Translations under genes and position numbers: made by a program
The notes under the pieces: generated by a model
Databases searched by the model: none
Told to the model about the DNA's origin: nothing
What the model saw: the letters and a program-made list of their open reading frames with translations, nothing else
Part shown: in pieces, positions 1 through 64,000 of the stretch
How the letters are laid out: the number at the start of each line of letters is the position of its first letter
How positions within the stretch are numbered: position 1 is the first letter of the stretch
Origin: an uncultured bacterium
GTDB taxonomy: Bacteria > Babelota > Babeliae > Babelales > Babelaceae
DNA length: 64,000 nucleotides
Direction of reading: 5' to 3'
Assembly: GCA_963713855.1 (NCBI GenBank)
Contig: OY970209.1
Span: forward strand, 32,001-96,000

Positions 1-49
1 CAAATATCGAGAAAGGAAAAGAGCAAATTTTTTTTGCTTAAGCCTTATT

Positions 50-81
50 GCATGTCTGTAAACTGGACATTACAGACATGC
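50..81. terminator. 12-bp hairpin downstream of the glycosyltransferase gene, possible terminator
   Basis: GCATGTCTGTAA (50-61) / TTACAGACATGC (70-81) perfect inverted repeat. Confidence 0.45.
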
Positions 82-163
82 TCTCTGTTTTTAGATATGC
101 GATCAGCCAACTTCTCATGAGCATCTTGAGTTCAAAAAGGTATTATCTTTGCCAATCCCTACC

Positions 164-2302
164 TTAGTCAAATAGCTTCTCTAATGGCTTATATGAACGT
201 TTTTGCCTGACACTGAGGCCCAAAGCAAATTGCAAATCGCGATTAATATCATGATCATTGATAGGATTAGATAAGTTATATTCATAAAGAACTCTCGAAA
301 TAAAGCGACTATGCTTTCCTGCCATTTCAAGCACGGGAAACATGATAGCAAAATCCCAACCCATCGAATAATAAGCACCATTATATAAAATGTCTTCACG
401 GTCAATCTTCTGAAAGAGCCCTGCATAGAAAGTTCGCAAAGCGGTTGCAGTAAAATTCTCTCGCCTAAAAGAATTTTCTTCAATAACGGTATCTTCTATT
501 TCTGCACCCCATCCGTGATCTCCGCTCGGCCAATATCTAAATTGTCCATAAGTCATCCAAACTTCAGGATCTTGATAGGCAAAATTGACATAAGAAAGCA
601 CCCCATCATCTGAAAGCCAATCATCTCCATCAAGATTAACAACAATTGAACGAGGATCACAAAAATGCACCGCTTTATAGATATTAGCAAGTGCCCCCTG
701 CCTTTCTAGGTTTTTAATAACAATACAGCGGTCTGACCAGCCTTTCTGCTTAATATAATCTTCAACCAATGATCCTGTGCCATCAGGTGAAGCGTCATCA
801 ATGTACATTATTTTGATCTTGTTGGCCGGGTATTTTTGATTAAAGACAGAATCAAGATTTTTTTGATACCAGATTTTATTATTATATGAGGGTATTACAA
901 CGACTATTGGCTTATAATCTACTTTTTCCTGTGCTTCAAGGCTGCTTATATGCCTATCTAAATTACCATATAAATGATTCATGTACGGATAGGTTTTTAT
1001 AAGACGTTGTACAACCTGTGCGGCTAAAGCGCAGTCGTTACTGCGGTAACATGCGCTTGCGCCAAGTAAATTATAACGCGTGTAATCGTACGCATATTTT
1101 TCAACAAAAAGCGTATCCTGCGTATCAGCAATCTCACACGCTTTTTTTGCAAAGACGTATCCGAGTTGCCACAGGTTATTATCGATGTAATATTCGGAAA
1201 TACGCACCAAAGGTTCAGCACGCTCAGGCCGCATATCATACGCTTCCAAATAATGACTTAATGCCATATCCCAAGTATAAGCATTATTTGTTTGAGCAAG
1301 CTTTGCCGTCAATTTCCCGAGACTATACTTTGCGTAAAAGTCTTCCTGATCATAACCTTTAAGCTTTGACCGCAGTTTAAAATAATAAATAGCTTCTTCA
1401 AAGCGTTCAAGAGCCTCATACGTACGAGCCAAATAAAATAAGTTGCGTGCACTCAAAGGATCTTGGCGATAATTTTCAAGAAAGTACTCAAGATCAGTTT
1501 CCCAACGTTTTTTAGTCTTTTCTTGGCCTTGTTGGTCCGGCCGGTATTCAAAATAAACCGAATCAGGAACTTTTTGATCTACGACAGGAACAAGCGCCTC
1601 ATGACGCCCCCCCAAATAACGAGACCCTGCCTTACATCGAATTAAGCGTGATTGAAAATTTGATTTATAAGAATCGCCAATGTTTATTTGATACGAAGAG
1701 CATCCTGCGGGTTTGCCGTCGCACATTTGATCATTTGCATGAGCCTTACAAAATTCCACTAACTTATCCGCATCATGCAAGTACCATTCCGCATCAAGCA
1801 TAAGCATAAAAGCCGCATTCGGAAAATAGTGCTCCACTAACTCAATAGCTCGATTACGTCCAACGTCGAAAGGAAACCACTTAAATGGCTTTTGCGAAAA
1901 TGGCCCCACTCTGTCAGCAAATGGCTCATGTTTGATACTATAATAAGGTACTTTTTCTTCCTTCAAATATGCCGACGCCACTTGGCCTGTTTGATCAGTT
2001 TTTGGTCCTGTTACATAAACCAAAAAAGCCTCTATTCCGCCTTTAACCAAGGGAGATAGTGTTTTTTGAATAGTCTGTTCCTCATTAGCCACCATAATGA
2101 CAGCTACAACGGGTAAGTGATGAGTAATAATCGCAGGAGCAGATGTATCATTTTTTTTTAAAAAAGCAGAAAAGCTATCGTTTTCATAAGAAAAAAATTC
2201 GTCATTTGGATAACAAATCTTCTCTTCAGAAAGCGTCAAATGAATGAACAAAAAGAGAGCTAAACTAATCTTCGTAAACAAATAGCTATTCATAAAAAAC
2301 AC
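164..2302 (-). CDS. Signal-peptide, two-domain glycosyltransferase (GT-A/GT2-like + TPR + GT2)
   Basis: Hydrophobic N-terminus; first GT-A domain (VAVIMVANEE, RNRAIEL, MLDAEW, HEAL); TPR-like helices (ARNLFYLARTYE, AYDMRPERAEPL); second GT2 domain (IVVVIPSYNN, IDDASPDGT, NLDGDDWL). Confidence 0.85.
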   Translation of the reverse strand: MFFMNSYLFTKISLALFLFIHLTLSEEKICYPNDEFFSYENDSFSAFLKKNDTSAPAIITHHLPVVAVIMVANEEQTIQKTLSPLVKGGIEAFLVYVTGPKTDQTGQVASAYLKEEKVPYYSIKHEPFADRVGPFSQKPFKWFPFDVGRNRAIELVEHYFPNAAFMLMLDAEWYLHDADKLVEFCKAHANDQMCDGKPAGCSSYQINIGDSYKSNFQSRLIRCKAGSRYLGGRHEALVPVVDQKVPDSVYFEYRPDQQGQEKTKKRWETDLEYFLENYRQDPLSARNLFYLARTYEALERFEEAIYYFKLRSKLKGYDQEDFYAKYSLGKLTAKLAQTNNAYTWDMALSHYLEAYDMRPERAEPLVRISEYYIDNNLWQLGYVFAKKACEIADTQDTLFVEKYAYDYTRYNLLGASACYRSNDCALAAQVVQRLIKTYPYMNHLYGNLDRHISSLEAQEKVDYKPIVVVIPSYNNKIWYQKNLDSVFNQKYPANKIKIMYIDDASPDGTGSLVEDYIKQKGWSDRCIVIKNLERQGALANIYKAVHFCDPRSIVVNLDGDDWLSDDGVLSYVNFAYQDPEVWMTYGQFRYWPSGDHGWGAEIEDTVIEENSFRRENFTATALRTFYAGLFQKIDREDILYNGAYYSMGWDFAIMFPVLEMAGKHSRFISRVLYEYNLSNPINDHDINRDLQFALGLSVRQKRSYKPLEKLFD

Positions 2303-2388
2303 CCCTTAAACGGCTTCTCCATTATAGCTGCTGGCAAAAAAGAGTATATATTTTTTAGGGAATCTAGTGATTATTATGATAAGAAAGA

Positions 2389-2420
2389 AAATGCCCTGGA
2401 CATTACTGTCCAGGGCATTT
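2389..2420 (-). terminator. Intrinsic terminator after the collagen-like gene
   Basis: AAATGCCCTGGACA-ttac-TGTCCAGGGCATTT, a 14-bp stem followed by T-rich sequence on the minus strand. Confidence 0.75.
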
Positions 2421-2446
2421 CAAAAGCGATCGAGCTTAAACTCATT

Positions 2447-4438
<1,992 letters not shown>

Positions 4439-4625
4439 TTAAAGAATTATATTCATAGTTACAAAGCTTCTAGTTCTTGATGTATTGAATTCAGCGTTAG
4501 GTCCCATTTAATACAGAAATAAATTCAGCTAAAATTCTATTTTTGACCTCAATAATCTAAGATTAGAGCAACACCTGATAGCTGCTCTTACGATTTTTTA
4601 GAAAGCGTCTGAGATAATGAACGTC

Positions 4626-5495
4626 TTATTCTTGACCTTCTAAGGCAAATTCATGGAGCCAAGGCTCTTTATTGAAATGAGAAACATCTTCAGCAAAGCT
4701 TATTCGACCATACATCTCTCGCGTGTCAAGATATTGAGCAATTCCCTGCTTTCGTGCAACATCACTAAAAATAACGTACTCATAGCGATAGCTGTCATCA
4801 TCATAAGAAACCTTGTTAAGAACCTCATGTCTTACAAGATACGTACAATGCACTACAGGTACTTCGACTAATCCTTTGATTTCTTGTGACAAAAGCGGGA
4901 TATAAAACGGTGAATTTTCATAATACCCATTACGATCGATCGCAGCATGATAGTTTGAATAGAGAGAATTGCCGCCCATCCTAAGCAATGGCGCTACTAT
5001 CGGTAAATTGGATTCAACAAGCGCTGTAATAGTGTTAGGCTGAATAAAATTGTCGCAATCAGACACAAAATAATGGGACCCATGTTCAAATGCCCAAGTC
5101 ACCGACTTTTGTCGAATGCGACCTAAAACTTTAAAACGTTCACTATTCCACTCGTGTTGGCCGTATCGTTGAACTGGTGTTTCGACATCCGTATCATCAA
5201 AAAAAACTTCTGCATAATCTTCAGCCACCTTAGCAATCCACTCGCGAAGAACTTGAGCGGTGGTATCATTATTATTGTTAGTCCGTATATAAAGGTAGGT
5301 CTGTTTTTTAGGCCAGGCCTGATTTTGAATACACGAAAGATATAGTGGCAATGTATGAGCCTTATCTTTAGCAAGGATAGCAATCGTAACAAAATCATTT
5401 TTGAATAACTGCTCTGGAAAAACGTCTGCGTTACAGTAACTAATGGCCACAAATACTGTGAACATAAAAATAGAAAAACATCCTTTAAACATCAC
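4626..5495 (-). CDS. Signal-peptide GT-A glycosyltransferase-like protein resembling the COLGALT1 N-terminal / PLOD accessory domain
   Basis: VTIAILAKDKAHTLP, NDTTAQVLREW, HEWNSERF..RQ, DCDNFI (DxD), IVAPLL, YSNY..NGYY, VPVVHCTYLV. Confidence 0.8.
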   Translation of the reverse strand: MMFKGCFSIFMFTVFVAISYCNADVFPEQLFKNDFVTIAILAKDKAHTLPLYLSCIQNQAWPKKQTYLYIRTNNNNDTTAQVLREWIAKVAEDYAEVFFDDTDVETPVQRYGQHEWNSERFKVLGRIRQKSVTWAFEHGSHYFVSDCDNFIQPNTITALVESNLPIVAPLLRMGGNSLYSNYHAAIDRNGYYENSPFYIPLLSQEIKGLVEVPVVHCTYLVRHEVLNKVSYDDDSYRYEYVIFSDVARKQGIAQYLDTREMYGRISFAEDVSHFNKEPWLHEFALEGQE

Positions 5496-5741
5496 TAACC
5501 CAAATCATCTAAATAGAGTAACTCAACCTATTACTCTACTTTCTATAGCAAAAATATAAGCCTTTATCTATACGCTACATTTAAACAACTCAAGGTCCAG
5601 TAAGTGTAATACTGTAAAGGCGGATCGTCTGTTTGACGCAAAACTATCAATCAATTGACATTACTTAACAAACGCTATGTACTTAACCTTAAAGAAATGC
5701 AATAATTTTTCAAGAATACTATTTACACAAAAGGAGTATTT

Positions 5742-6245
5742 GTGAAGATTTCCTTACCACTGCTTCATACATTTGCTTTATTAATGAGCGTCAACTCAAT
5801 TGCAAACGGCGCAGATATCAATAATCATGAGTTGGATGATATATCGCTATCCTCTGATTCACCATCCAATTGTAAGCCTGGAGTGGAGCTTATTATGGCT
5901 TCACCAAATCCGATCTGCTTTGGCACAAGAACCTCTGTGGAGCTTAAAGCGTTCTTAACTGGCACACCTCCATTTAGAGTAAAGTGGTCGAATGGATTTA
6001 CGGAAGAAGTTGAATCTGTTTCGACTCAAACAGTTAAAGTTTGTGGAACAAAGATTTTTACTGTGTCGGTCGAGGATGCATCAGGATGTCAATCTGCAGC
6101 AGAAATTACCGTCTTTGAAGCAAAAGATAGTGGGCGAGAGAGCGAGAACATTGAAGCCATGCGAGAAAAATATTGCACAAGATGCCACTGTCAAATACAC
6201 AGCTCAGACACTGACAGCGACACTTCAGATACCTTTGATAGCTAA
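5742..6245 (+). CDS. Secreted hypothetical protein with an Ig/PKD-like segment
   Basis: AAGGAG RBS and GTG start; signal peptide; GTPPFRVKWSNG..FTVSVEDASGCQS is a beta-sandwich-like motif. Confidence 0.7.
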   Translation: MKISLPLLHTFALLMSVNSIANGADINNHELDDISLSSDSPSNCKPGVELIMASPNPICFGTRTSVELKAFLTGTPPFRVKWSNGFTEEVESVSTQTVKVCGTKIFTVSVEDASGCQSAAEITVFEAKDSGRESENIEAMREKYCTRCHCQIHSSDTDSDTSDTFDS

Positions 6246-6263
6246 GAGTCTTTAAAAAGATTG

Positions 6264-7718
6264 CTAAAATGCTAAACCGCATTTGCCCCAAACTGACCAC
6301 TGATTGAGAAGATTTCTGCTACCAAATTCGTAAGAAGAACCAAAGCCCAATAATAGTGAGTAACATTCTTGATCAAAAGTATAGCCTACTGCACCATATA
6401 TACGATTAGCCAGTACATTGGGTTGTTCTGCAGAATGTCTATTTAAAGCATTTCTATCAATTTTTGTAAACTTCTCATCATCCTTTGTGGCGCGTGAACC
6501 GGTAACTCCCTGATTAATTTTCGCACTACTTGAGCTTGTAACAGGTAATGCGCAAAGATTTAATGACTGTATACCAAGTCTCTCATTTTCAAATGCTATA
6601 TTTTCAATTCTTTCAGCTTGTCGCCACCAAAGATCGTAACCGAGCTCGAAATTGAAATTGCAGCGGCGATAATGAGCTGCTAACCAAAAATCAATTCGAC
6701 TCTGAGGCTTTACCCTCGCAGGTACGGTAAAGAAGTTGATACCAGGTTTTGAATTTACCCTTTCACAAGTATCAACAACTAAAAGATATCGTGACCAGTC
6801 ACCATTCTTAGTTAAGTCGAAAGGTCGAATTTCCGTTCCGGGAAATACATAGAGATATTTAAAATCGGCCATAATATTAAACTCTTTATTATCACAAGCG
6901 TATAAAGACTGGTCACCATTAAAACCAAATCCAACGCTGCCGTGTCTTGAACCAACCAATGGCTCGAATAAAGCACGACCCGTTCTACGAGACCCAGTTG
7001 GCGCGGTTCCTACCAAATAAGCGGTTGCGTGCTGGCAAGGTGTCTTATAAAAGTCATAACCTAGTTTAAACTGCACATCATCGACACCAGTTCTTTTTTG
7101 CTCATGGCAAGGTAATCTACCAGCCTCCCATCTAGGATTATTAAAAGCGTCACAGGCATTTTCAAATCCTGGTAATATGCCCCGAGTGTTTCTATCGTTT
7201 TCCTTAACATGCAGGTTGTGCTTAACACGCACAATAGCTGTGTTAACTCCAAGCCACCAACGATAAGACATATTAAAATACCAAGTAAGAACACCACCTG
7301 TAACTGTTCGCTCTGGGCGAAGGCACACTTTTGATTGGTAAAGTTCACCCTTTTTTGCAATAAGATTAAACCATAAAGGATCGATATCGCCGCCTCCATT
7401 TTCTCGCAATGTCATACAGTGTTTGTTGTGTGGGAGAAAATAACGGGCTAATTTCTCTCCATGTGCTGAGTGTATAAAAAGAGGCGTAAACGAAAAATAA
7501 GCATGCATATCCGGGATGCTATGATACCGATGATAATTAGTTAATGCTAATTCATACATCGAATCGGTACTTAGTAACCGGGGAACAAAAAAGGTTCGAC
7601 TGTGGTTAGCAAAGCTTGTACCACAGCAGAACTGAATGAACAGACATATTAGTAGTTTTTGTATAGCTTTCATTGAATCTCTTGCCATTTTTAAACCTGG
7701 GGGGAATCGTAGCAACAA
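6264..7718 (-). CDS. Cys-rich putative outer-membrane beta-barrel family protein (paralog 1)
   Basis: Signal peptide; TGVDDVQFKLGYDF, APTG, FEPLVGSRHGSVGFG; C-terminal WGKCGLAF; true start may lie slightly downstream. Confidence 0.7.
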   Translation of the reverse strand: MLLRFPPGLKMARDSMKAIQKLLICLFIQFCCGTSFANHSRTFFVPRLLSTDSMYELALTNYHRYHSIPDMHAYFSFTPLFIHSAHGEKLARYFLPHNKHCMTLRENGGGDIDPLWFNLIAKKGELYQSKVCLRPERTVTGGVLTWYFNMSYRWWLGVNTAIVRVKHNLHVKENDRNTRGILPGFENACDAFNNPRWEAGRLPCHEQKRTGVDDVQFKLGYDFYKTPCQHATAYLVGTAPTGSRRTGRALFEPLVGSRHGSVGFGFNGDQSLYACDNKEFNIMADFKYLYVFPGTEIRPFDLTKNGDWSRYLLVVDTCERVNSKPGINFFTVPARVKPQSRIDFWLAAHYRRCNFNFELGYDLWWRQAERIENIAFENERLGIQSLNLCALPVTSSSSAKINQGVTGSRATKDDEKFTKIDRNALNRHSAEQPNVLANRIYGAVGYTFDQECYSLLLGFGSSYEFGSRNLLNQWSVWGKCGLAF

Positions 7719-7879
7719 AAGTGTCTTGAGTTCAAGAATCTTACAGAATTTTTATCTTGCTCAGATAATAGATACGTCATTATCGATCTTTCTTGAAGTT
7801 TTATTTAAATCAAAGGTGTTAAATAGTTCATATTTTGAAACTCCATCGTTACTAGACCTTCTGTGCAATTACTACTAAA

Positions 7880-8521
7880 ATGGTTTTAAGGGAGGTTTTA
7901 ACTCTTTCAAAGCGAAAACTGATGACGATTGCTTACTTTAATGTTTTTCGAATCATACTATGTCTAACATTTGCAAGCTCTATTTATGGTCAAGAATCAG
8001 CATTGAGTCAAATTATGACTGCTATTAAAGGACAAGACTTTCAAGATTTAAAAGCTTTTCTAATTCAGCATCAGGATCAGCTCAGCATCGAAGATCAAAA
8101 GATAATTGCAAAATATGCAACTAATTTTAGAGATATATCAGATAAAAATGCTTGGTTTTCATCTGATACAAAGAAAGAGATCTCAGCCATCTTATGCCTC
8201 TTGGCTTTTTGCGTCGGTGGAGCACTTGCTGGTAAGCTCGTTGTGCAAGCACTATTTATTATGTTTTTTTATGACGTCTCGCCCAATAACCATCGATCTG
8301 CTCCCTTCATTGCAGATGTCCACGAATTTCGACGCTTTGTTAAAGATCCATTTACTTATCTAATTACTTTAAGCGCTTTTTCTCTCCTCATTGCAGGTTT
8401 GGCTGTTGGATATGATAATCTCACAGGTTATTATAGTGAAAAAGAACGTTTTATTCAGAACTTTATATATAATAACTTACCGTACTTTAAGAAGCAGTTA
8501 TCAGCTAATACCTACGTGTAA
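7880..8521 (+). CDS. Hypothetical membrane protein
   Basis: 213-aa ORF with a signal-like segment and two hydrophobic stretches. Confidence 0.6.
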   Translation: MVLREVLTLSKRKLMTIAYFNVFRIILCLTFASSIYGQESALSQIMTAIKGQDFQDLKAFLIQHQDQLSIEDQKIIAKYATNFRDISDKNAWFSSDTKKEISAILCLLAFCVGGALAGKLVVQALFIMFFYDVSPNNHRSAPFIADVHEFRRFVKDPFTYLITLSAFSLLIAGLAVGYDNLTGYYSEKERFIQNFIYNNLPYFKKQLSANTYV

Positions 8522-8758
8522 AAAGGACGCGATAGCTGCACTAATACTGATGAACTCTATTCGTTCTTTTCGAGTATTGCAAAATTATTAAACCAACTAA
8601 TTTTTGCAGATAGCGTCTGCAGTTTTTCTTTGGGCGTATAGGAAATATAATCGTAATCGGGTTAAGAAGGAAGATCCCACTAAAAAATAGTAAATGCTTT
8701 TTGGCTTATGATATGCTTCTGGGCAACAGCCGCAGAACTTCACTAAAGAAAGAAATGT

Positions 8759-10048
8759 ATGAAAGCAATCCTTAATCCTCAAGATTTTGTCTTTTGGTCT
8801 ATGAAAGATAGTCTACAACCTCCTTTAAGAAAGACCTTGACGGTTGATGTGGTTGTGGTAGGAGGAGGAATGGCTGGATTGAGTGCTGCTCAAGCATTTA
8901 CTGAGCAAGGAGCTTCTGTCGCCCTTGTAGAAAAAAACTATTGTGGAGCAGGTGCCACAGGTAAAAGCTCAGCTTTTATTATCCCTAATCCCGAATTTAC
9001 GCTTGCTGACCTCATTCGGCTTTATGGTCCTAAAGACGCTGATACGTTATGGAAACTTGTAGCACGGGGTATCGAACATATACGATCGACGATTGAAACG
9101 TACAGTCTTTCTTGTGATTATATTCAACAAGACGCATTCTTAGTTGCGCTTAGTCAACATGCAGTAAACACTATATTGAAGCCTAACCAAGCAGCCTACG
9201 ACAAGCTATCTTATAAGAGTACCTTGTATACGCCTTCCGAGCTTTCTGAATATATCCGGTCTCCTTTGTATTACGGAGGCATACATTACCCAAACACTTT
9301 TTCAATTAATGGCTATCTTTACTGCCAAGAGCTCAAAAAAGCCCTCATTAAAAAAGGTGTGCTCATTTTCGAGGAAACTCCAGCAATAGAGCTTACTTCT
9401 GACGGCATTAAAACACCCGAAGGGCAGATCAAAGCACAGCATACTATCGTCTGCGTTGACCGTTTTATAACTAATTTAGGCAAACTCAAGCACGATGTAT
9501 ACCATATACAAACTTTTTTAACACTTTCTGAACCATTATCAGATAAGCAAGTCTATGCACTATTTCCTAAAGGTCCTTGCATGGTATGGGATACTAATAC
9601 CATCTACTATTACTATCGCCTAGCTGCAGGAAATCGATTACTTGTGGGCGGAGCTGATCTTTTAGCTTCGTACGCCCATCAAGAAAAGCATAATAATTAT
9701 CGACAAGGTGCGCGCCTTAGTTCCTATATAAAGCGTGCATTTCCACAGCTTTCAGTAGATTTCTCTTACCTCTGGCCTGGACTTTTAGGTATTAGTAAAG
9801 ATGTTATGCCGATTGCTTATAAAGACGAGACGATGCCAAACGTGTATTATATAAGCGCTGCAACGGGGGTAGCTTGGGCAGCGGCATTAGGCACTTATAG
9901 TGCACAGCGCATTCTCAATTCGGATGCGGATATAGATAGACTTTTCTCGGCCGCACGCTTTTCCATGTTAAGTAGAGTAGCATCGAAACTTTTAGGTGAT
10001 CCTTTAACGTTTGCGATCAATAATTTTCGTCGAGTTAGCACTTTGTAA
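8759..10048 (+). CDS. FAD-dependent oxidoreductase (DAO/PuuB-like)
   Basis: DVVVVGGGMAGLSAA Rossmann motif, GAGATGKSS, YYYRL..NRLLVGG, WPG. Confidence 0.85.
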   Translation: MKAILNPQDFVFWSMKDSLQPPLRKTLTVDVVVVGGGMAGLSAAQAFTEQGASVALVEKNYCGAGATGKSSAFIIPNPEFTLADLIRLYGPKDADTLWKLVARGIEHIRSTIETYSLSCDYIQQDAFLVALSQHAVNTILKPNQAAYDKLSYKSTLYTPSELSEYIRSPLYYGGIHYPNTFSINGYLYCQELKKALIKKGVLIFEETPAIELTSDGIKTPEGQIKAQHTIVCVDRFITNLGKLKHDVYHIQTFLTLSEPLSDKQVYALFPKGPCMVWDTNTIYYYYRLAAGNRLLVGGADLLASYAHQEKHNNYRQGARLSSYIKRAFPQLSVDFSYLWPGLLGISKDVMPIAYKDETMPNVYYISAATGVAWAAALGTYSAQRILNSDADIDRLFSAARFSMLSRVASKLLGDPLTFAINNFRRVSTL

Positions 10049-10427
10049 TTCACCTAAATCGATCACTCTTTCATTTGGTTAGCACATTAGTTTTTTGTTT
10101 TAATGATTCCCGCGTTTGGTTTGAGCGCGCCCAGGATATATGACATTTAGCTTCTAATGTAATTGCTGCAATGAGTTAACTTTACTTACAACCCTTTTTA
10201 CCTGGAAGACAGCTTTTTTTTATTTACTCAACCAATGTTAATTCTGCGCTTCACTCAGTTTTACTAATTTAAATGAGCCATTTTGCTCAGTTATTTCAAA
10301 ATCGTCATCATAATTTACATCAACAGGACTGTTGGCAGTCTTTTAACATATTGTTGATCTAGTAGTGATCAACGCCATCACGCTTTCTACTTCGCTCGTA
10401 GAACTTAGCGGAACGAGTTGGCGAAGT

Positions 10428-10502
10428 TGGCTGGGGCGGAAGGATTCGAACCTCCGAATGCCAGGACCAAAACCTGGTGCCTTACCGCTTGGCTACGCCC
10501 CA
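10428..10502 (-). tRNA. tRNA-Gln (TTG)
   Basis: Reverse complement TGGGGCGTAGCCAAGCGGTAAGGCACCAGGTTTTGGTCCTGGCATTCGGAGGTTCGAATCCTTCCGCCCCAGCCA folds as a cloverleaf with encoded CCA. Confidence 0.97.
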
Positions 10503-10507
10503 AAAAT

Positions 10508-10792
10508 TTATAAACTTGATGCCGTTATTCCAAATTCATGAAGCACAGATTCTTCAATAGACTTGCGCATATCAGAATTGAGTGGATGGGCAACATCACG
10601 AAAACTACCATCCTTACGTCGCCGCGAAGGCATTGACACAAACAAGCCTTTATGCCCTTGGATAACCTTCAGATCGCGTATGATAAAGCTATCATCAAAA
10701 ATAATCGTCGCATAAGCCTTGAGCTTACCGGCTTCTTTTGATGGATAAACCTTTACTTCGGTAATTTTCATCCCAGTCGCCTTATTCTTCAT
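10508..10792 (-). CDS. spoVG: Septation regulator SpoVG
   Basis: MKITEVKV..KLKAYATIIFD..IRDLKVIQG..GLFVSMPSRR..FRDVAHP; start may be 10771. Confidence 0.95.
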   Translation of the reverse strand: MKNKATGMKITEVKVYPSKEAGKLKAYATIIFDDSFIIRDLKVIQGHKGLFVSMPSRRRKDGSFRDVAHPLNSDMRKSIEESVLHEFGITASSL

Positions 10793-10982
10793 TCAACTGA
10801 TACCTTTTTGACGTTCGGCCTCTCTTCATCGCGCACACCATCGCTTGGTCTACGCAAAAGGCTAACCGTTTAAAACATATCAAATTAAAAGAACAAAGCA
10901 AGTAGCTTTTCTCGTACTGGTACGGGCTCACCAAACGGATGTAACCCAAAATACCCCTTTAACTAAAAGCTTATTCTACAAA

Positions 10983-11011
10983 ATTCTAAAAAAAAAGTAT
11001 CTTTTTGTCAA
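10983..11011 (-). promoter_or_regulatory. Sigma70-type promoter for spoVG and tRNA-Gln
   Basis: TTGACA (11011-11006), 17 nt spacer, TAGAAT (10988-10983). Confidence 0.7.
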
Positions 11012-11911
11012 TCAATTTTTGCCCGTAAAAAGGGCGGCCCGTAGGCATGCTGAACGGGAAGAAGGGTTTGAAAGTCTCTCGGCGGCACTCGCTTTAATAA
11101 CCTTAGGAGTAAGCGTATCAAAAACATCTAGATGGGTACGAAAAAATTGTTTTACCATGCGGTCCTCTAAAGAATGAAAACTGATGCATACCAGTCTACC
11201 GCAAGGCCCTAAAACGCCCATACTTTGATTTAAAAGAGCATTAATATTGTTAAGTTCCCGATTAACGGCTATCCGGAGCGCTTGAAAAGCCTTGGTCGCA
11301 GGGTGAATCTTACTACCAGGCCTTTTTTTAATAACATCTAGAATAATGGAAACAAGCTGGCCTGTGGTTTTTATACGTTCGGTGCGGCGCGCTTCGGCAA
11401 CTTTTCGAGCTAAAGAACGAGCAAAGCGCTCCTGGCCGTATTCACTAAAAATATGATAGAGTTCGGCTTCAGTAGCCTTATTGACAATGTCGTAGGCAGT
11501 ATTGATTTGGTGGGCCGGAGACATGCGCATATCAAGCGGCGTATCATGGGAAAAAGAAAATCCCGCAGCTTCTTTAATTTGATAGGATGAAGTGCCAAAG
11601 TCCGCAAGGATGCCGTCAACCGAGGTAACACCCTTACGCTTTAAAAGAAGCTGCAATTGCGCAAAGTTACCCCAGAGTGGGGTAAATCTCTCTGGAAACT
11701 CAGCTTCCACTGCCGGTGCATTAAGCTCTAAAGCCGTAGTATCCCAGTCTATGCCAATAACAGTACATTGTGGCTGGCACTCAAGAATCGCCCTCGTATG
11801 GCCACCTCCGCCAAACGTCGCATCTACATAGAGGCCACCGGGCTTTGGGGCCAAATGCGTAAGCACTTCATTAACAAGAACGGGAACATGATACTCTTTT
11901 AGAAGCACCAC
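11012..11911 (-). CDS. rsmH: 16S rRNA m4C1402 methyltransferase
   Basis: HVPVL, VDATFGGGGH, PLDMRM, HPATKAFQALRIAVN, ISFHSLEDR. Confidence 0.97.
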   Translation of the reverse strand: MVLLKEYHVPVLVNEVLTHLAPKPGGLYVDATFGGGGHTRAILECQPQCTVIGIDWDTTALELNAPAVEAEFPERFTPLWGNFAQLQLLLKRKGVTSVDGILADFGTSSYQIKEAAGFSFSHDTPLDMRMSPAHQINTAYDIVNKATEAELYHIFSEYGQERFARSLARKVAEARRTERIKTTGQLVSIILDVIKKRPGSKIHPATKAFQALRIAVNRELNNINALLNQSMGVLGPCGRLVCISFHSLEDRMVKQFFRTHLDVFDTLTPKVIKASAAERLSNPSSRSACLRAALFTGKN

Positions 11912-11912
11912 A

Positions 11913-13301
11913 TCACTCCGTTATTTCATAGACAAGGTTTTCAAGCTCCATTGCTCGAGAACCTTTGACTAAAATAACGCATTCACGCTCTAATTTATCC
12001 TTCAAACAAGATAGCGCTTGTTTCCAGTTAGGTACTACTTGACAGGTTACATATGAAGGCATCGTTTTTTGAGCCCATTTTACATTTTCACCGACGAGCA
12101 CTACGTGCTGCAGCGAAGGAACCTTACGTAAAAAGCGTCCCAGTTGACGGTGCCAAAACGGCGCATTAACACCAAGTTCAAGCATGTCGCCCAAAACAGC
12201 AATTTTTTGACCCTTTTCCTCGATTTTTTCAAAAGCGAGTAAAGCGGCTTTCATACTTTCAGGACTTGCGTTATAAGAATCGTCAATCAAAACGCCTTTA
12301 CGTGCTTTAATTGGACGTCGCTCAAACCTACGTGCTACAGTGTCTATTGTTTTTAGCCCTTCCACAATTGACGAAGGTGAAACACCAACTACATAAGCGG
12401 CTGAGCATGCGGCAAGACCGTTAAGGATAGGTCCCATATGATTTGTTGGCATTGAAACTCTAAAACGCTCTCTGTAAAGCTTGAGTATAAAATGGGTTTG
12501 GGCACCCTGAACCTGAATCTTGCGTGCTTGGATTTGGTTGGTCATTTTACAGCCAAATTTGATAATAGGATGCGTGTAGGAGATCATCGTTAAAAGTGGC
12601 TGATCTCCGTTAACGATACCAATGCTGTCTTCCTTAAAGAATTTAAATATATCGCGCTTTTCACTTGCTATATCGTTAATAGATCCCAAGCCCTCCATGT
12701 GACTGTGGCCTATTGCTGTAATAATAGCAGTTGTAGGTCTTACAAGTTGAGCAAGTTCAGCCATTTCGCCCCTCTTACTAATACCCATTTCAAAGATTGC
12801 AATAGTGTGTTGATCGTTCATTTTAAGAATGTTGAGCGATACTCCAAGCAATGTATTTTGATTTCCGGAGGAAGCTAAACAATTTTTGCCACTTTTACGA
12901 AGAATGTGAGCAAGCATTTCTTTGGTTGTCGTTTTGCCAACAGATCCGGTAATCCCAATAACAGGATAGGTAAATTTTGCGCGCCACGCCGTCGCTAAAG
13001 TTACGATATCTTTAGCTACATTAGGTAAGCAAACAATCGTTAATGTATCTTTCGTTTTTGCTTGAATTTTACGTAAGCAGTCCTTTTGATCAAGTGATAT
13101 AATAAGGCCAACTGCACCCTTGCTAATCGCTTCTTCAATAAAATCGTGCCCATCTACACGACCGCCTTTAAGCGCCACAAAAAGCTCCCCCGGACGTAAA
13201 TCGCGCGAATCTACAACCAAAGAAGCATCGGGTGGAAAATCCACACCGTAAAATAATGCTTCGGGAACAATAGTCTTTATAAATTCTCTATTAAAGTGCA
13301 T
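11913..13301 (-). CDS. murF: UDP-MurNAc-tripeptide--D-Ala-D-Ala ligase
   Basis: DSR..GELFVALKG..DGHDF, GITGSVGKTTTKE, DDSYNASPESM, LGDMLELG, LVKGSR. Confidence 0.95.
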   Translation of the reverse strand: MHFNREFIKTIVPEALFYGVDFPPDASLVVDSRDLRPGELFVALKGGRVDGHDFIEEAISKGAVGLIISLDQKDCLRKIQAKTKDTLTIVCLPNVAKDIVTLATAWRAKFTYPVIGITGSVGKTTTKEMLAHILRKSGKNCLASSGNQNTLLGVSLNILKMNDQHTIAIFEMGISKRGEMAELAQLVRPTTAIITAIGHSHMEGLGSINDIASEKRDIFKFFKEDSIGIVNGDQPLLTMISYTHPIIKFGCKMTNQIQARKIQVQGAQTHFILKLYRERFRVSMPTNHMGPILNGLAACSAAYVVGVSPSSIVEGLKTIDTVARRFERRPIKARKGVLIDDSYNASPESMKAALLAFEKIEEKGQKIAVLGDMLELGVNAPFWHRQLGRFLRKVPSLQHVVLVGENVKWAQKTMPSYVTCQVVPNWKQALSCLKDKLERECVILVKGSRAMELENLVYEITE

Positions 13302-13466
13302 GGATGTTCTCCACTGAAGTTTTACATGCTCACACTAGTACGACGTACAACAATGATCTCATTTTGAACATTTGTCAAGAAACAACTTAAAAAGGTCTAA
13401 ATTACTCAACAATTGCTCTTAAGTTTCTTTTTTAGAATGTTGGTTAATGCTCGCTAATCCAGACCT

Positions 13467-14099
13467 TTATTCGTTTTTTTGCATAGTTACCTCATAGAGT
13501 AATTCTTCAATCGTTTTTTGCTGATGGAGTGATACTCGCTTCTTTTTTTTAGGGCTTATGGTTCCTTTTAATTTATAAAAATGTTCTATAGCTTCACGTG
13601 CTTTTGTGTGCAGACGAACATACCTAAATGGAAAAATCAGTGAGAGAGAAATCATCCATAAGAATGAAATAACGATATGCTCGACAGTCGGATCGCCTAG
13701 AAAATGTATAAGCTGCTTTATCCATTGACCAAAAACACCCCCCGGCGCTATGCAAGGTACGTAATCGCAATTACTAAACGCGGCATACGTTAAAACCGTA
13801 AAAAGAATAACGAAATACTGCACGCACAGAGAAAAAAGGGCGCGAGACGAGTATCCTTTATATGCATAAAAGCCCATAGTGAGCCACATACAAAGAAAGA
13901 TCCAAGCAGCAGCACCTCCCATATAATATACTAAAAAACTCGAAGACCATGCACCGCATGCCCCAAGTTTGTTACAGTATACCCCTTGAAAAAGCGTATC
14001 TTCGTACGCCCATCCCTTATCTTTGGGGACAAAAAAAGCGAGCGATGCTATGAGATACACTATCACGCTTGAAAAAAATCCTAAAAAAATCTGCCTCAT
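13467..14099 (-). CDS. Membrane protein resembling the FtsK N-terminal 4TM domain, without a motor domain
   Basis: Four or more hydrophobic helices; NKLGACGAWSSSFL and PGGVFG resemble FtsK_4TM motifs. Confidence 0.55.
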   Translation of the reverse strand: MRQIFLGFFSSVIVYLIASLAFFVPKDKGWAYEDTLFQGVYCNKLGACGAWSSSFLVYYMGGAAAWIFLCMWLTMGFYAYKGYSSRALFSLCVQYFVILFTVLTYAAFSNCDYVPCIAPGGVFGQWIKQLIHFLGDPTVEHIVISFLWMISLSLIFPFRYVRLHTKAREAIEHFYKLKGTISPKKKKRVSLHQQKTIEELLYEVTMQKNE

Positions 14100-14909
14100 G
14101 AGTTCATTCCCTAATCGCGTTGCCTGAAAATACTACAAGCTTTACAAAAAGTGCAAGATAGACTGCTTAATACAAGCTTAAAAACGTGGGTAAAAAAAGC
14201 GCGAGGAGTGCAAATAACGAAAGATCCAGAAATCCTCGCACCATAAAAAAGCACTTATTATAAGCACTTATACTCCAAAAACTACGAGCTCCGACGATAA
14301 CTACGATGCCCATTTAATGACATGCAATAAACCATGGTTGAAAAATATCCGCATATTATACATAAAACTAATTTTAATAAAACGACTTGCCGCGGATTGC
14401 ATTTTTAAAAAGAAAACGTGGCCATTTGAGCCGGAAAATAAGCACAATTATAGAGTAAGTCAATGTAAAAGGTGCTTATAGACCTTCGGCAAAGTTAAAA
14501 GTGACTTATTAAAGAAGTGCGATACCTTTTCTAATAGCCGCAGGTGACCTGAGCTACTCGCTGGTAATGATACTGTAACGATTTGAACAAAGGTAAAAAG
14601 AAAAAAATCAAACGTAGACATCAGCCGTATCCTTATGTATCTTGAGCAAAAGCTTGATCTCGTAAGAGAATAATTATATATAAATACATGAATGATCTTG
14701 AGAATATTCTAAGATTAACTGTTGCAATCTCAAAATCTTTTGACTAAATTAAAGACCGACGCAAATTATGTTCAATAAGCAAAGGGTTAGCTTATAAAGA
14801 GGAAGGGGGTATAAAAGATTAAGGTACAGCAAACGAAAATTAACTTTAGCATATCGGTTGTTCTCGATTCAGGAGTAATCGAGTTAAGTCATACATAGGG
14901 AGTAATTTA

Positions 14910-16820
14910 ATGAAACAATTGATCAAACAGTCCTTATCCTTGTTACTGTTGCTCTCCGCTTCAGTAGCTTTGGGTAATACTGACAGTAGTTTTGATGAAG
15001 ATGAAGGCAGCGATGAGTCTTCAGAAACGGCAAGTTCGGGTACCTCAACCGGCACCGACACCGAAGATAATGAGGGTGGCCGCCATCATAATAAATGCAG
15101 AAATGGTCATCACGGCTGCCGCACAAGCCTTTTCCTTCCACGTCCTCAATTTCTAAACTCTGCTCGCTTCTTTAATCCATTCTGGTATGGACGCGATGCT
15201 GAGTACCCATGCTTCAACATCGATTTAGGCTTTAGGTTTAGGCAATCCAGACACGAAGAGCGCATCGCTGAGTGTCTTTTTGGCAGAAATCGTATAGTCT
15301 TTACGGGAAGCGCAGTTCCAAACCAGAAGCGTGATAGCTTCGAGTTTGAAGGCGATCAACTTGGCTTATCACCATCCTACCGTGGTAGCGTACTCTTCCG
15401 TCCAAAAATTCGTGACTACATGTTCGATTTCGACTTACGTTGGGATGTGGGTAGCATGTTCGACTGGTGTGAAGGCGCTTACTTCGGCTTGAGAGGTACC
15501 GCTGTTCAATCACGTTGGCGTCTTAACCCTTGCATTGAGACAACAGAATCAAGCTCAATCGTTACCTTCAGTGACTTTAACAATTGTGTAATGTCCAAAG
15601 ACAAAGCACATGCGACAACAAGCATTGAAACAGCGTTGAGTGGTGACTTCTTGTTTGGAAACATGCAAGAACGCTGGGAATGGGGCCGCTTCAATTTCCG
15701 TGATCGTGATAAACAACGCGATACCAAGCTTGCAAACATAGACATCATACTTGGTTATGATTTCTTACTTTGTGAAGACTACCACTTTGGTGCATTCTTC
15801 AGAGCTTCTGCTCCAACAGGTACCAAGCCAGATGCACGTGAAGTATTCCAAAATATAATTGGTAACGGACACCACTGGGAAGTTGGTGGCGGTATCGATG
15901 CTCACTATGACGTCTGGGATTGCGATGACCAAACACTTGGAGTTTACCTTAATGGTGTGATATCTCACTTATTTAAGGATACACAGTGGCGTTCATTCGA
16001 CATTAAACGCCCTCAGCATGGTCGTGGCATCTCTTGCTTAAGCCGTTACACACTCCTTAAAGAGTTTGACGCTGCTAATAGATTCACCGGTAACCTCATA
16101 AACGCTATCAACTTTGCAACTCGCAAAGTACGTTCATCGTTTAGCGTTCAAGGTGATGCGGCATTACGTCTTCTCTATAAGAGCTGTGGATGGGCTCTTG
16201 GCGTAGGTTATAACGTATACGGACGTACCAATGAAAAATTGGCAGACGTATGCAGAAATAACGACTGCTTCAATAGAAACAGAGGACGCTTCTTTGCTAT
16301 TAAGGGAGATCAACCTTACTGCTCATCGTCTTCTAGTAGTTCAACAGATACGTGTACCTTGGATAACACAACAGCAAGCAATTTCCGTCCTATAAACGGT
16401 CAAGGAACAGCTGCTGATGCGCAAACAAGACTTATACACTGTAGAGACTTGAACTTCGACGGAGCAAATGCTGAAAGGGCACGTAGAGATAATGATGACA
16501 CAACTTCAACATCGTCATCATCATCACAAACAAGCTCTAACACATCAAGCTCCAATACAAGCTCGGCAACTGGAACATCCACCGGCACAACTGAAACACG
16601 TGATGACAGAGATCACGCTGTTGAAGTTCACAGACGTGGCATTCCTAGCCAGCTTACTCACAAGATCTTTGCTACAATCGACTACGAAATGCAAGATTGC
16701 GGTGAGTGCCGACCATACATCGGTGTTGGCGGAGGCTATGAGTTTTCTCAAAAAGGTGACTGCCGTGTATGCACCCCAAGCTTCTGGGAAGTATGGGTAC
16801 GCACAGGCGTTAACTACTAA
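14910..16820 (+). CDS. Cys-rich putative outer-membrane beta-barrel family protein (paralog 2)
   Basis: GGGAG RBS; signal peptide; TKLANIDIILGYDF, APTG, GNGHHWEVGGG; Ser/Thr-rich inserts; ends WVRTGVNY. Confidence 0.75.
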   Translation: MKQLIKQSLSLLLLLSASVALGNTDSSFDEDEGSDESSETASSGTSTGTDTEDNEGGRHHNKCRNGHHGCRTSLFLPRPQFLNSARFFNPFWYGRDAEYPCFNIDLGFRFRQSRHEERIAECLFGRNRIVFTGSAVPNQKRDSFEFEGDQLGLSPSYRGSVLFRPKIRDYMFDFDLRWDVGSMFDWCEGAYFGLRGTAVQSRWRLNPCIETTESSSIVTFSDFNNCVMSKDKAHATTSIETALSGDFLFGNMQERWEWGRFNFRDRDKQRDTKLANIDIILGYDFLLCEDYHFGAFFRASAPTGTKPDAREVFQNIIGNGHHWEVGGGIDAHYDVWDCDDQTLGVYLNGVISHLFKDTQWRSFDIKRPQHGRGISCLSRYTLLKEFDAANRFTGNLINAINFATRKVRSSFSVQGDAALRLLYKSCGWALGVGYNVYGRTNEKLADVCRNNDCFNRNRGRFFAIKGDQPYCSSSSSSSTDTCTLDNTTASNFRPINGQGTAADAQTRLIHCRDLNFDGANAERARRDNDDTTSTSSSSSQTSSNTSSSNTSSATGTSTGTTETRDDRDHAVEVHRRGIPSQLTHKIFATIDYEMQDCGECRPYIGVGGGYEFSQKGDCRVCTPSFWEVWVRTGVNY

Positions 16821-16838
16821 AGTCTGCTAAAGACTTAT

Positions 16839-16884
16839 AAAAAAAGAAGCTGCTTGTACTTCCCACAAGCAGCTTCTTTTTTTT
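16839..16884 (+). terminator. Intrinsic terminator
   Basis: AAAAAAAGAAGCTGCTTGT / ACAAGCAGCTTCTTTTTTT inverted repeat with T-tract. Confidence 0.85.
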
Positions 16885-16970
16885 GTCATCATCTTGCTCG
16901 TCTTTTTCTGAAAGTTTTGAGACAATACTATCGTACAGTTTAAGCCTCGCTATAAAAAAGGAGCATCGAC

Positions 16971-18812
16971 ATGAATTGGCGTCTTTCAAAAAGCGTCTTA
17001 GCGCTGTCCTGTTTGACTAGTGTCCTCTTACAGCATCATCGCGCAGAGTCCGCATCCAAACAGCATTGCGCAAGCACACCAAGTAAAAGCCATTCATTTA
17101 TGTGCAGCGGTAGCGATTGCGAAGAAAGTATGTTTGACAACAACCAGGAAGTCCCCTGCAGGAATGCGTGTGAAAAAGCAGTAGGCAGTCTCTTCTTGCC
17201 GCGACCACAGGGACTTAACTCTGCAGTTTTTTTCGATCCCTTCTTATACGGTTGTCAAGAAGACTTACCTTGCTGGGCAGTGAACATAGGATATCGGTAT
17301 AGCCAAACATTTAGGAACGAACAGATTGCCTGTTGCCTTTTTGGCTCCGACCGCCTTAAGTTTGCGGGTAGCCAGACAACATCTAGGTCGAATGCGCTAA
17401 AGCTTTTAGCTGACAACTTTGGTCTGGCTCCAGATTTTAAAGGGCATGTACGCTTTAAGCCATCCATTAGAAACAACATCGTAGACTTTAGCTTTCGGCA
17501 TGAACTGAGAGATATAGCAGAGTGCTTATACGGGGCTTACGTTACTGTTAATGCATCCTTGGTCAATAGCGTTTGGAAATTGGGCGCTTGTGAAGCTGTC
17601 GAAACTACGACACCGCTCACTTTTTCATCGTTTCCTCCCTGTTACATGTCAACCATCAACACGAAGAATTCAATTGAAGCCGCCGGGGACCTCAATACCG
17701 CATTAAGTGGTGATTTTCTCTTTGGGGACATGCAATCGCAGTGGCGCTTTGGGCGGTTTGACCTTAATCACAATAGGCGAGACACTAAACTAGCAAATAT
17801 AGATTTCATTTTAGGCTACGACTTTTTAAGGTGCCCCTCATACCATTTTGGCGGCTTTTTAAAACTTGTGGCGCCAACAGGAACAAAACCTCGCGCCCAT
17901 AGAATTTTTGAAGCCATTGCCGGCAATGGTCACCACTGGGAATTGGGTGGCGGTATAGATGCTCACTATGAACTATGGGGTTGTGATGATCATTGCTTTA
18001 CTGCACACCTAAACGGTGGTCTTACTCACCTTTTTAAAAATACGCAATGGCGCACCTTCGACTTTAAAAGAAGCTCCAAGTTTCCTGGTACGTTAAGTAG
18101 ATATATACTTCTTGAAGAATTTACCGATACGCAAAACTATGCAAATAGGCTCATTAACGCTGTAAATTTCACCACCCAACGCATTAAATCCTCTTTTAAT
18201 ATTCAAGGGGATGCTGCCTTAAGAATCGTATATCGTTATTGCGGATTGGCTATAGGAGTCGGTTATAACGTATACGGACGCAGCAAAGAAAAGCTTAGCG
18301 AGCTTTCATTCAAATGCAATGAATTTAATAGGCGCCACTTTGGCATCAAAGGAGTTAATGGTGTTTGCGCTCTTGAATTCAAAGAAGGTGAAGGATTAAC
18401 GGACAATACAGTACCGCTTACGGCAACATCCAGCAAAGTCCGAGCGTTTCAAAACGCTAACTTGGTAAATCTCGTAGATAATCCAGTAAAACTCGAAGAA
18501 CCAATTTTCTTAAGCTGGCAAAGCCCAACTGATGCGGATACCCCTGCGGAGAACCTTATCATTGCTACGGATTCACAAGTGGATGGCCAGCCGGCTCCTG
18601 TATTTGTTACCAAAGAAGATATACGCTTTAGAGGCATTCCAGGCCAGCTTACACATAAAGTCTTTGCACATGTAGACTACGCTTGGGAATGTGAACTGGT
18701 AGCTCCTTATTTTGGTGTGGGCGGAGGCGTAGAATTTCCACATAACGGCGAATGCGCTTCATGTACAGCACATCAATGGGAAATATGGCTGCGTGGGGGC
18801 ATTTACTTCTAA
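16971..18812 (+). CDS. Cys-rich putative outer-membrane beta-barrel family protein (paralog 3, tandem duplicate of 14910-16820)
   Basis: Shares SLFLPRPQ.LNSA, ALSGDFLFG.MQ, DTKLANID, GNGHHWE.GGGIDAHY, QLTHK; ends WLRGGIYF. Confidence 0.75.
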   Translation: MNWRLSKSVLALSCLTSVLLQHHRAESASKQHCASTPSKSHSFMCSGSDCEESMFDNNQEVPCRNACEKAVGSLFLPRPQGLNSAVFFDPFLYGCQEDLPCWAVNIGYRYSQTFRNEQIACCLFGSDRLKFAGSQTTSRSNALKLLADNFGLAPDFKGHVRFKPSIRNNIVDFSFRHELRDIAECLYGAYVTVNASLVNSVWKLGACEAVETTTPLTFSSFPPCYMSTINTKNSIEAAGDLNTALSGDFLFGDMQSQWRFGRFDLNHNRRDTKLANIDFILGYDFLRCPSYHFGGFLKLVAPTGTKPRAHRIFEAIAGNGHHWELGGGIDAHYELWGCDDHCFTAHLNGGLTHLFKNTQWRTFDFKRSSKFPGTLSRYILLEEFTDTQNYANRLINAVNFTTQRIKSSFNIQGDAALRIVYRYCGLAIGVGYNVYGRSKEKLSELSFKCNEFNRRHFGIKGVNGVCALEFKEGEGLTDNTVPLTATSSKVRAFQNANLVNLVDNPVKLEEPIFLSWQSPTDADTPAENLIIATDSQVDGQPAPVFVTKEDIRFRGIPGQLTHKVFAHVDYAWECELVAPYFGVGGGVEFPHNGECASCTAHQWEIWLRGGIYF

Positions 18813-18831
18813 GACGTCGCTAAAAAACCAG

Positions 18832-18852
18832 GGAGGAGCTTATAGCTCCTCC
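18832..18852. terminator. Hairpin between convergent genes
   Basis: GGAGGAGC-ttata-GCTCCTCC. Confidence 0.5.
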
Positions 18853-19352
18853 TCTTGATAGATATTCTCAAACCCCTTGACCTTGCGAAGCCTTTCTAGA
18901 AGTTCTTTTACGCGTCGATCATATTCATCGCGGCGGGCCTGCATGCGTCGATTATTTTCGTTCCTAAACTCTTCTTGAAGTTCTTTCATCGCTCGCTCAC
19001 TTTCTTTCTTGGCCTCTTCTAGCTCTTTCATGCGTCGATCATATTCTTTAAAAGCACTGAAAGGCTCTTTATAAGGCTTTCCAGGCTTAAATTGCCCCTC
19101 AGTAGTGTCCCCCTCCCTATCAGTCAGCACAGCTTCAAATATGGCTTGGCCTTGGACAAATTCAGCATGTGCTTTTTTCGCGTCAACATCGCGTCTTTTG
19201 TCAGGGTGGCATGCTAAAACAAACCGCTTATATTCCTTATCAATCGTTTTAACAGAATCCGTTATAGATATCTTCGGATTCGCACAGTCCATCTGCAACG
19301 CATTCATCACGCTGGAAATCGCTAGAAACAAAAAAAACATAAGAGAATACAT
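18840..19352 (-). CDS. Signal-peptide J-domain protein with a coiled-coil tail
   Basis: Hydrophobic N-terminus; IDKEYKRFVLACHPDK (HPD motif); duplicated EYDRR(M/V)KEL. Confidence 0.75.
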   Translation of the reverse strand: MYSLMFFLFLAISSVMNALQMDCANPKISITDSVKTIDKEYKRFVLACHPDKRRDVDAKKAHAEFVQGQAIFEAVLTDREGDTTEGQFKPGKPYKEPFSAFKEYDRRMKELEEAKKESERAMKELQEEFRNENNRRMQARRDEYDRRVKELLERLRKVKGFENIYQEEEL

Positions 19353-19566
19353 ACTAAAAACTCCAAATTCCAGTTAATCATATTAATCTAACAAGCACAA
19401 ACAAAAATTGTCAATTATTTATTTCTAAATACTCAGAGATTAGAGATCATTCAGTTCTTTGATAAATAATGTCTATAAGTGCAACTTTGGAATGGATGGA
19501 GAGAGAACAGAAATGCTTTTAAGCAAAACTATGGTCGCGCTCCCTTTAAACGTTCTTACGAGAGTT

Positions 19567-19821
19567 TTAATTCACTATTCGCTTTTTATTAACAAGGTAC
19601 TCTATTACCTGATCTACCGTGTGGAGCTTTTCAGCATCTTCATCGCTCATTTCTACGCCGTACTGCTCTTCGAGCTTCATAACGAGTTCAACACGGTCTA
19701 GCGAATCGAGTCCTAAATCTTCAAATGTGCTTTTCGTATTAATAGCGCTGACAGGCTTATTAAGCTGCTCAGCCAGGACCGCTATAACTTCTTTGGCGAT
19801 GGTGTCGCGATTAGTTTCCAT
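19567..19821 (-). CDS. acpP: Acyl carrier protein
   Basis: DLGLDSLDRVELVM phosphopantetheine site. Confidence 0.97.
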   Translation of the reverse strand: METNRDTIAKEVIAVLAEQLNKPVSAINTKSTFEDLGLDSLDRVELVMKLEEQYGVEMSDEDAEKLHTVDQVIEYLVNKKRIVN

Positions 19822-21224
19822 TACAACTCCTTAACGATAATTCGCAACCGCTTTAATACTTCATCTTTACCTAAAAGAGCCATGAGGCTATAGACGCTTG
19901 GGCTTTGTGTGCTACCAGTCAACAGAATACGTAAGGGCTGAGCAATTTCGGCAATTTTGAGATTATATCGCTCGCTTATTTTCTTAATAGCTTCTTGAGC
20001 AGCATCTATCGTTAAAGTATCAAGCGTTTCCAGTTTCTTGTAAAGCATTGTAAGGTACTCGAGAGCTTTAGGAGAAATATCATCAAGAAGCTGCGCACTA
20101 ACATTCGGTTTAGAAGAAAGAGCGATAACATACGCCGCGAGCTCACTCAATGTTTTACAGCGCTCTTGGTAAAGGGCTAAAGCATCCAGAACCTGTTCTC
20201 GGCCAAATTTGGAAACTCGTTTTAAAAAATCACCATCAACATCACGCACAATAAGCTCCAAAAGAGCTCTAGGCGTTCTTTGTTTGATGTAAAAAGCGTT
20301 TAACCATTCAAGCTTTTGAATGTCAAAGATGGCGCCTTTTTTACCAACACCGTCAAGCGTAAAGAGCTTAATTAACTCATCGGATGCAAAAACCTCTTGA
20401 TCACCATGTGACCACCCAAGACGAACTAAATAATTACGTAAAGCATCAGCAAGAAAACCAAGCCTACGATATTCTGAAACTCCGGTTACTGCATCCCTTT
20501 TACTTAACCGGTTCCCCGAAGGGCCTAGAATAAGCGAAAGATGCGCAAAGACCGGCACTTGAAATCCGCACGCCCTGTAAAGCATAAGCTGCTTAGGTGT
20601 GTTTGGAATGTGATCTTCACCTCGTATAACGTGAGTAATCCCCATATCAGCATCATCGACCACCACCACAAAATTATACATGGGCGTTCCATCCGAACGG
20701 GCAATAATAAAATCGTCAAACTGCTCTCTTTTGAAAGTAACGGCACCGCGAATAGCATCTTCAAATGTAATTTCTTGTAACTCATCAGGAATTTTAAAAC
20801 GTATGACATAGGGCTCGGATGCAATAGTGGGTTTTAAGCTACGGCACATGTTGTCGTACTGTACATAGCCCTCACCCTGAGCTGCATTTACGCCAAGGCG
20901 TTTTTCAAGCTCCTCAGCTGTGCAATAACACTTATACGCTTTGCCATTGTCAACAAGCTTTTGGGCAACCTCCTTGTGCCGCTCAATCTGTAAAGACTGA
21001 ATCACAAGAGGCTCGTCACTTTCTATGCCCATCCAACCTAGGGTATCAATGATAGCCTGAGTATATTCTGGCAAGGAACGTTCTAAATCGGTATCTTCTA
21101 TGCGTACAAGAAAGGTACCACCATTGTGGCGTGCAAAAAGCCAATTAAAAAGGGCCGTACGCAAATTTCCGATGTGCATATGCCCCGTAGGCGACGGTGC
21201 AAATCGGACACGAATAGGTACCAT
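19821..21224 (-). CDS. gltX: Glutamate--tRNA ligase
   Basis: RVRFAPSPTG.MHIGN, RIEDTD, HVIRGEDH, RLSKR. Confidence 0.97.
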   Translation of the reverse strand: MVPIRVRFAPSPTGHMHIGNLRTALFNWLFARHNGGTFLVRIEDTDLERSLPEYTQAIIDTLGWMGIESDEPLVIQSLQIERHKEVAQKLVDNGKAYKCYCTAEELEKRLGVNAAQGEGYVQYDNMCRSLKPTIASEPYVIRFKIPDELQEITFEDAIRGAVTFKREQFDDFIIARSDGTPMYNFVVVVDDADMGITHVIRGEDHIPNTPKQLMLYRACGFQVPVFAHLSLILGPSGNRLSKRDAVTGVSEYRRLGFLADALRNYLVRLGWSHGDQEVFASDELIKLFTLDGVGKKGAIFDIQKLEWLNAFYIKQRTPRALLELIVRDVDGDFLKRVSKFGREQVLDALALYQERCKTLSELAAYVIALSSKPNVSAQLLDDISPKALEYLTMLYKKLETLDTLTIDAAQEAIKKISERYNLKIAEIAQPLRILLTGSTQSPSVYSLMALLGKDEVLKRLRIIVKEL

Positions 21225-21233
21225 AAGCTTTCC

Positions 21234-21917
21234 TTATGCTGCTTGTGCACGCTTTAAAAGAGCTGCCATTTGCTGTTGAGCAGCCTCTACCCATGGTGAT
21301 TTTTTTTGAGCAAATCGAGCAATAAGGTGCGACCAAATCTGCTGCGCTTTTTCATCGTCCCCCGATTTTAACGCTGTGTACCCAGCGTAGTAAAGTGCTT
21401 GATCACGTATCGGATTTTGCTGATCGTTACTAAGACCGTCTAAAGCTCGTTGGCCAGCAATCTGTGCTTGTGGGTCTTGAGAGTCGCGCTGCATGAGAGC
21501 ATACTCAATAGCATATAAGTAGTAAGCCGGCGAAGGCTTTTTTATACCTTCAAGCACGTGCTCTGCGGTCTTGCGGGCAGCATCAAAATCTTGTCCAAGT
21601 AAAAGGGCTTGACCCTTGTAAGAAAGAAAATATGGCGCCCAAGACGTGTTTTTGTAAAGTTCATATCCTTTTTCAAACATGTCAGCAACTTCTCTCCAAT
21701 TCCGTTCCGAAACGCCCAGCTGCTTCGTTTTTTCAAATTCCTTATGTGCTTGAGAAAAAGCCTTTTGGGCCTGCCCCGCTTTGCGGATAGTCATGGAGTG
21801 ATACATTGCCCAGCCTGTTATACTAAGAAGTGTTAGTAGCACAAGCAGCAAAAGGAAATGCAGCTGTTTTTTTTCTTTAAGCATAAAGAAAAAGTCTTGT
21901 ATTACATACGAATCCAT
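21234..21917 (-). CDS. Membrane-anchored TPR protein (YfgM-like)
   Basis: One N-terminal TM helix followed by TPR-like helical repeats. Confidence 0.6.
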   Translation of the reverse strand: MDSYVIQDFFFMLKEKKQLHFLLLLVLLTLLSITGWAMYHSMTIRKAGQAQKAFSQAHKEFEKTKQLGVSERNWREVADMFEKGYELYKNTSWAPYFLSYKGQALLLGQDFDAARKTAEHVLEGIKKPSPAYYLYAIEYALMQRDSQDPQAQIAGQRALDGLSNDQQNPIRDQALYYAGYTALKSGDDEKAQQIWSHLIARFAQKKSPWVEAAQQQMAALLKRAQAA

Positions 21918-21941
21918 ACGAGCCCTCCTTGCAAAAATGTA

Positions 21942-22211
21942 TTATGCTTGCTCGTTTGCAGGTGATTCAGCGGATGTAGTACCAGTCGATTGAGCTTTAT
22001 TTTGACGGGCTTGACCTCTTTTTGCCGCACGATCAAGCTTTGTAGTCAATATTTTCTTACCTTTATAATAACCACATATTTCGCACACAATATGGGGTAA
22101 CAAAGGAGACTTGCATTGAGAACAAGCTGCAAATTTCTGTGGCCTTAAAAACTTACACGCTGAACGTTGGTCTCTACGAGATTTACTCGTTTTACGTTTA
22201 GGTACTGGCAT
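21942..22211 (-). CDS. rpmF: 50S ribosomal protein L32
   Basis: MPVPKRKTSKSRRDQR, CxxC..PH.VC..CGYYKG. Confidence 0.97.
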   Translation of the reverse strand: MPVPKRKTSKSRRDQRSACKFLRPQKFAACSQCKSPLLPHIVCEICGYYKGKKILTTKLDRAAKRGQARQNKAQSTGTTSAESPANEQA

Positions 22212-22295
22212 AATAAACTCCGCTTATAGTCTTAAAAATCAGCTTTATCTTTTTAAGTGTATAAGAAAATACAAAATCTAGCAAAAATGAACTTT

Positions 22296-23381
22296 TTAAC
22301 CGCATATCGCACTGGCCCAGAGTCCCATAAAATTTTGTTTAAGCTTTCCTTCAACCTGTAATGAAAAAAGCTCCCCATGGAGTGCCGAGCTTGAAAGTCC
22401 CGTTACCTGAAGAAGTTCATCAAAAGACAGCGGTGTCCTACAAGCCGCCACAATACGATGAGCTATAGTATCTGGCTTTATAGTTTCATTCGCTATCTGA
22501 GCTTTCTCACCAAGGACATTTAAAAGGTCTTTAGCACTTGCTATGCTGTAAGCCCCTTCGCTTAAAAGCTTGTGACAGCCATCGCTTAAAGGATTATCGA
22601 TAAGCCCTGGTACAGCACCTACATCCCTTCCTTCTTGTAGCGCATAAGAAGCAGTTATCAAAGCACCGCTTTTTTCACATGCTTGTAAAACAATACACGC
22701 TTTACTAAGACCAGCAATAATACGATTTCGAGCGGGAAAATGGCCTGGATGCGGATCTGCGGTCAAAGGAAACGAACTCAAAAGTGTACCTTCGTTCTTT
22801 ACTATTGTCTTAAAAAGCTCTTTATGCTCAGGTGGATATGGCTTTAAAAGACCAGAACCAAGAACAGCAATAGTGCCTGCTTTCGATTCGAGAGCGGCCT
22901 TATGTGCATAAGAATCTGCACCTCGAGCACCACCGCTCACAATACACCATCCATGCTCACTTACGCCGCTTACAAGCATTCGGGCAACTCGTTCAGCATA
23001 GGCATCCGCCTTGCGCGCCCCAACAAAAGCCACGGTTTTTTTATATGAAGAAGGATTCTTGCCCAGAAAGTAGAGTACTATAGGCGGAAGATAAATCTCT
23101 TTAAGAAGAGTTGGATAGTCGCTATCAAAAAGCGTTGTCCATCCAATAGCATACGTATCAATACGCTTGAGTTCTTCGTCAAGAAGCTTTCCATCAGCAA
23201 GCCCAGAGGTTATGCGCGCAGCTTGTGCATGGGACATTGAAAAACGAGCAATCAGGTCTCCCGCTTTTAGGTCATACAAAGCATCGATAAAACCTTTACC
23301 ACCGACGCGCACAAGCTTTTCAACCACTGAAGGTCCAACACCAGGTATAAGAGCTAAATGTAAAAGAGCTATACTGGACAT
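22296..23381 (-). CDS. dprA: DNA-processing protein DprA
   Basis: YP.LLKEI..PP.VLY, AFVGAR, IVSGGARGAD..AH, FPARNRIIAGLS, SGALITA. Confidence 0.95.
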   Translation of the reverse strand: MSSIALLHLALIPGVGPSVVEKLVRVGGKGFIDALYDLKAGDLIARFSMSHAQAARITSGLADGKLLDEELKRIDTYAIGWTTLFDSDYPTLLKEIYLPPIVLYFLGKNPSSYKKTVAFVGARKADAYAERVARMLVSGVSEHGWCIVSGGARGADSYAHKAALESKAGTIAVLGSGLLKPYPPEHKELFKTIVKNEGTLLSSFPLTADPHPGHFPARNRIIAGLSKACIVLQACEKSGALITASYALQEGRDVGAVPGLIDNPLSDGCHKLLSEGAYSIASAKDLLNVLGEKAQIANETIKPDTIAHRIVAACRTPLSFDELLQVTGLSSSALHGELFSLQVEGKLKQNFMGLWASAICG

Positions 23382-25843
23382 TCCTCAGGCTCTTCTTTAT
23401 CAGTCTGCCCGCTGCAAACAATAATAGCTGTAAGCGTTTGCTCAGGGTTCAGGCGAATAAGTCTGACTCCTTGAGCCTGTCTTCCCATTGTACGTACCTC
23501 TTTAGGTAATAGACGAATAATTTTACCAGAGGCATCAATCAGAAGGATACTTGAACTATCATCAACAACTTTAAGCCCAATTACCTGGCCATTTCGCTCG
23601 TTAGTTGGTATAGTTCGCACACCGTATCCACCCCGATGAGCAACGCGAAAATCACTTACACGTACACGTTTTCCGTATCCACGAGCTGTAGCAAACAGAA
23701 TATCTTTATCGTCCGAAACAACAGCCATTCCAACAACGAAATCATTATCACGTAAACGTATACCAGTTACACCGGCAGCATTTCTGCCCATTGAGCGAAC
23801 TTCCGTCTCTTTAAAGCGTATGCCCTGACCGTGCGCGGACGCGATAACAATCGAATCTTGGCCAGAGCTTAGTGAGCAGAAAACTAATTGATCACCCTCA
23901 TTGATAGTCAGTGCTCGTATACCTGTTGATCGAATTTTTGCAAAAAGCTGAGCATCGGTTCTTTTAATAACCCCTTTACGCGTTAGCATGACAAGATGGC
24001 GATCAGCAAGTTCACGGGCACACAAAAGCTTGACCACATGCTCATCGGGCTGAAGCGGCAAGAGATTGACGACAGCTCTTCCCTTTGCAGTACGCGAAGC
24101 TTCAGGAACTTGAAATACTGAGAGACTATAGACTCTTCCCTGATTGGTAAAAAAGAGAAGTTCATCATGAGTACGGGCAGAAAAGATATCCTGGACAACA
24201 TCATCAGACTCTTCTAAATCAGACATTCCCATCTTACCTTTACCACCGCGACGCTGCACGTTATAAGTAGCAAGCGGTACTCGCTTTACATAACCTTTCC
24301 CGGTTAACGTCACAACAACATCTTCATCAGGTACAAGATCAGCCTCACTTAAAATATCTACAGCGGCTTCAAAGCGTGTACGACGCTCATCAGCGTATTC
24401 TTCTTTAAGGGCTGCAAGCTCGCGCTCAATTTCAGTCATAAGCTTTGTGCGATCTTCAGTAATATCCTTTAAAGACCGTATAGCCACTTGAATATCAACC
24501 ATTTCTTGATGAATTTTTTCGCGCTCAAGTCCCGTAAGCCTTTGTAAACGCATATCAAGTATCGCTTTACCCTGCTCAGAACTTAAGCCGAATGCCGTAT
24601 AAAGCTTTTCAACAGCGCCTTCCGGAGACGAGGAATCCTTAATGGTCTTTATCACAGCATCAATAGATCCTAAAGCGATAACAAAGCCTTTAAGAAGATG
24701 TTCACGCGCTTGCGCTTTTTTAAGGTCAAAAAGCGTCCGTTTATAAATAACTTCTTCACGATGGACAATAAATTGGCGTATGAGTTCTCGTAATGAGAAA
24801 ATAAGCGGTCGATTATCAAGCAAAGCTAGCATTAAGACATGGAACGTAGACTGAAGGGATGTGTGCTTATAAAGCTGATTCAGAACAAGCTGAGCAGATT
24901 CACCGCGTTTGATGTCAAGAACAAGGCGCATACCACGCTTATCTGATTCGTCACGAATATTGGTAATACCCTCTATAATCTTATTGCGTACCAGATCAGC
25001 AATCTTAACAACGAGATCAGCCTTGATGACCTGATAAGGAAGCTCGGTAACAATTAACGTGGTACCTTTTGACGTTTCTTCTACAGATGTTACTCCGCGA
25101 ACAGTAATGCTTCCGCGCCCCGTCCTATAAGCCTGCACTATACCAGCGCGTCCACAAATAACCCCCCCTGTCGGAAAATCAGGACCGGGCACAAGTTCAA
25201 AAAGTTCGTCTTCAGTAATGTGGGGATTTTTAACGTAGGCCAGACAAGCCCCAAGCACCTCACCCAAGTTGTGGGGCGGTACAGTTGTTGCCATTCCCAC
25301 TGCTATGCCAGCAGTACCATTAATGAGAAGGTTTGGTAACCGGCTTGGCAAAACGACTGGCTCCACTGTAGACTCGTCAAAGTTAGGTACAAATTGAACG
25401 GTTTCTTTATCTAAATCTGCTAAAATCTCTTGAGCAATCTTTTGCATACGCACTTCGGTATAACGCATGGCAGCCGCGTTATCACCATCGACTGAACCCC
25501 AGTTACCCTGTCCGTCTAAAAGAGGATAGCGTCGCGCAAAGTCTTGCACCATACCAACCATGGTATTATACACCGCCTGATCACCGTGCGGATGGTACTT
25601 TCCGAGTACATCACCCACAATACGAACAGATTTGTGGTATGGTTTATTGTAATAAAAACCATGCTGCTGCATGGCGTATAAAACACGCCTATGAACAGGC
25701 TTTAAACCATCGCGAACGTCGGGTATTGCCCTGCTGACAACAACGGACATTGCATACTCCAAGAACGAGTCTTTCAGCTCATCCTCAATCAGAACAGGCT
25801 CCACATGATCGAGCTTATTAATCTTATCCTGTGATGCTTCCAT
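23369..25843 (-). CDS. gyrA: DNA gyrase subunit A
   Basis: RAIPDVRDGLKPVHRR, YHPHGD, AAMRYTE, GyrA-box QRRGGKG. Confidence 0.98.
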   Translation of the reverse strand: MEASQDKINKLDHVEPVLIEDELKDSFLEYAMSVVVSRAIPDVRDGLKPVHRRVLYAMQQHGFYYNKPYHKSVRIVGDVLGKYHPHGDQAVYNTMVGMVQDFARRYPLLDGQGNWGSVDGDNAAAMRYTEVRMQKIAQEILADLDKETVQFVPNFDESTVEPVVLPSRLPNLLINGTAGIAVGMATTVPPHNLGEVLGACLAYVKNPHITEDELFELVPGPDFPTGGVICGRAGIVQAYRTGRGSITVRGVTSVEETSKGTTLIVTELPYQVIKADLVVKIADLVRNKIIEGITNIRDESDKRGMRLVLDIKRGESAQLVLNQLYKHTSLQSTFHVLMLALLDNRPLIFSLRELIRQFIVHREEVIYKRTLFDLKKAQAREHLLKGFVIALGSIDAVIKTIKDSSSPEGAVEKLYTAFGLSSEQGKAILDMRLQRLTGLEREKIHQEMVDIQVAIRSLKDITEDRTKLMTEIERELAALKEEYADERRTRFEAAVDILSEADLVPDEDVVVTLTGKGYVKRVPLATYNVQRRGGKGKMGMSDLEESDDVVQDIFSARTHDELLFFTNQGRVYSLSVFQVPEASRTAKGRAVVNLLPLQPDEHVVKLLCARELADRHLVMLTRKGVIKRTDAQLFAKIRSTGIRALTINEGDQLVFCSLSSGQDSIVIASAHGQGIRFKETEVRSMGRNAAGVTGIRLRDNDFVVGMAVVSDDKDILFATARGYGKRVRVSDFRVAHRGGYGVRTIPTNERNGQVIGLKVVDDSSSILLIDASGKIIRLLPKEVRTMGRQAQGVRLIRLNPEQTLTAIIVCSGQTDKEEPEECPV

Positions 25844-26151
25844 ACGCTTTAAGCCTCGCTAATAAAATAAATTTGTAACATTTCTTAATTATAGCTTAAA
25901 ATCGTCATTTTGACAATGTAAAACAGTGAAGTCCACAAGATTAAAAATATCACTTACTGCTCAGCCGATACTTCGTCACCTAAGCTGGCACTCTGTTAGA
26001 AACAGTATCCAGGGAAAAAGTGCTTCAGACTGGCTTTCTCGTTAAAAATGAAGAAAAAATGATCGCTTGTACGCGTTAGGCAAAATGGGAGACTCATGTT
26101 ATACTTAATCGTTAATAACGAGGCATTTTTAAAGAGTTTTACGTATAACGC

Positions 26152-27972
26152 ATGGAACAAAAAACATTAGACCTTTCACGCTTTACACCAGATAAGGTCC
26201 GCAATTTTGCGGTGATTGCTCATATTGATCACGGCAAATCGACGCTCTGTGATCGCTTGCTTGAGTGTACGGGAACTTTATCCTCCCGCAACAAGGTTGA
26301 CCAATTTTTAGACAAGCTCCAGGTTGAGCGAGAAAGGGGTATTACAGTCAAAGCCCAAAGTGCCTCCATGTTTTATGAGTACAAGGGACAGGCCTACCTT
26401 TTAAACCTCATTGATACACCGGGCCATGTGGACTTTAGCTATGAGGTATCGCGCTCTTTATACGCAAGTCAGGGAGTACTCCTTCTGGTTGACGCTACCC
26501 AAGGGGTCCAGGCTCAAACTATGGCCAATTTTTATCTGGCTTTCGACCAAAACCTAACTATCATCCCCGTTATCAATAAGATTGATCTTCCAAACGCTGA
26601 TCCAACACGAATAGAAAAAGAGCTTAAGCAACTTTTTGAGTTTAGGCCTTCTGATATTGTAAGAGCCTCAGCAAAGACAGGAGAGGGCATTACAAGTATT
26701 CTGGATGCGATTGTTGAGCGTATACCAGCTCCTACAAGCGATCTTGAAAAACCTTTAAAAGCGCTTCTTTTTGATTCCTGGTACGATGATTATAAAGGCG
26801 TTGTCTGCCTTATCGCGGTTAAAGATGGCGCAATCAAAAAAGGTGATCAGATTACGCTAGCACAGGCGGATTGTTCTTATGAGGTTCTAGAGATAGGCAT
26901 CTTGCACCCTTCAGAAACACCACTACCCGCGCTCTACGCTGGCCAGGTAGGCTACCTCATTACAGGTATGAAAACGGTGCGCGAAGCTCGTGTAGGGGAT
27001 ACTATTTTCCATACCAAAAAGAAAGTCACCCCTTTTGGAGGTTTTAAGCCCGCAAAACCTATGGTATTTGCCGGTATCTATCCGGTAGAAAGCCAAGAAT
27101 TTGACCTTCTTAGCGATGCTATAGAAAAGCTTACGCTCAATGATGCGAGCGTAAAAGTTGAAAAAAAGTCTTCAGTAGCTCTAGGCTTGGGCTTTAGGTG
27201 CGGATTTTTAGGTCTTTTGCATATGGACGTTTTTAAGCAACGCTTAGAACAAGAGTACAACCTGTCCGTTATTGCTACTGCACCGAGCGTGCTCTATAAA
27301 ATTAAGCTTAAAAACGGTACGACGATGGATATAGAAAATCCTTCAGATTTTCCGGACGTTGCCAAGATCGAAATGATCTTGGAGCCCACCATCAACGCAA
27401 CCATTATTCTGCCAAAGGATTATTTAGGTGCGGTGATGCAGCTCTGTCAGGCAAAGCGTGGCGAGCAACAGCAACTCAATTACCTGAGTGAAGACCGGGT
27501 TATTCTTTCATACGGGCTTCCATTAAACGAGATAGCTACAGATTTTTATGATGAGCTCAAATCGCTAAGCTCCGGATACGCAAGCCTCGATTACGATGAA
27601 GGACCGTATGAGGAGGCGGACTTGGTCAAGATGGATATTCTGCTTAATGGAAAGCCAGTTGACGCTTTTTCCGTAATTATCCACACCGATAACGCTTACT
27701 ACTTAGGAAGGCAGCTTACTTCAAAGCTTCGGAGCGCTATACCACGCCAGCTATTTGAGGTAAGTATACAGGCTGCTATTGGCTCTAAAATTATTGCTCG
27801 CGAATCTATATCGCCACTGAGAAAAGATGTTACTGCTAAATGTTACGGTGGTGATATCACGCGTAAGAGAAAACTTTGGGAAAAACAAAAGGAAGGTAAG
27901 AAAAAGCTTAAGAGAGTGGGGTCTGTAGAAGTTCCCCAAGAAGCTTTCTTAGCTATTCTTAAAAAAGGCTAG
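26152..27972 (+). CDS. lepA: Elongation factor 4
   Basis: IAHIDHGKSTL, ERERGIT, GFRCGFLGLLH, KCYGGDITRKRKL. Confidence 0.98.
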   Translation: MEQKTLDLSRFTPDKVRNFAVIAHIDHGKSTLCDRLLECTGTLSSRNKVDQFLDKLQVERERGITVKAQSASMFYEYKGQAYLLNLIDTPGHVDFSYEVSRSLYASQGVLLLVDATQGVQAQTMANFYLAFDQNLTIIPVINKIDLPNADPTRIEKELKQLFEFRPSDIVRASAKTGEGITSILDAIVERIPAPTSDLEKPLKALLFDSWYDDYKGVVCLIAVKDGAIKKGDQITLAQADCSYEVLEIGILHPSETPLPALYAGQVGYLITGMKTVREARVGDTIFHTKKKVTPFGGFKPAKPMVFAGIYPVESQEFDLLSDAIEKLTLNDASVKVEKKSSVALGLGFRCGFLGLLHMDVFKQRLEQEYNLSVIATAPSVLYKIKLKNGTTMDIENPSDFPDVAKIEMILEPTINATIILPKDYLGAVMQLCQAKRGEQQQLNYLSEDRVILSYGLPLNEIATDFYDELKSLSSGYASLDYDEGPYEEADLVKMDILLNGKPVDAFSVIIHTDNAYYLGRQLTSKLRSAIPRQLFEVSIQAAIGSKIIARESISPLRKDVTAKCYGGDITRKRKLWEKQKEGKKKLKRVGSVEVPQEAFLAILKKG

Positions 27973-27980
27973 AGGAGCGT

Positions 27981-29060
27981 ATGATAGACATTGAACGCGA
28001 AGGATCAAGTCGTATTTTTACCGGTAACGTCTTCATTTTTCATAGTTTTGACGTGGGAGATGATATCTCCTTAGAGCGTGTAAAGGCATCACAAGCGCTC
28101 ATCCGGCGCCCCTTAACACTACCCAAATACTTTAAGAACTACCATACACCGCTTGCCGTTGAGCTGCCGCACCCCCACAGTAGCCCAAGACTTGTTAGCG
28201 CTAAACTTCACAGCTTTGGCGTTATAACGCTGCGTTACCAGATGCCGTTTGAATCAACACTTGAAGAATTACGCTCAGGCATTAACGAAATGGACGAGCT
28301 TTATAATGAGCAGAGCGTGAGTGATGCTAGCTTACTGTTTCAAAAAATAAAGCCTTTCATAAAACAGGCTCGCTTTTTCCACCTGCGTTCCTCATATCTT
28401 CTTGTACAGGTAGATCCAAGCCCTGAAAATATAGATGTTGTCCAATTCAAACAAGAGTACGGCAATATCATTGCCTCCCTTCTTCGGTTTGAAACGGAAA
28501 CGCTTTCTGAGTATCAAAAAAATGAAATGCTCGCGTCTGCCATAGGGTATTACCGGGGCGACCTTGTTATTATCGATACTGAAGCAGGCTTTGCTTATGA
28601 TGACGAGTATGAAGAGCAACTCGATATCTTCGAATTTGCCAATATCCAGCAGCTTGAGCTGCAATATTTTGATAGGGCTTTAGATAAAAGGCTCAATGTT
28701 TTTTATGAAAGAAAAGTTGAAGCTCTGTCATGGAGCGCTTACTTACCTTTTGTTGGCACTTCATTAACACAACCAATCGGTGAGCTTGAAGAGCTTCAGG
28801 TAGACATATCTGTCATAACTGAACGCCTAGAAAACAGCGTCAAACTCGCCGGTGATCCTTATTACTCAGAGCTTTACTCGCTCCTTGTGGAAAAACTTGA
28901 CCTTAAAAGCTGGCGTGAGTCCATAAACAACAAATTGTCGATAGTAAGCAATATTCGAGCTGTTCACCAAAACCGAATCGACAGTAGTCGCGGTGATTTT
29001 TTATCGGTTATTGTTATCCTGCTCATTTTTATAGAAATTGTAATAGCTCTTTTTAAATGA
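27981..29060 (+). CDS. RMD1/DUF155-like conserved protein
   Basis: FEFANIQQLELQYFD..LD motif; C-terminal TM helix (VIVILLIFIEI). Confidence 0.6.
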   Translation: MIDIEREGSSRIFTGNVFIFHSFDVGDDISLERVKASQALIRRPLTLPKYFKNYHTPLAVELPHPHSSPRLVSAKLHSFGVITLRYQMPFESTLEELRSGINEMDELYNEQSVSDASLLFQKIKPFIKQARFFHLRSSYLLVQVDPSPENIDVVQFKQEYGNIIASLLRFETETLSEYQKNEMLASAIGYYRGDLVIIDTEAGFAYDDEYEEQLDIFEFANIQQLELQYFDRALDKRLNVFYERKVEALSWSAYLPFVGTSLTQPIGELEELQVDISVITERLENSVKLAGDPYYSELYSLLVEKLDLKSWRESINNKLSIVSNIRAVHQNRIDSSRGDFLSVIVILLIFIEIVIALFK

Positions 29061-30159
29061 GAGGCAAAGAAATACCAAGATTTTTTAAGAAGGTCATCTC
29101 TTTAGGAAGTATAAAACGGTACACACTAACGCCAAGCGAAGATGCTAAGACAGTTGTAATAAACTTCTGCTCATCTAAAAGCACCGTTTTTTTAAGATGC
29201 TCATGATCATAAGACTCGGCTACGGTATGCAGCGAATTAAAGAGCAATCTACCAAGAAAAACGACAAGCGAGAGCTCGGCGTATCGATCAACTGTTTTAT
29301 GTAAAGCTGATGCGCCTGTTCCTAAAAGGTTGGCTACTAGCACGCGAGATGCAAGAGCACCAATCTTGGTACCTAGCACGCTTATGAGCGCACCAAAGGT
29401 GAGAACACCCCCTTGGCTTAAAAGATCAATCATCGCTGCCGTGAATGCGTCATCGCATGAAACTTTTTGTCCAGTCGCACTCTCGATCTCGCCTTGTAAT
29501 AAAAGCACGTCCTCAAGCTGATCAGTAAGAATCTTCTTAATATCCTTATCTTCTCGATCAGTGATGGGCTGAACACCTTGATTTACTAAGCCGGCTTTTT
29601 CAAGAAGAGCATCAACGCCCGTCATCAAGGCTTCATCAAAGCTCTTTCCCACGTTTTTGCTCGCCAATGTGATTTTCTCTAAGGTTTTGTAAAAAAGCTG
29701 AAAAGACGAGCCAGCAGTAAAAGCGCTTATCAAGATACTTACATGCGATTGAGGCAAACCTTTACTTAAAAGAGCGCTTACTATATAGGTTTTTACAGCT
29801 TCGGTAAGACCGGTAGCTACCCCTTTTACCAGATTGCTCGCACCTTCTTTCCCCGTAAAAATGGGCGGCACCAAGTCTTTTTCTTGACCGGAGTCAAGAG
29901 CAAAGAGCTCTTCATCGATCGATACGCCAGCAATATAGTTGCTGAACATTTTTACGCCCAAGCCAAGAAAGAAAAAAGACACCTGTAAGCACTTTGCGCT
30001 ATTGCCATTGGTAGATAAAGCTATAGCCGCTTGTGGCGTATTTGCCGCCATTAGATGCCCCGCACAAAATAAACTTCCAATGATAAGAATAAAAATTCTT
30101 TTCCTGAAAGTTCCTCTAAGAAAGTTGTCTTTCATGGCAAACCTCAAGAAATTAAACAC
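29053..30159 (-). CDS. Hypothetical secreted/membrane protein (tandem paralog A)
   Basis: Signal-like N-terminus; several hydrophobic segments; aligns by eye with 30280-31413. Confidence 0.7.
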   Translation of the reverse strand: MFNFLRFAMKDNFLRGTFRKRIFILIIGSLFCAGHLMAANTPQAAIALSTNGNSAKCLQVSFFFLGLGVKMFSNYIAGVSIDEELFALDSGQEKDLVPPIFTGKEGASNLVKGVATGLTEAVKTYIVSALLSKGLPQSHVSILISAFTAGSSFQLFYKTLEKITLASKNVGKSFDEALMTGVDALLEKAGLVNQGVQPITDREDKDIKKILTDQLEDVLLLQGEIESATGQKVSCDDAFTAAMIDLLSQGGVLTFGALISVLGTKIGALASRVLVANLLGTGASALHKTVDRYAELSLVVFLGRLLFNSLHTVAESYDHEHLKKTVLLDEQKFITTVLASSLGVSVYRFILPKEMTFLKNLGISLPLI

Positions 30160-30279
30160 AACGCTTTTAACTTAAGTATAGCTAAAAATTGACAAATTAA
30201 CAATAAATTGATCGAAAAAGCAGCGATATCAGATCTAACTTGAACTCGGGCGCAGGGCCAATGTTATGAAAAGTAAGGG

Positions 30280-31413
30280 TTACGATCTATCTGACAAAAC
30301 GTGCCTAACATCTCGAATGCTTCGAATATAGGTCATAAGTCCCAAATTCCTTACAAACTCACTATGTTTGGGTAAAACCCCCTTATAGTAGTTGATACCA
30401 AGACGTGCTGCGGCTATCGTTCCTTCTAAATCTTTTTTTGGTAAAGAAATGGTCATATTACTAGAAGACATACGCGCACTCTCGATGGATTCTAAGATTG
30501 GATCGATATTTTGACACCATTCTTTATGAACTTCAAAAGAACCATTAGAACCGGGAGCTGGATAGACTTTTTGTGGATGATCTTGGCAAGGAAGTCTATT
30601 TTTAACAGGCAAAACTTGAACTGCTTCTTGGCTATCCGGATAGAGCCTTGTTAAGAAAATAAAAAGGCCTTCCACAAAAGCAGCAACTAACATAAGTTCT
30701 ACAAAGCGTTCAATAGCTTTTTTAATTGCCTCTTGCTTTCCGGCAACCTTTGAAACAACAGTCGCAAAGTTATAGGATCCGACACCAAGAGCGGCTCCGA
30801 ATGCAACCATAGTCCCAGTTACGATCAATCTATAAAAGAACATCGAAGATTCATCATTGAAAATAGAAGTCACGAGAGTATTCAAGACTTGCAGAGAAAG
30901 ATCCCCTACAGTTTTTAAGAGGGTTATAGCAGCACCGGCGGTATAAGCATTGAGTGCCGGAGATATTTCCTGTGCAGTCAATCCCTGTCTTGAAAGGTGA
31001 GCCGAAAGAAATTGCTTAAATGCTTCTACAAATCCAACAGAAAGAGCACGAACAGCACTCGTTTGAACTGCCTCATTAAATGCAGCGTAGGGCGATAGTG
31101 CATCGGCTTTGGAATCCTCCAGAGCAATTTTCGAATCTGGATAAAAAAGCTCTCTAACAGCGGTAATCTGATCTGTAGGATCAATAGCAACCATCTGTTC
31201 CGCAATATAATCAAAAAGAAGCTTAGCGCTCAATCCGATAGTAAAAAATAGAGTCAAAACGTGTGGAGTAGGAATATTTCTAAAATCTATAAGAGCCGCC
31301 GCATTCACCTGCGGCATATGAGCTACGCAACGGGACTGGCCACCTAAGAAAAGTGCTAAGGCACCTACTACTAATGCTTTTTTAATATGTAAACTTTGAA
31401 GATACCTTTTCAT
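30280..31413 (-). CDS. Hypothetical secreted/membrane protein (tandem paralog B)
   Basis: Preferred start ATG 31413 after GGGAG; signal peptide; motifs shared with 29053-30159. Confidence 0.7.
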   Translation of the reverse strand: MKRYLQSLHIKKALVVGALALFLGGQSRCVAHMPQVNAAALIDFRNIPTPHVLTLFFTIGLSAKLLFDYIAEQMVAIDPTDQITAVRELFYPDSKIALEDSKADALSPYAAFNEAVQTSAVRALSVGFVEAFKQFLSAHLSRQGLTAQEISPALNAYTAGAAITLLKTVGDLSLQVLNTLVTSIFNDESSMFFYRLIVTGTMVAFGAALGVGSYNFATVVSKVAGKQEAIKKAIERFVELMLVAAFVEGLFIFLTRLYPDSQEAVQVLPVKNRLPCQDHPQKVYPAPGSNGSFEVHKEWCQNIDPILESIESARMSSSNMTISLPKKDLEGTIAAARLGINYYKGVLPKHSEFVRNLGLMTYIRSIRDVRHVLSDRS

Positions 31414-31529
31414 AGTATTCTCCCAACACGCCGATCCTCTTATCAATTACGATTATACACCAAATCCCTTTTTTATTAAAGCATTTTTTGCATAGCCTAA
31501 AACCTTGGCTATTACGCGGTTATAAGCCA

Positions 31530-32081
31530 TTAGTTAGCGCTTTGAACGGCTACTCTGGAGGGACGCAAAACAATATCTTTGTAAAGATAACCCTTTTGCA
31601 AGACCTTGACAATAGCATTTTCTGAATAACCTTCCTCATGTACATGCATGACTGCCTCATGGAGTTCGGGATTAAAAACACCTAACTCCTCAATCTCTCG
31701 AACATGGTGAAGAGCCAAGATTTTTTGAAATGCCTTATACATAAGCTCAAAACCTGAAAAATAGGTGGCAAGCTCTGGATGTTGAGAAATCTGGGAAAAT
31801 GCTCGATCAAAATCATCAAGTATCGGAATAAGGTCTTTGAGTACCGCTACCTCACCTGCTTCAAACAACTGGTGACGTTCTTTTTCAGAACGCCTTCTAA
31901 AAGTATCAAAATCAGATGATACGTAGCGTATACGTTCTTGAAGCTGCTCAATTTCATTCTTCAAAGAAGCTATGAGCGCATCTTTTTCCTGAAGTGCGCT
32001 TTGACAACTACTTGAAACCTCTTTGCAGCCCTCAGTCGCCTCGTTACGGCTTTCTGATGACTCAGATTGATCTTTATACAT
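31530..32081 (-). CDS. grpE: Nucleotide exchange factor GrpE
   Basis: DFDTFRRR..KE, LIPILDDFDRA, FNPELHEAV, VLQKGY..VLRPSRV. Confidence 0.95.
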   Translation of the reverse strand: MYKDQSESSESRNEATEGCKEVSSSCQSALQEKDALIASLKNEIEQLQERIRYVSSDFDTFRRRSEKERHQLFEAGEVAVLKDLIPILDDFDRAFSQISQHPELATYFSGFELMYKAFQKILALHHVREIEELGVFNPELHEAVMHVHEEGYSENAIVKVLQKGYLYKDIVLRPSRVAVQSAN

Positions 32082-32183
32082 AAAAAAGCACCTCTTTCAA
32101 CCTTCTATCTTATTTTTTTTAGCTTAACGTATTGTCGAAAAAAGAGCCATATGGTATAACAAAGATCTTAACCGGAGAACACA

Positions 32184-33350
32184 ATGCATAAACATCACCT
32201 AAAAAAAGCTTTTGCAATCATCCTATCTTTGATACTAGGAAGCGCAAATTATGCTGCCGGATATGCAAACGGCAGGTTTTTTAGGGCAAGATGCTTTCAA
32301 GATGAACCCGAAATACCACCTGAAGGATTTTTAAGGACCGTTACCAAGTTTTATCAAACTTCTACGGATACTGCTTTTAACAGCAACGGTAAAAAAGTTC
32401 CCCTACTTGCGCTTTATGGACCCGAAACAAGTCCAACCGGTGAATGTAAAAACCTTTTTTTAGATGGGCATTTTTCTTTCTTTGAAACGCAATTTGAAAC
32501 CTATTATACTTTTGGCAAGGGATTTTTTGTCCATACGTTTCTCCCTTATTTTTCCGCGCACATAACCGATATTATGCCCTCAAGTTCCTCTGAAAGCTGT
32601 AGAGAGGCTTTTGAAGATTTACAAAATACGATTGCAAAAAAGGGCATTACCTTTGAAGCAAGCGATAGGAAAGGAATTGGTGACTTTATCCTTTTTGGGG
32701 GTTGGCAAGGAAAAAACTACGACCTATCAATGGTCGATTTCTTAACCGCCCAACTTCAAATTGGTATCCTCTTTCCCACCGCAAAAAGATGCAACATGGG
32801 TGAGACGTGCGCGCTCATACCTTTTGGATTTGAACGTACGTGGGCTATCCCAATCGTCACTAACGGTGCTGTGGGCTTTTTGGACTGGCTTACTTTTGGT
32901 ATACGTACTGAAACGCTTTTCTTCTTTCCAAGGACAAAGTCAATTGGCATTCGCACTAACGCTTTACAAACCGGCATTTTAAGACTGACGCAGGATCCTC
33001 ATGCACGAATTAAAGAAGGAACACTTTTTGACGTGAGCATATACCTTAAAGCTGACCATTTTATGAAAGGGTTCTCTCTAGCAATAGAATTTACCCACGA
33101 GCACAAGCTTCGCACTAAAATAAGCCCATCAATTCGTGTAGATCCAGCGGCCGTTAACAGCGATCCAATCTTTGCTGGCTGGACGATGAATATATTCCAT
33201 ATCAATGCCGAATATGATTGGTCTAATGAGGATAATCCCTATGGGCCGATTATCGCTTTCAATTACAACTACATCTTAAGCGGTAAACGCATTTTCAATG
33301 CTTCAACATCGGTAGGGAAATTTGAGTTAAGGCTTAGATTCGATTTTTAA
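32184..33350 (+). CDS. Putative outer-membrane beta-barrel family protein (divergent paralog 4)
   Basis: GGAG RBS; signal peptide; KGIGDFILFGGW, GILFPT; amphipathic strands; ends LRLRFDF. Confidence 0.65.
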   Translation: MHKHHLKKAFAIILSLILGSANYAAGYANGRFFRARCFQDEPEIPPEGFLRTVTKFYQTSTDTAFNSNGKKVPLLALYGPETSPTGECKNLFLDGHFSFFETQFETYYTFGKGFFVHTFLPYFSAHITDIMPSSSSESCREAFEDLQNTIAKKGITFEASDRKGIGDFILFGGWQGKNYDLSMVDFLTAQLQIGILFPTAKRCNMGETCALIPFGFERTWAIPIVTNGAVGFLDWLTFGIRTETLFFFPRTKSIGIRTNALQTGILRLTQDPHARIKEGTLFDVSIYLKADHFMKGFSLAIEFTHEHKLRTKISPSIRVDPAAVNSDPIFAGWTMNIFHINAEYDWSNEDNPYGPIIAFNYNYILSGKRIFNASTSVGKFELRLRFDF

Positions 33351-33365
33351 GAAAAACAGGGAAGG

Positions 33366-33632
33366 ATACGCCTACGCGGCATCATAAGAGTCATAGTATT
33401 GACTCTTATGAAAGGGCTCATAAGCCTGGACTCAGGCTTTATGACCCTTGACCCACACCCTGCTTAAACTTTTTATGGTTGTTTAATATACCAGAAAGGG
33501 AACCCTTTCTGGTATATGTGCCTAATGAGATAGACCGGTTTTTCCGGTCTATCTCATACACTATAAGTATGTAAGGAGCAAAACAAGAAACAGGTGCAGG
33601 ACGATGTCCTGCCGCTCGACGCGTAGTCGCCT
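33366..33632. other. Multi-hairpin structured non-coding element (candidate ncRNA or ssDNA structure)
   Basis: Five unrelated stem-loops plus a closing pair CTACGCG (33372-78) / CGCGTAG (33620-26). Confidence 0.65.
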
Positions 33633-33662
33633 ATTTCTCTTTGGCTTACTTAGGAACTCTAC

Positions 33663-34163
33663 CTAGAAAGGAAGCTCATCCTCAAAATCTTTAAAAGGTG
33701 GCTCGTCTTTAAACATGTTTGAGCCTGAAGCACTCTCGGTTTTTGGGGCTTGCGGTGCACGACGTGCTCCTGTATTGAAGTCAGAAGGTGCATCTTCCGA
33801 AGAAGCACCTTCGCTCGCCGTATCAGTGGTTTGTTGAGACCCAACAAAAACAACACTTTCTGCAACAATGGTATATCTATTGCGTGGCTGACCATCTGCT
33901 TCTTTCCATGAGTCTTGCTTAAGGCGACCTTCTACAAGAACCTGACGGCCTTTACGAAGATGTTGGGTACAAATATCAGCTAAAGCTCCCCACACTGCTA
34001 CATCGATAAAGCAAACGTCTTGAACCATGGCTCCCGCTTTGTTCTTAAAGCGCCTGCTTGATGCAATTGCAAAGTTGCATACCGATTGACCCATATCGAG
34101 CTTTTTAAGCTCTGGATCGCGGGTTAAATTGCCCATCATAATGATTTTGTTAAAGTTGGCCAT
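33663..34163 (-). CDS. ssb: Single-stranded DNA-binding protein
   Basis: NKIIMMGNLTRDPEL, KGRQVLVEGRL, acidic tail DELPF. Confidence 0.97.
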   Translation of the reverse strand: MANFNKIIMMGNLTRDPELKKLDMGQSVCNFAIASSRRFKNKAGAMVQDVCFIDVAVWGALADICTQHLRKGRQVLVEGRLKQDSWKEADGQPRNRYTIVAESVVFVGSQQTTDTASEGASSEDAPSDFNTGARRAPQAPKTESASGSNMFKDEPPFKDFEDELPF

Positions 34164-34237
34164 TCTGCTCCTTCGGCAAGTAAAAGCTTTGCTTACATGT
34201 CTATAAAAAAGTCGCTTAGGTTAGACTACCAAAAAGG

Positions 34238-34669
34238 TTAACTTTTGCAACTTTGTATATTAGATTTTGATTCAGCTTTATGCTCTTCTGATCGCGTTAT
34301 TGACGCGCACAATTTTACGAGTTCCTCACATCGAAGTTGTGTAGCATTACGCGCATTTTGAAGTTTCTCGTTATAGTACTCTTTTTCGTTTTTTAGAGCT
34401 TTCATAGAAGCACTATCAGACTTTCCCTCGGCAAGCGCACGCGCAGCGTCCATCACTTTATGGAGCGTTGAACCAAGTAATTCTATTTCAGTCGAGAGCT
34501 CATGCGCTAAAGCTTCAAAAGATTCTATTCCTAACTTTCGAGCCTCTGACATAGAAAAACGTTCAGGTTTTTGCGTCTTTTTTTCTATAAAAGCGTTTTG
34601 ACCATACGCACATATAACAACCGACATTACGAAGAATAAAGCCACAGTGACTTTTTTAGCACATACCAT
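34238..34669 (-). CDS. Secreted helical hypothetical protein
   Basis: Signal peptide; overlaps the end of pgsA, suggesting translational coupling. Confidence 0.65.
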   Translation of the reverse strand: MVCAKKVTVALFFVMSVVICAYGQNAFIEKKTQKPERFSMSEARKLGIESFEALAHELSTEIELLGSTLHKVMDAARALAEGKSDSASMKALKNEKEYYNEKLQNARNATQLRCEELVKLCASITRSEEHKAESKSNIQSCKS

Positions 34670-35271
34670 AAACGCGTTCCTTTAAGTCCTTTATAAAGAT
34701 AGTGGCCCAATGCGAGAGCATTAAACCAAAAAATAAGAAAATGCATGCATGCATTAAGCCAAAGCGTACTATGGTTAGCATAAAGTGAAAGAAGAAACCA
34801 AAAAACGCTCACCGTTTGCAAAAGCATAGCGCTTTTACCAAGCCAGCTTGGTTGTACTGTCGCAGCCTCGTTTGTATAGACAAGTCCTATACTTGTAATA
34901 ATAAGAACAAGTTCCTTGAAAATGAGAAACAGAAGAAGCCATAGAGGTAATGCTATCAGAGAGGCACACACCTTAATAAGTGCACCATAGCACGAAAGAA
35001 TAAGTATTTTGTCAGCCAAAGGGTCTAAATAAGTGCCCAAGAGCGTTTCTTCATCAAAGAGCCTCGCGCACGCGCCATCGAGCACATCAGTCAAAGCGGC
35101 AAAAATGAATAAGCAAGCCGCAGCATCCCATACAGCTGAAAGTATACATATAACAATGGCCGGTGCCAGCAAAATACGTGTTAATGTAAGCGCTGTCGAG
35201 AGCGTTAAATTAGCTTTTATAGTCATTCCCCACCTAAAGCCTTGGTTTGAACTACCATACCATACCAGCAC
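34627..35271 (-). CDS. pgsA: CDP-alcohol phosphatidyltransferase (PgsA-like)
   Basis: LTLTRI, AALTDVLDGACAR..T.LG..LDPLADK, GK.A; start probably near 35226. Confidence 0.85.
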   Translation of the reverse strand: MLVWYGSSNQGFRWGMTIKANLTLSTALTLTRILLAPAIVICILSAVWDAAACLFIFAALTDVLDGACARLFDEETLLGTYLDPLADKILILSCYGALIKVCASLIALPLWLLLFLIFKELVLIITSIGLVYTNEAATVQPSWLGKSAMLLQTVSVFWFLLSLYANHSTLWLNACMHFLIFWFNALALGHYLYKGLKGTRLWYVLKKSLWLYSS

Positions 35272-35290
35272 ACAATTGCACAGAAGTTTT

Positions 35291-36403
35291 TCAAAAACTC
35301 CCTTCCTTGATCACTCCACCACCCATACAACGCATGCCATCGTAAAAAACGGCAAATTGCCCCTCAGAAATCCCCTGATCCCTTTCATCCAACACGAGAG
35401 CAAGGTCACTTATTGAATGTTCAATGCGCCCAAGTGTACCTCTTTGAATGTGCGGCCCATGTCTCATTTTAACGCCTACGCAAGCAGGTAGTGTGGGTGC
35501 ACCAGGTATCCAATTAACGTCTTTTACGACAAGGTTTTTACGCTCTTTTTCAGGACTATAGTACTGCTTTGAGATATACACAGTATTTGATGAAGAATCC
35601 TTTAAAACAACATACCAGGGACCACCACTAAGGCGAATACCTTGGCGTTGGCCAATCGTATAATACCAAAAGCCCTCGTGTTCACCTAAATGTTTACCCG
35701 TTTCATATTCGAGCAACATCCCTTTTTGTACACCGACGTGATAGCGAATAAAATCGCTAAATTTTATTTTTCCCAAAAAGCAAATCCCTTGGCTATCCTT
35801 GCGGTCTTTGTTAGGCAAATTAAGCTCGCGAGCTTTTTCTCGTACCTGCGTTTTTGTCATATGCCCAATGGGAAAGAATGCGCGAGCAAGCTGTGTTTGG
35901 GACAGATAAGAAAGAAAATAGGTTTGATCCTTAAGATCATCCGGCGAGCGGTAGAGCTTATAATCGGTTCCTTCTTTTAGTACCTGCGCATAGTGCCCTG
36001 TTGCAATTTTTTCAAACCCTAAACCAAGTACGCGCTCAAAAGCACCAAATTTGATCCTTTGATTGCACATAATGTCAGGATTTGGCGTACGACCTGATTT
36101 GATCTCCGAAAGAACGTACGACACAACGTCTTGCCAATATTCCCTTTGCAAAGAGACCACTTCAAGAGGGACTTTTGCTTGATCACAAACGGCTTTTACA
36201 TACGATAGATCTTCTTGCCAGGGACAGTTTCCTAAATGGGAAAGCTCGTCTTCAAGCCAGATTTTAAGATAAAAAGCTGTTACTTCATGGCCCTGTTCTT
36301 GGAGGCTGCGTAAAGCAACTGCACTGTCAACGCCACCCGAGACTAAGACAGCACACCGTGTAGGAGGGTAAAGGGTATTTTCTCTATTCATACGCACCGC
36401 CAA
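35291..36403 (-). CDS. mnmA: tRNA 2-thiouridylase
   Basis: SGGVDSAV, GRTPNPDIMCN..IKF, ATGHYA, KDQTYFL, DSQGICF, YTIGQR. Confidence 0.97.
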   Translation of the reverse strand: MAVRMNRENTLYPPTRCAVLVSGGVDSAVALRSLQEQGHEVTAFYLKIWLEDELSHLGNCPWQEDLSYVKAVCDQAKVPLEVVSLQREYWQDVVSYVLSEIKSGRTPNPDIMCNQRIKFGAFERVLGLGFEKIATGHYAQVLKEGTDYKLYRSPDDLKDQTYFLSYLSQTQLARAFFPIGHMTKTQVREKARELNLPNKDRKDSQGICFLGKIKFSDFIRYHVGVQKGMLLEYETGKHLGEHEGFWYYTIGQRQGIRLSGGPWYVVLKDSSSNTVYISKQYYSPEKERKNLVVKDVNWIPGAPTLPACVGVKMRHGPHIQRGTLGRIEHSISDLALVLDERDQGISEGQFAVFYDGMRCMGGGVIKEGSF

Positions 36404-36489
36404 TACAATTTCCTCAGTTTTAATAAATTATAGTACAATCTTGATTTATTTGCTATGCTCTAATCTGTAAAAATCATGATAGAACTTTT

Positions 36490-36582
36490 GATATTTCCCC
36501 GCCGGGCTTACTAACCCTTTGCTGTGCATGAACCTCCCATTATGCACAAACAGCCGATATGCTGCCGGCGGGGCATCTTTTT
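36490..36582 (+). ncRNA. Candidate small structured RNA (long hairpin with a C-rich loop)
   Basis: CCCCGCCGG (36497-505) / CCGGCGGGG (36565-73) outer stem; TGTGCAT/ATGCACA inner stem; loop GAACCTCCCATT; T-run afterwards. Confidence 0.55.
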
Positions 36583-36661
36583 GTAAAATGCTATATAAAG
36601 CTCAGCACTTTGGTATACTATCGCTATATCTTTTGCCAAAATCTAAAGGACTATTCTCTTT

Positions 36662-38314
36662 ATGAACACGCTTGAGTCGATTCAACGTACTGTGTATGAG
36701 CAGATTAATAAGGCCTACCCTTTACATCCCGATACCGCTTCATTAATTACGCTTTCTTTGACTACCGATGCTACAAAGCATGCTTTTGGGGATCTTACCA
36801 GTAACGCTGCTCTCGTTCTTGCTCAATCATTACAAAAAAGTCCAAGAACTATCGCCGAGACTCTCAAAGCACAGTTATCTAGCTCTTTATTTGAGCGCGT
36901 TGAGATAGCAGGTCCGGGCTTTATCAATATTACCCTCTCACTTTCGGTTTTGCAAAAAATCCTTGAAGAGTTGATGGGCCTACAAGATCAATTTTTCAAG
37001 CTTTCAGCAACTGACTGCAAGCTTTCTTACTCGATCGAGTTTGTAAGTGCAAATCCAACCGGTCCTTTACATCTCGGTCACGGTCGCGGAGGTATTCTGG
37101 GCGATGTCTTAGGCAACATTTTACGGTTTTTAGGACACACGGCCGTTAAAGAGTTTTATATTAATGATGCAGGCTCACAAATTAAAAAGCTGGGGCTTTC
37201 ATTTCTCGCCCGTAGCCAACAAGCTGTAGGTATTGACGCAAAGGTACCCGAAGATGGCTACCATGGGCATTATCTTGTTGACCTTGCAGAGCAACTTGTA
37301 GCTCAAGAAGGAAAAAAAGTACTGGAAAAGCCCTTAACTTTTTTTGAAGACTACTCAAAAAATGCACTTTTACAGGATGCACGAACAACGCTCGAAAAAT
37401 ATGGCATTCACTTTGACGTCTGGTTTTCTGAAAAAAGCCTTTTTAATAGTGGTGCCATTCAAAAATCCCTCGAGTTTCTGACAAGTAGAGGGTATACCTA
37501 TAAAGCGGAAGATGCTCTTTGGTTTGCGTCAACCCGATTTGGCGATGATAAAGACCGCGTCTTAAAAAAAAGAAACGACGAATACACCTATGTAGCATCA
37601 GATGTCGCTTACTTACAGGAAAAAAAAGCACGTGGGGCCGATCGGCTTATCATTGTGCTTGGCCAAGATCACCACAGCTACGTGGTAAGACTAAAAGCCA
37701 TTATGGAAGCGCTTGGCTACGCGCCCGGTGACCTTGACGTCATTCTTTATCAACTAGTAACGATTAAAGAAACAGGTCAGAATATTCGTATGTCTAAGCG
37801 AGCTGGCCGCATAGTTTCACTCGAGGATGTGATTGATACGGTGGGCACAGACGTGGCGCGCTTTTTTTATCTTCACCGAAAAGCTGATGCTCACTTAGAA
37901 TTTGATATTGACCTTGCTCTTAAAAAGACTGAAGAAAACCCGGTATACTACCTACAGTATGCGTACGTTCGAATAGGCAGTATTTTAGAAAAAGCCGTCA
38001 AGCATCCCGAGCTTGAAAACATAACCAATGCGGATGTACAAGCAATTGGGGTTGAAGAAAAGCTCCTTATTAAAAAAATAATATACTTACGAGAACTCCT
38101 AAAAAATATCGGCTTTAACTACCAAATACATTTACTAACTTATTATGCTGTGGAACTTGCACAGCTTTTTCATCGCTATTACAACGACCACCGCGTCATC
38201 GATCTTGAAAATCCTCAAAAAAGCAGGGCACGAATCGCTTTATTAACGGTCTTGCGTTCAACCTTGAAACTCTGTTTTAAGCTACTTGAGATAAGCGCTC
38301 CCGAACGCATGTAA
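36662..38314 (+). CDS. argS: Arginine--tRNA ligase
   Basis: IAGPGFIN, EFVSANPTGPLHLGHGR, RMSKRAG, NPVYYLQYA, APERM. Confidence 0.98.
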   Translation: MNTLESIQRTVYEQINKAYPLHPDTASLITLSLTTDATKHAFGDLTSNAALVLAQSLQKSPRTIAETLKAQLSSSLFERVEIAGPGFINITLSLSVLQKILEELMGLQDQFFKLSATDCKLSYSIEFVSANPTGPLHLGHGRGGILGDVLGNILRFLGHTAVKEFYINDAGSQIKKLGLSFLARSQQAVGIDAKVPEDGYHGHYLVDLAEQLVAQEGKKVLEKPLTFFEDYSKNALLQDARTTLEKYGIHFDVWFSEKSLFNSGAIQKSLEFLTSRGYTYKAEDALWFASTRFGDDKDRVLKKRNDEYTYVASDVAYLQEKKARGADRLIIVLGQDHHSYVVRLKAIMEALGYAPGDLDVILYQLVTIKETGQNIRMSKRAGRIVSLEDVIDTVGTDVARFFYLHRKADAHLEFDIDLALKKTEENPVYYLQYAYVRIGSILEKAVKHPELENITNADVQAIGVEEKLLIKKIIYLRELLKNIGFNYQIHLLTYYAVELAQLFHRYYNDHRVIDLENPQKSRARIALLTVLRSTLKLCFKLLEISAPERM

Positions 38315-38379
38315 TTTAATAAAGCGGCTATTCTTTGATGTTCTTAATTTTAAGCGTTAGCACGTTAATATCTGAGCAA

Positions 38380-39531
38380 TTAGATTGGCTTATGCTGGAT
38401 AGGTTGAAACAGAAAACCAACGATAAGCGCAATAAGCTCGGGCGGAATCACTCTTGAAAGACTTTCGGCGGTGCCTTCAAAAGTCAAAGTAGGTCTTCTA
38501 ATACCAGAGGCTTGTACCCTAGCAGCTCCCTCAAGCATTTCTAGTATTCTTCTCAAAGAAAATCTATGATCATCTGACATCGATGCACGCGAGGCTAAAA
38601 GTTCACGCACATGCTCTCCGGATCTTGCTAAAGGTAAATTTGGTGCCTCACCGACGACGAAAGCTCTTTCTAGAATAAAAGATACGATAGGGTCATGGCC
38701 CATTGTCGAAGACCAGTAAAGAGCATTCTCGACAATCCTAATAAAGCTTTCATAGCTCAAAATACGATTCAGGAGCCTTGTTCGCAAAGCATCATATAGT
38801 TTATCAAATAAAACACTGTTTCCAGTAGCTGCAGCAGTCTCCAGAGCACCTTTCCAGCCATTCTCATCGATACCTGCAGAGTCATTTTCAAGCACGAATG
38901 CTACAAGTTCTTCTTGACCAAGTGCTATCATAAGAAAAAATGCTCGATTGAATATATCTTGATCAAATTCATTCTGAGAAATCAACTCCATTAAAAGGTC
39001 TTTTGCCTCTTGAATATTATTTGTCAAGATACTGTACAAAACAGGCTCATTTTTAAAGACTTCCATATTTTTTATATCAGATACATGAGCACCATGTGCT
39101 AAAAGCCATTCCACAACACGAATATTCGCCACCCGTGCAGCGATACGAACGGGTGTACCGCCAAAACGAGCGGCGGCATTCAGGCCGGCACCGAACTCGA
39201 CGAGCAATGACACTAAAGGCACATCGTCAAGACGAGCAGCAGCTAAATGAAGAGGCCTACTACCATGCTTATCAGATATATTTATGTCACCATCATAACG
39301 AACAAACAATCTAATAAGTTCTCTAAATCCTTTGCGAGCAGCGGTATGCATTGGCGTATACCCAAGACGTGATAGAGCAGTCAATTTGGCTGAACTTTTA
39401 AGAGCTTTTTCAGCTTCTTCGATCTTTCCAGACTCAGCGGCCTCTAAAAGACTTTTTGTAACATCATTTGCAATAAGACCAGTTACAAAACCAATACTAA
39501 CTAAAAATAAAATAGCACGCTTATATGACAT
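38380..39531 (-). CDS. Secreted ankyrin-repeat protein with a C-terminal F-box-like motif
   Basis: Signal peptide; GYTPMHTAA, GSRPLHLAA, GGTPVRIAA ankyrin repeats; C-terminus IPPELIALIVGFL. Confidence 0.85.
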   Translation of the reverse strand: MSYKRAILFLVSIGFVTGLIANDVTKSLLEAAESGKIEEAEKALKSSAKLTALSRLGYTPMHTAARKGFRELIRLFVRYDGDINISDKHGSRPLHLAAARLDDVPLVSLLVEFGAGLNAAARFGGTPVRIAARVANIRVVEWLLAHGAHVSDIKNMEVFKNEPVLYSILTNNIQEAKDLLMELISQNEFDQDIFNRAFFLMIALGQEELVAFVLENDSAGIDENGWKGALETAAATGNSVLFDKLYDALRTRLLNRILSYESFIRIVENALYWSSTMGHDPIVSFILERAFVVGEAPNLPLARSGEHVRELLASRASMSDDHRFSLRRILEMLEGAARVQASGIRRPTLTFEGTAESLSRVIPPELIALIVGFLFQPIQHKPI

Positions 39532-39552
39532 AATATGTTCCGTTTTTTTGCT

Positions 39553-39774
39553 TTAGCGTCGTTGAGCCCTTTGTAAAGCTGCAACAGCAATTTCGTGTCC
39601 CGGATCCCGCCATCTGACAACTTTTTTTCCTGCGGGACTAAGTCCATACTTAGCTTGCTCCTCTCTTTGTGCCATTTGTGAAGCTTTTGCTCCAGTTGCT
39701 GCACCGGAAGGCGCTTGGCCTCGAGCTATAACAGTTAATATAAGGCAAAAAGATAATGGTAATCCCCATTTCAT
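39553..39774 (-). CDS. Small secreted hypothetical protein (73 aa)
   Basis: AAGGAG RBS before ATG 39774; MKWGLPLSFCLILTVIARG signal peptide. Confidence 0.6.
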   Translation of the reverse strand: MKWGLPLSFCLILTVIARGQAPSGAATGAKASQMAQREEQAKYGLSPAGKKVVRWRDPGHEIAVAALQRAQRR

Positions 39775-40045
39775 AGTATTCTCCTTGTGGGTTCTTCGCA
39801 TTATCTTAGCAAAAAAACCATTCAATTAGGAATAATTGCAGAAAAAATGAATGATGTCTTGACCAACCAAACAGTTTTCTTTCTTGGCCGGTCCTGAGTA
39901 TAGATAAATATATTCATATTGTAAATACTTTTCTGATAAGCTGGGAAAAATAGATAGGTACGTTTATTAAAATAATGGACGTTTTGAGAAAGCTATCTCT
40001 AACGCTTAAAGATAAAGGGCTGCTTTTAAAATTAAGGGAGACAGA

Positions 40046-40792
40046 ATGAAATATGTGCTATTAATTGCCTGCGGACTTGCTTTGGGATTTGCTTCAAGTA
40101 CAAAGCCTCAGGTGGAACAAGAATTTTTAAAGGGGGTTACACTTGTCTCACTTGCCAACTGGATAATGAACAGCATCTATGGTGCGGATGACAAAAGCAC
40201 CGATTACAAATTTAAAAGAGATAGCTTGTCCGTTATTTTAAAGGCCATGATAGATCCGGTATTTGAACACGAGTTACTAAATAAATCTTTATCAGTCACA
40301 GATCCCAGAAGATATGTCATCATGGCGCTGTTTCAGTCAGGTAAATTAGTTCCAAAAGCTCTTGATTTTGTCTCATCCATCACAGCACGACTCAATGATT
40401 GGTGGAAAAAAGCAAGCCAGCCCGAACACATACCTATTTTTAGAGAAGATGATGTGAGCACGTGGACTGAAAAAGAAGAGGAGTGTCCAGCTGAGGACTC
40501 CTATTGGGATAAAATTAAGAATGCTTTTTATACCATCGCCTCTCCCCTTGCTTCAATTGCAGTCGCTTGTTTGGTGAATTACGTCGTCTACAAAATCGTC
40601 TATGAATTGGGACGAAAAGCGGCAAACGTTCCCCAAAACCAATGGGTTGACTTGGGCATCAAACTAGCTGCTCAGGAATCAGGTGTTGGAGGAAGCACCT
40701 ACCTCACTGACTGGTTTAAAACCGTTGTTGGGGATATCTTTAGTATCGAAAACAGCCCTCAATTTAGTGGGACGCCTTTGCACTCTCTTTGA
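40046..40792 (+). CDS. Secreted/membrane hypothetical protein
   Basis: GGGAG RBS; signal peptide; internal hydrophobic segment. Confidence 0.7.
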   Translation: MKYVLLIACGLALGFASSTKPQVEQEFLKGVTLVSLANWIMNSIYGADDKSTDYKFKRDSLSVILKAMIDPVFEHELLNKSLSVTDPRRYVIMALFQSGKLVPKALDFVSSITARLNDWWKKASQPEHIPIFREDDVSTWTEKEEECPAEDSYWDKIKNAFYTIASPLASIAVACLVNYVVYKIVYELGRKAANVPQNQWVDLGIKLAAQESGVGGSTYLTDWFKTVVGDIFSIENSPQFSGTPLHSL

Positions 40793-40885
40793 AACATTTA
40801 GCAGCCATTAAAAGCGTAATGTTCTTGATTATTTTGTTACTAATATGATATGTTAAACAAAATGTGGTTAAAAAAAGGTAAAGAT

Positions 40886-41755
40886 ATGAAGAAAATAAAA
40901 TTTCTTATAGTATTGATCTTATTAACGAGAAGCTATCTCCTTCAGGCGGCTGGCCCAGTAACCCATGCAATTTTAGGAGAAATGTGGTTAGATAAGTGCG
41001 GGACACGGTACACTCAAAATGAGCGTAAACTGTTTTTAATTGGCACGCTTTATCCAGATATAAGGTATCTGGCAGCGCTGTCACGTGAAGCTACGCACCT
41101 ATCAAGCGTATCTCTCGAAGACATTGAAAAGCAAACTGATCCCTTTACAGCAGGAAGCATGTTCCACTCGTGGGTCGATAACGCGCGAGAATACTATCTT
41201 AAAAGCAGGAAGAGCACATTGCTTCCACTACTTAAAGGGGTAAGCTCTATGCTTTCTTCAAATTACCTCAAATGGCTTGAAGATGAGATTTATTTCCCAA
41301 TGCAATCCTTTAGTGAAGTTGCTGAAGACCTTAAAACTGTACGCGAAGGCCAACTAAAAGGCGGGGTCGGTGATAAAGTTATTCGTGAATGGAATAACAT
41401 CTTGATCGAGCAATTAACCTATTCACCAAGCACTTTCTTTGAAAGAATGAGTAAAAAGGAAGATGGGCGCTTTTTTGAGCTTTCGCCAAACACTGTAAAA
41501 CAGTGGTCTTTAAGCCTTAAGCAGTACGCTCAAGATCATACATTTAAAGACTATGCTCGGGATCTTCTTACCTTCTTCGAAGAACAAATGAGTGATTGCA
41601 AAAGCCTCAAAACGTATCCTTTTGAAGCTGGCTCAGAAACGCCTGCAAGCATAAAATATTGGGTCAAACTTATAAAAAGACTTGGACGAGACCAGGTTTG
41701 GCCTTACCTCCCTCAAGCAGCCAAAGACTATCTTTTAGATGCTGGCTGGATATAA
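40886..41755 (+). CDS. Secreted zinc-dependent phospholipase C/P1 nuclease-like fold protein
   Basis: Signal peptide MKKIKFLIVLILL; mature start AGPVTH, GTLYPDIRY, TH, FHSWVD match the Zn-ligand pattern of this fold. Confidence 0.6.
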   Translation: MKKIKFLIVLILLTRSYLLQAAGPVTHAILGEMWLDKCGTRYTQNERKLFLIGTLYPDIRYLAALSREATHLSSVSLEDIEKQTDPFTAGSMFHSWVDNAREYYLKSRKSTLLPLLKGVSSMLSSNYLKWLEDEIYFPMQSFSEVAEDLKTVREGQLKGGVGDKVIREWNNILIEQLTYSPSTFFERMSKKEDGRFFELSPNTVKQWSLSLKQYAQDHTFKDYARDLLTFFEEQMSDCKSLKTYPFEAGSETPASIKYWVKLIKRLGRDQVWPYLPQAAKDYLLDAGWI

Positions 41756-41873
41756 AAGTCATTTAATTGAAGGGGGCTGCTCATCGCGCGGCCCTCAGAG
41801 CATTTTTGGGAAATTAGCATAAAGTATGTATACTTATTCTAGGTGTATCTTAACTTTATTCTAAGGACCGATC

Positions 41874-43580
41874 ATGAGCAAAAAGCATGACCTTAAAGTA
41901 CTTCGTCATTCAGCTGCGCATCTTCTCGCACATGCGATTTCCGAGCTTTTTCCAGGCACGCTTTTGACGATTGGTCCAGCCACGGATGAAGGTTTTTTTT
42001 ACGATTGTCTCCCTTTGAAAAATTTTAAGGAAGAAGATCTTGCCCCCATCGAAGCGCGCATGCGTATTCTGGCTGATAAAAACATACCTCTTACTCATCA
42101 TGAAATCTCTAAAGAAGAGGCACGAAAACTATATCGTGATAATCCTTTTAAATTAGAGCTTATAGAGTCAATACCGGGAGATACCGTAGGTCTTGCTCGC
42201 CAGGGCGATTTTTACGATCTTTGCCGTGGAGGACACGTTGAATCCACCGGTCAACTCAAGCATTTTAAATTACTGAATATCTCGGGTTCTTATTGGAGAG
42301 CTGATCGAAATAAGCCGGCTTTGCAACGCATTTCTGGAACAGCTTTTTTTACTGATGAAGAGATGGCAGCCTACGAGCTACAACAAGAAGAAGCTCGCCT
42401 TTATGACCACCGGCGCTTGGGAAAACAGCTTGATCTTTTTTCTTTTCAAGATGAAGGCGTTGGTTTTCCGTTCTTCCATCCTCGAGGAAAAGCGGTAATC
42501 AATGGCCTAGTTTCTTATATGAGAAAGATGCAAAGTGAATATGATTACCAAGAAGTAAGCACTCCAACGATGTTAAATGTAAACTTGTGGGAACGCTCAG
42601 GGCACTATGCCTACTACAAAGAGAATATGTATTTTTGCACAATTGACAGCACTACCTATGCTCTAAAGCCAATGAACTGTCCGGGTGCAATGCTTATTTA
42701 TAAAAATCGCCCGAGGTCCTATAAAGAATTACCTTTAAAGTTGGCAGAATTTGGACACGTGCATAGGCATGAGCTTTCTGGAGCCCTTCACGGACTACTA
42801 AGAGTGCGCGCATTTACCATTGATGATACGCATATTTTCTGCACCACAAACCAACTTGAGCACGAAATACGGACTCTCTTAAAGATCATTAATCGGGTTT
42901 TGCAGACATTCGAATTTAGCAAAATACAATACGTCCTTTCTACAAGACCTGATAAGTCCATGGGAAGCGATGAGGTATGGGAAAAAGCAACTCAAGCTTT
43001 AGAAAACGCGTTGAATGCGGAGCAATGCGCCTATGAGGTAATCCCAAAAGATGGCGCATTCTACGGTCCTAAGATCGGCGTTGTTATCGAAGATTCCTTG
43101 AAACGTTCCTGGGGTTGTAGCACAGCGCAGGTAGATTTTCTTCAACCTGAAAGCTTTGATCTCACTTTTGTAAACAGTCTTGGACAGCAAGAACGACCTG
43201 TTGTTATTCACAGCGCTATCTATGGCTCTCTTGAGCGGTTTTTTGCAATCCTTCTTGAGCATTTTAAAGGACATCTACCGGCATGGATCGCCTCGGTGTC
43301 TGTACGCGTCTTACCCATTACCGATGCCCAACGAGCCTATGCTCAAGAAGTATACGACGAATTAAAATCCGCTGGTATACGCGTAGAAATTGATGAATCT
43401 GCAGACCCACTTTCAGGCCAAATCAAGCGAGCACAACAAGAAAAAATCCCGTGGATGCTCATCGTGGGTGGAAAGGAAGCTGATAGTAAGACAGTGACCC
43501 TGCGCTACCACACAGGTAAACAGGAACATGGTATTACCACGCAAGATATCATTAAACGTCTTGAAGCAATGCAAGCATAG
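41874..43580 (+). CDS. thrS: Threonine--tRNA ligase (short form, no N-terminal TGS domain)
   Basis: RHSAAHLLA, DLCRGGHV, DHRRLG, KPMNCP, GAFYGPKI, GSLERF. Confidence 0.98.
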   Translation: MSKKHDLKVLRHSAAHLLAHAISELFPGTLLTIGPATDEGFFYDCLPLKNFKEEDLAPIEARMRILADKNIPLTHHEISKEEARKLYRDNPFKLELIESIPGDTVGLARQGDFYDLCRGGHVESTGQLKHFKLLNISGSYWRADRNKPALQRISGTAFFTDEEMAAYELQQEEARLYDHRRLGKQLDLFSFQDEGVGFPFFHPRGKAVINGLVSYMRKMQSEYDYQEVSTPTMLNVNLWERSGHYAYYKENMYFCTIDSTTYALKPMNCPGAMLIYKNRPRSYKELPLKLAEFGHVHRHELSGALHGLLRVRAFTIDDTHIFCTTNQLEHEIRTLLKIINRVLQTFEFSKIQYVLSTRPDKSMGSDEVWEKATQALENALNAEQCAYEVIPKDGAFYGPKIGVVIEDSLKRSWGCSTAQVDFLQPESFDLTFVNSLGQQERPVVIHSAIYGSLERFFAILLEHFKGHLPAWIASVSVRVLPITDAQRAYAQEVYDELKSAGIRVEIDESADPLSGQIKRAQQEKIPWMLIVGGKEADSKTVTLRYHTGKQEHGITTQDIIKRLEAMQA

Positions 43581-43587
43581 CCTACCA

Positions 43588-43630
43588 CCGAGCAAGATGC
43601 TTTAAAATAGGAGCATCTTGCTCGGCTTTT
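43588..43630 (+). terminator. Intrinsic terminator after thrS
   Basis: CCGAGCAAGATGCT / AGCATCTTGCTCGG followed by CTTTT. Confidence 0.8.
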
Positions 43631-43835
43631 GTAAAAATTCTTATCTTCATACTTACCTTTTTTATATGCTCACCTTTAGAATAAAGCGCTTAGATAAAAT
43701 CAAAATTGCTTTTTTGTATAAGCGAATCTGCAAATATTTTGAAGAAGTTTAAAATTAAGAATAAAAAATGTTGATTAGTGATGTGCATATCGTATACGTT
43801 AGTAATCAGTATGGAGTACTTTATAAGGAGAGCTC

Positions 43836-44339
43836 ATGGCAACGACACGAAGAACGACAGCACGTAAGACCACAAAAAGGAAGGCCGCAAGACCCGCTGC
43901 TACTAAAAGGAAAGCAGCTGTTCGCGCTGCGGCTGGCAGAAAAACAACTGCTAAACGAACAACTGCTAAACGAACGACAGCCAAAAGGACGACTGCTAGA
44001 AAAACTGCTGCATCTCGTTCAAGAACTGGTGCTGCACGCAGTAAATCAGCTGCAGCAAGATCTACAAGCGCACGAGCAGGAATACGCGCAGTCGGTAAGG
44101 CAAAAAAAGCAGCTGGTAAAACAGCAAAGCGCGCAGCACCTAAAGCTGGTGCTAAGCGTACAGCAGCCCGACGTGCAACAACAGCAAAAAAAGCAGCTAA
44201 ACGTGCGCCTGCACGACGAAAAACAATCCAAAAGCCATTGTTATCGGGACAGCTTCCTGAAAATGAGGAAACTTTTCCGGAGCATGAATCTGAAGGCACA
44301 AATATCTTCTCTTTTAGAAGAGGCGACTTTAATAGGTAG
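43836..44339 (+). CDS. Histone H1-like basic DNA-binding protein (Hc2/HctB-like composition)
   Basis: AAGGAG RBS; K/R/A/T-rich with (K)RTTA(K/R) pentapeptide repeats; short acidic C-terminal tail; terminator follows. Confidence 0.85.
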   Translation: MATTRRTTARKTTKRKAARPAATKRKAAVRAAAGRKTTAKRTTAKRTTAKRTTARKTAASRSRTGAARSKSAAARSTSARAGIRAVGKAKKAAGKTAKRAAPKAGAKRTAARRATTAKKAAKRAPARRKTIQKPLLSGQLPENEETFPEHESEGTNIFSFRRGDFNR

Positions 44340-44349
44340 CACGTTTTAG

Positions 44350-44385
44350 GAGGGCATGCAAAGTTTTGCATGCCCCTCATCTTTT
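44350..44385. terminator. Terminator between convergent genes
   Basis: GGGCATGCAAA-gt-TTTGCATGCCC. Confidence 0.75.
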
Positions 44386-44391
44386 CAATGA

Positions 44392-45246
44392 CTAGATTGC
44401 TCTAAATTCATCCTGAAATGCATCATCTAAAATACCTGTACTATTTGAAAACTCGAGTTCTACTTTTTGACCATCTTTAGGACACAGTATCTCATTTAAA
44501 AGCGGTATCTCTGCAAATTCTTCAATACAGATATTTTCGGCCCTTTGTTTCAACTGGTATTCCTTAATAAGATCCATAAGCTCTTTATTTTCCTTATCAT
44601 AGGCCTGGGCCAACAAATCTTCATAAGCATGATTTCTGCTATTAGCACAAGCCCCGTGGATGAATAAGAGTTTTAATAGCTCGAGGTTTTCGGCCCTAAT
44701 CGCCAGAGACGCAGCGGTGCCACTGCCTAGTGCACTAATCCAGGAACAATTTTCAGGATCCGGGCGGCAATCCACCTCAACCATGAGGGTATTAGGATTT
44801 ACGCCTTTTTCCAAAAGTGCTTTAACGACAGCATAAGCTTCGTTTTTTTCAAACTCCGATACTTTGCTCATTTTAAGGAGGGCATAACCGAGATAGGTGA
44901 AACTGCTTTCACGATACTCAAGTATGTCCTCATCATCTTTTACGCAAAATAAAAGCTTAAATATTTTATTGATATCTCCCGAATGAAAGCGAATTGACTC
45001 ACTATCGCCCTGTACAATCGCTTTTAAATAGTCGTCATTAGAGTTTTCTGCTAGAAACTTCTTCTCAAGTTCTTCAAAAGCCTCGCCTTCGTCTTCGTTA
45101 CCCTCCTTGCTAAAACATGATGCTTTTTCAGTCCTCGAACGCACAGGTATGGGCATAATAACCAAAGTCTTCAGAAAATTCGAGGGGACTAAAAGTCTCA
45201 GAAAAGGTATTCTCTTCATCCATCTCTTTTGCAAAACTGCATTCAA
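44392..45246 (-). CDS. Ankyrin-repeat protein
   Basis: VVKALLEKGVNPN, GTAASLAIRAENLELLKLLFIHGA; start uncertain. Confidence 0.75.
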   Translation of the reverse strand: MNAVLQKRWMKRIPFLRLLVPSNFLKTLVIMPIPVRSRTEKASCFSKEGNEDEGEAFEELEKKFLAENSNDDYLKAIVQGDSESIRFHSGDINKIFKLLFCVKDDEDILEYRESSFTYLGYALLKMSKVSEFEKNEAYAVVKALLEKGVNPNTLMVEVDCRPDPENCSWISALGSGTAASLAIRAENLELLKLLFIHGACANSRNHAYEDLLAQAYDKENKELMDLIKEYQLKQRAENICIEEFAEIPLLNEILCPKDGQKVELEFSNSTGILDDAFQDEFRAI

Positions 45247-45372
45247 ATCCCCAAGAACTTATCACACTTACCCATAGAACCGACTTTAAAAATAGTTTAG
45301 ACATTGAAATTCATCCTTATTAACGCAATACACTAGCGGGCAGTATAGTAGAAACTATAAAAACCACAACTT

Positions 45373-46002
45373 TTAAGATTTAGAGTGAAGAACCTTAAGA
45401 AGTGGCTTAATATTGCACTTATTTTGGCCACATTTGACAAGAAGTCTATGTGTCTCGGCCCAATGACTTTGGGGAATAATCTTTTTAAGTGCACATTCCG
45501 TCTCGTAAGGAGTTTTAGTGGTAACAAGCCCAAGCTCATTAGCAAGGCGGTGAACATGGGTGTCTACGCCTAATGCAGGAATACCGAATGCTTCTGCTAA
45601 CACTAAATTAGCAGTTTTTCGTCCAACGCCTTTTAGAGAAAGGAGCTCACTTTCGGTCTTAGGCACGTGCCCATTAAAGCGCTCTATAAGTTCCCGTGAG
45701 ACTGACTTGAGGGTTCTACCCTTATTAAGGTAATAATTGACCGGTCGAATAATCTCGTAAAGCTTCTGGTCGGGAAAATCAACCATTTGCTGAGGGGTAC
45801 GCACAACCGCAAAAAGTTTTTTACAGACTGGATAGGTAACCGTATCTCGGGTGCGTAAACTTAAAAGGCAGCCTATAAGAATAATATATGGGTCTCGGTT
45901 GTATTCTTGATCGAGCTTTACGAGTAGCGGCTCGGCCATCCCGTGGACTGTATCTTTAAGCCGTTTAAGGAATAATAAGACAGTGGATGGCCGAAGCTTC
46001 AT
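45373..46002 (-). CDS. nth: Endonuclease III (HhH-GPD glycosylase)
   Basis: LIGCLLSLRTRD, LLSLKGVGRKTANLV, VDTHVHR. Confidence 0.92.
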   Translation of the reverse strand: MKLRPSTVLLFLKRLKDTVHGMAEPLLVKLDQEYNRDPYIILIGCLLSLRTRDTVTYPVCKKLFAVVRTPQQMVDFPDQKLYEIIRPVNYYLNKGRTLKSVSRELIERFNGHVPKTESELLSLKGVGRKTANLVLAEAFGIPALGVDTHVHRLANELGLVTTKTPYETECALKKIIPQSHWAETHRLLVKCGQNKCNIKPLLKVLHSKS

Positions 46003-46180
46003 GGAACTACAAGCAAACTAACACGGATGATAACCGCTACTTGACAAGACATTTCTATCGAGTGGACAGTTTAGGTAAAAATAAAAAAAATGCAAGAAAA
46101 AAAGCCTTGCTCAGTAATTGATGCTTATCATTAATTGAAATATAGGGTACATTTAACAAAAAAGACCTATAAAGTACGTT

Positions 46181-48763
46181 ATGCTAAAATTGCTTATCAT
46201 TCTTTTAAGACCTCAGGTGCTCTTATTGGGGGCGTTGGGCTTTATCACCTCCATTTTCATTTTTCTGTTTTTAAAACTCATCACATTCAAATCTACAACA
46301 AACACTAAACATCTTCTGAGGTTTTATACCGCAATACTTGTCCTATGCGCTTTAAAAATAAGCCTGAGCTGGATGATACTTCTAATACTAGCTATTTTGC
46401 AAAACAATCATGCAAAAATAGCATTGCTAGCTTTCAATGTTAGACAGGCTTTTAGTATTATCGAATACCTCTTTATACCCCTTTTTGTTGACGCCCTTAT
46501 TCGACCAACTATCACCTTGAGCATAGGGGGGCTTAAAAAAATCCACTTTTTATTTTTAAGTATTTTGGCCATATTGTACCTGGTCGGGCAAAATATGCCA
46601 CAAACGGTAGACGTATCAACCTTTTTAATAGATTTTTACGGCATTGTTGTTCTTTTAGCTTCAAGCTATTTTTTGTATCGCTCAATAAAAAAAGAGTCAG
46701 CCATTCCGTTGGTTGTTAAAAAAGAGCTTACCACGCTCACTCGTAAGATTTTTTTTCCTTACGTACTTTCAAGCATTTTAGTAATGGTTTCTAGAGATTT
46801 ACCTTATAATGCTCTTTTTTTTAGTGCAGTTTTGTCTCTATTTATAAAGGCATATCTTTGGTATTTCTGCAAGAGCCGGATTATGAAACTTCCTTTCTTT
46901 ACCACTAAGCAAAATGCGCTATCGCACGTTTTTATTGAGGACCTAAATAAAGCCTTTGAGGGCTTAACACACGCTCTTAATATGAGCGAAATAGAACGCG
47001 TTACTAAACAATTTTTCCAAGACTCTTTCAATGTGAGTCCTTTAAACGTAAGCCTTCACATTAGATCCGCTCAAGAAACCTACCTTCAGCCTCAAATGAA
47101 TAAAAGGGAAAAAGAAGAACGCCACAAGATACTCTCTGCTTTGGAAAGCACCTTAGATTCTTCCGATTTAGAAGCTTTTCTAGAAAAAAACAAGATGCTC
47201 AAAAAAGATGATTTGGCATTCGCCTATTTTTATGAGTTAAAGTCGCAATTAAAAGTATATATTGATTTTCTTGAAACCATTAATGCTTCGTTTTTTATAG
47301 CCATTTACAACCAAAAACGCATTTCAGCATACCTTATCTTACGCGATACCTCTATAAATTGCGCTACTGGTAGCGCTGAAGGAGAAAAAATACTTCTTTT
47401 TACTGCCTACTTAGAACGCGTACTAACTTTTATGGAAACAATCGACCCACAAGCGGCTCTTAAAAAATACCAAGCATTAAAGCGCGAAACCCACTATCAT
47501 GCAGAAAAACTAGCGTGGTACGAGAGCATTATTGCAAGTATAAGTCCTGATAATCTAGCTTTCATGGGCGCTCTTTTGTATAACAACGATAAACTTTCGT
47601 ATCTAAACCAAGAGAGCGAAGAGCAAATAGGTATAAAACTAAGTAAATACTCAATATTTGCCGAAAATTGCACCTTCATAGCAAAAGAAGCACAAAATAC
47701 AGGAAGCCCAAAAACGTTGATCATCAAAGATGAAAGGGGTCGAGCTGTTAAGCTCAAAGCAACTCCATGCTTTCTTTTTGAATCAAAAGAAGCTATTGTC
47801 ACCGTACAGCAAACATTTTTATATCCGCTGCAAAATCACGAAAATCCTCTCTATGCACATTTAGATTGGAATATGATACTTCGCTTAGAAACCACGCAGG
47901 CTGGACAGCTTATAAATCAGGCTTTACCGGGGTCTAGTCCCGCCCTACTAGCGTTAAAAGTAAGCATTTTAAAAGCGGTACTTAGCCCAAAAGCAGTATG
48001 GATTGAAGCCCCAGGCATGGAACTCATGAAAGCGGCCGACATTATCTATAAAGCAAGCTCTAGGCCTTCAATGGCAAAGCTCAGCTTAAAAGAGCCAGAA
48101 AATAAAGAAGAAATTGCTGAAAAACTCTTTGGCTTAAATGCTTTCTATCGTTTACCTGGAGACTTACCGCTTCTTGAGGAAGTTGCTGATAATGGCATGC
48201 TATTAATTGAAAACATCCATCTTTTAAGCCGTGAGACCCAAGAAGCGCTCGCTGAAACTCTCAAATATGGATTTTTTAAGCCCCTAAAAAGCGAGCGCAA
48301 AATTAAGACTGAGATGCAACTCCTTGTATCAAGCTCATATAATCTTGAAACGCTTGTCCAAGAAAATCTTTTTTCTCCAGCTTTACTTGCAGAATTAACC
48401 CATATTTCTCTAAAAGCACCTTCAACATTTTCCACACAAGACATACAAGAGCTCCGAGAAATTGCCGCTTTTGGTGAGGAGGAATTACCAACATTTACCC
48501 TCGACGCAGTTCAAAATAGAGTGCACGCTATCCTACATCAAAAAGAACAAACTCAAGAATTTCATCCCGTTATGATAGACTCTAAAAAGCATGACAACCC
48601 AGCACTTGACCGTATACTTGAGAAAGGCAAAGATGCTCTTAAAGATAAAGAAGCTATGACCTTCCTTTGGAATACTTTTAAAAGTCAGGCAAAAATTGCT
48701 AGCCTCCTTAAAGTAAACCGCTCATCTGTGCATAAGCGATGTAAAGAATTCAATTTGAATTAG
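46181..48763 (+). CDS. Multi-TM protein with a degenerate sigma54-activator-like AAA+ domain and C-terminal Fis-type HTH
   Basis: About 7 hydrophobic segments; ADNGMLLIENIHLLSRETQEAL..G.F resembles the bEBP Walker B region; SQAKIASLLKVNRSSVHKR HTH. Confidence 0.7.
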   Translation: MLKLLIILLRPQVLLLGALGFITSIFIFLFLKLITFKSTTNTKHLLRFYTAILVLCALKISLSWMILLILAILQNNHAKIALLAFNVRQAFSIIEYLFIPLFVDALIRPTITLSIGGLKKIHFLFLSILAILYLVGQNMPQTVDVSTFLIDFYGIVVLLASSYFLYRSIKKESAIPLVVKKELTTLTRKIFFPYVLSSILVMVSRDLPYNALFFSAVLSLFIKAYLWYFCKSRIMKLPFFTTKQNALSHVFIEDLNKAFEGLTHALNMSEIERVTKQFFQDSFNVSPLNVSLHIRSAQETYLQPQMNKREKEERHKILSALESTLDSSDLEAFLEKNKMLKKDDLAFAYFYELKSQLKVYIDFLETINASFFIAIYNQKRISAYLILRDTSINCATGSAEGEKILLFTAYLERVLTFMETIDPQAALKKYQALKRETHYHAEKLAWYESIIASISPDNLAFMGALLYNNDKLSYLNQESEEQIGIKLSKYSIFAENCTFIAKEAQNTGSPKTLIIKDERGRAVKLKATPCFLFESKEAIVTVQQTFLYPLQNHENPLYAHLDWNMILRLETTQAGQLINQALPGSSPALLALKVSILKAVLSPKAVWIEAPGMELMKAADIIYKASSRPSMAKLSLKEPENKEEIAEKLFGLNAFYRLPGDLPLLEEVADNGMLLIENIHLLSRETQEALAETLKYGFFKPLKSERKIKTEMQLLVSSSYNLETLVQENLFSPALLAELTHISLKAPSTFSTQDIQELREIAAFGEEELPTFTLDAVQNRVHAILHQKEQTQEFHPVMIDSKKHDNPALDRILEKGKDALKDKEAMTFLWNTFKSQAKIASLLKVNRSSVHKRCKEFNLN

Positions 48764-48772
48764 TATTTTCCT

Positions 48773-50533
48773 ATGGAACACCTTTCGCAATTGCTCGTAC
48801 AACGCCTTTCTATCTTTGCTCGCCTTTTTTTGCTCGCAACTATTATCATAACCGGTCGTCTTTTTGAGCTCCAGATACGACTTTTTACAAGATTTCTTGC
48901 TTTAGGTGAGCGTAATTTTTTACGTACCGAAAGGGTCGTTCCACCACGGGGTAATATCTTAGATTGCAAAGGAAGACCGCTCGCGACAAGTTCACCTGTT
49001 ACAGCACTTATTTGGCAAGGCACAGGAAAGCGCGCTTTTCAAGCTCACCACATTAAACTCATAACGTTTCTTGAAAAATTACTCGATAAAGAACTCCTCA
49101 ATAATATAGATCTATTAAACGCTGAGCGAAAAGCTAAGCAACACGTTATCGTTAATGATTTAGCCTTTGAAAAATCAAGCCAGATTTTAGAACAGTATCC
49201 TAAGCATGAAAATATCATCCTTTCAACACGTTTTAAGCGTACGTACCCACATCATTCTTTAGCATGTCATGTCGTCGGCTATTTAGGCTCAGCAAAAACC
49301 CGCTTATCTGGCAAGATGGGACTTGAAAAAATGTACGAAGCTGCTCTTTGCGGAAATCCCGGCCAAATAAGAAAAAAAGTAAATTCGCAGGGTCGTGCTT
49401 TAGCTAAAGAAGAGATTCAAAAAGCACTCAAAGGAGAAGACTTAGAAATAACCATCGACCTTGATCTTCAAAAGCTTGCTGAAGATATTTTTCCCAACGA
49501 TTATGCTGGAGCAATCGTTGCGTTGAGCCCTTTAAGCGGAGCTTTAAAAGTAGTTGCGTCTAGGCCCGCCTTTGACCCAAATATATTTGTGAAATCACTT
49601 GATCCTCACTTATGGAACAGCCTGAGGGAACAAAAACAACCTTTCCTAAATAGGGCTTTTAGCGGACTTTACCCTCCGGCCTCGCTTTTTAAACTCGTCA
49701 CCATCGCTGCCGCTTTAGAGAACAATTTAGCTCAAGAAGATACTCTGTGGGAATGTAAAGGTCATATAGTTTTTGGGGGAAGACCATACTATTGTAATAA
49801 ACGCAATGGGCACGGAACTCTGACGACGCTTGAAGCTGTCGCACATTCATGCAATATTCCTTTTTATGAGCTAGGAAAGCTCATAAAGGTAGATGTACTA
49901 GCAAATTACGCCTATAAATTTGGTCTTGGCTCAAAGACATACGGTGCATTTTGCGAGAAAGCGGGACTCATCCCAACAGCCTCCTGGAAGCTTAAAGAGC
50001 GCGGTGAACGTTGGTGGCCTGGAGAAACGCTTTTAGCCACTATAGGTCAAAGCTCTTTATTAGTAACACCTATTCAAATGGCATGCATGGTCTCAGGTAT
50101 ATGTGAAGGATATTTGGTAAAACCTTCAATTCTCAAGTCTGAGGCACAACATCAGCTTGAAGGTGAGAAAAAAATGCTTGATATTAAGCCCAACACTCGA
50201 GAATTTCTTAAAAAATCAATGCGTCAAGCAGTCACGCGCGGAACGGGTAAAAGGCTTAGCAGACTGAACAATATTACCATTTATGCAAAAAGCGGAACTG
50301 CTCAAATTAGCTCATTTGAAAAAAGGTCCTTTGGCAAGGAGTTTCAAGAGCATGCTTGGTTTATTGCTTATATCTCGTATAAAGATTATGAACCACTTAC
50401 TCTTCTCATATTGCTCGAAAACGCAGGCTCATCAAGCCACGCAGTTGAGCTTGCAAAACTCTTTATTAATCGGTATAGAGCACTTACTGATGCCCATCCA
50501 CAAGAATACAAAAGGCCAAACGTTAGGCTATAG
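48773..50533 (+). CDS. mrdA: Penicillin-binding protein 2 (class B)
   Basis: PPRGNILDC.G, R.YP...HVVGY, YPPASLFK (SxxK), SCN, KSGTAQ. Confidence 0.9.
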   Translation: MEHLSQLLVQRLSIFARLFLLATIIITGRLFELQIRLFTRFLALGERNFLRTERVVPPRGNILDCKGRPLATSSPVTALIWQGTGKRAFQAHHIKLITFLEKLLDKELLNNIDLLNAERKAKQHVIVNDLAFEKSSQILEQYPKHENIILSTRFKRTYPHHSLACHVVGYLGSAKTRLSGKMGLEKMYEAALCGNPGQIRKKVNSQGRALAKEEIQKALKGEDLEITIDLDLQKLAEDIFPNDYAGAIVALSPLSGALKVVASRPAFDPNIFVKSLDPHLWNSLREQKQPFLNRAFSGLYPPASLFKLVTIAAALENNLAQEDTLWECKGHIVFGGRPYYCNKRNGHGTLTTLEAVAHSCNIPFYELGKLIKVDVLANYAYKFGLGSKTYGAFCEKAGLIPTASWKLKERGERWWPGETLLATIGQSSLLVTPIQMACMVSGICEGYLVKPSILKSEAQHQLEGEKKMLDIKPNTREFLKKSMRQAVTRGTGKRLSRLNNITIYAKSGTAQISSFEKRSFGKEFQEHAWFIAYISYKDYEPLTLLILLENAGSSSHAVELAKLFINRYRALTDAHPQEYKRPNVRL

Positions 50534-50785
50534 TTAAACCTATCCTTGAAACAAAAAGGGTCTTTAAAATCTTAGAGTTGCGCGCGTTCCATTGCTATGA
50601 AAAAGCTATTTTACGCGCGCGTCGCTCATAAAAACTCCAAATGGCAGCTAGATTTCTTCAGCTCGTGAAGAAAGAAGAATAATTTACCTAAGAAATTTAT
50701 TAGCGTGCTGCCAGAACTTGTTACAGGTCCGCTCGTGGTTTGTTAAGTCAGGAGGATATAAAAATTATATCCTCCGATTAACGAC

Positions 50786-52083
50786 CTATCGAGCAAGAGT
50801 TTTTAGTACATGGGCAATTGGGCTCGTCAATGATGAGGCAGCATTTGTGGTACCGCCTGTTACAGTAGTGGTGCCTGTGGCACTTGTGGCGCCCGTCGTG
50901 GTAGAAGGCGTACATCCTACAAGAGTAAATACTGTTACATCCGGTATGCCGCCATTTGCTAATGAACCATAATTAACAGTAACCAAGTATTGGCCCGAAG
51001 GTGAGAATGCTAGTCCCCAAGGATTTGTAGAACCAGCGGGTAATGGGTATGAGGTACCATCACTCAAGGTTCCGTCTGCCGCCACCGCAAACATCGTTAC
51101 ATCATTTGAGCCAGTAGAAGCGACTGAGACGCCCCCATTAGCAGTAACCAAGTATTCGCCAGAAGGTGAGAATGCCAGTGCGTAAGGATTTATAGAACCG
51201 GAAGGTAACGAATATGAAGTACCTGCGCTTAAGATTCCGCCCGCTTCCAACGTAAACACCGTCACTTGATTTGAGCCGAAATCAGCTGTTGCAAGGTATG
51301 TCCCGTTCGGTGAAAATGCTATTGAAGCCGGAGAAGAACCAAGAGGCTGACTAACAGTATTTCCCTGACCTGATAGCGTTCCCGTTCCTAGACTAAATAC
51401 CGTTACACCACTGGGGCAATTGCAGCAAGGGTAACAGCCGAAATCAGCTGTAACAATATATTTTTCATCATGGGAGAAAGCTAGCGAAGTGGGATTCGCG
51501 TCAACAATTGGTATAGCGGAACTTTGTGGACCAGATAAGACTCCCCCTGCTTCCACCGTAAACACTCCTATATCTGCCGCACCATGCGGACCAGCGCCAT
51601 CAGTATAAGCTACGTATGTTCCGGAAGGCGAGAACGTTACGAAGTTGGTTTGAGGGCTTGCTACTAAGCCGACATTGTATCAGCTACCGGCACTTATGGC
51701 ACCTCCAGCTCCAACCGTAAACATGGTTAAAGAGCAAGCAGGACTAATTGTGCCGCCACTAACGTCGTGACTAACAGCAGCTATGTATCCACCAGATGGT
51801 GAAAATGCTGAGAGACTATATCGGCAAGATAAGAGGGTAAAGGATACGGAGTACCAGCACTTAATGCTCCTCCTGATCCCATCGTAAACATTGTTATCTC
51901 GCTGGAACTGCCAATGGCAACGTAGGTGCCAGACGGCGAGAACGCAATTGAGTCAGCAAGAGAAGTACCAGATGGTAAAGGATACGATGTGCCTGATTCT
52001 AGAGAACAAACAGCGTCAGATTGTAAACTCACCATAAGAGGAGATAATGCGCAGATTAAATATGAAATCATGATAATTTTCAT
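50786..52083 (-). pseudogene. Disrupted secreted beta-propeller protein (AFSPSG repeats)
   Basis: Signal peptide at 52083; frameshift at (TC)3 near 51810-51815; in-frame TGA at 51680-51682; the same frame then joins ORF 50786-51565. Confidence 0.85.
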
Positions 52084-52492
52084 TATGTCCTAAAAGTTAG
52101 ATATAAAGTCAATATAAGATCAAACGCGATAAACTTATCCAGTCCCCGCCTTATATTGAGTCTTTCTTTACTAAACTCTCCCAACCTAATTTTGCGGGGA
52201 ACAGATGGAGACAACTTTACATACTTTTCTCCCTTCTTTTTATTAGACAAGTTTCAATTATTAACTTGTAGCTCTGTTAGCAGGCGTTTCTAGTTTTATT
52301 CACAGCTAATTCGGTCCTTTAATAAAGGCAATCGATACGCCCCTCAAAAATAAAATATTGCGAAGCCTCCCTATTCAGAAAATTAGTAAGAACAAAATGC
52401 ACAACCGTTAATGCATATTTTATGAAAACATTGACGAAGATCCATATCCTACCTTCGACTTCAATCATTTCCAGAAAATGCACTAAACTGAT

Positions 52493-52987
52493 TTATTTAT
52501 TGCCTTTATATCCGTGAAATACCGCCTCAATGCGCCAACCATTTGGATCAATTACAAAAGCACCGTAATAGCCTTCGTGATATTGAGGACGGGGTCCCGG
52601 AGCCCCATTGGAAGTGGCCCCTAGTTCAAGGCACTTTTTATACCAGCGATTGACTGACTCAGCATCTGGCGCTAGAAAGGCAACATGAAACCCTCGAGCT
52701 CGACCAATTTCTTCATCTGCCTTTCCCATAGGGCTAATCCAAAAAGAAGGCTTACCATTTTTACCGTAGCCCGCGGTGAGTACATGTTTATGTGGCAGAT
52801 CGATTGTCATAACCCTTTTATAGCCAATCACTGAAAGTGTCTCGTCATAAAAAGTTCGACTTTTTTCATAATCTTTAACTGATAACGAGACGTGATCAAG
52901 CATGAGTGTATTTTTGCAAAAAAATAAACAATAACCAATAGCCGCTATTAACGCTGCTATGATAAGATAAGCTACTCCCTTTTTCAT
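52493..52987 (-). CDS. VOC/glyoxalase family protein with an N-terminal membrane anchor
   Basis: LDHVSLSVKDYEKSRTFYD, FHVAF.A, PGPRPQYH..YYGAFVIDPNG.RIEAV. Confidence 0.9.
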   Translation of the reverse strand: MKKGVAYLIIAALIAAIGYCLFFCKNTLMLDHVSLSVKDYEKSRTFYDETLSVIGYKRVMTIDLPHKHVLTAGYGKNGKPSFWISPMGKADEEIGRARGFHVAFLAPDAESVNRWYKKCLELGATSNGAPGPRPQYHEGYYGAFVIDPNGWRIEAVFHGYKGNK

Positions 52988-53059
52988 GATAATCCTAAAA
53001 ATGTTGAAAGCTTCAGCTAACATAACACTATCATGCTCGCTTAACAAGCCGTTTTCGGT

Positions 53060-53365
53060 TCAGAATAAAAAGATTTCCTCATTAGGAAAGCCCATTTGTA
53101 ACTCTTTGCGCGCTATTTTTTCTCGATACCAGGGAAACTCGGAAAGCTCATCTACCTCTTTTTCAAGATCACTAATTTCAAACTCAAGTTGCTTTATCGA
53201 CTTTATAAGTAGCTCGTTTTCTAAAACTACTTCTTTGAGGCCCTTCGACCCGCGAGGTTTTATAATAAATCGCCAGCAAAAAAGAGTGCTTTCCAAAGAA
53301 AGAAGTACTGCGAGTATAAAAATTGTTCTCTTTTTCACGATCGGGTACCTTGTACTTTTAATCAA
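53060..53365 (-). CDS. ftsB: Septum formation initiator (FtsB/DivIC family)
   Basis: TM helix, coiled coil, EKIARKELQM..PNE. Confidence 0.75.
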   Translation of the reverse strand: MIKSTRYPIVKKRTIFILAVLLSLESTLFCWRFIIKPRGSKGLKEVVLENELLIKSIKQLEFEISDLEKEVDELSEFPWYREKIARKELQMGFPNEEIFLF

Positions 53366-53431
53366 CCTAAGTCTAAAAACAGCGAATAGAGAGATACAAG
53401 AAAAAAATAGGTTAAGTTTAAAGTACAGCGC

Positions 53432-55264
53432 TTATTCTATCGAAACAGATTTTGATAAATTACGAGGCTTATCTATAGGGTGCTCAAGAACAAGCCCTAT
53501 TTGATACATAAAAAATTGCATAAGTGCTGTCATAGCTATTGGAGCAAGAAGAGGGTCGACTGGCGGTATAATAAATGCTCTATCTGCAAGTCCTATGAGA
53601 TCATCTTGGCCAGAGAATGCAAACACAAGAAGTTTTCCAGATCGATTCTTCACTTCTTTAGCATTAATGAGAAGCTTTTGGTAAATAGTTCTGTGCAATG
53701 ATGAAAATAAGAACACAGGTACATCCTCATCCACCAATGCAACCGACCCGTGCTTGAATTCTCCCGAGTAACAAACATCTACAAAAAGGTATCCCATCTG
53801 CTTAAGCTTAAGAGCAGCTTCAAGAGCAAAGGGATATCCCATGTGACGACCGAGAAAAATGAAATGCTTATAATGGGCATATGATGGAGCAATGGTAGAA
53901 ATTATATGCCTTTTATATGACTCTAGGGCACTTTCTTGCACCTCAGCCGTTACAATTAAGTTTTGATAAGCAATTTCAACATCCCGTTGGGTAATAAGCT
54001 TTTTTTCAAAAGCGATCTCGTGGGCTAAAAGATAGAGCACTGCTAGCTGCGCCGTGAACGCCTTAGTAGAAGCTACCGAAACTTCAAGACCCGCCTGGGT
54101 CAAAAGAAACCCAGTCGCTTCTCGCACCATGCTGCTCGAAGCTACATTAGTCAATGCAAGCGTCGGTAATTCTAAAGCATTTGCGGCTCTTAAAGCCTCT
54201 AAGGTGTCCATCGTTTCTCCGGATTGAGAAACACCAATATAGAGGCTCCTTTTTTGCGGGAAAAATGGTGCATCCCGAAACTCAGAAGCTAGACATGCTC
54301 GCGCAGGTATGCGGGCGATTTCTTCAAAAAAGAAAGCTCCTATCGAAGCTGCATTCCAAGACGATCCACACCCGAACAAGTGTAATGACTCAATTTCGCA
54401 AACCGTTGATGGATCAATACCAATGCGTTGCCATAATGAATTACCCAGAAATTTGATAAAATGAACCGTGTCATAGATTGTTTTCTTTTGGTCGTACATT
54501 TCTTTGAGCATGAAATGCTCATAAGACCCTTTAGCAGCAGTTAATTCCTCAACATGCAAAGGCAGCGGCTGGCCAGTAAATGAATACAGTTCTATGCTCT
54601 CTTTACGAACAAGTGCAAAAGTTTCATCAGGCATAAAAACGACCTGTTGCGCCTTACCAGCAAACGAGAGCAGATCAGATGATACAAACATTTCGCTCTT
54701 GCCAACACCTATATATAAAGGGCAATGCTTTCGTGCAATAATAAGCGTATCTGGAAACTCTTGAAGAATACAGGCGATAGCATAAGCGCCTACAAGCCTT
54801 CCCGTTAAATCAACAAATGCGGCGCGTAAGCTCGTATGTGTCAAAAGAAGTGCTTCAAGTAAATGAGCTACCGTTTCGGAATGAGCTTGATCTTGAAATA
54901 TGTGACCCGTTTGTATGAGAAAGTCTCGCAGCGCATGATGGTTTTCAATAATGCCATTGTAGACAAGAGAAATTTTATTTGAGCAATCAACCTGTGGCGA
55001 GGCTTTAGCGTCTTCGAGTGGTAATCTGTGGGAAGACCAGCGGATATGTCCAATACCAATAGGCCCGTCTAGTAAAGACTGCTCAACTTTTTCAATAAGC
55101 TCACTTATACTTCCTTGTACTTTGCAAGCTGCAAGCGTCGCGTCTGTAGCATTTAAGCAGCCAAACCCACCAGCGTCATAGCCACGGTATTCAAGACGAG
55201 CTAAGCTTTCAATTATATGGGCTTTGCTCATCCCCGAACCTACATACCCAACTATCCCAGACAC
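53432..55264 (-). CDS. glmS: GlmS homolog with substituted catalytic residues
   Basis: Full GATase-II + 2xSIS layout (LEYRGYD, NGIIEN, SQSGET, VASTKAF, KHG, PRNLSKSV), but MSGIVG instead of MCGIVG and LKLKQM instead of LKLKEI. Confidence 0.85.
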   Translation of the reverse strand: MSGIVGYVGSGMSKAHIIESLARLEYRGYDAGGFGCLNATDATLAACKVQGSISELIEKVEQSLLDGPIGIGHIRWSSHRLPLEDAKASPQVDCSNKISLVYNGIIENHHALRDFLIQTGHIFQDQAHSETVAHLLEALLLTHTSLRAAFVDLTGRLVGAYAIACILQEFPDTLIIARKHCPLYIGVGKSEMFVSSDLLSFAGKAQQVVFMPDETFALVRKESIELYSFTGQPLPLHVEELTAAKGSYEHFMLKEMYDQKKTIYDTVHFIKFLGNSLWQRIGIDPSTVCEIESLHLFGCGSSWNAASIGAFFFEEIARIPARACLASEFRDAPFFPQKRSLYIGVSQSGETMDTLEALRAANALELPTLALTNVASSSMVREATGFLLTQAGLEVSVASTKAFTAQLAVLYLLAHEIAFEKKLITQRDVEIAYQNLIVTAEVQESALESYKRHIISTIAPSYAHYKHFIFLGRHMGYPFALEAALKLKQMGYLFVDVCYSGEFKHGSVALVDEDVPVFLFSSLHRTIYQKLLINAKEVKNRSGKLLVFAFSGQDDLIGLADRAFIIPPVDPLLAPIAMTALMQFFMYQIGLVLEHPIDKPRNLSKSVSIE

Positions 55265-55280
55265 AGTACTCTCTCTGCGA

Positions 55281-55718
55281 TTAACGTTTTACAAACTGGA
55301 ATTTTCTTCGAGCAGCTTTTTGACCATATTTTTTGCGTTCTTTTACTCGGGCATCAACAGTAAGAAGGCCATGCTGTCTTAAAAGAGGTTTTAAATCTGG
55401 ATTAGAAGAGAGAAAAGCCCTTGCAAGCCCGAGTTTAACCGCGTCAGCTTGCGAGCAGAGTCCGCCTCCAGTTACATTCACTTCTACATCATATGAATGA
55501 GCGTGGGGAACGAGGCGTGATGGTATACTTGCCGCATCGCGTGTAACGTCCGTATCAAAATACACCTTATAGTCTCTCCCGTTAATCACCATTTTACCAG
55601 CACCACGTCGGAGCCAAACACGGGCGACCGAAGATTTTCTACGGCCAACCCCGTGTCCTAAAGATACAGGGCGCGTGGGAGCGGCTTGTCGTTTTGCTTT
55701 TGAAGGTTTAGCTTCCAT
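55281..55718 (-). CDS. rpsI: 30S ribosomal protein S9
   Basis: GRRKSSVARV, GGG..QADA, ERKKYG..ARRKFQFVKR. Confidence 0.97.
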   Translation of the reverse strand: MEAKPSKAKRQAAPTRPVSLGHGVGRRKSSVARVWLRRGAGKMVINGRDYKVYFDTDVTRDAASIPSRLVPHAHSYDVEVNVTGGGLCSQADAVKLGLARAFLSSNPDLKPLLRQHGLLTVDARVKERKKYGQKAARRKFQFVKR

Positions 55719-55755
55719 ATTTTTTTAGATCCTTAACATTGTTAATATATTGTCA

Positions 55756-55831
<76 letters not shown>

Positions 55832-55907
55832 AGGCCCACGCTTTAGTATATCATTTTTGAGATTTCCTTCAAAAAATTCACTAAAGCCTGGCGGTTCAAG
55901 ATTCAGC

Positions 55908-56258
55908 CTAAGCCTGAGATTTTTCCTCAACGGCCTCTTGGCAAGCAAGGCAGCGTGTCACATTAGGATAGAGCTGAAGACGTTTTTCTGAGATAGGTTG
56001 GCCGCAATCAATACAAATTCCGTAGGTTCCTGCCTCAATCATAGAAAGAGCTTTAAGGATCATAACGTACTCGTCATGCTCATTATTTTGTAAAGATATA
56101 TTCACATCCTCAAGAGATGAAGCCGATGCTTGATCGGAAGGATCGGGAGATTGCCTATCTCCGAATTGCTCTCTCGATAAGCGGGTCAATTCGACCTCGA
56201 GCTCAGCCTTTCGCTTAAGAAGCCTTTCTTTAATTGCTGCTATTACGATGTCGTTCAC
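55908..56258 (-). CDS. dksA: DksA/TraR family transcription factor
   Basis: DPSDQA (DxxDxA) coiled-coil tip; GTYGICIDCG.PI...RL..P....CLACQ zinc finger. Confidence 0.88.
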   Translation of the reverse strand: MNDIVIAAIKERLLKRKAELEVELTRLSREQFGDRQSPDPSDQASASSLEDVNISLQNNEHDEYVMILKALSMIEAGTYGICIDCGQPISEKRLQLYPNVTRCLACQEAVEEKSQA

Positions 56259-56722
56259 TAGTACCCTTTCTTTCTTTTCTGTTTAAAAAATTGTTTTAGC
56301 AAAGCAGCCGATTCTAACGCTAAAACATGGCTCGTAATATTTTTTATGTGCTTAGTATATAAAGCAAGGACTCCTTCCTTGTCAAGACGGTAGCCAAAAA
56401 GCGGCGAATCAGCCCCATAAACAATTCTTTCAATCCGGCTTAATGCTGCAAGGCTTATACACATCATGCAAGGCTCGAGCGTTACATAGAGCGTGTAGGA
56501 GGTCAAGCGCCAATCAGCCTTTTTTTTGCAAGCGCTACGAATAGCGCGTACCTCGGCATGCTCACTCTGGCAACCAATTGATTCAACCTTGTTATACCCC
56601 TGACCTACTAAGAGCCCATTATCCGAAACCACTAAGGCTCCAATGGGAACTTCCCCCTCGCTTTTAGCTCGTAACGCCAGCTTGAGAGCTCGCCGCATAA
56701 AAAATTCATCAGCTTCCAGCAT
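56258..56722 (-). CDS. tadA: tRNA adenosine deaminase
   Basis: GEVPIGA, HAE, WRL...LYVTLEPCMMC. Confidence 0.9.
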   Translation of the reverse strand: MLEADEFFMRRALKLALRAKSEGEVPIGALVVSDNGLLVGQGYNKVESIGCQSEHAEVRAIRSACKKKADWRLTSYTLYVTLEPCMMCISLAALSRIERIVYGADSPLFGYRLDKEGVLALYTKHIKNITSHVLALESAALLKQFFKQKRKKGY

Positions 56723-57110
56723 AAGTCTCCTTATTTAGCCTTTAATAGACTAAAATAATGAATAATTTTAGCAAAATTATAACAAATATCAAATATTAAT
56801 TTCAATCACCCATTTAAACTCACCCTTTGCAAGCGTCCTTGCATCGAGTAAAGTGGGAAAAAGCACCCCATAGGCTATGCCTCATTTTTAGTGCTTTTAA
56901 AAATAAGCACACTAGCATACCACAAAATAAGCACGCAATCTTTTAATTCTTAACTTTCATTTTTCAGCACAGTTAATACTAAATAAACTTCTAAGAATCA
57001 TTTATAAAAAAAGTGCTATCTAGGAAAAAAATAGAAATAGCTTTACTTTAAAGGTTTTTCTGGTAAAAAAATTAAGTAGTTGTTTACATTTCTAGTTTCA
57101 AGGAGCTTTC

Positions 57111-58288
57111 ATGAAATTACTTTCAAGAATTGCGCTTTCTTTGTTATTCCTTATGCCTTATGCAAGGGGACAAGGAGGAGCTTTTTCTTTTGATGGCAAA
57201 CGAGCCGTGGTAATAGAGCCAGGCGATGCCACTTTCGAACATGCGTTTAACGATTACCATCACTATTATCCAAAATCCGAAGTTAAAATGTTTGAAGTGT
57301 ACGCGAGTCCATTTTACAAACATTGGAGCTTCTCGGACGAAAAGAATGGTGAGGGATCTCTAAACACTTTTGGATCATTCCTTCAAGGCCAAGTAAATTG
57401 GGGCGATGTTTGGTTTCGTATTAACACTATCGTGGGCAGAGCTCAAGAGAAGTTAAAAGAAATTGAAACAAAAAAAGAAGAAGGGGAAGCCAAGGAAAAA
57501 ACTTCTGCAAAAACAGAATCTGAAGGCCGTTCAAGAACCGGTGTTGACGACGTACTCCTTAAAGTTGGTTACGACTTCTTTGTTGATGGCGATGACCACA
57601 TTGGCGTGTATGCAGTAGGAGGCATTGCTACTCACCGAGACCTAAAATCTTTCCTCACTCCCGACAACATTTTAAGCCTTAAAACACCTGCTCTTGGTAC
57701 AAAAAACTACAGACTTGGTGTTGGTCTTACTGGTGGTTGGACGGTATATGCATGCGATGATCAGCACGCAGCATGGCTTTTCGATGCTCAGTATCGTTAT
57801 GCATTCCCTGCAACATATATCAATTTTAAAGAGCACATGGATGCAAAAGACACCAATACGGAACACATTAAAAAGCTGACAATCACGACATCAGCTTTAC
57901 TCCTGGACACACCATAACTTCATGGAGTGCTTTGCATTATGCAGTTGATTGTTGGCATTTTGAGGTAGGAAGCTCTTTCATCGGAACATTCGGCAGACAT
58001 CTTCATTTTGATAGAATCGAGACTGAAGATAAAAGCAAAGATAGTGCAGATGAGAAGAAGAGTGAGACACATCCTCTTGATGGCAAAATCATCGAGCCAG
58101 ATACCATTAAGTTTGGGGTAACACCATATGTGGGCATATCCTACTCTACCCTTGTCAATGATAACCCGTTGACCGTTGGCTTTGGTATAGGTTATGACTT
58201 CAATCGTCTACATGAGCGAAACAAAGATGCTAAATCAGATAGCCTCCATGGCTTTAAAACCTGGTTTACTGTTGCGCTTAACTTCTAA
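57111..58288 (+). pseudogene. Putative outer-membrane family protein (paralog 5) split by a -1 frameshift
   Basis: TGVDDVLLKVGYDFF family motif; the -1 frame from about 57872 reads KADNHDISFTPGHTITSWSALHYAVDCWHFEVG and ends WFTVALNF. Confidence 0.75.
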
Positions 58289-58316
58289 TTCAGCTTACTT
58301 TTAAAGCAAAGTAAAA

Positions 58317-58355
58317 GGGAGCTATACAAAAAGTATAGCTCCCTCATTTTTTTTA
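58317..58355. terminator. Intrinsic terminator, probably bidirectional
   Basis: GGGAGCTATAC-aaaaa-GTATAGCTCCC with a T-tract after it. Confidence 0.8.
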
Positions 58356-58372
58356 TCACCTAATCGAGTACT

Positions 58373-59008
58373 TTAAAGATCGATTTCTTCCAAAACATCG
58401 TCCGGTTCGACAAAAATATTGCCAGCCGCATCGGAACTAACAAAGTAGTCATCAACGTATTCTAGAAATCTAGAATTTCGATGCATTCTTCCAATTCCAA
58501 ATCTAAATTCATAACCATTTCTTGTCTTCGTTGCTTTGCTTTTTCTTCTAACAGTTCTAAGGGCGTTTTCAATATGCATTTTAAAGTCATCGAGATTTTC
58601 GAGGACTTTTCCCTTAGCTTCATATTCAATCAACTTGGTTAAAACAACTTCAATAACCGTTATTTTGATTATTGCATCTTCAAAGTCGTACAACTGCTTT
58701 CCCATAGAAAACCCATACATCGTAGGGCCTAAAATGGTAAAGAGCCTGGCATGAAGACGATCTAAATCTTCTATGGTATTTACTTCATCAAAACCTCTTG
58801 AATCGGTATTTTCCTCATCTTTTGAAGCACCATCACGCAGATCTTGAAATTCTTTTTCTGCTATTGCTAACTCTACCTTGGCCTGCTCAACTGGCGATAA
58901 TGCACTCGCTTGATTGTTAGCAGCGATGTAAAAATCGGAGCTTCGATCTTCCTGAGCCAGAGAAAGACTCACACTCAAAAGCAGAAAAAGCACTATAAAC
59001 TTATTCAT
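58373..59008 (-). CDS. Secreted hypothetical protein
   Basis: AAGGA RBS; MNKFIVLFLLLSVSLSLA signal peptide. Confidence 0.7.
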   Translation of the reverse strand: MNKFIVLFLLLSVSLSLAQEDRSSDFYIAANNQASALSPVEQAKVELAIAEKEFQDLRDGASKDEENTDSRGFDEVNTIEDLDRLHARLFTILGPTMYGFSMGKQLYDFEDAIIKITVIEVVLTKLIEYEAKGKVLENLDDFKMHIENALRTVRRKSKATKTRNGYEFRFGIGRMHRNSRFLEYVDDYFVSSDAAGNIFVEPDDVLEEIDL

Positions 59009-59227
59009 ATATCAATCCTTCTAAAATACTAACCACAAGACATCTTTCATATACATTGACGATAAAGAAAATTACAAAATAGTCAATATAAATTGGCCCC
59101 GATAGGTGGTCTGTTCCACAAAAAACCGTAAGTGTTCGGCTCATTTAAAGCCTGGCAAAAATTCAAACTCTTGACTAATTTTTATTTTTTTTAATACATT
59201 TAGTAATAAATATGGAGAATTTATAAA

Positions 59228-59632
59228 ATGAAGACCTTTAAAATCCTTACCACTTGGGCCCTGGTGACTTGTGCGCTTCATGCGGGAGCTACGAGGGACC
59301 TTTTATCTGAACCTAAAGCTGCGCTCTCTTGTTTTGATGAACTCACCCAAAAGCCATCTCAATGTATGGGCTACTCAGAAAAAATGGCGATAAGAAAGTG
59401 GATAAAAGCTGAGGGTCTTACTTGTTTTGGCAAGGATCCAAAAAAGGCTGCCGAAGATCTTATACACGACCAACCGAAAAAGGATCTTCTTTGTTTTTTT
59501 CTTCAAGAATACCCTGAGCGCCCCTGGAGAAAATTAAAACATCACCTAGTAAAACGTACGGTATATAAGCCTCTACCACCTAAAGGAAGAGAATATCTTT
59601 ACGAAGATCCGCCACTTGGTACACTTTTATAA
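59228..59632 (+). CDS. Secreted hypothetical protein
   Basis: GGAG RBS; signal peptide ending LHA. Confidence 0.65.
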   Translation: MKTFKILTTWALVTCALHAGATRDLLSEPKAALSCFDELTQKPSQCMGYSEKMAIRKWIKAEGLTCFGKDPKKAAEDLIHDQPKKDLLCFFLQEYPERPWRKLKHHLVKRTVYKPLPPKGREYLYEDPPLGTLL

Positions 59633-59645
59633 CTAGAGCGTTTCA

Positions 59646-60472
59646 TTAGAGCTGTACTTGGACGGGTTGTTTTTGCGTTAAGATTTCCTGGCTTTCGAGC
59701 GTTTCAATCTTGTCAAAAACAAATGGATTTTTGCTTCTAGGATCGTAGGTAACATGGGCTACACAGCAGTTGGGAATTTCATACATCTTGCCCGTGATGC
59801 TTTCAAACAAGGTATACATAACCCCTGCATGAGTAACGACAACTACTTCCTGGCCTGGATGGCTTTTTGCAATCTCTTTAAGACACCGGGTAACACGCAT
59901 TAAAAGTTGATTTTTACTTTCGCCTTCAGGCCATTCCGGATGGGCCCAACGAAGCTCTTTGTAGGATAGCGAGCTTCTAAGTCTTTGCGCCATGTTCCGC
60001 AACTTAAATCTCGCTCATCAGGAGTAAGGCCCTGAGCTTTACCAACATGAAGCTCTCTCAGATCGGGCTTACGGCATACATATTTTCCCATCTTACAAGC
60101 GATTTCCTGTGCGGTGTGGGCAGCTCTTTCAAGATCTGAAGCATATACAGCCGTCACATTCCCTTTTAATTGACAAAGTCGCGCTGCTACGACTTTCGCT
60201 TCATTGCGGCCGTGCTCATTAAGAGGGATGTTTGCAGTTCCTTGCATACGGTGTTTTACGTTCCAGTCAGTCTGTCCGTGACGCACAAGCAAGAATTTTG
60301 TCTTTTGTTCAACTACTTTTGGTTGTTTTAAAGTGTTTGTCACTGGCCTTCTTATAGCCGGTATTACATTTTTTTTCTGCAACTTACGACTCTTAACTTT
60401 CCCTACCAAAAGCTGAACACCCGAGGCTACAAGTGTTAGAAAAAGTAAGCCAAGTAACGTTTTTTGATTCAT
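59646..60472 (-). pseudogene. Histidine phosphatase (PGM family) split by a -1 frameshift
   Basis: LVRHGQTDWN, SDLERA..TA and LRE in ORF 59900-60472; PEGES and VVVTHAG in ORF 59646-60002. Confidence 0.8.
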
Positions 60473-60726
60473 TTATTCTTCCTTTCAAAAAATTCTCTAT
60501 CTATAACTACCTCACAATACGAATATTCTTGATAACTATTATAATAGAAATAAAAACTTAGTAAATGAAAAAGGCGGGATTTTTGCAAAATGAAAAAGGC
60601 ACTTTCTCAAAACTCTTTGTGAAGATGACAAACCGCTCTTAACGTAAGGTAGAATCCCTAGATAAAAAGCAAATAATGTGTATACTATATACATAACCGA
60701 TACATTCGCCTAAAGGCTCTATTTGA

Positions 60727-64000
<3,274 letters not shown>

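Follow-up and report, generated by a model that had tools for sequence, protein, structure and literature searches.

The window analysed here, a 64,000-nt stretch of DNA lying within a single 1.52-Mb contig (91% complete), carries a gene for a small stand-alone glycosyltransferase-like protein that is not a COLGALT, but a member of a wider, unnamed family to which COLGALT GT1 and PLOD AC also belong. The gene is one of three consecutive genes on the minus strand (5495-4626, 4411-2447 and 2302-164), the others encoding a collagen-like protein and a 712-aa protein, with gaps of approximately 290 and 145 bp between them. On balance, we lean toward reading the focal protein as an active, exported, UDP-sugar-dependent transferase that would help to build O-glycans on the Thr and Ser residues of the adjacent (GNT/GNS)n fibre. 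The relevant features, with positions counted from the first letter of the window, are as follows.

4626..5495, minus strand: focal GT-A glycosyltransferase gene, a stand-alone ORF of 289 aa homologous to COLGALT1 GT1, LH3 AC and the R699 C-terminal domain
5427..5495, minus strand: putative N-terminal hydrophobic leader (residues 1-23), signal-peptide-like in sequence, with CNA|D after the hydrophobic stretch
5052..5060, minus strand: DxD motif D146-C-D148, aligned by HMMER with COLGALT1 D166-A-D168
2447..4411, minus strand: collagen-like protein gene, 654 aa as listed (PF01391, E 2.8e-54)
3026..4150, minus strand: collagenous region, residues 88-462, with 123 G-X-Y triplets by count
2447..3025, minus strand: C-terminal globular domain of the collagen-like protein, 192 aa, with one homologue (P0373)
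2388..2421, minus strand: terminator-like hairpin, a 15-bp stem and then a T-rich tail, directly 3′ of the collagen-like gene (consensus match only)
923..2302, minus strand: N-terminal part of the 712-aa neighbour, with leader, GT-A domain and TPR of the SunS/GmaR type (profile A2 and TPR Pfam matches)
164..919, minus strand: C-terminal GT2 domain of the 712-aa neighbour (PF00535, E 2.1e-19; PDB 6yv7, E 1.1e-8)

The focal ORF matched no Pfam family at E ≤ 0.01, and the model for PF00535 (Glycos_transf_2, placed in CAZy GT2 by the NCBI annotation of homologues) did not match the protein. When all PDB chains were searched with phmmer, residues 27-265 aligned with the COLGALT1 chains 9u7j, 9evj, 9u7h and 8zgc (E 1.7e-30 to 2.2e-30), followed by the accessory domain of LH3/PLOD3 (E 3.1e-8) and by R699 of mimivirus (E 1.2e-4), with no other chain below E 0.2. 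A profile of 49 aligned family members (A1) recovered COLGALT1 at 1.4e-47, LH3 at 2.9e-19 and R699 at 1.6e-12, and besides these no PDB chain at E ≤ 1. The sequence and an AlphaFold2 model of high confidence (mean pLDDT 93.0, pTM 0.87) both describe a single domain, and the best structural matches of the model by Foldseek and VIA-align were COLGALT1, LH3 and R699, not generic GT2 enzymes. The earlier note on this DNA, made from the sequence alone, had proposed a stand-alone homolog of the COLGALT1 N-terminal domain, and had named a best structural match to generic bacterial GT2 enzymes as the outcome that would speak against it; the Foldseek comparison with COLGALT and PLOD that it suggested gave the opposite ranking. 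All six motif pairs that it listed are present in the HMMER alignment to the COLGALT1 chains and in the same order (focal/COLGALT1: NDTTAQVLREW/MDNTSTVLREW, HEWNSERF..RQ/KHWSDSRY..RQ, SDCDNFI/VDADNLI, IVAPLL/VVAPML, YSNY..NGYY/YSNF..QGYY and VPVVHCTYLV/VPMVHSTFLI). By PDB searches and by fold, the homology is real and specific, and the domain does stand alone as a single-domain protein.

The residues of COLGALT1 GT1 that lie around UDP-Gal and Ca2+ are given in an excerpt of PMC12003778 as L59, R61, D91, Y126, W135, R139, V143, R147, D166, D168 and D265. Most are identical or similar in the focal protein (L59/L41, R61/K43, W135/W116, R139/R120, V143/L124, R147/R128, D166/D146 and D168/D148); of the other aligned contacts, D91 corresponds to N73, Y126 to P107, and D264/D265 to E239/Y240. 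Conservation reaches at least 90% among the 49 sequences of A1 for L41, N73, W116, R120, L124, R128, D146, D148, H216 and E239, a list from which K43 is absent. D233, R237 and D257 are near-invariant in the family too, R237 and D257 being replaced in COLGALT1 by S and C. This pattern of conservation suggests that a metal and a UDP-sugar can both be bound by the focal protein, which we consider probably catalytic, with E239 as the candidate base. Two points count against activity: residue 240 is a Tyr, at a position where many GT2 enzymes have an acidic base, and the related domains that have been characterised, three in all (COLGALT1 GT1, LH3 AC and the C-terminal part of R699), are accessory or non-catalytic. 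According to the same excerpt, human COLGALT1 GT1 is non-catalytic and binds Ca2+ and UDP-Gal structurally only, and the AC domain of LH3 binds neither metal nor co-substrate (PMC12003778). Our literature search on the bacterial family found no assayed or characterised member. With genes for GalE (337 bits) and for three NTP-transferases, the bacterium is probably able to produce its own UDP-hexoses.

The collagen-like protein probably starts at M27 (position 4333), and from there its N-terminus is signal-like. The adjoining collagen gene and the scarcity of lysine in its repeat, both reported previously, were confirmed by the PF01391 match and by count: the collagenous region comprises 72 GNT and 25 GNS triplets, and its only Lys residues are K90 and K93. 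It is the sole uninterrupted run of at least 8 G-X-Y triplets in its own genome, besides one Gly/Arg-rich run. GT25 (PF01755) had no match anywhere in the 1.52-Mb genome (91% complete), nor did PF13640, the 2OG-oxygenase family searched. With two Lys in 123 triplets and neither of these families found in the genome, the acceptor cannot be hydroxylysine, which bears out the earlier claim that it must differ from the animal one. The C-terminal globular domain had no Pfam match, and its AlphaFold2 model (pLDDT 43.5) is unusable for fold assignment; language-model comparison pointed to BclA_C and C1q clusters (0.92-0.94) as leads only. The homologue search for this domain returned a single match, P0373 (730 aa; alignment A3), a long non-collagen protein that is related through its C-terminus and whose repeats resemble a phage tail fibre by eye, and this hints that the globular head could be a fibre-tip module shared with viruses. 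The strong hairpin downstream of the gene suggests that the fibre gene may be transcribed at a level other than that of the downstream enzyme gene; a promoter scan found 16 candidates versus a shuffle mean of 16.4, no better than the shuffles.

Comparison of the 712-aa neighbour with enzymes of solved structure points to protein glycosylation. A profile of eight homologues of its first 460 residues (A2) matched SunS in the PDB over the catalytic and following helical part (E 1.8e-14), as well as GmaR (E 7.5e-9), while the TPR Pfam matches were weak. Both SunS, the sublancin S-glycosyltransferase, and GmaR, the Listeria flagellin O-GlcNAc transferase, glycosylate peptides or proteins. The window's genome has one collagen-like gene and one GT2-TPR gene, and the former is flanked by the latter and the focal gene. 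Across a sample of 201 genomes (120 genera) from the window's phylum, collagen-like genes occur in 57 of the 69 genomes with GT2-TPR versus 7 of the 132 without it. The tie is a close one, seen in the window, G006, G039, G058, G113, G139 and others: for five genomes, every GT2-TPR gene (9 of 9) has a PF01391 match no more than 4.3 kb away, and many further adjacent pairs of GT2-TPR and collagen-like genes can be read from the positions in the phylum scan. The GT2-TPR family may be the primary collagen-like-protein glycosyltransferase of the phylum.

The focal family itself was detected in 29 of the 201 genomes (14 of 120 genera), at 39-69% identity to the window protein and mostly at 54-69%. 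Cross-tabulated by hand, the three phylum scans (focal family, PF01391 and GT2-TPR) place GT2-TPR in 29 of 29 genomes with the focal family versus 40 of 172 without it, and collagen-like genes in 27 of 29 (all except G052 and G034) versus 37 of 172. The pattern is nested, from collagen-like gene to GT2-TPR to focal family; together with the fused GT2-TPR-X form found elsewhere (X being the focal domain), it is consistent with one enzyme that initiates and an accessory one that extends. These counts overstate independence, as genomes of one phylum are kin and a single genus, g21, supplies three of the adjacent cases. Inspection of 31 further loci of the phylum with 6-kb flanks found a run of at least 8 G-X-Y triplets near the focal gene in six, with Thr the commonest residue at Y in all six and with varying orientations. 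The runs lie within 1.3 kb in five loci (G006, G113 and G139, all of genus g21, plus G039 and G058), and at 4.3 kb in the sixth (G145). Every PF01391 match of G039 and G058 is at the focal locus; adjacency in g21 is weaker evidence because genomes of that genus are rich in collagen-like genes. Judged by family and genus codes, adjacency of focal and collagen-like genes arose or persisted in no fewer than four lineages. The remaining 25 of the 31 loci had no collagen-like run within 6 kb, two Chlamydiae loci had no collagen-like gene nearby, and G-X-Y runs lay within 4 kb at 5 of 79 loci on viral contigs. GT2-TPR homologues were found within approximately 3 kb of the focal gene at 6 of the 31 loci. 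Searching the same loci by tblastn with the N- and C-terminal parts of the collagen-like protein and with the other neighbours p167 and p213 revealed no conserved partner, and p484 matched only in L066. Literature searches on Dependentiae with collagen (which returned microbiome surveys only) or with glycosyltransferase found nothing relevant.

Some of these loci contain additional genes of interest in their own right. In three genomes of genus g21, a 149-aa gene whose product has a type IV pilin-like N-terminus (..GFSLIELMVVVAIIAFLA..) is placed between the focal homologue and the collagen-like gene (L040 6847-7296, L043 6798-7247 and L052 5528-5977). In L044, L048 and L050 (genomes G121, G135 and G156), many small leader-bearing genes cluster around the focal gene, the leader often being followed directly by a GT-A-like first strand such as ..VVVIMVKDE.., so that each cluster looks like a set of exported or anchored transferases. 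The window itself has, beyond the focal gene, a 167-aa Cys-rich leader-bearing protein at 5742-6245 (plus strand) and a 484-aa protein with no Pfam family at 6264-7718 (minus strand). This pair is duplicated at G000:C1:1373587-1375424 (49% and 62% identity). For the 484-aa protein, six or more additional paralogous matches of lower strength were found, and three of these fall within the window; its family may represent outer-membrane proteins.

Four paralogues of the focal family are present in the window's own genome. Three of them (290, 275 and 496 aa) form a tandem array at G000:C1:1457688-1460892 (L008 9680-12911) with no collagen-like gene nearby; the 496-aa copy is fused to a SAM-methyltransferase domain, and two of the three have diverged in their N-terminal nucleotide-binding motifs.

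The family as a whole is large. In protein databases, 1178 proteins of 158-506 aa match the focal protein at E ≤ 1e-3, the best 120 at 57-70% identity, with Parachlamydiaceae, Protochlamydia and a soil Dependentiae MAG among the source names. A library of 1.84 billion representative proteins yielded 855 clusters at E ≤ 1e-3, 330 of them at E ≤ 1e-30, and lengths among the best 150 clusters range from 241 to 1882 aa. We scanned 54 of those 150 for domains, choosing the longer ones, and found PF00535 in 24, GT25 (PF01755) in 9 and a methyltransferase domain in 14, along with TPR, sulfotransferase, GT4, GT11, GT32 and GDSL domains. Fused forms carry names such as Bradyrhizobium (1882 aa), Paenibacillus, Rhodoblastus, Aestuariivirga and Hyphomicrobiales; in free-living bacteria, the domain is usually fused as GT2-TPR-X and sometimes as X-GT25. 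The family also occurs in intracellular bacteria and in giant-virus contigs, where tblastn found 211 relatives at 40-54% identity. The cultured-phage collection gave no tblastn match at E ≤ 1e-10, its one distant hit being an archaeal-virus glycosyltransferase at E 3e-7. One metagenomic protein, P0123, is colinear with COLGALT1, its residues 867-1116 aligning with GT1 (13-268, E 3.9e-31) and 1121-1251 with GT25 (299-432, E 8.5e-8); the two-domain order of COLGALT thus occurs outside animals.

These numbers bear on whether the gene is ancestral or was acquired from a eukaryote or giant virus, as the earlier note had framed it. That framing implied a singular find and is not supported in this form: the protein is one of more than 1,000 similar ones, in a family spread over free-living bacteria and giant-virus contigs. 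A FastTree phylogeny was built from 297 domain rows, left from 498 after dropping 201 rows at least 72% identical to a kept row; it is unrooted, has no animal COLGALT or PLOD row, and its support values are weak evidence. Besides 59 of the 71 single-domain database proteins, the group holding the window protein (SH-like support 95) takes in 46 of the 155 longer ones (354-966 aa), all but one of the 29 same-phylum rows, the two rows from Chlamydiae MAGs and only 1 of the 40 viral rows. On the opposite side of the tree are Paenibacillus, Rhodoblastus, Hyphomicrobiales, P0123 and the other 39 viral rows. The phylogeny that had been suggested as a check, in this form with bacterial and viral rows, gives no sign of a recent giant-virus origin, and a recent transfer of the window copy from a giant virus or a eukaryote is not supported by the sequences compared.

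The predicted location of the protein depends on its N-terminus. The focal leader consists of a short basic stretch, approximately 15 hydrophobic residues and CNA|D, and residues 3-21 form a helix in the AlphaFold2 model. By database gene calls, a hydrophobic leader precedes strand 1 in 108 of 128 single-domain homologues, compared with 24 of 154 multi-domain relatives that carry the domain internally or at the C-terminus. Leaders are likewise found on all four paralogues, on GT2-TPR proteins and further GT2 paralogues, and on the collagen-like protein when read from M27. A crude hydrophobic-leader test on raw ORFs, read from the first possible start, was positive for 507 of 905 in the window's genome; as such a test is unspecific in this AT-rich genome, the case for a leader rests on the database gene calls, the n-h-c layout and the model helix, from which we infer export or anchoring of the focal protein. 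The leaders, if real, would mean that enzymes and substrate are exported together. Counted against an exported enzyme is that its leader would put it outside the cytoplasm, where bacteria are not known to have nucleotide sugars at their disposal. In Babela massiliensis, a cultured bacterium taken as a member of the window's phylum, 79 of 126 ankyrin proteins have signal peptides, and secretion of these proteins into the amoeba is argued for (excerpt of PMC4378268), so that an enzyme working outside the bacterial cytoplasm on UDP-sugars of the host is conceivable.

In the mechanism we favor, the focal gene would encode a metal- and UDP-sugar-dependent GT-A transferase with an N-terminal export or anchor leader, probably a still-catalytic member of a family that is ancestral to, or shares an ancestor with, COLGALT GT1 and PLOD/LH3 AC. 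It would act with the collagen-like gene and the 712-aa gene as a three-gene module, in which the 712-aa enzyme would recognise the (GNT/GNS)n protein and place the first sugar on Thr or Ser, after which the O-glycan would be extended by the focal enzyme together with the additional GT2 domain that the 712-aa protein carries. Counted against a module are the terminator-like hairpin and the gaps between the genes, and against the link to the fibre the 25 of 31 loci, the two Chlamydiae loci and the three tandem paralogues that have no collagen-like gene nearby. Those same 25 loci and paralogues, one of them methyltransferase-fused, would be expected of a general glycan-building transferase for lipopolysaccharide, capsule or another surface polymer, to which collagen adjacency is incidental. 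Such a role would also suit the L001 locus, which adjoins a probable polysaccharide-export membrane protein (by reading of its sequence only), and the free-living relatives, which their sources label cell-wall or LPS glycosyltransferases. We nevertheless consider it unlikely, given that four or more family-level lineages show the adjacency, in differing orientations, that three genomes (the window's own, G039 and G058) have the adjacent locus as their only collagen locus, and that the focal family is nested within GT2-TPR-positive genomes without exception (29 of 29).

Alternatively, the protein could, like COLGALT1 GT1, be a non-catalytic UDP-sugar-binding scaffold, one that would stabilise or position the 712-aa enzyme on its collagen-like substrate. 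The structural-only ligand binding of COLGALT1 GT1 and the empty AC domain of LH3, as described in the excerpt of PMC12003778, are precedents for this, and the position of COLGALT1 D265 is Tyr in the focal protein. A scaffold seems decidedly unlikely to us for a protein that is encoded as a separate gene, often distant from any partner, and kept at 54-69% identity across the phylum, with its DxD, His216 and uridine/ribose contacts conserved and D233, R237, E239 and D257 near-invariant, and whose domain is one among several transferase modules in multi-domain relatives. Its leader could instead mark a secreted effector that glycosylates proteins of an amoeba or protist host with host UDP-sugars, a role compatible with close Chlamydiae homologues that sit among housekeeping genes with no collagen nearby, and with the signal-bearing ankyrin proteins thought to be secreted into amoeba by Babela massiliensis, taken as a member of the same phylum (excerpt of PMC4378268). 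This reading appears improbable: similar leaders are present on both the collagen-like protein and the GT2-TPR enzyme, whose genes accompany the focal one across genomes, which argues for a bacterial substrate exported alongside the enzymes.

Glycosylation of collagen-like fibres is known, and this enzyme family has been known so far only as a dead domain in animals. BLAST searches with COLGALT1 GT1 had found it in vertebrates, invertebrates and giant viruses, with bacteria appearing only with GT2 (PMC12003778, 2025, in excerpt), and GT1 and the PLOD AC domain are treated there as puzzling non-functional modules; the excerpt makes no mention of a bacterial family of GT1-like domains. Literature searches combining COLGALT1 with bacterial, phylogenetic or giant-virus context returned no matching COLGALT1 paper. 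A large bacterial and viral family of the GT1 domain, probably active and repeatedly found beside Thr-rich collagen-like genes, offers a testable origin for the animal pseudo-domains, and the focal protein a tractable small enzyme for learning the ancestral activity. The locus is also a candidate surface-fibre glycosylation system for a poorly known phylum of protist parasites. More tentatively, in a picture that may well prove wrong, collagen-like fibres and this GT-A family would already have been paired in bacteria and their viruses, and animals would have taken the toolkit over on switching to hydroxylysine, leaving COLGALT GT1 and PLOD AC as relics; the parasites' version, with leaders on two enzymes (three GT domains) and on their substrate, would glycosylate outside the cytoplasm with host UDP-sugars. 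If true, such extracytoplasmic glycosylation would be unprecedented for bacterial Leloir-type transferases.

Among known systems, the N-terminal GT1-type GT-A domain of COLGALT1/GLT25D1 (PDB 9evj, 9evk, 8zgc and 9u7h-j) is the point of likeness to the focal protein. The bacterial protein differs in standing alone, with no catalytic GT25 domain either attached to it or matched elsewhere in its genome, in accompanying a collagen-like protein with Thr or Ser rather than Lys at Y, and in probably being active, whereas human GT1 is described as non-catalytic (PMC12003778, in excerpt). The AC domain of LH3/PLOD3 and the C-terminal domain of mimivirus R699 are internal parts of multi-domain enzymes, unlike the stand-alone focal protein. 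Far more distant are Mnn9/Anp1 (GT62) and the bacterial GT2 enzymes RmlT, TarP, TarS and SpsA, none of which reached E ≤ 1 in the PDB sequence and profile searches. The 712-aa neighbour is like SunS and GmaR in having a GT2 domain and then a TPR or helical domain, but adds a leader and a second GT2 domain, with the collagen-like protein as its presumed substrate. By function and gene layout, the nearest worked-out system is SgtA-BclA3, a functional analogue: SgtA, encoded beside bclA3 in Clostridioides difficile, adds beta-O-GlcNAc to Thr of GPT collagen repeats in vitro (PMC7157674, in excerpt). In both cases a GT-A gene adjoins the gene for a (G-X-Thr)n collagen-like protein; here, glycosyltransferase genes lie on both sides of it. 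The present system differs in its bearer, which is no spore former but an intracellular diderm parasite, and in having two enzymes with three GT domains, all leader-bearing.

Follow-up and report, generated by a model that had tools for sequence, protein, structure and literature searches.

The glmS locus and its neighbourhood

The window, which is the whole stretch of 64,000 nucleotides analysed here, belongs to the genome (G000) of a protist-infecting bacterium, represented by a single contig of 1.52 Mb and rated 91% complete. The source names of homologs placed the organism in Ca. Babeliales/Dependentiae, which the accessible text of PMC4776705 describes as reduced intracellular parasites of eukaryotes. 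An open reading frame with a GTG start and no internal stops, coding for 610 amino acids, was located on the minus strand (Table 1); the plus-strand frame over the same interval was full of stops, and the strand had been left unstated in the earlier note. The product matched the glmS profile TIGR01135 with 540 bits (cut-off 418) and was aligned end to end with the E. coli GlmS chains 4amv, 2j6h and 1jxa (E about 1e-106). Foldseek matched its predicted structure (pLDDT 86.7) with 1jxa, a GlmS of E. coli, at a TM score of 0.82. An Ntn glutaminase domain followed by two SIS domains, a length of about 610 residues and a score above the TIGR01135 cut-off are those of the GlmS family, and no extra domain beyond this architecture was found in a domain search of the protein.

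The gene order tadA-dksA-rpsI-glmS was conserved across the order. An ftsB gene immediately after glmS is confined to this genome and family f4, with a different arrangement in most relatives, and the link to ftsB drawn in the earlier note is incidental. A sigma-70-like site (55872-55845) just upstream of the tRNA-Thr gene was a consensus match only, such sites being no more numerous than in shuffled sequences. Neither a riboswitch nor a glmS ribozyme was found between 52000 and 58000, where the tRNA was the sole match.

Some other genes were observed in the window. One (43836-44339, plus strand) encodes a repeat-containing protein of 167 amino acids rich in Lys, Arg, Ala and Thr, which resembles chlamydial histone-like proteins. 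Another (46181-48763, plus strand), directly upstream of the PBP2 gene, encodes a protein of 860 amino acids whose N-terminal part is hydrophobic and which weakly matches the AAA+ domain of sigma-54 activators. A beta-propeller repeat gene (50786-52083, minus strand) seems to be broken in two, with ORFs of 100 and 259 amino acids.

Table 1. Features of the glmS locus and of related loci (window positions unless a locus or contig is named; residues numbered as in E. coli GlmS)
Feature	Position	Strand	Evidence or remark
ftsB/DivIC (PF04977), downstream neighbour	53060..53365	-	66 bases from glmS
Full-length GlmS pseudo-enzyme (predicted), 610 aa	53432..55264	-	Profile, alignment, model; Ntn glutaminase domain (about residues 1-240) and two SIS domains
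Lys603, kept; minor tail changes A602>S, T606>S, V607>I	53450..53452	-	Alignment
KHG with ring-opening His504, intact	53747..53755	-	Alignment
Gln (CAG) replacing isomerase base Glu488	53798..53800	-	Alignment; common to query, P0002 and P0004
Phosphate-binding loop SQSGET (S347-T352), intact	54212..54229	-	Alignment
D123>H	54881..54883	-	Alignment; common to query and P0002
H97>Y, adjoining kept N98-G99	54959..54961	-	Alignment; common to query and P0002
Glutamine-binding loop, T76>S, G78>R, N84>K, H86>S	54998..55033	-	Alignment; residues 78-83 with pLDDT <50
Ser (TCT) replacing nucleophile Cys1, right after the GTG start	55259..55261	-	Alignment; Cys in 144/148 other sequences
rpsI (uS9), upstream neighbour	55281..55718	-	16 bases from glmS
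tRNA-Thr(CGT)	55756..55831	-	
Leader-bearing GlmS paralogs	L154, L157, L240, L242, L244, L246 (G173, G175, G235, G234, G233, G232)		
EamA/DMT transporter genes near murA	G000 C1:625183-626154; L253:4220-5119; L254:3059-3973		

Residue changes in the two active sites

Residue numbers follow E. coli GlmS and were taken from the alignment of the query with the E. coli chains. The changes were C1S, T76S, G78R, N84K, H86S, H97Y, T122A, D123H and E488Q, and the residues kept were R26, R73, W74, H77, N98, G99, S303, S347-T352 (SQSGET), K485, K503-H504 (KHG) and K603. The glutamine pocket (R73, T76, H77, H86, N98, G99, D123) was thus incomplete through T76S, H86S and D123H; we take D123 to be the ligand of the glutamine amino group, with H86 likewise involved in glutamine binding. 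The isomerase trio was also incomplete, with E488Q beside the kept H504 and K603. Of 148 further Babeliales sequences of GlmS, 144 had Cys1, 147 had D123 and 146 had E488. No in-frame alternative start codon was found upstream of the GTG.

The earlier note had read Ser at Cys1, Gln at Glu488, VYNG, kept SQSGET, KHG and C-terminal Lys, and an intact frame of 610 codons, all of which was confirmed by the alignment, and its case was strengthened by D123H and H86S, which it had missed. Within its HIRWSSH motif, T76S is a real change, but A75S is the usual Babeliales residue and hence no lesion.

The lesions were clustered. Of the invariant columns, 9 of 17 were changed at the glutamine site against 11 of 115 at other places (p 8e-5), while none of 18 was changed at the sugar-phosphate site, which did not differ significantly from the other columns (p 0.36); the column lists for both sites were compiled by hand from residue roles. 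Cys1 is the sole catalytic residue of the GlmS glutaminase, and Glu488, His504 and Lys603 are the isomerase residues, according to the available part of PMC9272926. From the residues, glutamine hydrolysis would be lost through C1S and the wrecked glutamine pocket, and sugar isomerisation through E488Q. Judged by residue loss and kept fold, the query is a GlmS ortholog predicted to be without synthase activity, i.e. a pseudo-enzyme.

Close relatives and constraint

The nearest protein, P0002, was 82% identical to the query and had H97Y, D123H and E488Q in common with it; because its start was called four codons further on, residue 1 falls outside the comparison. Eight further invariant-column changes of the query also recurred in P0002, so the changes do not represent strain-specific decay, which had been named as a refutation of the pseudo-enzyme reading. 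The only shared lesion in P0004 was E488Q. The same-genus genome G001 contained one glmS only, with other lesions (residue 1 lost, N98I and E351Q) and with E488 kept. The query pair, G001 and P0004 formed a clade with support of 0.92 and 0.77 in two FastTree trees. The closest TadA relative of the query genome was 87% identical, a similar level to the 82% of GlmS, and may come from the same organism as P0002.

Differences between the query and P0002 fell on 11 of the 150 invariant columns and on 95 of the 455 variable ones (p 7e-5). The invariant-to-variable ratio was 0.35 for this pair and 0.00-0.15 for 8 canonical pairs, from which constraint on the query pair is relaxed yet present, as far as protein alignments tell. 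A simulation of neutral point mutation, with indels uncounted, reached 21 changed invariant columns with an unbroken frame in 25 of 2000 runs. Codon comparison of G000 with G001 or G008 was saturated and its dN/dS unusable; evidence of selection is at the protein level for the query pair and comes from codons in the G208-L152 and f4 lineages described below. The sharing with P0002, the spared invariant columns and the clustered lesions bear out the claim that this pseudo-enzyme is under selection.

Recurrence across the order

A glmS match was found in 207 of the 261 genomes of the order. The gene was read in 76 of them, a non-random sample comprising 42 from two nearest-relative searches, 30 picked because of a low score or the lack of glmM, and 4 that hold two copies. 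A full-length chromosomal GlmS with at least one catalytic lesion occurred in 12 of the 76: G000 and G001; G208; four genomes of family f4; G174; and G138, G143, G157 and G158. G204 (tail lesions only), G052, G053 and G187, in which glmS was split, and the contig-end partials in G207 and G239 were kept outside this count. In G208 the lesions were C1S, W74L and E488K, all common to the metagenome locus L152; the f4 genomes had C1S, G174 was hit in the glutaminase site, and G138, G143, G157 and G158 in the isomerase site or tail. Replacement of Cys1 by Ser was thus seen in three separate lineages. A Cys to Tyr change at query position 184 was restricted to the two lineages without both catalytic residues (5 rows, two of which are the same G208 gene).

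In neither tree did G208 and L152 group with the query clade, and on this placement the loss of C1 and E488 in their lineage is independent of that in the query. Their GlmS proteins were 67% identical, close to the values for TadA (68%) and RpsI (71%), and a pairwise codon model gave dN 0.217, dS 3.0 and omega 0.072. Omega was 0.022-0.025 in 3 unsaturated pairs of f4 C1S genomes, 0.045 (G157-G158) for the f11 forms that had lost K603 and the tail, and 0.021-0.033 in four unsaturated canonical pairs; 9 of the 21 pairs were saturated, including all three with G000 or G001. In the G208/L152 lineage a convergently oriented gene follows glmS, which together with the low omega argues that selection outlasts the loss of both residues and that ftsB polarity is no explanation there. 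As to the proposed check, conservation of Ser1 and Gln in a clade of low dN/dS, Gln recurs in P0002 and P0004 and the G208-L152 omega is low; the query's own comparisons were saturated.

Across all 16 non-canonical proteins, 51 of 151 invariant columns were kept, including S303, S347, S349, T352, K485 and H504; at the sugar site the figure was 10 of 18 against 41 of 133 elsewhere (p 0.06). By contrast with these retained copies, no glmS match was obtained for some entire groups (f5, 0/14; f16, 0/7; g18, 0/3), so any second role would be dispensable there.

A scan of a species-genome collection for the E488Q/K pattern, which is narrow and would miss G208, returned two stretches, a Planctomycetia GlmS (L184) with E488Q as its sole key change and a contig-end fragment. 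A metagenome scan returned two loci, the pseudo-GlmS L152 and one canonical gene.

Amino-sugar pathway

No glmM ortholog was found in G000 or G001; of the family's 40 genomes besides G000, 37 had a match at E 1e-62 or better, with G001 among the 3 without. At the usual cdaA-cdaR-glmM operon site of G000 no remnant was found, only a clean gap after cdaA-cdaR. The pgi gene was also not found in G000 and G001. GlmU was of full length in both genomes, with 12 and 10 of 106 invariant columns changed, respectively, mainly in the uridyltransferase in G000 (L134:2506-3981) and in both domains in G001 (L135:2490-3941), and is a full-length relic in the query genus. The active-site lesions in G000 were R18L, G225N and N227T, where the numbering and roles of R18 and N227 are presumed. 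Further downstream, MurA was rated intact (2 of 139 invariant columns changed in G000), MurC was present above its cut-off, and the PBP2 gene lies inside the window.

Missing glmM alone is no proof of pathway loss, because canonical GlmS and GlmU persist in many glmM-less genomes and G000 holds a PgmG-type mutase that might stand in for GlmM, for which the accessible part of PMC6797236 offers a precedent. Where both proteins were inspected, 10 of the 12 genomes with GlmS lesions and 3 of the 37 with canonical GlmS had a truncated or damaged GlmU, though kin are not independent and these amount to about four lineages. Several Babeliales families had a uridyltransferase-only GlmU with the uridyltransferase motifs kept (L227, L229-L233, L251, L252).

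G000 probably imports its amino sugar from the host, given that pgi and glmM were not found and GlmU is damaged while MurA and MurC persist; the damaged uridyltransferase site in the query genus suggests import of UDP-GlcNAc itself. No UhpT/GlpT-type antiporter was found in G000. Its transporters included three of the NTT family and five EamA genes, one of them linked to murA; this EamA/DMT gene adjoined murA in G008 and lay 6-12 kb away in G000 and G001 (Table 1). From this linkage it is a candidate importer of UDP-GlcNAc or a precursor. In five genomes searched, nagA (0/5), a GlmR/CofD-family gene (0/5) and eukaryote-type UDPGP (0/5, with no match in the control genomes either) were not found.

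G005 (L141; single contig, 95% complete) had a canonical glmS and no match for glmM, glmU, murA or murC. Canonical GlmS residues were kept without a complete downstream route in both G005 and G172, which fits a second role of the protein.

Putatively exported paralogs and candidate partners

A second canonical GlmS, encoded away from rpsI, carried a signal-peptide-like leader that, by eye, ended just before Cys1 (Table 1). The six leader-bearing proteins formed one clade across two families (support 0.998), and in G173 and G175 the chromosomal copy had C1S. Going by the leader, these paralogs are likely exported, and could possibly raise host hexosamine flux.

A homolog of the diadenylate cyclase CdaA lacked DGA and RHR, which we take to be the motifs of this cyclase, in 6 of 6 aligned sequences (L239:1375-2205, which is G000 C1:688164-688994; L237; L238), and this divergent type matched in 136 of 191 genomes. 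By its motifs it is a candidate for a second widespread pseudo-enzyme. As an obligatory partner of GlmS it was rejected, being present in 13 of 13 glmS-less f5 genomes and not found with this profile in G005 or f11. A complex prediction for GlmS with GlmU residues 1-350 scored 0.01, which is evidence in neither direction.

Proposed role of the retained protein

The account that we consider rather probable is that synthase activity has become dispensable in this host-dependent Babeliales bacterium and that a non-catalytic role keeps the protein. With the eukaryotic host as the lineage's source of UDP-GlcNAc or a late precursor, synthesis of glucosamine-6-phosphate would become dispensable, and the chromosomal glmS ortholog would cease to make it. 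Selection on the protein is evident from the comparisons above; through a second role it would be kept folded and presumably dimeric. The dead GlmS might bind a hexose 6-phosphate without turnover and relay its state to a partner, and loss of Cys1 may, speculatively, have been favoured as it stops futile hydrolysis of glutamine.

As to the form of this role, a sugar-phosphate-binding regulator or scaffold is put forward tentatively as the most likely. Binding of a phosphate sugar is favoured because S303, S347, S349, T352, K485 and H504 were kept in all 16 non-canonical proteins, and would be the best candidate; given the weak enrichment, a ligand-independent scaffold is about as plausible. 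Against sugar-phosphate binding speak the f11 forms, whose omega is low although K603 and the tail are gone. The sugar-phosphate sensor of the earlier note accordingly holds in that the sugar site is intact, not in that the site is significantly better kept than the rest (p 0.36 in the query, p 0.06 over the 16). With nearly even chances, Babeliales GlmS may have an unrecognised moonlighting function, the regulation of envelope synthesis or of division through a bound ligand, which is exposed whenever catalysis is shed after the switch to host amino sugars; the exported intact paralog may move the synthesis outside the bacterium.

Slow decay would explain the lesions otherwise: the purpose of the enzyme was gone once the host supplied amino sugars, and the gene survives through ftsB polarity or through selection against misfolding of a highly expressed gene product behind rpsI. 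The position of glmS between these two genes, the relaxed constraint in the query pair, the different lesions of different lineages, the absent or split genes in other genomes and the GlmU relic in the query genus are what it would predict. But polarity would preserve the frame and not the residues, and invariant columns were spared; the convergent gene in G208/L152 makes deletion free, yet omega stayed at 0.07 over a dS of about 3; and glmM was removed cleanly from its operon in G000. Decay of this kind is therefore unlikely.

Somewhat less likely again is a changed chemistry, in which Ser1 would act as Ntn nucleophile on an amide other than glutamine, or the SIS part would perform a partial reaction without the enolising base (ring opening or anomerisation through H504, or Schiff base formation through K603). 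An N-terminal Ser is used by some Ntn hydrolases. The threefold appearance of Ser1, the kept N98-G99, R26, R73, H504 and K603, and the tyrosine at position 184 of the doubly lesioned lineages agree with such a chemistry. It sits badly with G001, which has no residue 1 and carries N98I in addition, with the uncompared residue 1 of P0002 and with the poorly ordered glutamine loop of the model, and SIS deaminases require Glu for enolisation (PMC10201695, in the part accessible).

The regulatory subunit of a true GlmS suggested by the earlier note is very improbable. The dimer-forming SIS part is intact and two f4 genomes have C1S and canonical copies together, but no second glmS was found in G000 by tblastn to E 10 or with the TIGR01135 profile on its single, 91%-complete contig, nor in G001; as the sole glmS of its genome, the query would not be such a subunit, and the canonical second copies elsewhere carry the leaders of likely exported proteins. 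A sequencing or assembly error, for which one base change each would suffice for C1S and E488Q, has a negligible chance, since P0002, a separate protein, has H97Y, D123H, E488Q and eight other invariant-column changes as well.

As an antibacterial target, GlmS has long been studied and has been assumed to be an enzyme only. No natural catalytically dead GlmS was found in the literature searched, whose coverage leaves out most subscription journals. A doubly lesioned natural GlmS under selection in separate lineages would provide a ready test for a second function. Annotation pipelines call such proteins active, as the query passes the equivalog cut-off, and metabolic models of the phylum would be misled. 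The parallel lesions would represent the steps by which these parasites leave amino-sugar synthesis to their hosts; an importer for UDP-GlcNAc or GlcNAc-1-P is predicted from them.

Comparison with known systems

The query is like bacterial GlmS (TIGR01135; 1jxa, 2j6h, 4amv) in domain order, length, fold (TM 0.82), orthology, sugar-phosphate site, H504 and K603, and differs from it by the replacement of Cys1, of Glu488 and of half the glutamine pocket, and in that the pathway enzymes up- and downstream are missing or damaged. Non-catalytic SIS sensors exist in the glucokinase regulatory protein and the RpiR family. RapZ is described as a regulator of the amino-sugar pathway. By analogy the query may work like the non-catalytic SIS sensors; the likeness to them and to RapZ would be one of working only, since the query has no HTH and has the full GlmS architecture.

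The C1A mutant of E. coli GlmS (PDB 3ooj) was obtained in complex with glucose-6P and glutamate, as given in the accessible part of its record, so that sugar phosphate is still bound after removal of the nucleophile, a loss which the query shares. That protein is a laboratory mutant with Glu488 intact, unlike the query, which is natural, doubly lesioned and under selection. The deaminases GlmD and NagB-II (NF041128, NF046059) resemble the SIS part of the query, their sugar-phosphate site working without a glutaminase, but they keep the catalytic Glu (PMC10201695, as far as accessible) and lack an Ntn domain. The query scored 82 and 72 bits for these models against cut-offs of 580 and 430, and with scores so far below the cut-offs, no SIS-only architecture and no Glu, identity as such a deaminase was rejected.

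For Rickettsia, import of GlcNAc-1-P is predicted and a uridyltransferase-only GlmU is described in the available part of PMC5615194 (for the structure of GlmU, see the accessible part of PMC10087520). This is like the Babeliales, for which a host-supplied peptidoglycan precursor is likewise predicted and in several of which a uridyltransferase-only GlmU recurs. Unlike Rickettsia, the query genome keeps glmS as a putative pseudo-enzyme, and the uridyltransferase site of its GlmU is damaged as well.
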